A stretch of 64,000 nt of DNA from Octopus bimaculoides (Eukaryota): contig NC_068991.1 of NCBI RefSeq assembly GCF_001194135.2, forward strand, positions 72,168,400-72,232,399, written 5' to 3'. Positions 1-64,000 of the stretch are shown here, in pieces. Numbering within the stretch: position 1 is the first letter of the stretch; every line of letters starts with the position of its first letter. Under the pieces are notes generated by a model. That model was not told the origin of the DNA. It made no database searches and was given only the letters and a program-made list of their open reading frames with translations. The position numbers and the translations under genes were made by a program.

Positions 1-595
1 AGGATTTGAACCCAGTATAGAGAAAACAGTAAATACTAGCATTTCCCTGTTCAGCCAACTGAACCAAACAAAAAGCCCTACAAAAAGACCTTTTATTTAA
101 TAATTTCAGCGAAACGAAAATTGAAAAGTCAAAAAAGCAACACATGATCCTCCACGAAGTCTATGACACAGTTAAGATCAAATAAGAACTGACCGACCAT
201 AACAACCCACCTAACCCATGCCAGCATGGAAAGTGGTTGTACGCTGATGTTGATTACCAGAAATATTTAATATGTTAAAAGTTGCACGATAAAACCTTTG
301 AGCATTTCAGACTTCAAATAAAACTAAATTTCTTTTCTAATATTCCAGTTCTTACTAAAAAAAAAAAAAAAGAATGCCATATTTAAAAAGAGAGAAGAGA
401 AAAAAAAACGAAAACACTGCTAAGAGTTCAATGACTGTAGATGCCATTACAGCATAGCAACAATCTGAAGTAAGAAGACAAAATGTTGACAGGCAATCTG
501 AATGGGAAAATCCAACAAAGCCTAAACCACCCCAATATCTATCTCAAAGCCATTTAACACTTAAATCTGATAAATCTTTACAACATAACTGAACA

Positions 596-611
596 ATTTA
601 TATATATACAT

Positions 612-658
<47 letters not shown>

Positions 659-701
659 CATATATATATACACACACACATCTATATACACNNNNNNNNN
701 N

Positions 702-731
<30 letters not shown>
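596..731. repeat. (TA)n/(CA)n microsatellite with 10-N gap
   Basis: Direct: TA/CA dinucleotide run, N at 692-701. Confidence 0.95.
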
Positions 732-734
<3 letters not shown>

Positions 735-864
735 TAGTTAATGATCTGCATTTAATGTTAATGATAAGCTTATAGCTAATAAACATTTACATTTCAGTGT
801 TGCTTCATTACTGTAATTAACTGTATTAACATAAACACGTCAATGAAGCTGAAAATTATAATCT

Positions 865-965
865 AAATCCTTTGATGCTTAGCCCCAGGTCAACCTGATT
901 GAGCTGACCTATCAAAATGGTCAAAGCCATTCCAACCATGACCAATGGCTTATTCCATCATTTTC
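865..965 (-). mobile_element. Family E interspersed repeat (SINE-like), 3' fragment
   Basis: Reverse complement of the ggtcatggttggaatg...atcagg(g)tgacctggggctaa segment that recurs at about 7500, 14830, 22620, 54440 and 62830. Confidence 0.55.
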
Positions 966-2639
966 TTTTGCCTACATGTAGGGAACTTAGAACTACATTG
1001 TTCAAGATGTACTTTTTATTCAAATGGTATGGCGTGATTGAAAGAGAATTGGCTGTTATTTCTAATAGATCAAGTGAGCAAACAGAGTCTCCTTTGTTGG
1101 TTCACCCTTTCTTTTAATAAAAAGTGGAGGATGAGAGATTACAATAAAATCACTTATAGAGGAAAGCATTAGATGGCTCTCTGTTGGCTCATCCTTTCAT
1201 GTACTAAAAATGGAAGGGTTTTATTAGGATAAAATCAAATGCAGAGAAAAGCTTAGATGGAACACAAAGAAATCTTCTATAATAATACTCTTGTCTTTCT
1301 CTGTCACAACATATGAATGAAGAAGGAAGGGGTGATAGATGAATAAGGAAGGAAGGGGTGATGGCAAATTTGGGAGTGGGATGATGGAAATTGTATGGTG
1401 AAAAAAAGTCAAACAGCATTTCAACTCTGCATGTGTATATGCAAAAGGGAGTCGTGTGTGTTTGTGTGTATGTGTGTGCAATTGAAGTGGGATGGTAAAC
1501 ATTCAATGCTGAAAAGAAAAATCAAACAGCATTTCAACTCTGTGTGAGTATATGTGTGTATGCGTGTGTGTGTGTGTACAAGGGAAGTATATGAATGTTT
1601 GTATGTGTGATTATTTTGTACCTTATTTATATATAAAATACAATTAGCCGTCATTTTTGATGGCACGGGGCCAGCTAGTATGAAAATAAAATCCACCCCA
1701 CCCCCCAAAAAAAACTGCTATCGATTATATCAAAATAATAGAAATAGGTTTAACGTAATAATTAATTACATTAGCTATAAATAAAAAGAAATATTTAGAT
1801 AAACCTCCCTAATTACACTTATCTGACCTATTTCAAACTAAAAATACAAATATTTTTTTTAACAACATGTTGAAAGACAATGATTTATAGTTGGCAATGG
1901 TTACTGGATTTCTTTCAAATATAAGGTTAAGAAATAGTTTTGTTCTATAAGTGAAGCTAAATAAAAATTAATTATTGGTTTGGTAACAGGAAAACAACAA
2001 AAAAATAAACTGATCAATGGGAATTGTAGAAAGTCTTCTAAATTGTCAACAACATTTCCAGTCTAAAGAAGACAACAGATATGAGCTTCTGTCATTGTTT
2101 GTAAGTTATCTTCTCAATCTGTGTATTTTACATTTCAACTGGTGAACAGCATAGCATTGTGGGTCACAGGTTCCCAATTGGTCAATCACTGGCGCGGGGA
2201 TGAAAAGGGAGTGTCAGTAACTAGGTGCAGAACAAATATTTCAAGGGACTTTGTTCAAAATTACCATTTCTTAATGATGAGGTTAGACTGATGAAAAAAT
2301 TTACACATAGAATTTTTGTCAATCAGATTCCACTTACAAGGTATCTGAACAAGTTCAGGCTATAATTAATGTTAAATGAACAAACATAAATACACATTTC
2401 ACATACACATATTTACTGTCGTTAATACATATTTCAGCATGACTTATCACTAAAGAACTAAATGACTTTCCATAGAGTATTTTTGCAAAAAACGTAGAAC
2501 AATTTTAGATGTGGAATAAAAATATAATTTCCCTCCCCAAAAAAATTTTATTTTAAAGAACGTCGAGAAAATTTTAAAAGCTTCTACCTGTATCAGTTTC
2601 ATATAAGCAAGTAATACGTGATCATTAATTATTTGATAT

Positions 2640-2960
2640 CCAATTACAATGCACTAGTCATTCGTTAACAGTATGATATCTGTTTTTTGGTGGGCCATCA
2701 CGAACAGCAGGTAGTTGTGCAATAAATACTTCATTTACACTTTGCTCACATTAAATTTCGTTCACAGGTCTACGTAATGAAAGAGGAGTAATGACAACAC
2801 ACTTGTTAAATGTGTTGTGCCAATGCTCGATGCTATTATTAGCATATGGCAAGTCATTTTGCACATGTTCATGTTCCAAAATCACAATGAAAATATTGCT
2901 TGTCGACATCTTCCGCATTGTCTTGCGAATTTTATTGAACCATGAAAATCGTGTGACTGT
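2640..2960 (-). mobile_element. MULE (Mutator-like) transposase C-terminal remnant
   Basis: Minus frame reads ...NDLPYANNSIEHWHNTFNKCV...*CEQSVNEVFIAQ...PPKNRY. This resembles the LPRTNNxxEGWHxxF motif of animal MULE transposases and contains stops. Confidence 0.7.
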
Positions 2961-4225
2961 TCACAGAAACAAAAAGAAAATATTCTACAAAATAATATAT
3001 TCACAAAAGTGAATGAAATGTCATGGTACTTATATATACACTCACACAATGACATTATATACACAACCACATTAAATCTATATCCTAGTGTCATGTAGGT
3101 TCACAGGCAGCAAAATGGCTAAGTTGTTCGAGCAGCAGAGAGAGAGACTTGTATGCATTGTGGCTTTCTCCCTAGCAGGTGGCATCTGTCTGTAAAACAA
3201 TAACATATTCATCTGATCCATTTACCGTCCATTTTCTATGCTGGAATGGGTTGGACGGTTTTCCCAACACACCATGGAAAACGGATATAAAACGATGATG
3301 ACGATGAAGAGAGAGAGAGAGCAGCTTATGTGTGCATGTGCATGCATGATTATACAGTCATATATAGATACATATGGATATATACACACACATGTATACA
3401 CATACTTAAATCATATATAATCTTGCCACAGAACACATTTAAAATAATGACCTGAAACTGATGAGAGAACCAATGTTGGTAACTAGGCAACTAAACATTT
3501 GCAACCTTCAGAACCATTTGGTGCCCACATCGTCATGCTTGGTGTTACCATGCTTCATGCTTTTTTTTACCCCAGCCCCATCAAGTATCATACTGTTTGA
3601 AGATAACCACAAGGGCCAGCTTCTACATGCCATAATGAAATATTTTTATGCCAAGAGAGTGAGGGAAAGAGAGACACTGATAATGTAGTATAACCGATAG
3701 TCAAGAAACTTCAAAGATAAACCAGACAAGACTGACCGACATCTATATGGAGCTAAAATGGTGAAGTAGATAAGGCCACAAGAGATAAGCAGCAGATATC
3801 ATTGAAGAGAACTGTGTTTGAAAGGAATAGGTGTGCTTGTTGGGAGTAAAAATTCAGGAGGAGATCTGTATGTATTACAACAAGGTATCACTAAGAAAGT
3901 AATAAAACTTCTCCTTTCCTTGTTATTATGTTTACACCAAATCTTTCCACTTTCTTATGCAATCTTGTGCAATGTTTATATTATTCCTCAAAATGTTCAA
4001 ACAATGGAAATCCGACATTGGGCAAACTATCAGGTAATTCTTAGTTGGGACTACTTACAGTCCCAGAATGAGGATTCCAAAATATGTGCCTCTCTCCACT
4101 TTCATTTCAGTGTCTTAGGTTAAGCTAAGTCCAACTATTTTCCTCCTCCTAATGCTCTTCATTTGTAAACCACTTACAGAGACATAAAGAGAAAGTTGCA
4201 AGAAATTAAAAAATAATTATTAACA

Positions 4226-4640
4226 GTAGGTGTAGGAGTGGATGTGTGGTAAGTAGCTTGCTTACCAACCACATGGTTCCGGGTTCAGTCCCACTGTGTG
4301 GCACCTTGGGCAAGTGTCTTCTACTATAGAATCGGGCCGACCAAAGCCTTGTGAGTGGATTTGGTAGACGGAAACCGAAAGAAGCCCGTCGTATCTATGT
4401 ATATGTATATATGTATGTGTGTGTATATGTTTGTGTGTCTGTGTTTGTCCCCCAACATCGCTTGACAACGATGCTGGTGTGTTTACGTCCCCGTAACTTA
4501 GCGGTTCGGCAAAAAGAGACTGATAGAATAAGTACTAGGCTTCCAAAGAATAAGTCCTGGGGTCGATTTGCTCGACTAAAGGCGGTGCTCCAGCATGGCC
4601 ACAGTCAAAAAGACTGAAACAATTAAAAGAGTAAGAGAGA
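4226..4640 (+). mobile_element. tRNA-derived SINE family A, full length
   Basis: Pol III-like head (tgtgtggtaag...ggttcagtccc), CORE-like ccttgggcaagtgtctt, internal TA/TG microsatellite, tail ...gactgaaacaattaaaagagtaagag; more than 10 copies in the window. Confidence 0.9.
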
Positions 4641-4789
4641 GTAAAGAGTATATACAAATTTTTTTCCTGAAGCTTCAAAGTTATCAGAGCAAAACATTAA
4701 AGTGTTGGTTGGTAGTAAGGGTCACAATCAACGAGCATCATGCAAGTTACCTTTTAATGATAGCAAGGCAATGTAAGAATTATAGTAGA

Positions 4790-5300
4790 CTGAGAAAACC
4801 ACCACAATGTCCAGTTCTTGTGGCAGAGTGGCTGCTTGTGTATCTCAATGACCCTGAGAAAGAGGCCAGTGGAGTGCAGGATCCTGGTAGAGCCTCCCAT
4901 GCTGGACAGGTCAAAGGTAGCAGCCAGATCAATATGGACCACCTCTTACCAGAGGCAAAAATGGGTTTTGCGCTGGGCTAGCACCCCAACCTAGATAAAA
5001 GCAAAATCACAGAAGCATCAACGACAATTCAAAACCAACGAGACCTGGGAGACAAAAAGACAGCTCAGAGTTAAGAACAACATGGGAAAGTTGGTAATGA
5101 ATTTCATGGAGAGAGAAGGTTTTAAGTAAATAGACTGAGTAGAGAGCTTTTGCAGTAACAGCAAAATAACCTTAAACTGAAAGCTATGGATTATTCAGAT
5201 GACTTGTTAACAATTAGGGAAACAACAGTGGGCCAAGTGATAGAATTTTGATGAAAATTAGGTGAAGAACTATTTCTCTTGGTAAAAACAGTTTTTTCTC
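4790..5300 (+). mobile_element. Degenerate RTE-clade LINE 5' region
   Basis: gaccctgaga...cctggtagagcctcccatgctggacaggtcaaagg...gggctagcaccccaacc resembles RTE 5'UTRs as I recall them; no intact ORF. Confidence 0.5.
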
Positions 5301-6177
5301 TTTATGGAATAAGCAAACTACACAGCAGTGAATGCAAAACGACTTGTGTAGAATGAGTTCAGAAGGATCTGTCAGATGTTTAGCTAGTCGTCAATATAAA
5401 ATTATGGTATAAGATAGTTGCTGACTTTCTAAAAGAGCAACAGCCTAATACATCATCTGTCAACTGTTGTATCTTGTCAAGAGTTTATCCATTCTGCTTT
5501 TTAGCACAATACAGTAATTGAAACTTTGTAACAGCCTCAGATTATTGGTCATGTCTTCAAAATGACTCAAGCATAAGTCAAAGCATACACCTCACAATTG
5601 ACAATTTGAATTACCAAAATATAAAAACCGGTTCTAAATTAGGAATGCATTACAATACTTCATTAAAAACATGCCTTTAATGTTACACACAGTTACCCTT
5701 GTATATTTTATATACAAGTATAAAAAAAAACCCACATTATGTATGGGATGACCCAATATATATATAAATGTATGTGTGCATGCTGGTAAAACAAAAATGA
5801 GCTGAGAAAAATAACTTAAGATGGCCAGTTGTATGAATTTTGGAAACAAAGACAAAAGTATACTAAATACCTTACAAAATAAATTCTAACTTTCATGAAA
5901 CCATCTTTGTTTTGAGGAAAAGTAAATAAAAACCTAGCACCAACTGCAACTAATCCAGGATGAGAAGGGTGAGATAATCATAAGGAATCAACAGTTTTCC
6001 TCAACCTGTCAGAAAGGAAAAGACAGCATTTTGTTTTTGTTTTGAGACAAGAAAGCAGCTGAGAACGTGTTTCTGGTTCAATAGGTATCATCAGCACAAT
6101 ACAAATACATGCAAGTAAACATATATAATTGACACACATTAAGAGTGTGTGTGGTGTGTGGTGTGTGTGTGCGTGTG

Positions 6178-6209
<32 letters not shown>

Positions 6210-6210
<1 letters not shown>

Positions 6211-6575
6211 CTTTAATCTTTTACTTGTTTCAATCATTAAACAGTGGCCATGCTGGGGACAGCCTTGAAGAATTTTAGTCAAACAAACCGACCTAAGTGG
6301 TTATTTTTGTAAGGCTGGTACTTATTCTTTCAGTCTCTTTTGCCATATTGCGAAGGTACAAGAACATAAACACACCAACACCGGCTGTCAAGCAGTGGTG
6401 GGGAACAAACATAGACACAAAGACAAACACACAATGGGCTTCTTTCAGTGTCTGTCTACAAAATCCACTTACAAGGTTTTGGTCAGCCAGGAGTTAGTCA
6501 AAGACACTTGCCCAAGATGCCATGCAGTAAGACTGAACCTGGAACTATGTGGTTAGAAAAATCTCTTACCACAAC
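6210..6575 (-). mobile_element. SINE family A (diverged)
   Basis: Reverse-complement match to the 4226-4640 copy, adjacent to a (GT)n run. Confidence 0.85.
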
Positions 6576-6842
6576 TATATTAACAAATTCTAAAAAAATT
6601 ACAGTAAAATATCTACTGCAGATATTTGTAGACCAAGCAAAATAAAATGATTCAATCATTCCAAAATGGTTTGCTTTTTTTTCTTTCTCCAGTGATGCCT
6701 TGGCATTAATCTGAGTTATATAAATAAAGCCACCAATATCTGACAGGATTCACAATATTTTCTTATTGTTTTCATTTCAAAAATTACAAACATGAATCAA
6801 AGAATCTATGATATATAAGTTTGTTCCCTCTTTCTCAATATA

Positions 6843-6951
6843 CAGAAGTGTTCAAAAAATCTCTCCACAGTGAATTTTTAAAGTCTTGTAAATTCCAATA
6901 TATTCTTTTGCAATAAAATTCTTACGGTGGAGAGACTTTTTGAACACCCTG
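6843..6951. mobile_element. 109-bp Tc1/mariner-type MITE
   Basis: TIRs cagaagtgttcaaaaaatctctccacagt and revcomp cagggtgttcaaaaagtctctccaccgt; TA on both sides. Confidence 0.85.
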
Positions 6952-7389
6952 TATATTATTTATGGGAATGGTAGCAGGTTGCATCTTAGTGGGTTTGAGC
7001 ATTTAAAATGTTTTTCAACAGTAGATAAAACACAATGGGATTACGGAAGCATATTATATGTTAGATAACATACTTTTGAGCAGAGAAGGTAGATAACTTC
7101 CCTTATTTCTGTCTTCTTACTTTTCATCAGCAGACATGCAGTCTTCTTTGCCAATACTTGCTGACCTTATAGTAAACTAGTTTACTATAAAGGAATGGGT
7201 ATAAAAACTGAGTGACACCAGTAAATTAAATAACAGAAAGGTACAACTCATTGACAAAAGCACTGGAAATGCTAAAAGTCTCAGTGGTTGGATTTATTAT
7301 CTTTCAGTTGAAACTGGGACCAAGGCTATCCAACAGCAGCAGTGGGATGTATACTATCACTACAATACTTTTAAAGAAGACTATATTGT

Positions 7390-7555
7390 TACTTGACCAG
7401 TGAGAAATAGCAGCTAAATCTTCCTCAAATCACATCGTTTCGTCTTAAAAGAGAAAACATTAGATAATATAATCCCAGACAATAAAAAAAAAGGGATGGC
7501 CAAGGCTAGACTGTTTTTGATACTAAGTCAGCTTGATTCAGGACTAAATAAGTAG
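7390..7555 (+). mobile_element. Family E interspersed repeat
   Basis: gaaatagcagctaaatcttcctcaaatcaca... motif recurring at about 8290, 13240, 21290 and 61075. Confidence 0.6.
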
Positions 7556-8464
7556 TAAACTGATACAAAAAAATATTTGTGGGAGAGAAATTAATACTAA
7601 ATCAGTATTTGATAGCTGAGATCAAAATAAAGTGTACATAAATGATGTACACATCATTATTTTGATCTCTGCAGTTTCAAGTGTATATAATAAATGAGTT
7701 TCAGCCTGGCACACTTCTGCACACATCAGCAAATGTTTTGTTTGCAATCTTCATACAGGCACAGAAGTTTCTAACCAGCTTCAGATGACTGGGGTTGTGT
7801 TTGGCACTGAGAAGGCAAAAATTATACTGAAACACTGGTGTCTGTTGGTCGACATTATCTGGAGCATGACTAAAGAGAAATTATTTTCCAAGACTAAATG
7901 AATGTTGTACTACATCTGTGTCTTCACAAATGTGTTATCAATAATGTACATACTGTTATGACACCAAGGAATTCATTGATACTGTATATAGCCGAACAGA
8001 AAGTAATAGCTGACCATGTAAACGGAATAGCTCATGAACTGAAGGTCAACAGTTTGTATACTACCAACAGTGTTAGCAAAGACCTTTATAAATAACTGAA
8101 TCTACCCAACAGTAAATACCAAACAAAAGGGTACTGTTCATGAGTTACACGAGAACACAGTAAATCTTTCTAACATGAAGAAGGGAATAAATTTAGTCCA
8201 TCAGGCTGAACTGCACAGAATGCACCACATGGAGATAAAGCTTTCAATTGAAGTAATGAACACGTCTCTTATGGGTCACTAAACATGCTAGATACAACAG
8301 CCAAATCTCCTTCAAGTCACAACCTACCATTCTATTAAAAAAAAATGACAAGATAGCTATAGATTGAATGTCATTTAATAGAAACAAACTTTTCAGCTGT
8401 ACTACAGTGTTCCAAAAGACAACTTACCTGGTGACCTCACCAGTGCCAGTGATAGAAGAAAATA

Positions 8465-8625
8465 CCAAGTACATTTGTGAAGTGGTTGCTGTTAGGAAGA
8501 GCATCCAGCCACAAAAACCCCATGATAAAACAGACACTGGAGCTCAACACACTCCTCTGATGGGTCAGATCCTGTCGAACCACTCAAACCCATGCCAGCA
8601 TGGAATACAGATGATGCTGACGAAC
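8465..8625 (+). mobile_element. SINE-like family B / RTE tail fragment
   Basis: gtggttgctgttaggaagagcatccagc...aacccatgccagcatgg...gatgatg. Confidence 0.7.
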
Positions 8626-10394
8626 CTACACAGCAATAACAGCTGTTCTCCATGCTTTCCTTTTTCTTTTCATCGCTTGTTACGCAATGAAAGCAGCCTC
8701 CACTCTGTAACATTTCAGTTTTGAGTCACCGAAATGAAGAAGTAACGTATTTCATTGGTGAATAGTTTATAATTTGAAATTTTATTTCGAAAAACTTTGC
8801 ACCTTGTTATTTAACAGTGTCTTTTGTGAACTTCAGCCTAAAACTGAAATTTGGTGTAGGAACCTGAAAGATCTGCTGGAGAAGCTTCAGGCTGTAAACT
8901 GCGACTGATTTTATTCAGGAGGGTTTATTAAAATACCAGGGCTTTCACCAAGAAAGGTCAGCCCAATTTTGCAGTCAGTTAATGAGAACTTAATTTATCA
9001 AGATTCTTTAAGTTCAACTACAAACAACATTGCTAAATAAAGAGAAAGTAAGGACAGCCAACACTTCTTTTTTTTCTTCTGCCAATGATATATCTAAATT
9101 AGAATAATTTGGAACAGAAAATGGAATGAATATTTATAAATACACACATACAAATATGTATACCAATACATACATATATATATATATATATATAAGCAGT
9201 ATATAATTACATAATTACTGCAATAAAGAACTGATTTGGCTCACCCTCTCTCTCAAATCTAACACATGAACTGGATGCACAGTTGTGATAAGATATCACT
9301 GGCATACTTCATTCCTGTACCCCCACCTCAGCCTTCATTACATTATTATATGAAGATCCCCCAAAATGAGTGTCCATGTGATTCTACCCCTATATTAGAA
9401 ACACAGTTGGAAATTATATACACACATATAAACATAACTACAGCTTCACTTCTGAAACAAAGAGCTAATTTTTCTAACTAGCAAATATTTGATTCAGCTG
9501 ATGAATAATACCATTAATATTTTATATTATTTCCTAACAAAAGCCAGATTTTGGGGAGGGGGGATTTTTTTTTTTTATTGCTCATTGTAACACTAGCAAA
9601 TTATCTCATCTCTAAAATAAACGAACACATTTTCAACAAAAACAATCATTACCATTACTCAAAGTTTTCCAAATAAGCTTTTTCTTATAGGAGATGGGAT
9701 GCTCAAAGCTTGCTTTCTCGCATAATCATTTTTCATGTCCTGAAACTTGCCAGTTGCTTTGCTCAGTAACATAATCCTGGATCTACAGAACCTAATTGGC
9801 AAATATAAAGACAACAGGGGCCTCTGTTAGTTAAAGCAGAACCTAACTGCAACAGAGAGGCGTTCGACACACAAAATCTAATTGTATTAGAGAAGAGCAT
9901 ATGAATGCAACAACCTCAAGTGTTGCCAAAACGCATAATTTATAGTTTCTATCAATAGCTTCAATAGAAATAAAATAGTAGCTTGCTTAGTAAAGAAAGT
10001 ATTTCAAGTCACTAATCTCGATGAGTTACTTGACTGTCAATCATATGAATATAGCTGGTCATGCATATTTACAATGCTGCACAAGATTTAACAACTTAGG
10101 AAGCATTTGTGTTTTACTGCTTGCTAAAATGTTTTGATTCATGATCAGGGTTTGTTTGAGCCAAAATATTGAATAAAGCTTTTCCAAATTTTGCACTCTT
10201 AAGATAATTAATTACTTTCCTTCCTATTTATTGACTGAAATGACAAATGCTCTTCAGGTAAGTTACAAGATCTTACTTTCATAGCAATTATTAAAATAAA
10301 AAAGGAAATATTTTTCAAGTATGATCTGTAACAGGTAGATGAATGTAGCTAAATAGTACAACTAAATTAACTAAACTTAGAGACCAAGAATGTG

Positions 10395-10665
10395 TTCATC
10401 ATCATCATCATTTAACGTCCGCTTTCCAAGCTAGCATGGGTTGGATGATTTGACTGGGGACTGGTGAACCACATGGCTACACCAGACTCCAATCTGATCT
10501 GGCAGAGTTTCTACAGCTGGATGCCCTTCCTGACGCCAACCACTCCGAGAGTGTACTAGGTGCTTTTTATGTGCAATCGGCATGAGGGCCAGTCAGGCGG
10601 TACTGGCAACGGCCACACTCAAATGGTGTTTATTAAATGCCACCTGCACAGGAGTCAGTCCAATG
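10395..10665 (-). mobile_element. SINE-like family B (RTE-tailed)
   Basis: catcatcatttaacgtccgctttcc...ctacagctggatgcccttcc...ggcggtactggcaacggccac; many near-identical copies. Confidence 0.9.
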
Positions 10666-10824
10666 TTTTGTTCACATGCCACACTGCTCTGCACTGCAAG
10701 ACAGAAGCACCATACCACACTCAGCCCTCATTGTGGATAACAAAGTGATGGTTCCTGAAAGTTGCATCATTAAAGTTCTTGATTATTTGTAAGGATTTAT
10801 CAGTTACAAAATTCCTTCCCCTTC

Positions 10825-11030
10825 AAGCTCTTTTGTTACCATATTTCTGTTGAAACATAGAATCTTTGTTTCAATTGATTTTGAAAATAACAAAGAATTT
10901 AGTTGGTTGTTTGGAACATAAATTCACATGAAATTTAAATGAAAGGTTTTAATTTAGATCACTTTAAAACAAGTTTCTATCACAGAACTAGAGACAGTCT
11001 TGGGCAGGTTACTATCAAAATGGATAACTT
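10825..11030. mobile_element. Degenerate copy of the piggyBac-type MITE at 60013-60228
   Basis: Shared ctttgttac.atatttctgttga...ataacaaagaatttag...ggaacataaat. Confidence 0.6.
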
Positions 11031-11544
11031 TATAACAGATTAGTCTTCCAAACAGGGGGATGTTGGCTTGCTCACCCAGCCAGCAGGGTGGTATCATTCA
11101 AAGGTTAAAACCATACAAAGTGCATTGTGACCAGTGATGTAAACAATATCCAATAGTCTGGTTAATACCATGATACTGTGAACACAATAGATAGCAGAAT
11201 TGGCGGAGTGGGTTTCAAGCCACCCTTTTGTATTTAGTTATGTTCCTTTGAGAGGTCAAATCCTAAGAAGTCTGATTTTACATTCACTCTGAGGGTGATA
11301 AATAACATCATTACACTAGGACTGATTCAATTGAGTGTGATTCCTTCCAAGAAATGTTTGGCCTTGTGTCAGAATCATTGGAGTGTTTGACAAAGTGCCT
11401 TTTGGTATTTGTTCTGGCTCTCCTTAAATTCTGAATCCAAATCCTGTTGAGGGCAGAACTGCTTTCATTTCTATGAGGTCATTAAAAAGAAGTACCATTC
11501 AGATACTTGAGTTAATGCATAAAGGAGTGTCAATCACTTAAAAT

Positions 11545-11895
11545 GGAGGGAAGTTATGGAAGAGGAAGATCCAGGAAGACATGGGATGAAGTATTGAAGG
11601 CCAATCTCAAAACACTGAGGCTTATGAAGGAGATGACTGCAGACTGAGATATGAGGTGCATCGCTGTACTCAAGAAGACCTGCCCACCACAACAGAATTG
11701 ATATCCAAAAACCAAGGTGCCATGTAAAAAGCACCCAGTACACTCTGTAAAGTGGCTGGTACTAGGAAGGTCATCTAGTTGTAGAAACCGAGCCAAAACA
11801 GATTATGGAATCCAGTGCGGCCCCTTGGCCTTGCCAGCTCCTGTCAAGCAATCCAACTTACGTCAGAATAGAAACATGTTAAATGATGATGACGA
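11545..11895 (+). mobile_element. RTE LINE 3' end (ORF C-terminus plus 3'UTR)
   Basis: Translates EGSYGRGRSRKTWDEVLKANLKTLRLMKEMTAD*DMRCIAVLKKT (RTE GRGRPRKTW..V..DL motif). It runs into the same tail as family B and ends (gat)n. Confidence 0.8.
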
Positions 11896-12344
11896 ATATA
11901 ATCAAATACACCCACCCCCAAAATCATTGGCCTTGAGCCTAGAATAGAAACAACTCTAAGATGATGAGCTGGCAGAATAATTAGAGCATGGGAAAAAAAC
12001 GTTTTACTGCATTGGTTCCAGTTCTTTACATTTCAAGTTCAAATCCTGTTAAGGTTAACTTTGCTGGTACTTGACTCTTGAAGGAGAAAAGGCAAAGTAT
12101 TAGGGTCAATGATATTGACTACTCCCTCTCTGCCCTCAAAATTGCTGGTCTTGTGCCTCCCAGCAAGAACATTATTATTAAAAAGGCAGAAATGCTAGAA
12201 CATCAAACAAAATGCTTGGCAGAATTTCGTCTGGTTCATTATGCTTTGAGTTCAAATTCTGCTGACGTTGACTTTGCAGACAATGAAGTAACAGCTGAGC
12301 ACTGGAGGGTGGGGTGGGGATGTCGACGTAATCGACTTACTCCA

Positions 12345-12612
12345 TCATCATCATCATCATCATCGTTTAACGTCTGCTTTCCATGCTAGAATGGGTTGGA
12401 TGATTTGACTGAGGACAGGCAAACCAAATGGCTGCACCAGGCTCCAATCTGATCTGGCAGTTTCTACAGCTGGATGCTCTTCCTAACGCCAACCACTCCG
12501 AGAGTGCTTTTACGTGCCACGGGCACGAAGGCCAGTCAGGCGGTACTGGCAACGGCCACGTTCGAAATGGTGTATTTTACGTGCCACCTGCACAGGAGTC
12601 AGTCCAGTGGCA
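12345..12612 (-). mobile_element. SINE-like family B
   Basis: Match to other B copies. Confidence 0.9.
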
Positions 12613-13969
12613 CTCTCCCCTACAAATTGCTGGCTTTGTGCCAGCCAAAATTCGAGGCCATTATTATTACTATTACAGTGGTGATGTATTAACAAACAGC
12701 AGAGAGTCATATAAAAAACCCTGCTATATCAAGTTGAAATCCTTTTTGTTCTGAATTCTAAGCCTGACCGAAATGACTTTAGCTGAGGACAATTCAGTCC
12801 ATATCACCCTTCTTAAGCTGAGTCATTGTGTCAATGTAAGTAAGAAGCTCCCATCACCCATGTTCAAATCCTATCAGTCTTCGTCTTTTCTCTCTTATAG
12901 TAATGTCAACAAAAACAAAAGTGAAGTTAGCTTTAAAATATTTAATTAAAAATAATAATGCAAGGAAGGAAAAGACAACATTAACACAATGATTGATATT
13001 TTACTGATTTTGATATGTAAAGGAGACTGTTCTGAACATGTTTCAGTCTAATTAGACCTCTTCGGTGAAGCACACACTTCATGCTTGCTGAAGAAGTGGT
13101 GAAAGAATAACTGAATAGATGTACAAAAAAAATACCATATACAAATAGGAGTGAAGAATTAGCATATTCCAAAATATAAATCACTGATGTTAATTACTCA
13201 GAGATACCAATGAGATAGCTTTTATATGGTCTCTTGATTTGCCAGAAACAGCAGCTGAATTTCCCTCAAGTCACACCATTTTGTGTTGATTAAGAAAAGA
13301 ATATACTGGATACTGTAGTTCTAGATCTCGATATTTCCGAAAGGTCAAGGTGATTACAGTTAGGTTGCCGTTTGTCATACATCTACTTGACCATGTATGA
13401 GTTAGAACTAAACAACTACAAAAACAATTTTGAAAATCATGGCGTCTGGAAAGATTATATAAACACTAACTTCCATATTTAACTAATGTTTAGAAAATAA
13501 AATAATCGGACAAAATTTTGATGGAAGTATTTGAATATAAGCACAATAAAGCAAGAGGTTTTGTATTAGGAACTGAAGGGCAGACTCAAGCAGGTTGATG
13601 TCAAAATGATTGGTTCATTTAGTATAGTCCTTCTGGAGCTTCTAGATTTGATGTTTATATAAACAGATTAGTTTGCTTCTCTGGGATTGGTCAAGTCATG
13701 CAGGTACCTCTAGTGACACTTCGGCGGGAGTTGAATATTGATTAAAGATGTTCTTCATGTAGTCAATGTAAGGAGAAGCGGGTAAATTTAACATGTCTGT
13801 CTGTCTGTCTACACATAGGTTTACATAAAGAATAAATGGAATATAATAATTAGAATGTAATAAGTAGTTGGTGTAAGGAAGGACATCCAGTCACAGAAAG
13901 CAAGCGAAAACTGGGACATATGAACAAGATGTGGTCTTCTGATACATTTAGGAAGGCAACAAATAAGAA

Positions 13970-14210
13970 TACACCATTTCGAGCGTGGCCATTGCCAGTA
14001 CCGCCTGACTGGCCTTCATGCCGGTGGCATGTAAAATCGCCCACTACACTCTCGGAGTGGTTGGCATTAGGAAGGGCATCCAGCTGTAGAAACTCTGCCA
14101 AATCAGATTGGAGCCTGGTGTAGCCATCTGGTTTCACCAGTCCTCAGTCAAATCGTCCAACCCATGCTAGCATGGAAAGTGGATGTTAAACGACGATGAT
14201 GATGATGTAG
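13970..14210 (+). mobile_element. SINE-like family B
   Basis: Match to other B copies, (gat)n tail. Confidence 0.9.
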
Positions 14211-16424
14211 GCCATCACATGTTCAAACCCATGCCAGCAAACAAAGTGAACATAAAACTAGGACAATGATGATGATGTTGCAGCAGGAAAGCTAGCTTAA
14301 TAGAAATGATTTGATTAAATATAACATCAGATTGCAGCAGTTAACTAGTGAACTAGATCATATAACACCAAGCTAATGTCTAGTAGCATATATTTAGTTG
14401 TAACTACTCAAATACTTGACATAAACTGTTCGGTTATTGCAATTTAATGCAATTAAAGTATCAACATGTAGGTTCATCAGTCTGCCTGGCACACATTCAT
14501 TAATCTTTGGAACACTCACTGTTGGCAACCCACATGTTCCTCTCTTCAACTCACAACATGGATAAGGGCCACTACGCCATTTAAAAGCCTTATACAAAAG
14601 ATAGATTACAACAACAAGAAGGAAAAAATACCCCTTAAGTGCTCTCCTAACCATCATCAAGTAAGATTTTGATTCCACTGTCCTCTACAATACAAAATAC
14701 AAGCCAATGAGGGAGCCTTGGCATAGCTAGAAAAAAAGCAGACAAATCTTTTAAATCATAGTTTTGGAGGAAGGGCACGGCACATTGGATAATGTTGCCC
14801 AACATATCTATTAAAAAAGAATTGGACAGTCATGGCTTGACCAAAGCCAATCTGGGGCTAAACTACTACACAAACACTTAACATCTCCTTAAAAAACAAT
14901 ACAAACAATATCAAACAGGCACTCAGTTTGCCAAGTCTATAACAACGACACTTCAAGAATGTGTAATTTCCTAAATGGAACAACATAATTTTCAACCATA
15001 CATGCAAAGACTCTTCTTAAGCTCTGTCACTTTTACTGCAACTGACATGGCCTCTGCTCTCTTGAACTATCTGCATAACCCTTCCTCACCTAGACTCAGT
15101 TATCTTTCCTTCTCATTTATTGTACTTTTAAATTCTCAGACCTGTCGCACTAAAAACACCTAATCTCTCTAAGAATATTATCTCTTTGGCATTCTCCCCA
15201 CTCTATTTTTTCATAGAAACTCTAACAACTAACCAAGCCGAACATCAACCCCATCATCATTGACATTATTTCATCTCTGGATAACTTATACCAACATGAT
15301 CTTAACACACATTCACAAAAAGCATGCACACACAGTCTTAAGTGCAGATTACATCACAGCCACAGCCCTCCCGTAATTCCCCAAACACAGCAAGATAATT
15401 ATTCCAATGTTATTATCAATCACTCCAAAAACAAAAGCCTTGGCTCCAACTAAATGCACCATCTTTCTCTTCTTACCAGTAACATCAAATACAATGAACT
15501 TTCCCAGTCACCAATATATCACACACACACAAGCGCACACCAAGATGACAAAAATACTAAAAGTTACATGCAATACTTCCACAACTTTCACAGCACATGC
15601 AGAAGACAGTAAAGAAAGCAAAATGATGTATGGACACACAAAGAATAAAGGTACTACTTTTGGTCAATAAAAAGATTCAACAGCAATGGTGTGCAAAAAG
15701 AACATCAAGATCTATCTTGGACTGTGGCACATCTTGTCAGGATTTCCAAATCTATTAAACTACAAAGAAGTCAAAATAGCACACTTCACATCAATGGATG
15801 CACAAAGACAATCTACAGTGAAGTAAAAACACTGAAAATTGAAAGAGCAATGGGATATGCAAGAGGCAGTTCTATTGTAGTCTTCATGTAGCTGTATACA
15901 CATTGAGCCCCATACAAAAACACATTTACAATACCATCCTAGAAATACTGCTGATATAGTTCAAGCAAATATGATAAACACATACTGGAGCTATAAACAC
16001 TTGGGATACACAGCAGTAATAAGTGTAAAGGAATATAAACTATTAGACTTTAACTGAGCCTACTTCACCCATATCTGCTGTGGAAACAGCAGAATCAGCA
16101 GAAACAAAGCTGAGAACAGAGGAAGTTCAACATTTCTATATTGCCCACATACGATTAATTGCTGTATATCAGAATTTATGATTGACGTATTTTAAAAACA
16201 ATTTTGTGCTTTCTAAGAAACTGATCTGGCAGCCCTAATCTCTACCACCACCACCACTTACTAACTACATTAATTAGAGATTAATACTATATAAGTTACA
16301 GGATCGATTGGTACCATAGGAAGAATATTGGTTAAATTAAAACAAGTGTGTTATCAACATGTGTTTACTTACCCCCATAGAAACTGGTATCCTAACAATA
16401 CAGACACTAGTGAACACCAATAGA

Positions 16425-16640
16425 TTATCCCCTTAGCATTTAAACCAGTAATATTCAGCCCCTACCTGTTATATGTTCAAACTGGTCAGATCTGGCCTCT
16501 CACACTTAACCTACAATGTTATTCTAAAAATAAGCAATCACATCATTGAAATCTCAAAACTACAAGATAATGCATGGTTAATTCAAAATTATGCGCATAA
16601 ATTAGCAGTACATTTAACAGAATAATCTGAAGAGGAGACG
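16425..16640. mobile_element. Interspersed repeat, probable piggyBac-type MITE fragment
   Basis: Similar to 27090-27240 (ttaacctgtttagcctttaaaccgg...ctcacac...caatgtcattct...caatcacatc.ttgaa); that copy starts with TTAA-CC. Confidence 0.55.
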
Positions 16641-17238
16641 TACATTTTCAGTTAAATGTGTAGTAAATCAATATCCTAACACATTGTTAGAAATAATGGC
16701 CAACAAGGAATGGAATAATTCTAGGGTTATTTTTTGTAGCAGAAAGGATCTTTCACATCATTTCTTTGTTCTTTTGAAAGAAGTTCAATCCAAAACCTTA
16801 ATTATTTACCTAACAGTCAAACTAGTTTGTTTGTATTTTACAGTTTTGTAGTCCCTATCAAGCTGCTAAATTAAACGAGACAAGAGTTTATCCTCAGGAC
16901 ACAATACAACACTAGTTGTGGAAAATAAAAACCAGATCTAACATCCTGTCCACTCAACCAAAGTGACATTATTTCCTCTTGCCACAAACACATATTTACT
17001 AATGCTTAACGGTATAAACCAACATGTCTAAAAGCAAATAGATTAAACCTGGAAGAATTAAATAAGCCAAAAGATACTCAGAATTCACTTAAATGTCAAC
17101 AATGTCAATGTTCTAGAAGCCAGTATCACTGCTTAATACTGTGGCTGAAGCTGTTATGGAAACAAGCAATGACATTCTTCTATTTCTGATCCATAACTAC
17201 AAATCATAAAATTGCATATTATGAACAGTGTATGAGTG

Positions 17239-18215
17239 TGTAACGTTCTTCTCTTGCTCTGTTATATATATACATGAATGTGGACGTAGTGGTTAACAGC
17301 TAGCCTTCGGCCGCGTTTTTGGACCCTGTTGTGTCCACCACTCTGATTGGTTGGTATTGGTGCATTTTTGTCTCTTGTTTTATTTCGTGCCAAGGTGCAA
17401 CCCAACCAATCGCAACCTCCAGATAAGGTTGCGTGGGACAGTTTTTCTGAACCCGTTTGAGCCGATAGTATATTATAAATAGCTAGCTTTACACTGTCCT
17501 GGTTGTTAGTCGGCTTTAGACCTTCTGAAATCTAGCCGCTGACCGCAGAGCACACAACCAGTTCCAATGATGATACATCTCATGGAGACTTGTCAACACT
17601 TCGTCCAGCATTCAGGACCTCCATCTTCGTCGCCAGTATCATCTTCTTGACTACAACTTCTCTACGTACACACCACCAACAGCGCTCGCACAGGTTCAAT
17701 CAGCACTGTTTGTGAATTGCTTCACCATGGTTAACAGCAGATACAACCTGCAAGACCTCCTGTACCAAGTAACCAGCCACAGCATTGAAGCCTCAACTTC
17801 TTGTGCAACAGTATCTCTTCTCGGCTCTGCCTTGCTGCCACAACTTCTTGTTACAGCACCTCAACCACTGTATACCTTGCATACGAACTGGCATTTACCA
17901 TCCTTGTGTCCGGAATTTCTCTCAACATCCTTATAGACTCTTTTCTATACTCTGTATTTCTCGCACACACATACACACGTTTGTATACACATACACTTTG
18001 TTTACATGACGGCCTGTCTATTATTGTGTTTATTATGTTGCACTCACACACACAGAAATACATGTTGACATATCAATAAAACCTTCTACCGGTTGTGTCT
18101 CTCTTTTCCTTCTTGGCATTTATATACATTTAACCTCTTTTCGTGTTTTTTATTTCTATCGACTTTGCGATGTGCTAAAGGAGTCGTTCCTCGTCACCAT
18201 CACCTGGTCGCTACA
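17239..18215 (+). mobile_element. Solo LTR (probably Gypsy-type), 977 bp
   Basis: Begins TGTAACG, ends CGCTACA (6/7 inverted match); flanks AGTG/AGTC (4-bp TSD, 1 mismatch); CCAAT about 17406, TATAAATA 17474, AATAAA 18075. Confidence 0.75.
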
Positions 18216-18354
18216 AGTCCTTATTGTTGCTGAGATGTCCTGGTCAGCTTCTATCAAGTAGACCTACAATGGAGCTACAACAATAAATTCCATTAATCAA
18301 TTTGTTATACAAATAAACTCCAACATGTTTCTAGCCTTTCTATACCTAAATAAA

Positions 18355-18482
18355 CTCTACCAAATCAGATTGGAGCCTGGTGTAGCCATCTGGTTTCACC
18401 AGTCCTCAGTCAAATCGTCCAACCCATGCCAACATGGAAAGCAGACGTTAAACGACGACGATGATGATGATGATGATGATGA
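18355..18482 (+). mobile_element. Family B 3' fragment
   Basis: cagattggagcctggtgtagcc...gttaaacgacgacgatgat. Confidence 0.85.
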
Positions 18483-18679
18483 ACAGCATGAATTTAGTGG
18501 AATTTGTCTTTTATGTTTCTGCTTGCAATAAAATTTAATGGTATTTTCTTTTGAATGCCTTCAAGTGTCCGGCTTTAGCTGAATTTGAACTCAGACTCTT
18601 TACTTCATCAATTCATTTTGTCGCAGTGTTATAGGATAAGAGTATAGAAACTTTTGATTTTTAAAAAATGTCTGAGTGC

Positions 18680-19035
18680 AAACATGGTTGCGTGGTTAAG
18701 AAGCCTGCTTTGTGAGCTCAAGGTTTCAAGTTCAGTCTTACCTAGAGTGTCTTCTGCTACAGCCCCAGTTGACCAATGCCTTTTCAAGTTAATCTGGTCC
18801 ACAGTAACTGTGGAAGCCAATCGTTTGCGTTTGTCCCACCAACACTTAACCAGTGTCGGTCTGTTTATGTCCCTGTAACTTAGCAGTTCAGCGAAAGTGG
18901 TTGATAGAATAAATAACAGACTTTAAAAATAAAAAAAAATCTTGGGGTCAATTTGTTCGACTAAACCCTTCAAGGCGGTACTCCATCATGGCTGCAGTCG
19001 AATGACTGGCTGCAGTCGAATGACTGGACCCAACC
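18680..19035 (+). mobile_element. SINE family A (diverged), with 18-bp tandem duplication near the 3' end
   Basis: Head, CORE-like part and tail match; gctgcagtcgaatgactg x2. Confidence 0.75.
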
Positions 19036-20589
19036 AAAGAGATACATGTTTGTATGTTTTGTGTGTGTGTGTGTATGTGTGTGTGTGCGTGTGCGCGCGC
19101 GCGACGTCTAAAGGTACTCTCAAGACAAACTAAGGTTGTCTAAATTACTCTGATTTCACTATTGTCTTTAAAACTAGGGTATTTAGAGAGAAACTCCGAG
19201 TGTCAACCTCAATTAGAGACGATTTTGTATAGTCCAATGCGTTTGTTTTAAAGACAGTGGAGTAGATTTGAGAGAGGTTTATCCGTGATCTATTGACGTA
19301 GTCATACAGAGGACTGTTTCAATTTAAAGCTCACAACTAAATATACAAATTAATAATATCTTAACCTATACCACGTAAAAAAATAAAAAAAATTAGATGC
19401 TGTGAAGATTTCAATAAAAGATTGGTCATTTTTTATAATGATATTTTATTGACTTTAGTCTCCTCACAGACAATAAATTCATTCGATAATTGACAAGCAT
19501 CATCAATTATAATGCATTGGTAATATCCAGCAACTGACTGTATGGTATTTACAGGTTTCAAAAACAAAAAGAAGAAAAAAAGGTTAAATAATTATACCAT
19601 AAAAAGAAACATCTTTACAGAGGATATTATCAGATTTTCTTTATAAATTGCTTGTCTGCTTAACTCACTGCCCACCTTTTTTACTCGTTACAAGCTTCTG
19701 TTATAGTATTATAGGTGTGTCCTGACTTAGGAATGTAATTCATTAGAAAAGGAAAAAAATATAGAAATAAAAATGAATGTAGCCTTCTATTGATCTTTAC
19801 ACGAAATACTTGAGAGTGATTCCCCCTCTCCCGTCATTTATCAACGTATATAAAACACGCGCACACTGAAGAGAAAGAAAGAAAAAGAAGTTTATATATA
19901 AATGGTAGAGGGAAGAAATCTCAATGGCATGACAGTGTACTATAGCTATATTTATTTATTTCTTACCATTCAAGCTTAGTCAATACAAAACGTGCTGTGA
20001 ACGTATGCCAATTTTGGTGGGAGTAGGGGAAAGCCAAAAAGATTTATCAAACAGGGTTCATTAATTTCTCCACCAAGACAATAAGTGTAACTAACTGTTA
20101 ATTTCTTCCAGGACAACCCTCTCATTAATTTCCTAACAGTTGCCCTGCCATCAGTCAACGATAAAAATAAAAAGATTTCCAAGCCGCGCAGATAGATATT
20201 CGTTAATCAGAAGGGGCATGAAGCTAAGGACAGGCGTCTAAACAAGGTAACCTTATATCTGCGAGGTATTTTGGCTCGAAAAACTTCCCTGTCCGTTCCA
20301 CTTGTGTAGTAGAAGGTATGAAGAGTGGAGAGGCGGTGTAGGGTGGCGGGCAGTCAAGTATAAAGAGACGTTAGTTTTCTAAGTCTGAATGGCTGAGCGT
20401 TGCTACTGGTAACTAACTGACCCAAAGGTGACATTCCAGCAATTGATGGAATATGACAAATAAAAATAATCTTGCTGGACTTGAAAGAAAAGAATGTTAA
20501 TACATATGGAATGCTATAAAAATATACATCATTCCGTGGAACACTTTATAACACTGGTGAGGTGTATTAAAAATGATAATAATAATAAT

Positions 20590-20805
20590 AATCCTTTCTA
20601 CTATAGGCATAAGACCTGAGATTTGAGGGGAGGAGGGGCTGGTCGATTTCATTGATTCCCCAGTATTTGACTGGTACTTACTTTACCGAAAGGATGAAAA
20701 GCAAAGTCGACTTCGGTGGAATTTGAACTCTGGACGTAAAGACGAACGAAATGCCGTTAAGCGTTTTGCCTGGCATGCTAACGGTTCCGCCAGCTGGCCG
20801 CCTCA
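20590..20805 (-). mobile_element. SINE family D
   Basis: Revcomp aggcggccagctggcggaaccgttagcatgcc...gagttcaaattcc...gtcgactttg...tcatcctttcgg...aagtaccagt...tagtagaaaggatta; many copies. Confidence 0.85.
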
Positions 20806-20822
20806 ACAACAACAACAACAAC

Positions 20823-20892
<70 letters not shown>
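20806..20892. repeat. (AAC)n(AAT)n microsatellite between two tandem SINE D copies
   Basis: Direct; the second D fragment (20893-20958) runs into the gap at 20959-21282. Confidence 0.95.
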
Positions 20893-20894
<2 letters not shown>

Positions 20895-23476
20895 CCTTTC
20901 TACTGCAGGTACAAGGTCGGGAATTTGGGGGTAGTGGACAAGTGGATTACATCGATTCNNNNNNNNNNNNNNNNNNNNNNNNNNNNNNNNNNNNNNNNNN
21001 NNNNNNNNNNNNNNNNNNNNNNNNNNNNNNNNNNNNNNNNNNNNNNNNNNNNNNNNNNNNNNNNNNNNNNNNNNNNNNNNNNNNNNNNNNNNNNNNNNNN
21101 NNNNNNNNNNNNNNNNNNNNNNNNNNNNNNNNNNNNNNNNNNNNNNNNNNNNNNNNNNNNNNNNNNNNNNNNNNNNNNNNNNNNNNNNNNNNNNNNNNNN
21201 NNNNNNNNNNNNNNNNNNNNNNNNNNNNNNNNNNNNNNNNNNNNNNNNNNNNNNNNNNNNNNNNNNNNNNNNNNNNNNNNNNACAGCTTACTAGAAATAA
21301 CAGCCTAACCCCTGTTAATTCACACCATGTTAAAAAAAAAAGATAGCAAGGATACATTGGATAATGTGATCCTAAATGATCTATAATCGAAAAATAAAAC
21401 GATGCAGAACAAAGTAAAAATAAAAGGGGGGGGGGTTCTGACTTCTCTGGAACAGATTGTTATTTCCAAGAAACTAAGCGGAAGTCACTGTTCATCAATG
21501 AGATAGCAATTATCGATTGGATCAAATTGAAACTTCGTAGAAATCGATTACTTCGTTGTAAGACGTAATAACTGTTATATACAGCTTTTACAAAGTATTG
21601 TAAACATTCACATCCTCTTCGCCCGGCATAAACCGGTGATAAAAGAGGAAGCTTTTGTTTTATTTTACAACGTGTAACAAGCAGCAGCCGAATTTCCCCC
21701 CTCAAATACACTACACAGATTTCTATTTTTATGTTTCTAAATGAGACATAGGGCAATGTGGTTCTTGCACGAAAAGGCGAGATGGGTATAACCGGAACAT
21801 ATCTGATCACATTTGTACTTAATCAGAGCAGAACTATAAAGGGTGGGGCTTAAACAAGAGCTATTAAGTATACACATAGGGATTGTTTTTTTTTCTTTTA
21901 CAATCCGATTTAAAAAATTTAAATTTTGCCAATTCGAAAGGAGATCGAAAAGGTAGGGGAACAGAAATGAAAATGTCAATTACGCATTTTCCAATTAAGA
22001 TGCATAATAAAGGAACAAAATAAAAGTGGATTTCTTTTTTGTTTAAAACAGCCGCCACATCCCTCTTGCAATTAACTTATTGAAGAGTGTGGGGGGATCA
22101 GGAAGAAAATTGATTCCATCCGTTTCTACAATGCAATTTTGACACAGAAACAAATTATATAAGTCGCAAAAATATCTAGAATACATGGAATGTAAAAGTA
22201 TTCGTGTTTTAAATGAAATATGTCTAGTTTTATCTAATTTTTCCTTCATGCAATATCTAAGTATTATAAAAAAAAAAACTGTTGCTGGATGGGCAGAGAT
22301 GTTTTAAAGAAAAGAAGCTAAATTAAACAAACTATAACTATAAACTGTCACAAATTTAAAACATTTTCACCCCACCCCAACACAAAAAAAATAGAAAAAA
22401 AGGACAGTTTTAAAGAAGCATTTCGAGCAGACAAAAGATTACATTCAAACACCCTAAGGGGTTTAATACAAAAGAAAAAGAGCACAGCCATCAAATGTCA
22501 CTGAGAGAAAAACCTCTACGCAGTCTTTCGAAGTGAGAAATAAACAACAATTTCCCTCAAACTACACAGAACAGTCTTTTAAAAAAGTTCACAACACGAC
22601 GTAACAAATAAGGACGAGATGGTCACGGCCAGAACGCCTTCGATCGCACATAGATCTGCTTGATCAGAGCTGACCTACGACTGACTATTCCTTACGATTT
22701 GTAAATGTTGATTGAAAGAAAGACATTATTTTCAACAAGACAACTTGTTTTTTTGTTTTCTTAAAAGTAACGAAATTTCCAATATTTTGAATCCTAATTT
22801 AGAAAAAAATCCATATTGTTTGTATTTTTAAGAGAATGGAATGAATAAATAAAAGGCCAAGAGAAGGAACATCGGAGTTGTGGGGGGGATGTATTAAGGA
22901 AAGAGGTGTGACCCGCAAACAACGTGACAAAGTTTTGTGAAAGTTAAGTGATTTATATACATAACATTTAAGGAGGAAAATAATTATTAGAGAATGATTT
23001 GGCACTATATATTGTTAATATATACAGTATTATATGTCAAATGATTTATAACAAGAAAAAAGAGAGTCAGAGAGACAGAGAGATGTTGGGTGAACAATTG
23101 TGAGTTTGAACTTATAAACATTTCATTTAAAAATGTGGAGTTAACATGAATAATATAGTCTTTATGAAGCAGAAAAACAAACAAAATAATACAATATGCG
23201 CAGCGAGAAAGTCGAGAAGTCAAATAGCATGATACAGAATGTTAATGACAGCGAAGCAATTTAAAGAAATGTATTAGAAATATTTTAATAACAGATGTGT
23301 GTGTGTGTGTGTGTGTGTTAGTGAAGAAGTAGAGAGAGAAAAAAAGTAAGTAGCGCGAATTATTAGGACTGCTTATAGAGATCTAGCGACATAACAACAG
23401 TTATGTTCAATAGCGGGAGAAAAAGTGAAGCATATGCTTTTTTTGTAGAGTGACAAAGGTGTTTGAAATAACTTAC

Positions 23477-23620
23477 CTAATAAAGTAGTCAGTCCAGAGA
23501 GATTTTAGGTAACTAAATTGAAAAGTCTCATGTATGAAAAATGGCTGCAAGTTGAGGTTTGAAAGTGGAGAGTCGAGTGGACGATAAAAGGCGGTTGCTG
23601 ATTGGTTGAAACTTTCGGGC
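23477..23620 (-). promoter_or_regulatory. Candidate promoter and non-coding first exon of a minus-strand transcript
   Basis: On the minus strand: CCAATCA about 23605, YY1-like GCCATTTT about 23547, and a consensus donor TAG|GTAAGT at 23477/23476; locally CpG-retaining. No downstream coding exon identified. Confidence 0.35.
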
Positions 23621-23894
23621 ACTAATAACAATAAGTGAAAATAAATAAATAAGAAACAAACGAATTAACAAAAGTAAAAGTAAATGAATAAATAGTTTAA
23701 AGAGAAAAGACAAAAAAAATGAAACAAAGAAATATGTGAGAGTAAAAATATTAAATGAATGAAATTAAACGAGCAAGTAAGGGAATTAGAAACGATTAGA
23801 TCGATAAAATTTAGAAAAATAATAACAATTAAATTTAAAAAATTAATCATACAAATAATAGTGAGTGATAATTTATTCACTGAAATTATATGTA

Positions 23895-23918
23895 TAAGTG
23901 TATGTAAGTATGTATGTA

Positions 23919-23967
<49 letters not shown>

Positions 23968-23969
23968 GG

Positions 23970-24001
<32 letters not shown>

Positions 24002-24056
24002 GTATATATACACAAATGTATATGTATATATATATATATATATATATACACAAATG

Positions 24057-24107
<51 letters not shown>
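23895..24107. repeat. Compound (TATG)/(TG)/(TA)n microsatellite
   Basis: Direct. Confidence 0.95.
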
Positions 24108-24110
<3 letters not shown>

Positions 24111-24360
24111 GGTGGCACGTAAAAAACACCATTTTCAGCGTGGCCATTGCCAGTACCGTGTGACTGGCCCTCGTGCCGGTGGCATGTAAAAGCATCCACT
24201 ACACTCTCGGAGTGGTTGGCGTTAGGAAGGGCATCCAGCTGTAGAAACTCTGCCAGATCAGATTGGAGCCTGGTGCAGCCTGCTGGTTTGCCAGTCCTCA
24301 GTCAAATCGTCCAACCCATGCTAGCATGGAAAGCGGACGTTAAACGATGATGATGATGAT
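24108..24360 (+). mobile_element. SINE-like family B, 5'-truncated, inserted at (TA)n
   Basis: Match to other B copies; TA runs on both sides. Confidence 0.9.
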
Positions 24361-25164
24361 ATATATATATAATGGAGAAATTATACAAAATGTATAAATA
24401 GATGATGAGTAAAGCACCAATACAGTTTTGATTACCTGATGTTATCTATAGATTTATTCCAGGAACTTTGTATATACACACACATCCAAATACGCACGCA
24501 TACACACACACAAAATAGAATAAAGAAACAGAAATAGAATTGAGTTGAAATTTAATTTTATTTGATGTCAAACTGAATGTATTTTAAATAGTTGGTACCA
24601 GCTATGAGAAAATCAAAATCAATCAGTCAATCAATCAAACAATCAATCAATCAAATAAATAAATAAAAGAAAATATTGAGAAACAAATAAAAAGAATGCT
24701 AAAATTACCACCACCACCACCTACCACACCAACAACAACAGCAGCAGCAGCAGTAACACTGTCATCAAATGGATAAATAATATTTAATCTCCTTTCACAT
24801 TGTAATTAACTTGATCAATGAATTAAGCGATTGCTAAAGAGCTTTGCTGTAAAAAATGTCGAGCTACATTCCTATAACTTAACTTATATTCATTTCATTA
24901 AATGTTCATTTGGATCTGCATTTAAGAACATGGAATTAAATTGAATCCATAATTATATTAAATTTTGATTTTCTATTTCTTTCAATTTTAATTTTAGATT
25001 AAAATAATCTTGAATTTTAATTTCAAATAGTTTTTTTTTTTATTTATTTACCTATGTATTTGTTTTGGGTAATTTCAAACAACAAAAAAAGCCCTGAAAA
25101 TTTTTTTTTATATATTTTAATATACTGCATAATGGCTTTATTCCATCTACCCTTATCTTTACAT

Positions 25165-25548
25165 AGCTTAGGCATGGCTGTGAGGTAAGAAGCTTGCTTC
25201 CCAACCACATGGTTCTAAGATCAGTCCCACTGTGTGGCACCTTGGGCAAGTCTCTTCTACTATAACCTAGGGCTGACCAAAGCCTTGTGAGTGGATTTAG
25301 GAGACGGAAACTGAAAGAAGCCCGTCGTATATATATGTGTGTGTATGTGTATGTTTGTGTCTGTGTTCCCACCCACCACTGCTTGATAACTGGTGCTGGT
25401 ATGTTTATGTCCCCATAACTTAGCAGTTCGACAAATGACCCCAAAAGAAAAAGGTACTGGGGTCGATACATTCAACTAAAAATTCTTCAAGGCAGTGCCC
25501 CAGCATGGCCGCAGTCTAATGACTGAAACAAGTAAAAGATAAAAGATT
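25165..25548 (+). mobile_element. SINE family A
   Basis: Full head, core, microsatellite and tail. Confidence 0.9.
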
Positions 25549-25723
25549 TTAAAACATAGTCTAATAACATCTATGTGTTTTTCTTTTTTTTTCATTTTAT
25601 TTTTATTTTACTGTATGAATGAACTGGTCAATGGCATAAGTACCAATTGAGCACTGATGTAACTGACCAGCCCCCAACTCACCTGAAATTTCAGATATTA
25701 TACCTATAGTAGAAAGGATTATC

Positions 25724-25759
<36 letters not shown>

Positions 25760-26004
25760 GTCACACAAGTAAAACAATATTTCTCTTAACTTGACACTAA
25801 ACCTATTTTGTGATGAAAGGGAGAAGCATTACAAGTTAATTGAATTGAGCTCCGAGCTCTGCGCATTATGGATGCTGGCTTAAAATCAATATCAGCCGGA
25901 TTAAAACTCATCACTAAACATTCCTCTTTCAAGAAAAAAAGAACAAAATAAAATAACTGAAAATAGCATTACATATGTGTGTGTGTGTGTGTGTATGTAT
26001 ATAT

Positions 26005-26381
26005 ACGCAATAAGCACCATTCATGCGTGGGTCGTTGCCAGTGTCGCCTGGATGGCTCCCCGTGCCGTTGGCATGTAAAAAGCACCGTCCGAACATGGTC
26101 GATGCCAGCCTCTCCGCCCCAATTGGCTCCTGTGCTGGTAGCACATAAAAAGCACCATCCGAATGATGCCGATGCCAATGCCACCTGACTGGCTCCTGTG
26201 CCAGTGGCACATAAAAAGCCCCCACTACATTCTTGGAGTGGTTGGCATCAGGAAGGACATCCAGCTGTAGAAACATTACAAGATCAGATTGGAGCCTGGT
26301 GTGGCCTCCTGGTTTGCTGGTTTCCAGTCAAACCGTCTAATCCATGCCAGGATGGAAAACAGACATTAAACAATTATGATG

Positions 26382-26448
<67 letters not shown>

Positions 26449-26610
26449 ATATATATATATAGCTATATACATACATATATATGCATATATCAAAACATTA
26501 GATTGGAGCCTGGTGCAGCCTTCTGGCTCGTCAGCCCTCAGTGAAACCGTCCAACCCGTGCCAGCATGGAAAGCAGACATTAAATGATGACGATGATAAT
26601 GATGATGATG
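26005..26610 (+). mobile_element. Family B copy with internal tandem units (26005-26385) plus a second tail fragment (26495-26610), split by (TA)n
   Basis: Repeated ggcac/atgtaaaaagcacc units; two RTE-type tails. Confidence 0.8.
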
Positions 26611-27914
26611 ATACATGTGCATATATGTGTGTGTAAGTAGATGGGATGGCCATAAATGGAATGCTTTTGATATATCTGTTCATTCAGTATTGATTTGAAG
26701 TTAAACAACAGCAGCAACAATAACAGCAACATGCCCAAATACCTATCCTAAATCCTACCTAATAATGTAATAATGTACCTAAGGTAAGATACTAGTGTGT
26801 TACTATGACAACAAAACTTCAGATGGAAACAAACTGGCCGATTTGTTAGAGAATGCTTCATGGTATTTGTTCTGACCCCTGGTGTTCTGAGTTCAAATCC
26901 TGCCATGATCAGCTTTACCTTTTATCCTCCCAGGGTTGATTAAAACAGGGGCCAATCCAAGGTGGTGGATTAGTGGAAATATAAAAGCATCAAACTGGAT
27001 GTCTTGCAGTATCTATTCTGGATCTTTGCATTCTGAGTTCAAATCCTGCCAGGGCTTACTTAGGTGGTAGACTTAGCACATTGTCCAGTTTAACCTGTTT
27101 AGCCTTTAAACCGGCTGTATTTGGCCCAGTTATTCAACCTGATTTATGCTCACACCAGCCAGGTCCAGCTTCTCACACCTACCCAACAATGTCATTCTAC
27201 AAATAAACAATCACATCGTTGAAGTGCCAAAGCTACAAGACAGAATAACCGAAATGCTTTCTCTGCCTTGACCCGAGCATAGGACAGGGCTCGCCTTTTT
27301 GAGCTGGGAAATGAATGGAATGCTCGGAGTGTGTCTTGTTGTGGCTACCCCCTCCTATGGAGAACTTAGGCTTTGGTAAATAAAAAAAAAATTCTGATTT
27401 GGGGGTACATTTCCCTTCCCCCTACAAGTCTTGGGGGCTCTACGAAAGGGGTCATGGGTACAGTCATCCACTCCACCCCACATGACTAAAAAGATAAAAC
27501 GAAATAAATAAATATTAACATATTTATTTCAGAACGACTTTGTGGGTAGGAAGGGAATTATTTATTTTATTCTATTTTATTATTTTATTTTATTTTTGTT
27601 CTTTATTTGGAATACTTTTGTATTTTGTTATGACAGAAAGTTGACATTTAATCACGTTAAGTTGATATGAAAACTCATTGTGTGGCAGTTTAAAATGGAA
27701 TAGCAAATAAATCAGATGAAACGATGTGTTAGCTTGCAAAGAGAAACCATGTCACATGAATAAATAGTTTATATTCATTTGAATGCATAACCATGAAACA
27801 AGGTCTTTAGCTGATAGTAGTAGTAGTAGTGGTGGTAATTACAGAAATGAAAGTTTCTACGCAAAAACCTGTGCGCATACACACACACACCCACCCATGT
27901 ATGTATATATACTG

Positions 27915-28215
27915 TCTGGTTATGAAGTTTGCCTTCCAAAAACATGGTTTCAGGTTCAATTCCACTGCATGGACCTTGGGCAAATGTCTTCTGCCATAAC
28001 TCCATGCCAACCAAAGCTTTGTGAGTGGACTTGGCAGATGGAAACTGAAAGAAGCCCATCATGTGTTTATGTGTGTGTGTGTTTGCGTCTCCTTGTCTCG
28101 ATGTCATGTGATAGTTGTAAATGAGCATCACTGTCATACAAGCAGTGTCTCTCATTTCTAATATTCTGTGAAAGCATGTCTGGCCATGGATAAATATTAT
28201 TTTGCTTCAAAATTA
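27915..28215 (+). mobile_element. SINE family A2 (A head with an alternative 3' half)
   Basis: A-type head and core, then ...catttctaatattc...catgtctggccatgg shared with 31265-31805 and 40730-41040. Confidence 0.7.
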
Positions 28216-28384
28216 GAGAAACTATGGTAACCTCAAGACAAAATACTGCAGTTTCCAGGCTTTCAGACATGTATCTACATTAAGTATGATACACTAAATG
28301 CTATTTTGAACTATACTGCTTTCATTGCTGATAAATTTTTATCCAGCCTGCCAGCTAATTGCAAAACCAGTACATAAAACAGTG

Positions 28385-28560
28385 CCAGCTGCGCAAACTG
28401 GATGGTGCCTGTGGAAGAGAAAGACCTAGAAAGGAGTTGAATGAAGAGATGGAAACTAAACTCAAAATGCTGAACCCAACAAAAGAAATGACAAATGTCT
28501 GTGACAACTGATGACATGCCGGAATGGAGAGCAAAGCTGCCCTCAAGAAAGCATAGCAAA
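28385..28560 (+). mobile_element. RTE ORF C-terminal remnant
   Basis: Reads DGACGRERPRKELNEEMETKLKMLNPTKEMTNVCDN*, homologous to 11545-11690. Confidence 0.65.
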
Positions 28561-29208
28561 AAGAATGTGAAGGAAGAAAGAATTGAAGAATTGGTGGCTG
28601 GGATAGTCTTGCAGTAATTTACCAATTGTTCCTTCACTGTCTCTTTTTCCCTTTCTTCTCTCCTTAGCCTCCCCACCAGGGATCTTTTCACTAGTTTTAC
28701 CCCCTGCTCTCCCCACTACCTCTATAATAACTTCATACCTCCAACTTCTCCTCATCTTACAGCATTTACCCTCTAGTCCCCCCACCACCACCGCCACCAG
28801 CCAACTGACAACAGAAGGATTCAAACTCAAAGCAGAAAATGCTACAATTACCACAAGGTATTTTTCTGCCTCTCTATCATTTTGCTTGTAAAATAACTCA
28901 ACATGGTGTTATCAAAAACAACAAATAAATGTTCAAATACCATAAATATTCTAGCTGTTGTTATTTTTTGCGTGCTTCTTTGTCAAAATTAAATCATAAC
29001 AGTTATAAACGACCATTATTCTCATAGCAAATATTAATGCTGTGATATCAAAGTTCAAAAAAAGTAGCTAAGTAACTCATGCTTTGTCTAAAGCAATTAC
29101 TATGACATACACATAATTCTCTCATTAGTCTTAGCTTACAAATGTACATGCATGTGCACATGTGCGTGCACACACACACACACACTTGTGTATATGTTCA
29201 TGTATATT

Positions 29209-29532
29209 AAGAAGGCATGTGGCTTAGTGGTTAGGGCATTCGGCTCGCGATTGTAAGGTCGTGAGTTCAATTCCTGGCGACGCATTGTGTCCTTGAACAA
29301 GATACTTTATTTTACATTGCTCCTGTCCACTCGGCTGGCAAAAATGAGTAGTACCTGTATTTCAAAGGGCCGGCCTTGTCACACTCTGTGTCACGCTGAA
29401 TCTCCCTGAGAACTGCGTTAGGGGTACACGTGTCTGTGGAGTGCTCAGCCACTTGCATGTTAATTTCATGAGCAGGCTGTTCCGTTGATCGGATCAGCTG
29501 GGACCCTCGTCGTCATAACCGACAGAGTGCTC
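29209..29532 (+). mobile_element. tRNA-derived SINE family C with 10-bp TSD
   Basis: Head tggcttagtggttagggcattcggctcgcg...gagttcaattcc; CATGTATATT at 29199-29208 and 29533-29542; 3' ~190 bp shared with 46425 and 48525. Confidence 0.9.
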
Positions 29533-29569
29533 CATGTATATTGTACATGCATGAAACGGCACAAACACA

Positions 29570-29705
29570 AAACCTGAAATTCTAAGAGGGTCGGGGTTAG
29601 TCAATTATGTCAAAGCCAGGACCCAACTAATACCTGTTTTATTGACCCCGAAAGGATAAAGAGCAAAGTGGACTCAGCAGAATTTAAACTCTGAATGTAA
29701 AGAAG
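29570..29705 (-). mobile_element. SINE family D fragment
   Basis: acctgaaatt...ttattgaccccgaaaggataaagagcaaagtggac. Confidence 0.75.
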
Positions 29706-29773
29706 TGAAAGAAGTGCTTGCTGCCGGTGCCATGTAAATGGCACCTATGCATTGTAGTCGTGGTCATTGCAGG

Positions 29774-30566
29774 CAGGGCTTTGGAGTCAGCGTCAGAGTC
29801 GTGGAGTCAGAATCGGAGTTGGAGTCATGAAGTCAGAGTCGTGGATTTGAAGACGTGGAGTTAGAGTCATGGAGTCGGAGTCATGAAGTTGGAATTGTGG
29901 AGTTGGAGTCCTGGAGTCGGAAACAATTAAAGGGTAGTCGGAGTTGGTAAAACTATACCGACTCTGACTCACAGTATTCTTTTATTCTTTTACTTGCTTC
30001 AGTTATTTGACTATAGCCATGCTGGAGCACTGCCATTAGTCAAACAAATCAACCCTGGGACTTAATCTTTGTAAGCCTGGTACTTATTCTATCAGTCTCT
30101 TTTGCTGAACCACTAAGTTACGGGGATGTAAACACACCGACATCAGTTGTCAAGCAATGTTGGGGGACAAACAAACACGCACACACACACACACACACAC
30201 ACATACACACATATGACGGGCTTCTTTCAATTTCCATCTACCAAATCCACTCATAAGGCTTTGGTTGACCTGAGGCTATAGTAGAAAACACTTGCCCAAG
30301 GTACCATGCAGTGGGACTGAACCCAGAACCACGTGGCTGGTAAGCAAGCTACTTACCACACAGCCACTCCTGCGCCTGTATATATCTTTATTCTTTAATA
30401 TAAACCAGTTCTAACATATAGGCCTACTCAAAGTACAGGTGTATGCATATGCTTTATGAGCTAAGTAGACCACAATCACTTAATTACATAAAGAGGAGTT
30501 GGAGTCGCAGGTGCCAATAGTAGAGGAGTCAGAGTCAAAGTTTTTTGTTTCAACTCAGCAGCCATG
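29774..30566. mobile_element. hAT-like MITE with (GGAGTC)n, interrupted by SINE A
   Basis: Ends cagggctttggagtc... and ...caactcagcagccatg are imperfect TIRs; GGAGTC repeats on both sides of the insertion; no clean 8-bp TSD. Confidence 0.6.
29985..30385 (-). mobile_element. SINE family A nested in the hAT-like MITE
   Basis: Full copy; tctttattcttt on both flanks (possible TSD overlapping the tail). Confidence 0.9.
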
Positions 30567-30830
30567 GTTGGCACCCATGTAAATGGCACCCACCCGTGAA
30601 TTGTAGTTGTGGTCATTACCGGTGTCATGTAAATGGCACCTGTGCCGGGGGGCACATAAAAGAACCTGTTACACTCCTGGACTGGTTGGCATTATGAAGG
30701 GCATCCAGCTGTAGAAACCATGCCAAATCAGACTGGAATGAGGTGCAGCTCTCCGGCTCATCAGCTCCAGTCAAACCATTTAACCCATGCCAGCATGGAG
30801 AGGGGATGTTAAACGATGATGATGATGACA
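30567..30830 (+). mobile_element. Family B 3' part (5' part at about 29715-29773)
   Basis: The gtgccatgtaaatggcacc unit is present on both sides of the hAT-like insertion; (gat)n tail abuts the right IR arm. Confidence 0.8.
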
Positions 30831-31264
30831 AACATATACACAAGCTCACACATCTGTGTGTGTGTGTGCACGTGTGCACATGTGAGTGCATGAGAATGTA
30901 CATTCGTAAGCTAAGCCTAACGAGAAAATTATATGTCATAGTAATTGCTTTAGACAAAGCATGAGTTACTTAGCTACTTTTTTAAACTTTGATATCAACA
31001 GCATTAATATTTGCTATGAGAATAATGGTCGTTTATAACTGTTATGATTTTATTTTGACAAAGAAGCACACAAAGAGTAACAACAGCTGGAATATTTGTG
31101 GCATTTAAACACTTGTTTTTTGATAACATGATGTTGAGTTATTTTACAAGCAAAATGATTCTCTAAGCTAACAAAGAGATAAACACTAACTCGTGATTAT
31201 ATATTGTGTACAAAATAATACAATGGTTATTTTAAAGTTGGGGTGGTCAGACATAAAGTTAGAT

Positions 31265-31560
31265 TTTAGAGTGTAGGCATGATTGCATGATTAAGAATTT
31301 TGTTTCACAACTACAGGGTTTGAGGTTCTGTCCACCGTGTGACACCTTGGGCAAGTGTCTTCTACCAAGGTCTTGAGAGTTGATTTGGAGGATAGAAACT
31401 GTAAGGAACCCATCCTCTGTGTGTGTGTGTGTGTGTGTGATGAAATCGGCCAGCCCCTGCTCCCACCAAATTTCAGGTCTTGTGCCTATAGTAGAAAGGA
31501 TTATTATTATTATTTTTAATACATCTCACCAGTGTTATAAAGTTTTCCACGGTATGTACA

Positions 31561-31594
<34 letters not shown>

Positions 31595-31805
31595 TTTTTG
31601 CCTTGGCATCATCTGGTAGTTGTATATGGGGGTCACTATCAGACAGCTAGGGTCATTTCTAATATTCAGCAAAAAACATGCCTGACCATGGGAGAAAAAA
31701 TATGACCTTGCTTGGAAACAGCTGAGGGTTGGTGACCAGAGGAGCATCAGGCTATCAAAAGGCTGCCTCAATAAACTCCGTCCAACCCATGCAAGCATGG
31801 GAAAA
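31265..31805 (+). mobile_element. SINE family A2 ending in an RTE-type tail, with a SINE D tail inserted (about 31445-31510)
   Basis: A head, then tgaccttgcttggaaacag...aacccatgcaagcatgg. Confidence 0.65.
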
Positions 31806-32020
31806 TGTACATTCTTTTCTACTCTAGGCACAAGGCCAAAAATTTTTGGGGGTGGGTGCCAGTCGATTAGATCGACCCTAGTACGGAACTGGTACTTAAT
31901 TTATCGACTACAAAAGGATGACAGGCAAAGTCGACCTTGGCGGAACTTGAACTCAGAACGTAAAGACAGACAAAATACCACTAAGCATTTCGCCCAGCGT
32001 GCTAACATTTCTGTCAGCGC
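31805..32020 (-). mobile_element. SINE family D
   Basis: Near full-length match to the 43258-43475 copy. Confidence 0.9.
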
Positions 32021-32064
32021 ACCAATGTACATTAAAACAATGATGATGTAGTTGTTGTTGTTGT

Positions 32065-32096
<32 letters not shown>

Positions 32097-32379
32097 ATGA
32101 TGATGGTGATAATGAAATGTATAGTGCTAGGCTTGATCTCTCAACATGACATGGTGCCTTGGATGCATCAACCATAGTCTCCAGTGGACCACTTCTTCCT
32201 TGTGAGTGGAATCTGATAGATGGAAACTATGTGGAAGCTTGTGCGGTTAAGCAGTTTGTTTTGCAGCCATATGGCTTCTGTGTTTATCCTATTCTCCAGC
32301 ACCAAAAGCATAATAGCCAGAGTAAGAGTCAGTTCAAGGGACTATTATCCCAGCTGATAAAAATGGATTACCGTATATA

Positions 32380-32599
32380 CTTGGCTATAAGTCGCACTTT
32401 TATCCCCTGAAATTTTCACCTAAAGTCGAGGATTTGACTTATAAGCGCATCCTATAAACAAATCTTCAGTTATTTTCTAGGTACAAGCCATGTCTGAAGT
32501 TCCAACACTTGGAATAACTGAAAAGGATAAAATTTTACTGGGCAGTACCATTCAATCCGGCGGTGTCAACAGTACTAAAATAAGTGTTGTTTGGGAACA

Positions 32600-32600
<1 letters not shown>
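32380..32600 (+). mobile_element. Tc2/pogo-like DNA transposon left end
   Basis: ta|ccgtatatacttggctataagtcgcac resembles the TIR style of 33964-34453. Confidence 0.5.
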
Positions 32601-32648
<48 letters not shown>

Positions 32649-32834
32649 GGGAGAGTATTCTCAGGAGAAAACTTGTTTACAAACTATGTAAGATGTTCAG
32701 GACTACTTACTTTATGTTTTTATTTTGTATTTTAAAAATAATTAAGTGGAGATGTGTAGCAACGATGAAGGAGGAAAAAGATGGGATAAAATACACACAC
32801 ACACACATACATAGATTATAGCAGCGCCTCCATC

Positions 32835-32880
32835 TAAGAATATCTGAAGAAGGAATTGTATTCCGAAATATCATCGGACT
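32835..32880 (+). ncRNA. Minimal type I hammerhead ribozyme motif (Penelope/retrozyme type)
   Basis: CTGAAGA (32844-50), A, stem II GGAAT/tgt/ATTCC, GAAA, palindromic stem III (A)TAT, C17 at 32872. Stem I pairs only 2 bp. Confidence 0.6.
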
Positions 32881-33276
32881 ATGGATAACTAAATTACAAC
32901 AGGTATATAGTCCATTTTTTGTATTATAGTGCATTGTTGTACCATTCAAAACTTTTTATTCTTTACATATATCTATGGATTTATATACGTGTATAAGCAC
33001 GTGTATGTATGTATTTATGCATAAGCATGTATGTGAATCTTGTCTCACCTCAAAAAATTTAAAACTATAGTAATAAGTTGAGGCATGTGACCTTGTGGTT
33101 AAGAAGTTCAGCTTATGCTCATAAAGTCATCAGTTCAACTACTGGGCCATATGACACTATGTGTCCTTGAGCAAGACTCTTTAGTTCATGTTATCCCACT
33201 CTATTCCACAGTAATGAATAGAATGGGTAATTTGAATAAATAGAGGAAGAGAGAGCTATATTAGAACCTGGTGCAG

Positions 33277-33312
<36 letters not shown>

Positions 33313-33397
33313 CTTTCTCTCTCCCCACTCCCTCTGCTCTGCTAGATAAAAGGGGAGAAGGATGAGCTGTCTATGCCTGCTCTTGACTCTATAGGTA

Positions 33398-33690
33398 CAA
33401 GGTACATTCCAGAAGTTTCCAGACATTTTTAGAAGAAGCAGTTATAACCGTCCTCAATTTGTGTAATTCTAGTATACCATTACTATACACCTAATAAGCT
33501 AACCTGCCGAATTTTGTTATTCCAGATGGAAGGAGATGCCTCATGCAGTACTTTGAACACACTCTACTAAACACTGCTCGTCACAACTGACTAGTTTGCA
33601 GAATGCAGTGATGACATAAAGACAATTTGGAATCTCACTATGCAATAAAGTTTTGTTTCAGACAGGGCAAAAATACTGCAGAAACTTATG
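33398..33690 (+). mobile_element. Mariner 5' remnant
   Basis: ta|caaggtacattccagaagtttcc terminus; ORF ESHYAIKFCFRQGKNTAETY matches the mariner N-terminal EQRxxIKFCFxLGK motif. Confidence 0.75.
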
Positions 33691-33720
33691 TACATATTAC
33701 AAAAATAATAAAAAAATATA

Positions 33721-33804
33721 CAGTACTGTTTCTACTTCACGGATTTTCACCTATCGCAGGGGTGGGGGTGGAACGTAACAGCCGCGATAGTCGAGGGATT
33801 ATTG
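33721..33804. mobile_element. Short Tigger/pogo-like MITE
   Basis: ta|cagta...cctatcgc...ggaacgtaac..ccgcgata..cgagggattattg|ta. Confidence 0.6.
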
Positions 33805-33963
33805 TATTTGATTTTATCAATTGTGGAAGAATGAAAGGAAAATCTAAGTTTTCTATTATAATTAATTTCTTCACATGCTGGAAGCTTTATCAACCTCACT
33901 ATTTAACTAATACTTTATTTTATCAGGGATGGAAGGTAAAGTCCGAGTTTTCTATTATAATTA

Positions 33964-34453
33964 CCGTAAATCCTCGAGTATAATCCGCATTTTTTTCCCG
34001 AAAATTTAAAGGTCAAAATCCCTAGTGCGTACTATATACGAGGTTAAAAATTTTTAATATTTTCTAAGCAATGTCCGAGTCTCTATTTGCTGTCCGGCAA
34101 TGTTTATTCAGACGCATTTTGTGATGTCGGGCTTGTAACCGATAGTGATAAATATGTAAAGGCAATTTACTTAATATTTAGTTTTCACTGACGTTATTTA
34201 TGTTATTTCTTTATTTTCTGCAAACAAAGTGCACAAAAAAAGCTACACGTTTGCATTATGTTATATATACAATAATAATAAAGGACGTTGCCGTATATAC
34301 GTTTACAAACCAAGGACGTTATACAGACCTCCTTGACTCAAGTTAGAGAAGGGGTACGTATTATACACAAGGTTTAGGTTTTTCAGAGGTACAGCCCCCT
34401 AAAAATCCCCTGCGTATTATACTCAAGGGCGGACTATATTCGAGGATTTACGG
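33964..34453. mobile_element. 490-bp Tc2/pogo-type MITE
   Basis: 25-bp TIRs ccgtaaatcctcgagtataatccgc / gcggactatattcgaggatttacgg (2 mismatches); TA on the left, GA on the right. Confidence 0.85.
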
Positions 34454-34779
34454 GACATGTACATCTCAGAAGCTTTATTAGAAATATTCAAGCAATTTCA
34501 GGACTTGACTGGTATTATGTTTTATTGAACCCAAAAGGATAAAAAACTAGGCTTCAGTTTTCTGTAATGATTTCATTCACATCTAGGAAAGTAATCATAA
34601 TTATTAGAAATATTGCATTGATCTCAGTACTGTACGAGTTGTTGTTGTCATCATGTATTGTAGGCTTTGCAATATGTTGATGACACTACAACAAAAGCCT
34701 TCCTGATTAACTGCGAGTTCTCCCATCGGATAAAGCCATAGTGTTTCTTTGTTCTAACTTTCTCATAGGAACTGATTTT

Positions 34780-36030
34780 ATTTTTATTACATATATATAG
34801 ATGTATATGATAGATGAATAATACAAAACCACATTAAAATAAAAATCCTAAACAATAGTCATGATTCTTCCGTAATATAAGTTTTTACAAATGAAAGACA
34901 AAGAAAAGAAGAAAAGCGGGGGGAAAAAAGGGAAAAAGGGAAGAGAAAAATAAAAGAGAAAAAATGTCAATGCAACACCAAGTGCCACAACTAGCCGTAC
35001 ACCACAAGGATCAACAGAACCTACTGAAGCAGGCCAGTATGCTTGCAGTATTACCACGGACGATGGTGAGGCTAAGACGTTGGAATAGCCAAGCACTTTC
35101 ACAGGCACCACCTGACACCTTGGTGCAGAAAACTGTCAACGATGACAAGCACTTTGTGGTTAGTGGCCCAGTTCCTCCAACCGTCCCAAACACCACAGGT
35201 TGGAAGAGATAGTTCTCTGCCAGGTCCTGATACTTCAGGGTTTTATTCCGTTTGGTTTTGGAAGCAGTGACCCTTCCCTTTACTGCAGCGTCCAGGATGT
35301 GTGAGGGGGTAAGAGTCATGGATTGTGGTGTCCCAGATGAGGAACCTATCTTTAACCAGAGACAGAGGGTAAGACCATCTGGTCTCTTTCCATCACTTCT
35401 GGATAATCCTGCCAGCTCCAGAACTGAGGGGATATTAAGAGTCAGGGCCCGCTTAATGATTAGGTAGCTTGGTGTGACAAGCGAAACAACCAGCATTTAG
35501 GTGGCAATACAGACCACGAGAATCTGTTGGATTGCGGGGCCTCCACAGTGGCATCTCAATCCTATACAGACGTCAGCTTCCACTCTGAGTGCGATAGAGA
35601 TGCAGAGTTCATCTAAGCTGGCCACAGACAAGGAATCAATCCAGTCCTCCGAGAATTTTGTACAAGCTGAAAGTAGGCGACACCTTGATCAGACCGAACA
35701 CGGAGAGAGTTGAAAGTGACACCTGAATGCAGATTCTCCCATACTCTCTGCTTCCGTCTATCCTCAACTGTAGCAGAAACTGACAAACCCAGCTCCCTCC
35801 AGTGTTTTATTGGCAGAGATATCGGGGGTGGTTTGCCAATTACCTTCCCCAAATGGATGGCTGTTGGTTCACAAGGAGCTTGTCTGTCCTTCGACAAGTC
35901 TTGTTTTTAATCTTGTCGGGTGTCGAGACCCACCTTCACAAGAGAAGCCAGCTACTCAAGCCAGTTTAGTCACCAACCACTCATCCACGGAACAGCTAGT
36001 ACTGTTTACATTATACCAGTAGCAGGTTTC
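34780..36030 (-). mobile_element. CRE-clade non-LTR retrotransposon, 5'-truncated (Zn-knuckle plus restriction-like endonuclease)
   Basis: RLLSAC...EDWIDSL...ALRVEADVC..RCHCG followed by IIKRAL..IPSVLELAGLSRSDGKRPDGLTL...KYQDL..NYLFQPV...WLFQRLSLTIVRGNTASIL; frameshifted. Confidence 0.85.
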
Positions 36031-36474
36031 ATCAATCAGTCTGTGATGAGATCCATGACCAGTTTACAGGTACTTTAATTTCATTGAATCAAAACACCTT
36101 GAAAGAGTAAAAGACAAAATTGAACCCCGGTGAGATTTGAGCTTATGATAGAAACAGCTGTGACTAAATACTGCATAGCATTTTATCCATCACTCTAATC
36201 TAGTCCTCGTTTTAGTAACCTAAATACCTTTGACTAGAGAAAATAGATACAATAATAGTTAGGCGGAGAGCGGCGAAGACTATAGCCAAAGACATCTGAA
36301 GCTACACACAATTTACCTGTTATTTGACACAATGATAACTGGTTGTTTGTTAGACAGTTACAAGTATGGTCATTAAACAATACAATGTAAATGTAATGTT
36401 CGTTCTTCCTCCCTCTCTGAATTGTCGGTACATAAATATACACAGTTTAATTGCTATGTAACCCCATGAACTTT

Positions 36475-36815
36475 CACACACATACTTTTATATATATACA
36501 CGCGTACATAAATACATACACACGTTTATACGTATATACATGCATCTATATATACATTCGTATATACATTTATATATACAGATATACGTACATTCATATA
36601 TGTATATTCATACGTACATATACACATTCGTACATATATACACGCATACATATATATAATAATATATGCTTGCATACATACATTCATACATACTACATAT
36701 GCATACATACACACATACATTCATACATAGACATGCTCTCACACACACACACACATACACATCTATACTCACATCCATATATACATGTATACATACATAT
36801 ACGTGCATACACACA
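36475..36815. repeat. Degenerate (TA/CA/TACA) microsatellite field
   Basis: Direct. Confidence 0.9.
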
Positions 36816-37559
36816 GAGAGGAGTCCAAGATTTCAGGAGCTCTGGTCTGGGAGGATGGTACCTGTCAAGGGTTCTAGTTATGAGTGAAATAACAGAAGAT
36901 GGTCTTTTATCTAGGGTACCCAGGACTTGTTCGTGTGCGAACATGCCCTGATATGCGAATCAGTTACCTTGCCTGAAGATTAAATAGGCCCTATACCACA
37001 GGGATTAGCTCAGAATAGAAAGAGTCTAGCTAAGTAAAGTGTAAATAAGGTGGCAAAAAGTAACAGCAAAATCTGAATATACCAAAGTCTGAACCTTAAT
37101 TCTTTGGTATGAAGGCTAATGACTGCTGACGCCAGTGAAAAGGGTATGGCACAAGAAGAAGGGGGGGGGGGTGAATTCTGAATTCCACCCTTTTCTATAA
37201 ATATTCAGATATCCAGCCATTTCTCAATATGTGGACTCAGGAAACATACCCACAAAGAAAATAACTTCATATTTATACAAACAGTATACTCCCTTTGGCA
37301 TATTCTTAGACGATACCTAATTGACCTGAAGCATTTTAGGTGGTCTGGATGCAACAAATAAGGTGTGTCCTATTGCTAGCCGATGAATTAGCATCGCTTT
37401 GTTTGCAAAAGAGGTGTTTCTTTATGCTCTCTGTCATTAAAAATTAAATAAATGCCAAATATTTAAACGACAGTATGCTGTGTTTATAAATAGTGCAGAA
37501 TACTTGTAAAATAATAATCTTATTTTAAAATGGCAAATATACTTACAGCGAACTTCATA

Positions 37560-37720
37560 TAATCCTTTCTGCTACAGGTAGAAGGTCTGAAATTCTAGAG
37601 GAGGGGGCTGGTCGATTACATCGATTCCAATGCTTGGTTTATTTTATCAAATCCAAAAAGATGAAAGACAAAGCTGATCTTGGCAGAATTTGAACTCAGA
37701 ACGTAAAATCAGGAGAAATG
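37560..37720 (-). mobile_element. SINE family D
   Basis: Match to other D copies. Confidence 0.8.
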
Positions 37721-37724
37721 GAGG

Positions 37725-40600
37725 AACGAGAAAACAGAAGGGATCAAGCGGCAGGAGGCTGACAGAAAGCTATTGTGGATTTTGTTTGTGTCACGCGAAA
37801 TAAATAAATAAATAAATAAGGCAGCTGATTGTTTTATATTTTAAAGTTGTTTCTCTGTTATTGACGCTGGTCGTAGAACGTAGTTTTGTCAACACAAGAT
37901 GGCTGCGTAATGACTTTCGCCAATTCCGTTAAAAACAGAAAACTACGAGTGATGGAGGAAATAGATGCAGATCTGGGAATTAGCACCAGCGTAGAACTGA
38001 AAAGACGAGCCCCAACTGTGTTTTAACACTCGAAGGAAAGGCTCAGGAAGCAGTACTTGAAATAAATATGGTGCCAAAAGATAGATACACTCTTTTTAGA
38101 GGATTCAAATCAGTCGGCGTTTATCGCATAAGAATCGTTCGGGCAGTGATTACGACGGTGTATACCTCGTTCAGTTTGATCGTCTTTGGGATCAAGATTA
38201 TTTTGCCAGAACTCGTACTTGCGTACATGACATTAAAAAGTGCAAATCGATCACCAGAAAATGAGCAGTTAGTAAAAATTACAGTTTTAGTGAGTTGACT
38301 GACACAAACTGTTTCTCAGTAATAATAAGAAAGGAGATGGATGTTGCATATAATAAAAGTTTACAGAAATCCGAAAGTAAGCCGGAAACTTGATATGAAG
38401 AGTGTTATGGTCGCTGTCACGTAGACGTCCCTCTTAATCTCTCAACCAACGAAGTAGAGACAATCGAAATAAAGCGGGACATAATAAAAAGGTAAAACAC
38501 CATGAAGTGCTAAGTAAGTGGCGATACTATCCACTGGGCTATGGATTGTCTATATGCTGGCACCAGAAAAAGGCGTTATAGTCAGATAGATGAATATTAA
38601 TCTGTGACCAACACGATGTTGATGAATCAACAAAAGAAAAAGAGTGACGGTCCTTCAATTTTATATGAGACAGTAAGCTATGTAGTCCCTGGACAGCAAA
38701 GCTTCTGAAACTGTTTGTGGTTCAAAATGGTATGAATGTTTTCTGAAAACATTACCAGATCAAATACAACAGAAGGGAAAGGAAACTAAAAGATGAAAGC
38801 AAATATGTAATGTATGTTATTGAAAAAGGTGAAATATTTTGATTGGATTTTTAACATGGAGTATCTGAATGGCAAGTAAAAGAAAGTGACCAAACAAGAA
38901 ACGCAAAACACAATTCTTCAGATGAGGAAAATATAATTTCTTTCTCATTAAATATTGACTGGGGCACAGCAAAAAAGAGAACTTAAAAGTTGGACTAAAA
39001 ATTAAGTTTATGAGCATGGACCTGACCAAAATCAACCTAAGATATCTATAAGGTGGATTTATACAAATAAAATGTTAAGTAGTAAAACAATTTGCTAAGT
39101 TAGACCTGTAGCAACAGGTTTTCAAAGCAGAGATGCTAGTAACACTGGAAGTGACTCTGCCACATGTTCAAAAGAGAGTCTACATGTAGCATTAGGAATT
39201 ATGGCCTTTCAGTGCTGGATATACAAATGAATGGATATTGAGATTTCTTTTTTGCAAAGCAACTGGACAGATTAATTTGCCTAGAACCTCCTCAAGAAGC
39301 CAGTACACCTCAGGGTTATATACAGAAACTTTTGAAATATGTATATGGCCTGATTGATGCTTCCAGATCCTGGTATCTAACAGTCAAAGAGGAATTCACG
39401 AAGTTAGGAATACTAGCTTCAAAGTATGATCAGGGAATATTTATATGGTATTGTGGAAACAAACTGCATGGTGTTAGTGTTACACATGTGGATGATTTCT
39501 GTTTTACAGGTACAAAGATCTTTCAGAGCCAAGTTATCGATAGGCTTCATAAATTACTAAAAGTTAAGTCTGAAGAAACAGCAGAGTTTCAATATATAGG
39601 ATTAGATATTAAAATGAATGGATAGATTATTAAACTATGTAAAGAAAGTGAAATATATTCCAATAGAAAATAATAGAAATTTAGAAGACAAAATATCAAC
39701 AAGAGAGATTACAGAAGTTTAGATAACTGACAGGTTAACTAAATTGCTTAACCACACACAAACTAGACTAGATTTGAGTTATGATGTTGGTGAGTTAAGT
39801 TCTATTCTAAAACAGGAAAATGTGGAGTCGATTCAACAAATTAACAAAGCAGTGAAGAAAGCAAAGAAGGAAAAATTTCATAAATTATTTCAGGATGAGG
39901 AAATTTTGATTGTTTATAGTTGGAGCCATATAGTGATGTCTCTTTTGTTAATTTGAAAGATGAGGGATCTCAAGGAGGTTATATTTTATTTCTGGTTGTT
40001 GCAATGATAATTTTCATGCCCATCGCTTAGCATTCTAAATATATTAGAAGAGTTGTCATAAGTACTCTAGCTGCAGAAATCTTCGCAATGGTTGACATTG
40101 TATTTTTTAAAGAAAATTTTTATTAAAATTGTTACAGTCATAGAATGAAATTGAAAACATTAAGATAACTTGCAAGACAGACAGTTCTTGCCTCTATGAT
40201 GCAGTAGACTCAACCACTCAAATATAGACAAAAGACTTTGCATAGAGATGGCAAAAAGGAAATTACAAAGATCTCATGGATTCCAACAGATGCAAAATTC
40301 TGACTTCTTGACAAAGAATGGGGTACCATCCTTTAATATTCTTGGGCTTGCATCAGAGCCTAAAGAATCTTCAGTATAATTGTTAAAGCTACATTCTTCC
40401 TTTTTCTTTTGCAGTTGAAAGCCTGATACTGGCATTAAGTCACAACTGCCAGTCACCCATGAAGACGAAAGACAGAAAGGGGTGAAAATAGTGTTAATAG
40501 TATAAGGGAAATGATCCCTCCTGAATTACTGGGGTAACCAGAAGAGGAACTGAAGGGAGCAGCTGGAAGCCGAGAGAAGGATGTCAAGGATTTTGGTTGT
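37725..40600 (+). mobile_element. Decayed Ty1/Copia LTR retrotransposon (GalEa-like), integrase deleted
   Basis: Gag ...ELKRRAPTV..LEGKAQEAVLEI (about 37990-38065); knuckle ..IHWAMDC; protease LDS.ASETVCGSKW (about 38690); RT KYVYGLIDASRSWY...HVDDF...FQYIGL (39332-39625); RNaseH GSQGGYI...IRRVVISTLAAE; PBS-like tggtcgtagaacg at about 37868; weak LTR similarity between 37740-37800 and 40540-40600. Confidence 0.85.
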
Positions 40601-40729
40601 CTTATATGGAGATTGTTCTATGCTTAAAATTTGTTCCTCATTTATTAACACATTTTACTACAGACACAAAGCCTGAAATTTTAGATGAAGCAACCAATCG
40701 ATTACATCAACACCAGCTCTGGGATGATC

Positions 40730-40797
40730 AATGTTTTGTGTGAGTTGATTTGATAGATGGAAACTGAAAGAAACTAATCATGTTTCTATATGAACAT

Positions 40798-40832
<35 letters not shown>

Positions 40833-41040
40833 GTGTCACCATAATGCAAGTGATGTCATTCATTTCCGATCTTCCATGGAAACATATCTGGCCACAGAGA
40901 ATTATGACCTTGCTTGGAAACAGGTGAGAGTTTGCGATGGAAGGGCCATCTGGCCATAAAAAATCTGCCTCAATGAATTCCGTCTGATTCATGCAAGCAT
41001 GGAAAAGTGGACGTTAAAATGGTGATGACAACAATGATGA
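40730..41040 (+). mobile_element. SINE family A2 with RTE-type tail
   Basis: gatggaaactgaaagaa...(GT)n...tgaccttgcttggaaacagg...catgcaagcatggaaaagtggacgttaaa. Confidence 0.75.
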
Positions 41041-41309
41041 TGATGATGGTGGTGGTTGTAGTGGTGGTGGCGGCAGCAGTGACAGTGGCTATGGCAGTGG
41101 TGATGGTTAATACATATATCTAACATTGACCCAAGGCTACCGATTTTGGTTGAGCAGGGGGACACAGTCAATCAAATCTATCCCCAGTACATGACAGGTA
41201 TTTTTATTTCATCCCCTCCACCCTGATTGAGAAGAATTTCTTCCTCAAACTTGCAACTTATCCTGTTTCCCTGTGTTTCTTTACGTTTATTTGCCTGTCT
41301 GTCATGCTT

Positions 41310-41395
41310 TCTCTCTCCCTTTCTCTCACTGTCTCAGTCTCTCCTTTTCTCTCACTGTCTCAGTCTCTCCCTTTCTCTCACTGTCTCTGTCTCTA
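41310..41395. repeat. ~25-bp tandem repeat (tctctcactgtctcagtctctcc) x3
   Basis: Direct. Confidence 0.8.
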
Positions 41396-41956
41396 TCCCC
41401 CTCGCTTTTCCTTGTTTTCATACCTCTATTATTTATTCATAAGTGTATAATCTTTTGTTATAATAATAGCCTAAACAGTTTCCCTCCGCCTAGCATTCTG
41501 TTTATATTTCATGTACGACTATTTCAAAGTTTTCTTTCTCTTGTACTCCCATTCTCTTGTTTCTCTATTTTTGTCCATAGATGCGTATATTTGTATATAA
41601 AAATACATATGCGCATGTGTGTGTTTGTATGTGTGGGTTTGTACTTTTGTTTCTTTCCTTTTGAAAACATTTCAGAGAAGCTAAAATATTCCACTATCAT
41701 ATTTTTCACTTGTTTTAATCTCAAATCCACCTTCCTATTTCTATTTTCGCTATGTCACCCTTTATCTTTTCATGTGTAATACTATATTACATTACACACA
41801 CACATTTAAAATATATTACATACACATACACACACACATGATATTATTAGATAGATACGTGCATGTATGTATTCCTTTATATATATACACACATGCACAC
41901 ACACACTCACACAAACACATATTTATTTGTAAGTGTATATGTGTGTATGCATATAT

Positions 41957-41991
<35 letters not shown>

Positions 41992-42001
41992 NNNNNNNNN
42001 N

Positions 42002-42035
<34 letters not shown>

Positions 42036-42299
42036 ATATATATATATATATTTATATATATGTATGTAGTCACACCCATGGTAGCATAAAAGGCGAACGT
42101 TAAATGATGATGATGTATGTATGTGTGTACATATGTATATATGTACAGACATACACACATGCACACATACGCAGGCACATGCACACACATACACACTCTC
42201 ACACACACATGCATGCACACGCACACACTCACACACACACATGTATATACATAAAAGTCATGTTTTCAACAGCCACCCTTACTCCGGCTATGGTGCTTT

Positions 42300-43060
42300 T
42301 TGCAACTCACTAACATCCACTGCTGATTAGATTACACAGGTAAGAGAAACTATCAACTGCTTTTGGCAAGCTTTCTAGGTATGTGAATGAAATCCTTTCC
42401 TCAGCGCTCCTACAGTTAACTTTTCCTTGTGCTTCTACGACAAATTAACTCCTTCTTCCTTGTTGGCTTGTCAGGCATGCCACTGCACCTATTGTGTACA
42501 AATTGTTTGCATTAGGTACATTCCATTGGATACCATTCATGCCTATTCCTGTTTAGCATATTGAGCGTGGCCATTTCATTGTTGGGGCATTGGTGTTCTG
42601 TTTTTGTTGTTGTTAACCATAAGTTTTGTTCTTGTTTAGTTGATCTTCAGGCCACTTAATTCTATATCCTGCTTCCATTTTAGGAACTTTATCACTAATC
42701 CTTTGACTGACTCAGTGCAAGAATGTCTTCTTCTTTATGTGGAGTATAACCAAGATACATCCGAAAATGCTGAACCAGGAATCCATGCTCCATTAATTTT
42801 GGTAGTTCTTCAGTTTTGTGTTGTATGTCTTTGCCAATAGCATCAATGTATTTGAATGATCTTCATTTTTCTGTTAGCATGCAGAAGTTTCCAAAATGTG
42901 ACATCTGCTAAAGTATGTTATTCAGCATAATAGCAGTAACCAATAAAGCCAATCCTACATTGAGCATAATAGTAAAAAAAAGAGTAGTAAAGATCTTTCC
43001 CAAATCATATAGAATCATGGGGCCGGTTTCCTGGTTTCTATGGTGTATATATTCCTCACC
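42300..43060 (-). mobile_element. Degenerate RTE reverse-transcriptase fragment
   Basis: Minus frame ...KFLKWKQDIELSGLKIN*TRTKLMV... followed by a decayed Cys-rich segment, like the post-YADD region of RTE RTs. Confidence 0.6.
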
Positions 43061-43257
43061 TGGATGGGCCACAAGTTTGTTACAGGATTACTCATTTTAG
43101 CAAGCTGCATGGATTGCAGCAACATGAAATGAAGTGTTTTGCTCAAAAACACAGTACATCACCTGGTCCAGGAATCGAAACCACAATCTTGCATTCATAA
43201 ATCCAACACCCGAACCACTAAGCCATGTGCCTCCACACAATAATAGATGGGTTGAAT

Positions 43258-43590
43258 AATCTTTCCTACTCTAGGCACAAGGCCCGAAAATTTTTTGGGG
43301 AGTGGCTCAGTCGATTAGATCGACCCAGTACACAACTGGTACTTAATTTATTGAACCAGAAAGGATGAAAGGCAAAGTTGACCTCGGTGGAATTTGAACT
43401 CAGAACATAAAGACAGACGAATTACCGCTAAGCATTTCGCCTGGCATGCTAACACTTATGCCAGCTCACCGCCTTACCCAACGAAATATTATTGTATTTT
43501 TTTCTACTCTAGGCACAAGACCTGAAATCTTTGGGGAGAGGGCCATTCGATTAGATTGACCCAGTATGCAACTGGTACTTAATTTAGTAG
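43258..43590 (-). mobile_element. Two tandem SINE D copies (43258-43475 full, 43500-43590 3' part)
   Basis: Match to other D copies. Confidence 0.85.
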
Positions 43591-43782
43591 CTGGAGGAAA
43601 GAGTGAGAGAAAGTTGTGGCAAAAGAGTCAGCAGAAGTACACCATTACCTTCTGCCCAAGCCACATGGAGCGTAAGTGTTTTACTCATAAACACACACAT
43701 ATCGCCCAGGCTGAGATTCGAACCTGTGATCCCTCGACTGCAAGTCTGCTGCTTTAATCACGAGGCCAAGGGCCTCCACTGA
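43590..43782 (-). mobile_element. SINE family C2, 5' half
   Basis: gagtgagagaaagttgtgg...gagattcgaacctgtgatcc...gcctccac matches 48720-48915. Confidence 0.75.
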
Positions 43783-44119
43783 TGCTACACCAATCACAGG
43801 GGTTAACCATCTACTGGCACAATCTGATTGACTACATAAGTAATTCGCATTTGGCTGGATATTTTCTCCACCCTATTGACTATCCCAGTTGGGCTGGCTG
43901 CTTTTCCTGTCCACAATTTTAATAGCCCTCTCTACCACACAACATCTAACCTTAATATCCAACTCCTTCTCATGGGTACGCTTGTGATAACCCTTCTTTT
44001 CCCATACATTATTCTCATTCAGCAACTCTGAACAACCACTTCATAAATCAATGCAATAAAGCCCATTGTGTGAGCTTTTGTCATCAAAGGTATTCATCAC
44101 CAAGTAATCAGCATTTTTT

Positions 44120-44589
44120 TTTTTACCTGTTTCAGCCATTTGGCTGTGGCCATACTGGGGCACCACCTTGAATTTTTAGACGAATGAATCAACCCCAAGA
44201 CTTATTTTTTAAGCCTGATACTTACTCTATCGGTTACTTTTGCTGAACCGCTAAGTTACGGGGATGTAAGCATACCAACACCGGTTGTCAAGTGGTGATG
44301 GGTGGGGGTGGGGTGTGAACACAGACACACAAACACATATATATGTGGTACGTAAAAAGCACCATCTAAACTTGGTCAATGTCAGGTCCGCCTGACTGGC
44401 TCCCGTGCCAGTGGCATGTAAAAAGCACCATTTGAACGTGGTCAATGCCAGTACTTCCTGACTGGCATCCAGCTGTAGAAACATAGCCAGATCAGATTGG
44501 ACCTGGTGCAGCCGCTGGCTCTCCAGACCTCAGTCAAACCATCTAACCCATGCTAGCATGGGGAACAGACATTAAATGATGATGATGAT

Positions 44590-44627
<38 letters not shown>

Positions 44628-44778
44628 TATGTATGATGGGCTTCTTTCAGTTTTCATCTACCAAATCCACTCACAAGACTTTGGTTGGCCCGAGGCTACA
44701 GTAGAAGACACTTGCCCAAGGTGCCACGCAGTGGGACTGAACCCGGAACCATGTGGCAGGGAAGCAAGCTTCTTACCA
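44120..44778 (-). mobile_element. SINE A interrupted by family B (+, about 44345-44590) at its internal microsatellite
   Basis: A tail, then B, then (TA)n, then A core and head. Confidence 0.85.
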
Positions 44779-45202
44779 CACATCATCTCATTAACAGTTA
44801 AAATAAGGGGATAGGGGTTTGGTGTTTATGGCTTTTCCAAGGTCATTGCAGATTAAATCTGGGTGGCAAGCTCTGAGTGTCAAAAGCTAACCAACCATGC
44901 TAAAGGGATTGCCTCACGTATACAGGAAAATATATGCATTCACTTAAACACACACACACATAACAGACATGCACATAACACATCTACTTAAAGCATTTAC
45001 AGGTATGTGAATACGTGCATGGAGATATGCTTGTGTTTGTATGCAAGTGTGTGTTTGTGTATACATATATATATATAGCTATCTGTCCGTCTGTCTGTCT
45101 GCCTATCTATCCATTCGTCCATCCAGGCATCTATCTATCTGTCTATCTATCGATCGATCTAACTATCTATCTATCTATTTATCTATCTATCTATCTGTCT
45201 AT

Positions 45203-45247
<45 letters not shown>

Positions 45248-45250
<3 letters not shown>

Positions 45251-45435
45251 TCATTTAACGTCCGTTGTTCATGCTGGCATGGGTTGGACAGTCTGACTGG
45301 GCTGGCATGCGTTAGAAGGCTGCACCAGACTCGAGTCTGATTTGGAATGGTTTTCTATGGCTGAATGCTCTTCCTAACGCCAATCACTCCGAGAGTGTAA
45401 TGAGTGCTTTTACATGCCATTTGCTTGACACCGTG
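45248..45435 (-). mobile_element. Family B 3' fragment next to (TCTA)n(TA)n
   Basis: Match to other B copies. Confidence 0.8.
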
Positions 45436-46424
45436 GTGTGTTCATGTGTCACCAGCACGATTATATATATATATATATGTTGCCAGGTACCACCCTTTTG
45501 CTTGTATTTCGTTTTATCTGATATATTTGTATAGATACACTAATCTATCTATCTCTTTATTACTCCATATATATTCTCTTTCTCTCTCTTTCTCTGCATA
45601 AACATATCTCTTCATAGCTATGTATATATGTGTGTGTATAAAAGAGTAATATCAATAATATCTTCATAGAATTGTTTAGCTGTCACAGTCACAGTAAGCT
45701 CTACCACCCGGAAGGGCAGCTGGTTGTGAAACAATGCTTCAGTATTATGTCTGTCTGACTCATGCTAGCGTTGACAAAAAGACATAAAAACAAATATGTA
45801 CACATACATATATGCACACACACACATACGAACATGCACACATGCATGCATGTACACACGTGCACACACACACACTCTCACACATGCACACACCACACAC
45901 ACATATTGTGTACCTCTCTGACCCAAACATAGGAAATTAAATCCTCTCTTGTCATACTTGTTCCTCTTCAAACATCTTTATTTACTTCCAGACTTAAAAC
46001 CATTTTCTAAAATAGCTATGAACGTCCCAATGGAATATTTTCTATGTAGTTGTTCACCCTGCTAAAAATGGTAACCAAATCCATTTCAAATTATACCATT
46101 ATACCTTAAAACAAGAAGGACACATTGGACAATGTAGTCTGCTGTTTCACGAAAGAAATACCAAACAAGCATAAGATGACTTGGTCACACCTGAAATGCT
46201 TTTGGTTATCGGCCCGTTCACTCAGAGTTGACATTCCGTCCATCCTATATGTGAGCAGGGAAAAGTGGATGATGCTGATGATGATGATCAACAGTGACTA
46301 TGATGGAGGAGGAGGAGGGCAGTGAATTGGATGCTTTGCAGTATTTTTTCTGGCTCTTTACATTCTGAGTTCAAATATCTCCAGGATCAACTTGGCCCTT
46401 CATCCTTTCAGGTTTGATATTGTT

Positions 46425-46700
46425 GTTGTTGGCACTCCGTCGCTTACGACGTCGAGGGTTCCAGTTGATCCGATCAACGGAACAGCCTACTCGTGAAATT
46501 AACGTGCAAGTGGCTGAGCACTCCACAGACACGTGTACCCTTAACGTAGTTCTCGGGGATATTCAGCGTGACACAGAGTGTGACAAGGCTGACCCTTTGA
46601 ATTACAGGCACAACAGAAACAGGAAGAAAGAGTGAGAGAAAGTTGTGGTGAAAGAGTACAGCAGGGTTCACCATCATCCCCTGCCGAAGCCTCAGGTTTG
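46425..46700 (-). mobile_element. SINE family C2, 3' part
   Basis: Near-identical to 48530-48800. Confidence 0.9.
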
Positions 46701-47113
46701 ATAAAACAAGGTATAAAGTACCAGTTAAATACTGGGGTGTGNNNNNNNNNNNNNNNNNNNNNNNNNNNNNNNNNNNNNNNNNNNNNNNNNNNNNNNNNNN
46801 NNNNNNNNNNNNNNNNNNNNNNNNNNNNNNNNNNNNNNNNNNNNNNNNNNNNNNNNNNNNNNNNNNNNNNNNNNNNNNNNNNNNNNNNNNNNNNNNNNNN
46901 NNNNNNNNNNNNNNNNNNNNNNNNNNNNNNNNNNNNNNNNNNNNNNNNNNNNNNNNNNNNNNNNNNNNNNNNNNNNNNNNNNNNNNNNNNNNNNNNNNNN
47001 NNNNNNNNNNNNNNNNNNNNNNNNNNNNNNNNNNNNNNNNNNNNNNNNNNNNNNNNNNNNNNNNNNNNNNNNNNNNNNNNNNNNNNNNNNNNNNNNNNNN
47101 NNNNNNNNNNNNN

Positions 47114-47156
<43 letters not shown>

Positions 47157-47320
47157 CATATATACGACACCTTCTTTCAGTTTCCGTCTACCAAATCCAC
47201 TCACAAGGCTTCGGTCGGCCCAAGGCTTTAGCAGCAGACCCTTGCCCAAGGTACCACGCTGTGGGACTGAACCCGGAACCTTGTGGTTGGTAAGCAAGCT
47301 ACTTACCACACAGCCACTCA
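47114..47320 (-). mobile_element. SINE A 5' half (remainder in the gap 46742-47113)
   Basis: Head and core match. Confidence 0.85.
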
Positions 47321-47959
47321 TATCATTGACTTCTAATTCCTCAATCATTTCATATCATTTCATTTTTTTTTTCATCTTTATTAGGAAATCTTGATTCTGA
47401 AAATCTAAAAATAACTGTTTACTTATCAGCATTTCTCTGACCTTTTAAGATAGTTCAGAGCCTGGGAAAGCAAAATGACAAAGAAATGGTAAGGTTGCTA
47501 GAATGTTGAATGAAATGACTTGCAGTATATATTCTAGCTCTCTGAATTCTGAGTTCAAATCCTGCCTTTTGCATTCAAAGTCAGCATTGAATCTAATGTA
47601 ACCTAAAAAGGCCATATTAAATAGAATTTTATTTAATATAGAAAATGTCGTCGTCGTTGTCGTCGTCGTTGCCGTTTAATGTCCGCTTTCCATGCTAGCA
47701 TGGGTTGGACAAAATGTAATTATAGTAATTGTGAAAATGTAATTGTAATATTAAACTAAAAAAATCAAAATGTGAACTGAGATTTTAATGACTTTTTAAA
47801 GAATTTCAAAACATTGGAATAAATTTAATATCATGAATACCAGATGTTATATTTGGTAGACTTCCGCACTCTAATAGAGGACAAAAACCAGTCAACCACA
47901 TTGATGTTATTGGCAGAATCACAACATGAAATTGAGGACTTACCAAAGTTAATGAGGAA

Positions 47960-48322
47960 TAGAGATTCCTGGCACTGCCTTGAAGAATTTTTAGTTGAAT
48001 GAATTGACCCTAATACATTTTTTTTAAAGCCTGGTACTTATTCTATTGATCCCTTTTGCCAAACTGTTCGAGTACAGGGATGTAAACACACCAACACCAG
48101 TTTTCAAGCAGCAGTGGGGGACAACACGCACACACACATACACACACACACACACATGACTGGCTTCTTTCAGTTTCTGTCTACCAAATCCACTCAAAAG
48201 TCTTTGGTCAGCCTGAGGTTATAGTAGAAAAGACTTGCCCAAGGTGTCATATAGTGGGACTGAACCCAGAACTGTGTGGTTGGGAAGCAAGCTTCTTACG
48301 ACACAGCCATGCCTGCGCCTAT
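47960..48322 (-). mobile_element. SINE family A
   Basis: Match to other A copies. Confidence 0.85.
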
Positions 48323-48524
48323 AAAAATCTAGATGTTTTTTTAGAAAGTTGCATTTAGGGTCCTCATTGCCCACATGAAGACTTAAGGCTGCAAGTTCCC
48401 TACATCTTTATTATTGTTGCAAAAGGAAGGACATATTTGATAATGTAGTCCTAGTCAGGGCTAGTATTATGTACCAGACAAACTAGATGATCCCCTAGGG
48501 TGTTAAAATCTGGTGAGACACATT

Positions 48525-48915
48525 GTTGTTGTTGGCACTCCGTCGCTTACGACGACAAGGGTTCCAGTTGATCCGATCAACGGAACAGCCTGCTCGAGAA
48601 ATTAACGTGCAAGTGGCTGAGCACTCCACAGACACGTGTACCCTTAACGTAGTTCTCGGGGATATTCAGCGTGACACAGTGTGACAAGGCTGACCCTTTG
48701 AATTACAGGCACAACAGAAACAGGAAGTAAGAGTGAGAGAAAGTTGTGGTGAAAGAGTACAGCAGGGTTTGCCACCATCCCCTGCCGGAGCCTCGTGGAG
48801 CTTTAGGTGTTTTCGCTCAATAAACACTCACAGCGCCTGGTTTGGGAATCAAAACCGCGATCCTATGACCGCGAGTCTGCTGCCCTAACCACTGGGCCAT
48901 TGCGCCTCCACGGTG
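48525..48915 (-). mobile_element. SINE family C2, full length
   Basis: Revcomp head ggaggcgcaatggcccagtggttagggcagcagactcgcggtcataggatcgcggttttgattccc (tRNA-like A/B boxes); (aac)n tail. Confidence 0.9.
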
Positions 48916-50174
48916 AGACATAACACATATTCTAAACAACTTGAAAATTCCATTATCCAACTAAAAGTACAAAGTCTTTGTAATTAAGAAAGAAGGGGAG
49001 GGCCTCCAAGAACAAAGGAGGATTGATGAAGAGGGGTTAGGAATGGAAGATGAGAGGGTCAAATGGGGTTATGGTTTGTCATATGATCTAGCATGAAACA
49101 CTTCAAATTATGTCAGATAACAGATTTACTTGGTGATTTGCATCATCATAAAACCATAGAGAAGGGCTGGGAAAAGGGGCTGCACAATGTAGGACTGACC
49201 TAAAGTGCTAAATATCTAAAATAGTGGGTTATCTAGCTCTAGGGCTGCTGATACCTAGTTGAATATTAGCGACCCTGGTGTTGGATACCCTCCGAAAAGA
49301 TGAAAAGATCACAACTTGAATGCTTTTGAAATCAGGAACTGCTCACTTGGGTTGGGCTAGACCTGGACTAAACAACAACGACAACAACAACCTTTGCTTA
49401 TATTGTTACTACTAGAATAAACTTCTGTAAATTATTTTCTTCTTTTTCTAACTCCATGGAAAGGTCACATGGGGTTTATTAATATAAGCGTTCATTTAAT
49501 CTACAGACCCAGGTATGGGTGTATTAGAGCCATTTAAATGATATTAAATGTATTTTCTATATGTCGGTTAGTCCACCCAAGTATTTTAGTTGTTGTTGTT
49601 GTTGTTGCTGTTGTTTTTTTTATTTATATATTTACTATTTTCTCCCACCAAAAAAAAATTGTTTTGCCAAGTGAAGAGTACAACAAAAACAACAACAACA
49701 ACAACGACAAGAACAATGATAGTAGTTCAATCACCTGCAATTGATGATAAATCTCTTTTTAAATCAGACTAATCAGATAATCCACATTCTTTCTAAACTT
49801 GTATGGAAAACTAGTAATATGGATTAAGCTGTACATTGGTAGCCTGATACGATCAGAATGTTACCTCAAAGACATGTGGTGAAGCATTCACATGTTGCAT
49901 TTAAATTAGGTTTTCAAGTAACACAGAAACAACAAGAGCTATGGGGGTGGGTGTTAGGGTTGGTGGAGGGGAGAGAGCACAGTGGAGGGGAAGACCATTT
50001 TTAAAATTTTTAATTCAGGAATAACCCTAAAATGTCGTTATTTCAAGAAAAAAAAAAGAAATTAGAATAATGCAAAAATTATGTACGATCAAAGGCTGAA
50101 TGAGAAATACCTGTTAATGAAGTTAATTAAAAAATGATTGTGATATTTATGAAGTCATTCGTATTAGATTGCTT

Positions 50175-50380
50175 TCGGCCTGCTGCTGCTGCTACTGCTA
50201 CTGATGCTGCTGCTGCTTCTCCTCCTCACCACCACCACCACCACCACCACCACAATCATTGTTGTCATCATTGTCATCCCCATCATCACCATCATCATCA
50301 TTACCATCATAGTTATTCTCCTCCTTATCATTATCATGATTATTACTGCCATTATGAACATCACTCCCATCACCACCACC
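50175..50380. repeat. Trinucleotide low-complexity field (GCT/CAC/CAT) before the gap 50381-50942
   Basis: Direct; explains the poly-H/poly-A/poly-T pseudo-ORFs. Confidence 0.9.
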
Positions 50381-50942
50381 NNNNNNNNNNNNNNNNNNNN
50401 NNNNNNNNNNNNNNNNNNNNNNNNNNNNNNNNNNNNNNNNNNNNNNNNNNNNNNNNNNNNNNNNNNNNNNNNNNNNNNNNNNNNNNNNNNNNNNNNNNNN
50501 NNNNNNNNNNNNNNNNNNNNNNNNNNNNNNNNNNNNNNNNNNNNNNNNNNNNNNNNNNNNNNNNNNNNNNNNNNNNNNNNNNNNNNNNNNNNNNNNNNNN
50601 NNNNNNNNNNNNNNNNNNNNNNNNNNNNNNNNNNNNNNNNNNNNNNNNNNNNNNNNNNNNNNNNNNNNNNNNNNNNNNNNNNNNNNNNNNNNNNNNNNNN
50701 NNNNNNNNNNNNNNNNNNNNNNNNNNNNNNNNNNNNNNNNNNNNNNNNNNNNNNNNNNNNNNNNNNNNNNNNNNNNNNNNNNNNNNNNNNNNNNNNNNNN
50801 NNNNNNNNNNNNNNNNNNNNNNNNNNNNNNNNNNNNNNNNNNNNNNNNNNNNNNNNNNNNNNNNNNNNNNNNNNNNNNNNNNNNNNNNNNNNNNNNNNNN
50901 NNNNNNNNNNNNNNNNNNNNNNNNNNNNNNNNNNNNNNNNNN

Positions 50943-51242
50943 GGCTGTGTGGTAAGTAGCTTGCTTACGAATCACATGGTGCCGGGCTCAGTCCCACTGC
51001 GTGGCACCTTGGGCAAATGTCTTCTACTATAGCCTTGGGCCGACCAAAGCCTTGTGAGTGGATTTGGTAGACGGAAACTGAAAGAAGCCCGTCATATATA
51101 TGTATATATATATGTGTGTGTGTGTATATGTTTGTGTGTGTGCGTATGTCCCCCCCCCCCCAACATCGCTTGACAACCAATGCTGGTGTGTTTATGTCCC
51201 CATAACTTAGCGGTTCAGCAAAAGAGACCGATAGAATAAGTT
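50943..51242 (+). mobile_element. SINE A lacking the distal tail
   Basis: Match to other A copies. Confidence 0.9.
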
Positions 51243-51419
51243 CTCATGTATTTCATTCTATATTTTTATGCGTGTGTGTGTGTGTTTAGTGTGCTTGTAC
51301 ACCCTAATTTTTTTTTTATTGTATAGTATTATACTATGTATTTTTTTTTTATTGTATAATATTATACTGTGCTTCAATCAAATAAATTATTAGTGTAAAT
51401 AAATACATCTTTATTACTA

Positions 51420-51628
51420 TAATTGTTGTTGTTGTTATTATTACCATCATCATCACCACTATCATCATCATCTTCCTCATCATTATCATCGTCATCATCA
51501 CCATCAACATCATCCTTGTTTTCCGTTACTTTTCCAGGCTAACACAGACTGGACTGAAGAACTTAACAGGTTTTTTTTTTCCTTTATGCAACTCCTTATT
51601 TTTTTGTGTTTCCTTACACCCTATTTTC

Positions 51629-51667
<39 letters not shown>

Positions 51668-51740
51668 GGTGGTGGTGGTAGTAGTAGTAGTAGTAGTTGC
51701 TGTTGTTGTTGTTGTTGTTGTTGTTGTTGTCGTTGTTAGT
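51420..51740. repeat. (CAT)n and (TAG)(TGG)(TTG)n microsatellites
   Basis: Direct. Confidence 0.85.
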
Positions 51741-51984
51741 CCTTGTTGACCTTACATTGTTCCCTAGCTATCATTAGCGGAAAGCCTTGTGATTAATTTT
51801 TCCACTCAGTTAACATCATCCTTTCTTATCACATGCCTAACCCTAACACAATAATTGCCCTCAAATACACCAGCCAGCCAACTGACTGACCGGCCAACCA
51901 ACCAACTAACCAACGAACAAATGAACGAACAGTTTGTCTAATGAAGAACAAGGGGAGACAAAAAGAAGTCAAGAAAAAATATTA

Positions 51985-52202
51985 CTTTCAAATTTTGGCA
52001 CAATGCCAGCAACTTCGGGAGAGGGGTGTAAGGCGTTTACACTGACCCCAATATTCAATTGGTACTTATTTTATTGACCCCCCCAAAATGATGAAACGCA
52101 AAATCTACCTCAGCAGATTTGAGCTCAGAACGTGAAGACAGATGAAATGCTGCTAAGCATTGTGTCCAGCATGCTAACTCTTCTGCCTGCTCACCGCCTT
52201 AA
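51985..52202 (-). mobile_element. SINE family D
   Basis: Match to other D copies. Confidence 0.8.
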
Positions 52203-52411
52203 GTGAAAATGAAATATCAAAAAATGATAATGATTATAAATTTCAGCAAGCTCTAACCTAAACTGATAATGGAATCAAACAAGGGATCTCCCATGCCAAT
52301 GGTTCCCCAAACCATTTTTAAAAAATTCTTTTTGCTTTTCTTAATTGTTTCACACTTTATAACAAATAAGATTTTATGGCATACTTTGAGCAGAAAATCA
52401 AACACTGTAAT

Positions 52412-52450
<39 letters not shown>

Positions 52451-53040
52451 CACAGGCTAACAAAAGAAATTTTTTTCTTTGTTGTCAAAAAATTTGGACC
52501 TGAGCTACGGGCTTTTTTAATGCACAGAATCTAAAAATGGCATCCATTTAGTACCATTACGTTAAGACTTTAAGATTCTAGATCCAGAAAATTACATTTT
52601 TTTTTTTGTCAATAAAACAGCTTATGTGAACAGAAACTGGGTTTTCTTCAAAACCAGAATGTCTTAAAATTCTTCTGAAAATTTCTGCAGACAAATTTCA
52701 TCATTGTATATACCTAATTTCTCATGAATTTGCCTTTAGATATATATTCTTGAGCACTGAACCTCAGAAAGATCATAAGCCAAGTTCCAGCAATAGCTGT
52801 CTGCTTTGATATATTTGTTCCATTGATTTTATGTCCTGAAGGAAGCATTCTCCCTGCTCATCACTTCTGTCTCCAAGATTTTCAGGGAATTTATCAAGGT
52901 GACTGCGGGGATAGTGCCGATTAATGCTCATATTTGCTCCCAACTTTTGAAGGTTCTCCAGCATGTTGTTGACTATTTCAGTAGGGTTGGCTGCTATTTT
53001 GTTCCCCAGAAAGCAATTAACATCCATTACAAGTGAATTC
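52451..53040 (-). mobile_element. Chapaev3-like DNA transposon 3' end
   Basis: FLGNKIAANPTEIVNNMLENLQKLGANMSIN.HY..SHLDKFPENLGDRSDEQGECFLQDIKSMEQIYQ resembles the Chapaev3 HSHLDFFPxNLGxVSDEQGERFHQDI motif; terminus ...ttttgttagcctgtg. Family assignment is from memory. Confidence 0.7.
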
Positions 53041-53334
53041 CATGATGCTGCTTCAATGGAAGTGGTGTTGGTAGCTGAGGCGGTCAGGATGACGGTGAGA
53101 GTAAGTGATGTGAAAGACAGTAGTGATGGTAGTGGAGGGGAAGGCAGTAAAGTCAAAGGTATTGATGGTGGTGGCATCAGAAGTCTGAATGGTGTGTGTA
53201 TGGCAGATGTGGTGGCGATGGTGGTGGTACTGTTGTTTATCATGCAGTTTTGCAATAAGTTCCAAGTCAACAAATTATATCATGGTTTTAATGAAAATTG
53301 TTCATTGCTTGAAAGATATTGTTCAAGTTTACTC

Positions 53335-53726
53335 TTTTACTCTTTTACTTGTTTCAGTCATTTGACTGTAGCCATGCTGGAGCACTGCCTTTAGTCGAGC
53401 AAATTGACCCCAGGACTTATTCCTTGGAAGCCTAGTACTTATTCTATCGGTCTCTTTGCTGAACCGCTAATTTACGGGGATGTAAAAACACCAGCATCGG
53501 TTGTCAAGCGATGTTGGGGGGACAAACATATACACATACATACATATATATACATATATACGACGGGCTTCTTTCAGTTTCCGTCTACCAAATCCACTCA
53601 CAAGGCTTTGGTCGAGCCGAGGCTATAGTAGAAGACACTTGCCCAAGGTGTCACACAGTGGGACTGAACCCGGAACCATGTGGTTGGTAAGCAAGCTACT
53701 TACCACACAGCCACTCCTACGCCTAT
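53335..53726 (-). mobile_element. SINE family A, young full-length copy
   Basis: High match; (aagagta)n tail. Confidence 0.92.
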
Positions 53727-54720
53727 TTTAATAAAATTTAATAAAGTTTAATAAAATTTAATATGTACTCAATGCCTGAAGTGTCATTGTTGGGCCAAAG
53801 GCCTAATGAAGAGCCCTCCACAGGAGCTAGCTTTTAAGCTAGTACATAGTACCATGTGGTTGGGTGTTGTACCATGTGGTTGGGTGTTGTACCATGTGGG
53901 TGGGAAGCAAGCTTCTTACCACACAGCCACACCTACGCCTGTATATATATATGTTTTATCCTTTACTCATTTCAGTCACTGGACTGCAGCCATGCTAGGA
54001 CAATACCTTGAAGGGTTCGGTTGAATAAATCAACCCCAGGGTCTGTCAGAATCTGTCGGAGTGTCTGTGAATGACCTTCTTCCGGTGACATGCTAATCAC
54101 CCATAACTGGGACCTTGACAGATGCTACTAATCCAGGTCAGAATAAACCTGGAAACAATAGTGACTAAGATATATATTTTACCTTGCAGGGTACAAGGTT
54201 AATTTTATATAAGTACATTGCTATGATTAGTATTAATTAAAACTCCAAAATCCAATTATTTCTCTCTCTCTCTTTTAAACTAAGATTAATTACATCAAGT
54301 CAATAAGTCAACTCCCTAACTAAATCTTACAGATTTACTAATTAAGAAATATTGACACAAACAACACAAACCCCAAAAGCCTAGGAAGCTGCTTTGTACA
54401 TGGTTGTCCAGTCTGTTACATACTGCACCTGAAAAAACGTGACGGTCATGGTTGGAATGCCTTTTGACCATAGGTCTGGCTGATCAAAGGTTTGGTTGAT
54501 CATAGGTTTGGTTGACATGGGTTAAACAACAACAATTTGTCTTTTCATTCAAGCGTAAATAATCTCCTTCTATCCATAAGTACATAATAGCTCTAGCTTG
54601 ATTAAAAACAAAGAATCAAAATGTGTCATGCTTGAATGAGACCTGCACCACTATGATGAGACATAAGTAGAAAAACAAAAATCATTTTAAATCCGTTTTA
54701 TTTAATAATTTAATTATAAT

Positions 54721-54946
54721 AGCCATCTATGTATCATACTTAATATACACTATCAGCAGGCAAGATGCTGCGATTTTTGTCTAAGATAAAATATTGTTAG
54801 CTGCTGATCCTGGGACGACTTTTTATCAGACGATACTGTTGGATTTTTTTACACAGCACATCTATAAGAGACTTTATCTCAGATGAAAACTGCTGTATCT
54901 TGCCTGTATGTAGTGTATATATGTTAAGTATACTATGTAGATGGCT
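54721..54946. mobile_element. Fold-back element / MITE with ~72-bp imperfect inverted arms
   Basis: agccatcta...atacttaa..tatacacta...caggcaagat...tct.agataaa is mirrored at 54871-54946; AAT on both flanks. Confidence 0.75.
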
Positions 54947-56149
54947 AATTTAATCTAATGCTGCTTCAATTGTGTACACTGAGTTTTTATTCAGCCCTGC
55001 AGCTGTTTGCAATATCAGTGTATGTATTATTTACTGTTTCCTACATATTGGAGGTGATAAATTTCGTTTAGGCAAGTGACTGTGAATACATATCATTGAC
55101 AAAGCTCAAGAATGCTGAAATGCACCTGGTGGTCTTATCTGTTGCCAGGATGATTATTTCTTTCCTCTGATATACAAGGTGCATTGAAAACGTATCCAAC
55201 TTTATTTTTACTTGCCAAACTGATGCTGTGTGGGTGAAGTCCTTTGGGTGGTAGGTGACTTTAATCCTACGAATTTCAGCTTGTGTACACTGAATTTAAT
55301 TTATTTACGTATTTCGTATTGAAATATATGAACTATTGTGTCATCGGTAAGAGGATTTTAATTAGGCAATCAATGATTTATCCCATTTCGGATTCCACAA
55401 AAACCAAGGGTGTGTCTATATCGATATCAGGAACTTTATTCATAACACAGTTTTTTCTTTTTTTTTTCTTCTTAGTTTTCTTCTTGATATTTATATCCTA
55501 CACTGATATGAACCAGCCAAGAAAAATTTCACAACCCTCCCCCATCCCACCACCACCAACCCACACATACACTCCCCCCCACTGCTCCCACCTCCCACCT
55601 CCCACACACACTGCCCCCACCTCCCACAAACATGCATCGTGTGTTCTCACATACTTTCTGTTTGCCAAAATTCCACTTGCAAAACATTAGTCGGCCCATG
55701 GTTATCACAGAAGACACTTGTTCAAAGTGCAATGAGATAAAATTGAACACAGAGCCACATGGTAACAAAGTAAATTTCTTAACCACACAGCTATGTAGCC
55801 TTTATTTAAAATGATAGGGTATGATTTATTAGTTTTGACTGCTATTTTCAGCAGACTGCGGTCTTGTGTATCTGCTCCCCGAATAAAAAAATTGTTTACC
55901 AATGAACAATTTGCCCTCTTCTTTTTCCTCTCCCTCCTATACTTATCCACTTCTCCCTCCTTCTCCTATTTTATGTGTTCTATTTCAAATCTTCAGAGTA
56001 GGTGGCTGAAGTAGCAGGTAAGTTAGTTCAATGATCACCTTCAGAGATGGTGTAAATTTTTATTTAATTGGGGAGAATGATACAACAAAGGCTTTTAAGG
56101 ATATATTAGGCAACTGAAGATGGGACGTATATGTTTGCTGTTGTATATT

Positions 56150-56830
56150 TTATTCTTTTCTTTTATTCTTTGATTGGTTTCAGTCATTTGACGTAAACAC
56201 ACCAACATCGGTTGTCAAGTGATGGTGGAGGACAAACACAGACACACAAACATATATACATATACTAGACTACTTGTGACCAGTTGGGTCACCAGGAAAG
56301 TCTGATTTCCCAGCAACAGAGTTTTGTTTCGTGGAAACGAAACTCGGCTTGCGAAGACCTATTTGGACAAGCGAAAGCGAAACTGTCATGGCACCTGTGC
56401 CCAGCATCGCCTTCCTGGCACTTGTGCCAGATGGCACATGTAAAGACATTCGAGCAAGATCGTTGCCAGTACCGCCTGACTGGCCTTTGTGCGGGTGGCA
56501 CGTAAAAGTACCCACTACACTCTCGGAGTGGTTGGTGTTAGGAATGGCATCCAGCTGTAGAAACTCTGCCAATTCAGATTGGAGCCTGGTGTAGCCATCT
56601 GGTTCACCAGTCCTCAGTCAAATCGTCCAACCCATGCTAGCATGGAAAGTGGACGTTAAACGATGATGATGATGATACATACATACATAAATACATACCT
56701 ACATACATAAATACATACCTACATACATACATACATGCTATAGTAGAAGACACTTGCCCAAGGTGCCACGCAGTGGGAATGAACCCAGAACCATGTGGTT
56801 GGTAAGCAAGCTACTTACCACACAGCCACA
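56150..56830 (-). mobile_element. SINE A interrupted by a long family B copy (+, about 56275-56680)
   Basis: A 3' body, then B with an extended 5' region, then (TACA)n, then A head. Confidence 0.8.
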
Positions 56831-56843
56831 TATATATATATTA

Positions 56844-57480
56844 CAAGGGGGTACCCAAAAGTAATTGGAAACGTACTCTGTGGGACAAGCCCATTATGGT
56901 TTGGTCTTCCACTGCTAGAGGCCACTTGGTGCAATCTTCAGGTATCAGTCTGCTGACTGGCGGCATCTGGTGGAGTCATGTGGTGCACCTTTGTTTTGGA
57001 GTGCTTCTCCCCTGTTTGCCGATTTTTGTGATGGCTGAAATGAAGAGACTGCATTCTCCTGTGAAATTCTGTTTTCTGCTGGAGAAAATGGCAGCTGAAA
57101 CAGTTCTCATGCTTCGAACAACTTACAAGGACGATGGCATGAGCAAAACACAAGTTTATGAGTGGTTTTTCACACTTTAGGAATGGTCACTTGTGACTTG
57201 AAAAACCAACCTCATTCAGGGCCACCATCGACCTCCCGAACAAATGAAAACATCACGAAAATTCATGAACTGATCTTGGAGGACTGTCTCTGAACAATTG
57301 ATAAACTTGTTGATATGACTGATGTGTCCTGGAGCTCCTCCCAATGAATTTTGAGTGAAGAATTGTGACTGAAAAAAGTTGCAGCAACATTTGTGGTTCA
57401 CCTGCTGACAGAAGATCAAAAGCAGTCACAACTGAATGTGTGTCGTGAACTGAAAGAAGTGTTGGAAGTTGGTCCAGTGT
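56844..57480 (+). mobile_element. Mariner transposon 5' half, pseudogenised
   Basis: ta|caagggggtacccaaaagtaa terminus; MAEMKRLHSPVKFCFLLEKMAAETVLMLRTTYKDDGMSKTQVYEWF...QPHSGPPSTSRTNENI...VAATFVVHLLTEDQK. Confidence 0.9.
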
Positions 57481-58674
57481 AAGCTACAGTGAAACTTTCT
57501 CTAGTGAAATCACAATGGGGCCCTTATTTTCTTGCCCAAAAGGCAGAGAAAGCTGACAAAATACTGGCTGCTTTCTTAAACCAAAAGTAATGGAAATGTC
57601 CAGCATCCTGGCTCCTCAAACCACCTCCTTTCTTCATCAGTTGGGTCAGGTTGCCATGCACAGAAATGACTGCCAAGCCACCATGCAGAATGGCTATTTT
57701 AACAAAACTCTCTCTCCCTTGTTCTCTCCCCCCTCTCTCTCTCTCTCTCTCTAACTCTCTCTNNNNNNNNNNNNNNNNNNNNNNNNNNNNNNNNNNNNNN
57801 NNNNNNNNNNNNNNNNNNNNNNNNNNNNNNNNNNNNNNNNNNNNNNNNNNNNNNNNNNNNNNNNNNNNNNNNNNNNNNNNNNNNNNNNNNNNNNNNNNNN
57901 NNNNNNNNNNNNNNNNNNNNNNNNNNNNNNNNNNNNNNNNNNNNNNNNNNNNNNNNNNNNNNNNNNNNNNNNNNNNNNNNNNNNNNNNNNNNNNNNNNNN
58001 NNNNNNNNNNNNNNNNNNNNNNNNNNNNNNNNNNNNNNNNNNNNNNNNNNNNNNNNNNNNNNNNNNNNNNNNNNNNNNNNNNNNNNNNNNNNNNNNNNNN
58101 NNNNNNNNNNNNNNNNNNNNNNNNNNNNNNNNNNNNNNNNNNNNNNNNNNNNNNNCACACACACACACACACGCCCCCCCACCCACACCCACACACAGCT
58201 CATTGGTTTGATGCATTCACCCATTTTTCATTTCGTCCACTTGGACTGCTGCAAGATAATTAATTGTATGACTTGCCATTATATATTTCTCAAAAGTATT
58301 TTCCAATTTGTCGAACTAACAACCAAAAAACCAAAAAACCAAAAAACAAAGATATCGATTAATGCTTTTAAAATTATCCATAATACCTTTTAACCAAACG
58401 ATTTTAAAAAAGGATAAAGAAGATATTGCATTCCTATAGATTATAATAGTTTAGATCAAGTTAATACCTCATAAGCCTAGGTCAAGGTTAATCCGGCTTT
58501 GTGGGGAAATAATCTTGATCCCTGAGAAGATTAGAGTATATATGTTTATAGAGAAGTCATCAATCCTATGTTAGAAATAGATTCCAGAGTAATGACTGCA
58601 GGTTCAATTTGGATATAAAGCAGGCAGACAGGCAGATGATAATGTTGGTTGGGATTTCATCTTGACCAACCGGA

Positions 58675-58835
58675 ATTTCTCTCTCTCTCTCCCTCTCTCT
58701 CTCTCCCTCTCTCCCTCTCTCTTTCTCTCCCTCTCTCTCTCCCTCTCNNNNNNNNNNTCTCTCCCTCTCTCCCTCTCTCTTTCTCTCCCTCTCTCTCTCC
58801 CTCTCTCCCTCTCTCTTTCTCTCCCTCCTTCCCTC
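58675..58835. repeat. (CT)n-rich polypyrimidine tract
   Basis: Direct. Confidence 0.9.
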
Positions 58836-59319
58836 TCACAGGAAATTCTTGAAATAAGAATAGGATTATTTTATAGTCATTAATGTCACTGGAACCATTT
58901 GTACTGTGAACAATAGTATTCACTTGGACATCATGCACACCTACATACATACATACATACATACATACACATACACACATGTATGTAAGTGTGTGTGTGT
59001 GTGTGTGTGTGTATTTGCGTGTGTGCATGTTTATGGCATCAGTTTGTATATATATATATATATATATATATATGCTACTATGCTACTATTGTTGGTACAC
59101 ACAGACACATGTACACACACACACACACATACACACACGCAAACAGATTTCTAAGTGGACAAATATGAGTGTGTATGTATATACATATATGTGTGTATGT
59201 GTGTGTGTACACATATATACTTATAAGTATATATGTCCATATATGTATGCATGTATGTATGTATGTAGGCATGCATTTATGTATGTATGTATGCATCTAT
59301 GTATTTGTGTGTGTGTATA

Positions 59320-59815
59320 TCATCATCATCATCATCATCGTCGTCGTTTAACGTCCGCTTTCCATGCTAGCATGGGTTGGACGATTTGACTAAGGACTGG
59401 GGAAACCAGATGGCTGCACCAGGCTCCAATCTGATTTGGCAGAGTTTCTACAGCTGGATGCCCTTCCTAACGCCAACCACTCAGAGAGTGTAGTGGGTGC
59501 TTTTACGTGTCACCCGCACGAAGGCCAGTCAGGCGGTACTGGCAACGGCCACGCTCAAAATGGTGTATTTTATGTGCCACCCGCACAAGAGCCAGTCCAG
59601 GGGCACTGGCAACGGCCACACTCAAAATGGTGTATTTTATGTGCCACCCGCACAAGAGCTAGTCCAGGGGCACTGGCGACGATCTCACTCGAAAATCCTT
59701 ACACATGTCACGGGCACAAGTGCCAGAAAGGTGACGCTGGGCACAGGTGCCATCCCGATTTCGCTTTCGCTTTCCCCAATACGTCTTCGCAAGCTGAGTT
59801 TCGTGTCCAATGAAG
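59320..59815 (-). mobile_element. Long family B copy with about 3 internal tandem units and an extended 5' region
   Basis: The unit ggcaacggccac.ctcaaaatggtgtattttatgtgccacccgcacaagagccagtcc repeats; 5' part shared with 56330-56460. Confidence 0.9.
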
Positions 59816-60012
59816 GAGATGATGTTGAGCTTTTCATTTCTTGTGATAGGAAAAGAGGAAGGGTTAAACACACCTCTACATTTTGGCAAATGCACATTAG
59901 AAGCATTTGGAAGTGTGTGGATTGAAGGAAATTTAGGTTATTATTTCTAGCATATAGAGTGACCACATTGAAGTCTCCTCTTATATTGGCTGCTGATAAT
60001 TTTTCTTCTTAA

Positions 60013-60228
60013 CCCCTTTGTTACAATATTTCTGTTGAGATGCTCTGTTTCAGTTAATTTTAGATATAACAAAGAATTTAGTAAAATAACTTAGCTATCA
60101 TTAAACTGGTGTTAGGAACATAAATTTTGACTAAGGTTTGGTGGAAGATTTTTATTCAGAACTTTTGGAAACCAGACATTTGTACTACAGAGCCAGAGCT
60201 GGTTTCAGCTGGGTTGGTATCGAAAGGG
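60013..60228. mobile_element. piggyBac-type MITE (216 bp)
   Basis: TTAA|cccctttgttac ... gtatcgaaaggg|TTAA; imperfect TIRs. Confidence 0.8.
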
Positions 60229-60454
60229 TTAAGAGTACCCATGAGCTTGATTATGTCAGCCACCTAAGAACAGGAATGGTCTCTCTGTTGGGTTTTCATG
60301 CAGTTTCTGTCAACCAGATTTCACTGACACAACTTTAGTTGACGGAAAGCTATGGAAGAACTCAGTTATCCATGGTGGTGCACTATTTGCTGGGATTGAA
60401 CCTGAAACCACATAGGTGTGAAGCAAACTTCTTAATCTTACAGCCATGCCTGCA

Positions 60455-60498
<44 letters not shown>

Positions 60499-60818
60499 TT
60501 TCTATTGTTCAAATAAATCCCGTTTTGCAGAGAATCAGATTAAAAAGTGAAATAAAATATAAAAAAAATAAATGTAATGGAAACAATAATAAAAAAAGGT
60601 AAGGAGAGATAGTAAGAGGTAGAATGAAAATAGTGGGAGTGGGAGTGAGATAGAGAGGAGAAGGGAGAGAGGCGAAGAGGAAGAGACTGACAGAAAAGAA
60701 ATAGATGGACAGACAGGTAAGTGGATAAAGAGGGATTAGCAAGCAGGCAAATTGGCAGAGAGACAAGACCAAAAGAAAAAAAAAATAAAGGAATAAAGAT
60801 AAATGCATTATATAAGAT

Positions 60819-60819
<1 letters not shown>

Positions 60820-60917
<98 letters not shown>

Positions 60918-60925
60918 TAGACAGA
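60820..60925. repeat. (GA)n(GACA)n microsatellite
   Basis: Direct. Confidence 0.95.
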
Positions 60926-61591
60926 GGAGATGGCCAGACAGACAGAAACTGGATTTAAAAATAAGATTGGGAATTTGAGGAAACATGGCAATCGAATTTA
61001 TCAGACAATCCAGAAATTGTTGCTTTGCCAATGCAGAAGCCAATGTGGGGGTCATTATGTTGTCATTCAACCCAGCTAGAAATAGCAGCCAAATCTCAAA
61101 TCACACCCTAGTCTCTTAGAAAAAAAAAGCCTATAGTGGTTACTGTAGACCAAGATAAAAGACGGGATAGTTAGAACCAGAATAACTGAAATATCATTGA
61201 TCTGATTGATTGGATTGTCTAGTGTTAAGGGATATCCTGCAAAACAAATGGGAAAGTCACTGTGTGGTTGCTTGGCATGCTAGAAATAGTGGTCAAATCT
61301 CATTCTCAAATCATATTCTACTGTGTTAAAAATGGAAAGAGCATGTTGAATAACTGAGTCCTAGATAATTATAAAAAGATGGGATGGTCTTGGCTTGAAT
61401 GTGTGTGATCATATATTCAATCTTTCATTGTTAACTTGGAACTAAGAACTTAGCTAGCTCTTTTAAGGAAATATTGACCAACACCACTGGTCAAGCAGTG
61501 TATGAAGGACAAAACAGACACAAAAACACACACATAGATTTGAATCATTAACCCCTACACATTATTTTTCTCTCTCCATTTTTTTCCTTCC

Positions 61592-61635
61592 AATCGTTTC
61601 TGACAAAGAGTGTGGGCTCGAAACATCACAAACTT
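61592..61635 (+). ncRNA. Decayed minimal hammerhead ribozyme motif in a short interspersed element (about 61545-61698)
   Basis: CTGACAA-A-GAG/tgtggg/CTC-GAAA-CATC. Two G>A changes at CpG sites restore CTGACGA...GAAACGTC. Confidence 0.45.
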
Positions 61636-62224
61636 TTCCTGGTAGATTCTTCACCTGTTTCCATCTTTTGTTTTCTGTAAATTTGAATTATATATATANN
61701 NNNNNNNNNNNNNNNNNNNNNNNNNNNNNNNNNNNNNNNNNNNNNNNNNNNNNNNNNNNNNNNNNNNNNNNNNNNNNNNNNNNNNNNNNNNNNNNNNNNN
61801 NNNNNNNNNNNNNNNNNNNNNNNNNNNNNNNNNNNNNNNNNNNNNNNNNNNNNNNNNNNNNNNNNNNNNNNNNNNNNNNNNNNNNNNNNNNNNNNNNNNN
61901 NNNNNNNNNNNNNNNNNNNNNNNNNNNNNNNNNNNNNNNNNNNNNNNNNNNNNNNNNNNNNNNNNNNNNNNNNNNNNNNNNNNNNNNNNNNNNNNNNNNN
62001 NNNNNNNNNNNNNNNNNNNNNNNNNNNNNNNNNNNNNNNNNNNNNNNNNNNNNNNNNNNNNNNNNNNNNNNNNNNNNNNNNNNNNNNNNNNNNNNNNNNN
62101 NNNNNNNNNNNNNNNNNNNNNNNNNNNNNNNNNNNNNNNNNNNNNNNNNNNNNNNNNNNNNNNNNNNNNNNNNNNNNNNNNNNNNNNNNNNNNNNNNNNN
62201 NNNNNNNNNNNNNNNNNNNNNNNN

Positions 62225-62264
<40 letters not shown>

Positions 62265-62268
<4 letters not shown>

Positions 62269-62555
62269 CATCATCATCGTTTAACGTCCGCTTTCCATGC
62301 TAGCATGGGTTGGACGATTTGACTAAGGACTGGTGAAACCAGATGGCTGCACCAGGCTCCAATCTGATTTGGCAGAGTTTCTACAGCTGGATGCCCTTCC
62401 TAACGCCAACCACTCCAAGAGTGTAGTGGGTGCTTTTATGTGCCACCGGCACGAAGGCCAGTCAGGCGGTACTGGCAACGGCCACACTCAAAATGGTGTA
62501 TTTTACGTGCCACCTGCACAGGAGCCAGTTTGGCAGCACTGGCAACGATCTCACT
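62265..62555 (-). mobile_element. SINE-like family B
   Basis: About 95% similar by eye to 59330-59600; adjacent to (TA)n. Confidence 0.92.
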
Positions 62556-62904
62556 CATATATTCATTTGTATACATAGTTTTAAGTCCAAAAGGACAGGC
62601 CTGACTTGTAGACATGTCAACTTCATTGCTACCATGATTATCATGATTATGATCCTCTCCAACCACGACCACAGGTATTTAATCTGTATAACCTGCTTGA
62701 TACTTGTGTAACAAAATAGGAATGTAAAACTAAAAAAAAAAATACACTACACAACAAAAGAAAACAAACAAACAGAAACCCATCACTAACTACAGGGTTT
62801 GTTACTGTTATCATTGTTGTTGTTGTTTAGCTACCCTTGATTGAGTTGACCTGTCATTCCAGACATGGCCATCCAGTCTATTACTGCTATTTTTTAAATC
62901 TGTT

Positions 62905-63270
62905 ATTTTTTACTTGTTTCGGTCATTGGATTGTGACTTTGGTGGGGAATCCCCTTAAAGGGTTCAGTGGGACATATTGACCCCTACACTTATTTCTAAG
63001 CCTGAGATTTATTCTATTGATTTCCTTTGCAAAACTGCTACATTACATGGATGTAAACAAACCAACACCAGTTGTCAACTGACAGAGGAGGAACAAACAC
63101 ACACAGACACACACACACACACAGACACACACACACACACACACACAGACACACACACACACGCACACACATGATCGGCTTCCACAGTTTCCATCTACCA
63201 AATTCATTCGCAGAGTACTGGTTGGCCTGGGGCTATAATAAAAGACTCTTGCCCAAGATGTTAGCCCTAG
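62905..63270 (-). mobile_element. SINE A, old degenerate copy
   Basis: Partial matches to A body and tail around a (CA)n run. Confidence 0.65.
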
Positions 63271-63744
63271 GTCAGTCATAAATCAGTGGACTTATGATCA
63301 AAGTGACCACAGACATTCCACCTATGACCATCTTGTTTTTTTTTATATATGTAACATATTTAGGACTACACTTTGCTGTTAAGACAATGTGTGTGTGTGT
63401 ATGTGTGTATATGCATGTGTATATATGTGCATGTTTATGTGTATGTCTGTCTGTGTATTTGTGTGCTTATGTGTCAGTGTGAGACTGTATGAGCATGTCT
63501 GTATATGTGGAGCGGGACGATTTGAGTTAGATATGCCTGCTGTTTCCAGCAAATCAAGCAGCCACGTAGAGACTTTCTCATATGGCTACTGCAAAATACG
63601 GGAAGGATGGAAGAAGCTTTAAATGCTGAGACTGTACTGTTGCCATGGAAACTATACAAATGCATCTAATATTAAAATGCATATCTGTGTCAAGAACTGC
63701 ATTGTTATTATACTTGCAGTAAAAGAAACTGTCCACTTGCATTA

Positions 63745-63815
63745 TAATGTGCAGCCACCCACTTGCACTTATTGTGTGCAGCCACCCACTTGCGCTTTTC
63801 ATATGCAGCTGCCCA
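63745..63815. repeat. ~24-bp tandem repeat (tgtgcagccacccacttgc) x2-3
   Basis: Direct. Confidence 0.8.
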
Positions 63816-63963
63816 TTTTGATGCATGTTAGGTGTTCTATTTGAAGGACAATTGTTAAAGTGTGCTGGTATTGTATTGTACTTTGGAATTTATGGAATGG
63901 TTAACCAACACACTTTGGTATTGCTTTGTTTAATGTCTTATGTGTGTGTGTGTTTATGTGTGT

Positions 63964-64000
<37 letters not shown>

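Follow-up and report, generated by a model that had tools for sequence, protein, structure and literature searches.

Fold-back transposons such as Drosophila FB, Galileo (P superfamily) and Tetris and the nematode Tm1 Mutator/Foldback elements are built almost wholly of two long inverted arms, with little if any unique sequence between them. These families make target duplications of 7–10 bp, and FB-type arms are built of tandem subrepeats. Transib elements make 5-bp target duplications and have termini of the CACWRTG type with ends starting CAC..., Ginger and integrase-type ends are TG...CA, and the TIRs of both Transib and Ginger2 are tens of bp long. PIF/Harbinger elements make 3-bp TWA duplications, and high copy number is a defining trait of MITEs. 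About two-thirds of the octopus genome is made up of repeats. Target-site duplication (TSD) sizes are given as 4–5 bp for Ginger2/TDD, 6 bp for Polinton and 3–6 bp for LTR-type integrases (PMC10045372), octopus genomes are known to hold many unclassified TIR and MITE families (PMC13282606), and palindromic Harbinger-derived repeats are the most hyper-edited repeats of Xenopus (PMC5625713).

Here, we describe a structure of about 2.3 kb within an octopus window (the whole 64-kb stretch of DNA that was analysed), in which positions 28876–29198 are the reverse complement of 30831–31159 by local alignment. The structure looks like a fairly ordinary one, namely the insertion of a non-coding fold-back DNA transposon that was later filled with SINEs.

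Comparison with described inverted-repeat elements

The structure resembles foldback-type transposons in its two long inverted arms, which at 323 + 329 bp make up the majority of the element once the interior repeats are set aside, as well as in being non-coding, in the putative target duplication at its flanks and in being foldable into one long hairpin. Unlike in those families, the duplication is 5 bp long, and the termini are also dissimilar; unlike in FB proper, the arms have no tandem subrepeats (TRF found no tandem repeat arrays within 28876–29198 or 30831–31159). In being non-coding and in having TIRs and a target duplication, the structure also agrees with a generic MITE. With a minimal unit of ~0.68 kb that is small, non-coding and almost fully self-complementary, and whose transcripts would form tight dsRNA, the structure further recalls palindromic MITEs such as the Harbinger-derived repeats of Xenopus, from which it differs in its TSD of 5 bp instead of 3-bp TWA and in its present size of 2.3 kb.

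The 5-bp duplication, TCTCT on both sides, is shared with Transib/RAG-like elements, but the ends here are ATCATTTTGC (ATCAT...ATGAT) and not CAC..., and the TIRs are 325 bp long. From Ginger2/TDD, the structure is set apart by AT...AT instead of TG...CA termini and by TIRs of 325 bp instead of tens of bp, whereas its duplication lies inside the 4–5 bp range of that group (PMC10045372). TIRs of hundreds of bp are a likeness to Polinton/Maverick elements, which have a 6-bp duplication (PMC10045372); a 6-bp TCTCTA reading of our flanks would need the left end shifted by 1 nt, giving asymmetric ends with an unpaired terminal T. Further, the structure is without AG...CT ends and measures 2.3 kb against 15–20 kb, no Polinton polymerase B, integrase or capsid genes or remnants were found in it, there are no long ORFs, and its interior is SINE-type repeat; a Polinton link would at most be that of a TIR-only deletion derivative.

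Taken together, neither Transib nor Ginger2, Polinton, FB/Galileo or MULE accommodates AT...AT termini alongside a duplication of 5 bp, and the element could be placed in no superfamily. The earlier note had reached a similar point by an argument that was incomplete, as it omitted Ginger2/TDD, Polinton and LTR-type integrases, although the ends fit none of those either. That no described superfamily combines such ends with a 5-bp TSD was counted against reading the structure as a transposon insertion.

Arms, termini and flanking repeat

The left arm (28876–29198, forward strand; 323 bp, 30% GC, non-coding) begins ATCATTTTGCTTGTAAAATAAC and is rich in CA/TG over its inner 60 bp, and the right arm (30831–31159, reverse strand; 329 bp) is its reverse complement. 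Their alignment comprises 293 matches, 18 mismatches and 30 gap columns, corresponding to 94% ungapped and 86% gapped identity, and it reproduces exactly the coordinates of the earlier note, whose figure of about 90% falls between these two values. The repeat search recovered both arms as collinear blocks (I1, I4, I5 and I6), including one perfect block of 52 nt. Both arms end at the same nucleotide on either side of the alignment, so that the structure has the termini ATCATTTTGC... at the left and ...GCAAAATGAT at the right. The arms contain no ORF longer than 49 aa. No Rfam motifs were found at gathering thresholds, and at E<=10 only mir-297/466-like noise appeared on the CA/TG-rich inner arms; ARAGORN found no tRNA genes. 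As claimed before, the arms are unlike any other family in the window: blastn, an nhmmer profile of both arms and a terminal-motif search allowing 3 mismatches found no further copy in the 64 kb. A 21-nt similarity at 28195–28215 (D11) falls inside a SINE-like repeat of the flank and was set aside as a chance match.

The draft assembly of the window has gaps (8 N runs) and high-copy repeats make up the interior of the structure, so that an assembler might have followed a hairpin path or wrongly joined two loci across the interior SINEs. We regard such an artefact as hardly credible. With 18 substitutions and ~9 indels between them, the arms must be separate physical sequences rather than the product of a hairpin artefact; the nearest Ns, at 20959–21282 and 41992–42001, are more than 7 kb from the structure, and matching direct flanks would not be expected from the wrong joining of two loci. 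Additionally, 12 of the 18 differences are transitions, as expected for the decay of two real copies.

The direct repeat TCTCT, reported earlier at both outer ends, is present at 28871–28875 and 31160–31164, directly abutting the arms. The shared flank is limited to these 5 bp and the bases beyond differ between the sides. Abutting direct repeats of at least 5 bp occur at 0.17% of random site pairs in the window, or at 1.2% when each boundary is allowed a 1-nt slip. Given the sharp arm ends and an exact 5-bp direct repeat with a chance of 0.17%, a single staggered-cut insertion is the best reading, and such an insertion in turn points to a DNA element of the long-TIR type, non-autonomous and fold-back or MITE-like. 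We thus consider that the structure probably derives from one insertion of a non-autonomous, non-coding fold-back or long-TIR MITE-like DNA element with very long TIRs. This is further supported by the terminal 29 nt, which are identical between the arms while the following 86 nt hold 11 mismatches, and by predicted folding, in which the two arms with the 24-nt spacer form a single hairpin at -278.7 kcal/mol (z = -43).

In mechanistic terms, a transposase or integrase supplied in trans would have bound the identical termini (ATCATTTTGC...) and cut a TCTCT target with a 5-nt stagger, and gap repair would have left the flanking TCTCT direct repeat. The empty target site would then read ...TTTCTGCCTCTCTAAGCTAACAAAG... 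with a single TCTCT. When the joined flanks were searched against the window for a paralogous uninterrupted site, no match across the junction was found. A Tc1/mariner TA duplication was also considered and rejected, since the division TA|TCATT...AATGA|TT is possible only with a mutation and does not account for the CTCT similarity.

The same flanks bear on whether two copies of one ~325-bp repeat family landed independently in opposite orientation, ~1.6 kb apart by chance. Inverted SINE pairs are common in the window (e.g., I2 and I3), but neither arm has a duplication of its own: the left arm is flanked by TCTCT and CATGTATATT and the right arm by GATGACA and TCTCT, so that it is the outer flanks that match each other. 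The arms are also 94% identical, against 70–85% for typical same-family pairs in the window, where no third copy exists. Two independent insertions are accordingly very improbable.

A flanking duplication that encloses the whole unit could also be left by a tail-out inverted dimer of a retroelement 3' end, formed when cDNA synthesis started from both nicked target strands during a single round of target-primed reverse transcription. In that case the duplication would be genuine, but the arms would be truncated ends of a retroelement instead of TIRs bound by a transposase, and the short spacer, which is not palindromic, could be what the longer of the two cDNAs had in excess. Penelope-like elements would be candidates, as they are known to form inverted terminal arrangements. 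They are also abundant in octopus (PMC13282606). Against this stand arms without a hammerhead ribozyme or any other Rfam motif even at E<=10, outer ends without a simple-repeat or A-rich tail, no ORF remnant of an RT or endonuclease (RT / GIY-YIG) and no related sequence elsewhere in the 64 kb, and we consider this origin improbable.

The other possibility raised in the earlier note was a one-off inverted duplication from template switching, with TCTCT being coincidental. In such an event, which might also involve fold-back priming and could take place while DNA is replicated or a break is repaired, a 325-bp segment would have been copied in inverted orientation across an existing SINE cluster. 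The mobile-element option is better supported on this point. A switch running beyond the arm end yields AGAGA, and as TCTCT is observed, microhomology does not explain the repeat, which would have to be an exact abutting match arising by chance (0.17–1.2%). No microhomology is seen at the inner junction (30829–30831) either.

Interior repeats and relative ages

The interior between the arms spans 1632 bp, of which ~1.4 kb consists of recognisable SINE-type repeats, and about 24–190 bp is left after repeat assignment. Adjacent to the left arm, a spacer remnant at 29199–29208 (family D12) is the left target-site duplication, CATGTATATT, of a nested element, SINE A, which occupies 29209–29532 on the forward strand. 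A second remnant at 29533–29546 consists of the second CATGTATATT (29533–29542), completing a perfect 10-bp duplication, and GTAC; it is adjoined by ATGCATGAAA at an approximate boundary with the next repeat. These two remnants amount to ~24 nt unassigned beside the left arm. SINE A has, by eye, a tRNA-like head, in which neither ARAGORN nor Rfam called a tRNA, and its 3' half is 89–90% identical to copies at 46432–46614 and 48535–48715.

The remainder of the interior begins with a SINE-body-like fragment of repeat family D (29547–29717, forward), truncated at both ends and recognised by its window copies at 31829–31966, 43276–43413, 20608–20754 and 37587–37707. It is followed by a short piece (29724–29773, forward) similar to a SINE C 5' module (families D6 and D9), a GGAGTC-rich minisatellite with a 14-bp period and ~9 copies (29792–29921; tandem-repeat search, family D8), a nested SINE B with an internal (CA)n run (29966–30381, reverse), sequence without a match elsewhere in the window (30400–30494) and a nested SINE C (30545–30829, forward), whose (GAT)n tail stops 1–2 nt short of the right arm. 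A short stretch similar to the minisatellite recurs at 30495–30542. A 7-bp ACAAACA 'duplication' around the block from repeat D to SINE C was rejected because it lies partly inside repeat D. The earlier estimate of an original spacer of a few tens of bp is only partly borne out: ~1.4 kb of the 1632 bp is repeat, but a clean target-site duplication accompanies one interior insertion only (SINE A) and ~160 bp are unassigned.

Divergence from the window consensus is JC 0.19–0.22 for SINE C, an old copy, and JC 0.09–0.12 for SINE B, against 0.03 per arm; the nested SINEs appear 3–6 times older than the arm-to-arm divergence permits. This leaves two readings, homogenisation of the arms by gene conversion or an interior older than the arms, and the near-perfect 0.7-kb palindrome that the earlier note took as the ancestor, with all nested insertions following later, is thus not secure. 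Additionally, all of the four or more insertions are located in the interior, and the arms themselves contain none (P ~0.004 under uniform targeting, by a crude calculation). Both the age excess of the SINEs and the confinement of insertions to the region between the arms were counted against the fold-back insertion reading, and both are explained more simply by an interior older than the arms.

In this regard, the local inverted duplication introduced above accounts, without extra assumptions, for SINEs older than the arms and for every 'insertion' sitting between them, and the one copy in the window and the termini unlike known TIR motifs also agree with it. SINE A, a genuine later insertion 10 bp from the inner end of the left arm, counts against it, as does the exact flanking repeat, and we judge such a duplication unlikely.

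If the structure did arise by insertion of a fold-back element, retroposons would have landed between the arms afterwards, as evidenced for SINE A by its own 10-bp duplication, and the arms would have been kept more alike than their age predicts, most likely via patchy arm-to-arm gene conversion. Arm mismatches are clustered, with 1 in the 128 bp of 28991–29118 (P=0.017), a tract that adjoins the 86-bp tract with 11. This pattern at one locus is consistent with a gene-conversion tract. Gene-converting genomic palindromes, e.g., those of sex chromosomes, likewise have arms too similar for the age of what they enclose, although these extend over tens of kb instead of hundreds of bp and conversion here would rest on one locus with P=0.017.

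Copy number and double-stranded RNA potential

Beyond the window, exact searches with terminal 22–24-mers and an internal 25-mer gave no match in JGI metagenomes, IMG/VR or GTDB genomes, which are collections without cephalopod DNA. Both arms, translated in six frames and joined into one chimeric 'protein', had no match at E<=10 among 5.8 billion proteins, where octopus non-coding DNA is unsampled. As a control, an ORF from the SINE C family in the window matched only 23 protein clusters; seven of these were inspected and proved to be UniProt/MetaClust entries without recorded contigs, five of them named Octopus bimaculoides gene models. For this species, the protein collections thus contain annotated gene models only and not raw genomic ORFs, and the null protein search is therefore uninformative on arm copies. 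Exact look-ups of three ORFs at or beside the structure returned no record and a chimeric query of the flanking ORFs no match, in collections that do not sample octopus non-coding DNA. The single copy seen in the 64-kb window was counted against the insertion reading, with the external collections not covering cephalopod non-coding DNA.

If the arms define a family, the cephalopod repeat catalogue would gain an unclassified DNA transposon with long TIRs, whose combination of end motif and duplication is absent from standard superfamily tables and whose palindromic units would be candidate sources of the long dsRNA behind octopus hyper-editing. The mismatch in age between the arms and the enclosed SINEs would further make the structure a compact example in which to study how small palindromes undergo gene conversion and take up insertions at their centre. 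If single-copy, the structure would be just one decayed structural oddity. The most far-reaching version is in our view rather doubtful: here the arms would be the ~325-bp TIRs of an octopus DNA-transposon lineage not yet described, which has ATCAT...ATGAT ends and makes 5-bp TSDs, and whose palindromic copies are homogenised by conversion, attract insertions to their centres and feed long dsRNA to ADAR.

Very high hyper-editing has been reported in octopus, and the cephalopod ADAR system is unusually active. The suggestion of the earlier note that the arms, if transcribed, may form dsRNA and serve as an ADAR substrate is reasonable from the literature (PMC5625713).

Arms, outer ends and flanking direct repeat

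The fold-back at 28876-31159, two inverted arms with an interior between them, is real and well delimited, and most probably represents the decayed insertion of a DNA transposon of fold-back type, its superfamily unassigned. Local alignment pairs the left arm (28876-29198) with the reverse complement of the right arm (30831-31159), exactly as the earlier note had placed them, with 293 matching positions, 18 mismatches and gaps in 30 columns; identity is 94% if gaps are ignored and 86% if they are counted. A repeat search of the window also recovers both arms as a series of collinear blocks, one of them a 52-nt perfect match. At the left the outer end reads ATCATTTTGC..., and at the right ...GCAAAATGAT. 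TCTCT, also reported from the first reading, lies directly outside both arms (28871-28875 and 31160-31164), and beyond it the flanks are without complementarity, so the inverted repeat stops sharply. An assembly artefact is scarcely credible: 18 substitutions (12 transitions, 6 transversions) and about 9 indels separate the arms, which are thus two physical copies rather than one sequence traversed twice by the assembler, and the nearest N run is more than 7 kb away. Eight N runs (692-701, 20959-21282, 41992-42001, 46742-47113, 50381-50942, 57763-58155, 58748-58757 and 61699-62224; 2207 bases in total) mark the window as part of a scaffolded draft assembly, in which structures near gaps need caution.

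The arms have a GC content of 30-32%, in a repeat-rich window of roughly 36% GC, and their longest stop-free stretches reach 49-51 aa. They contain no tandem subrepeats and gave no Rfam match above noise. Their CA/TG-rich inner ends (29133-29205 and 30832-30912) are locally self-complementary and produced mir-297/mir-466-like Rfam hits of 34.8 bits, well below the gathering threshold of 90, which are probably composition artefacts. The claim that the arms belong to no other family in the window agrees with our searches, as blastn, an nhmmer profile of both arms and a terminal-motif scan allowing 3 mismatches found no further copy in the 64 kb. Beyond the window, exact DNA scans of metagenome, viral and prokaryote collections, protein searches with six-frame translations of arms and flanks, and exact look-ups of ORFs gave no match; a control with an ORF from one of the window's SINE families shows that these blanks stem from poor coverage in the collections and do not mean that copies are absent. 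When the two arms are joined through the 24 central bases left unassigned, folding gives a single hairpin of -278.7 kcal/mol (DNA parameters), compared with a mean of -75.5 for shuffled sequences (z = -43).

Of 400,000 site pairs picked at random in the window, 0.17% were abutted by a direct repeat of at least 5 bp, and 1.2% when a 1-nt slip was allowed at each boundary. Microhomology does not account for the repeat, since a template switch copying the arm in reverse and running on would yield the left flank's complement, AGAGA, where TCTCT is observed. Two independent insertions are very improbable, since neither arm taken alone is bordered by a target duplication. A tail-out inverted dimer formed from the 3' end of a retroelement, such as a Penelope-like one, would account for the flanking duplication, but we found no ribozyme, reverse transcriptase remnant or tail and consider it quite unlikely. 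The simplest reading is that the unit integrated once, with target cuts staggered by 5 nt; a 6-bp target duplication, TCTCTA, can be read only if the ends are taken as asymmetric. We therefore favour, with modest confidence, a non-autonomous long-TIR (fold-back/MITE-like) DNA element that would have been mobilised in trans and integrated once, leaving TCTCT on both sides, with SINEs entering after its insertion and arm-to-arm gene conversion then homogenising the arms in part.

Interior repeats and the age of the arms

The interior (29199-30830, 1632 bp) comprises about 1.4 kb of recognisable repeat and about 160 bp of unassigned sequence. A SINE A copy (29209-29532) with a perfect 10-bp duplication, CATGTATATT, on both sides is the one clearly nested insertion. 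It is followed by a copy of repeat family D truncated at both ends (29547-29717), a piece resembling the 5' module of SINE C (29724-29773), a GGAGTC-rich minisatellite with a 14-bp period (29792-29921), a SINE B copy in reverse orientation (about 29966-30381), a segment without assignment (30400-30494) and a SINE C copy (about 30545-30829) whose (GAT)n tail ends 1-2 nt before the right arm. The minisatellite recurs at 30495-30542 and so flanks SINE B on both sides, which suggests that SINE B entered, or landed beside, a pre-existing array. A spacer of only a few tens of bp, as first proposed, is possible given the repeat content, although nesting is demonstrated for SINE A only. Two other SINE A family copies (46419-46693 and 48522-48794), 2 kb apart with an N gap between them, are 96% identical over 275 bp and much younger than the nested copy.

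The most informative additions to the earlier note are an age conflict between arms and interior, which it had missed, and a hint of gene conversion. Each nested SINE was compared with the consensus of the remaining window copies of its family, giving JC distances of 0.22 (0.19 at non-CpG sites) for SINE C and 0.12 (0.09) for SINE B, with the reservation that each consensus is built from only 6-10 copies and subfamily structure may inflate the distances. The arms differ from each other by a JC distance of 0.060 at all sites, or about 0.030 per arm, so that the SINEs diverge 3-6 times as much. By the calibration for O. vulgaris, where JC 0.09 corresponds to about 25 My and 0.2 to about 56 My (PMC13282606), the arms look less than 10 My apart and the supposedly later SINEs 25-55 My old. 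Moreover, the insertions, at least four in number, are confined to the interior, and the 652 bp of arm sequence contain none (P about 0.004 by a crude calculation assuming uniform targets).

From the tip inward, arm mismatches number 0 in 29 nt, 11 in 86, 1 in 128 and 6 in the last 80, a clustered distribution (permutation P = 0.017). The 128-bp tract with a single mismatch (28991-29118), which adjoins the 86-bp tract with 11, may reflect either gene conversion or constraint. It is possible that the arms were partly homogenised through arm-to-arm gene conversion, in which case the unconverted 86-bp tract (about 0.07 per arm) could come close to SINE B in age. Alternatively, some of the interior may be older than the arms, through mobilisation of a composite unit or later formation of the second arm. 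The age gap and the central insertions point to conversion between the arms, a hot spot directing insertions to the centre, or an older interior. The near-perfect 0.7-kb palindrome previously put forward as the ancestor is thus one possibility and, given the SINE ages, central insertions and clustered mismatches, not a conclusion, because gene conversion or an older interior would both explain the age mismatch. A one-off inverted duplication spanning an older SINE cluster would explain both the SINE ages and the central position of the insertions, yet it makes TCTCT a 0.17-1.2% coincidence, and we regard it as unlikely.

Comparison with known element families

The structure resembles, in working mode, fold-back and palindromic-MITE elements, but on the features compared it qualifies as a member of none of the named families. 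FB, Galileo and MULE-foldback elements generate 7-10-bp target duplications and FB arms carry subrepeats, whereas the present duplication is 5 bp and subrepeats are absent. Transib elements share the 5-bp duplication but have CAC... ends, which the fold-back does not. Ginger2/TDD and LTR-type integrases need TG...CA ends, and Polintons, with long TIRs, have AG...CT ends and genes; the fold-back has neither these termini nor such genes. The duplications of Ginger2/TDD (4-5 bp) and LTR-type integrases (3-6 bp) include 5 bp, those of Polintons are 6 bp, and the 6-bp duplications and TA..TA ends of IS3EU/GingerRoot do not fit (PMC10045372). The earlier view that the ends match no named superfamily therefore stands, while its treatment of Transib as the only maker of 5-bp duplications was incomplete. 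Many octopus TIR and MITE families are unclassified (PMC13282606), so one more without assignment is unsurprising.

Potential for double-stranded RNA and neighbouring sequences

In O. bimaculoides hyper-editing is exceptionally high and an unusually large share of loci can give long, near-perfect dsRNA, and in Xenopus the most edited class is palindromic DNA-transposon repeats (PMC5625713). By analogy, the proposal that the fold-back, if transcribed, could be an ADAR substrate is reasonable in kind; the 12 transitions and 6 transversions that separate the arms at the DNA level are uninformative on editing. No exon adjoining the fold-back was identified. An open frame of 89 codons, rich in CT (28607-28873, + strand), ends at AAG|GTATTT, a sequence resembling a splice donor that lies 18 bp upstream of the left TCTCT, and were this frame a real exon, the fold-back would occupy the start of an intron.

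Elsewhere in the window, the ORF of one SINE family has its best matches among Octopus bimaculoides UniProt gene models (81-87% identity). A 118-aa ORF (33627-33983, + strand) that matches the HTH domain of the Mos1 transposase below threshold (PF17906, E=0.003, under the gathering score) is, on this sequence resemblance, probably a decayed mariner-type element, unrelated in sequence to the arms. Two further ORFs on the minus strand (35011-35496, 161 aa; 52773-53273, 166 aa), protein-like, not of low complexity and without a Pfam match, may be transposable-element protein remnants.
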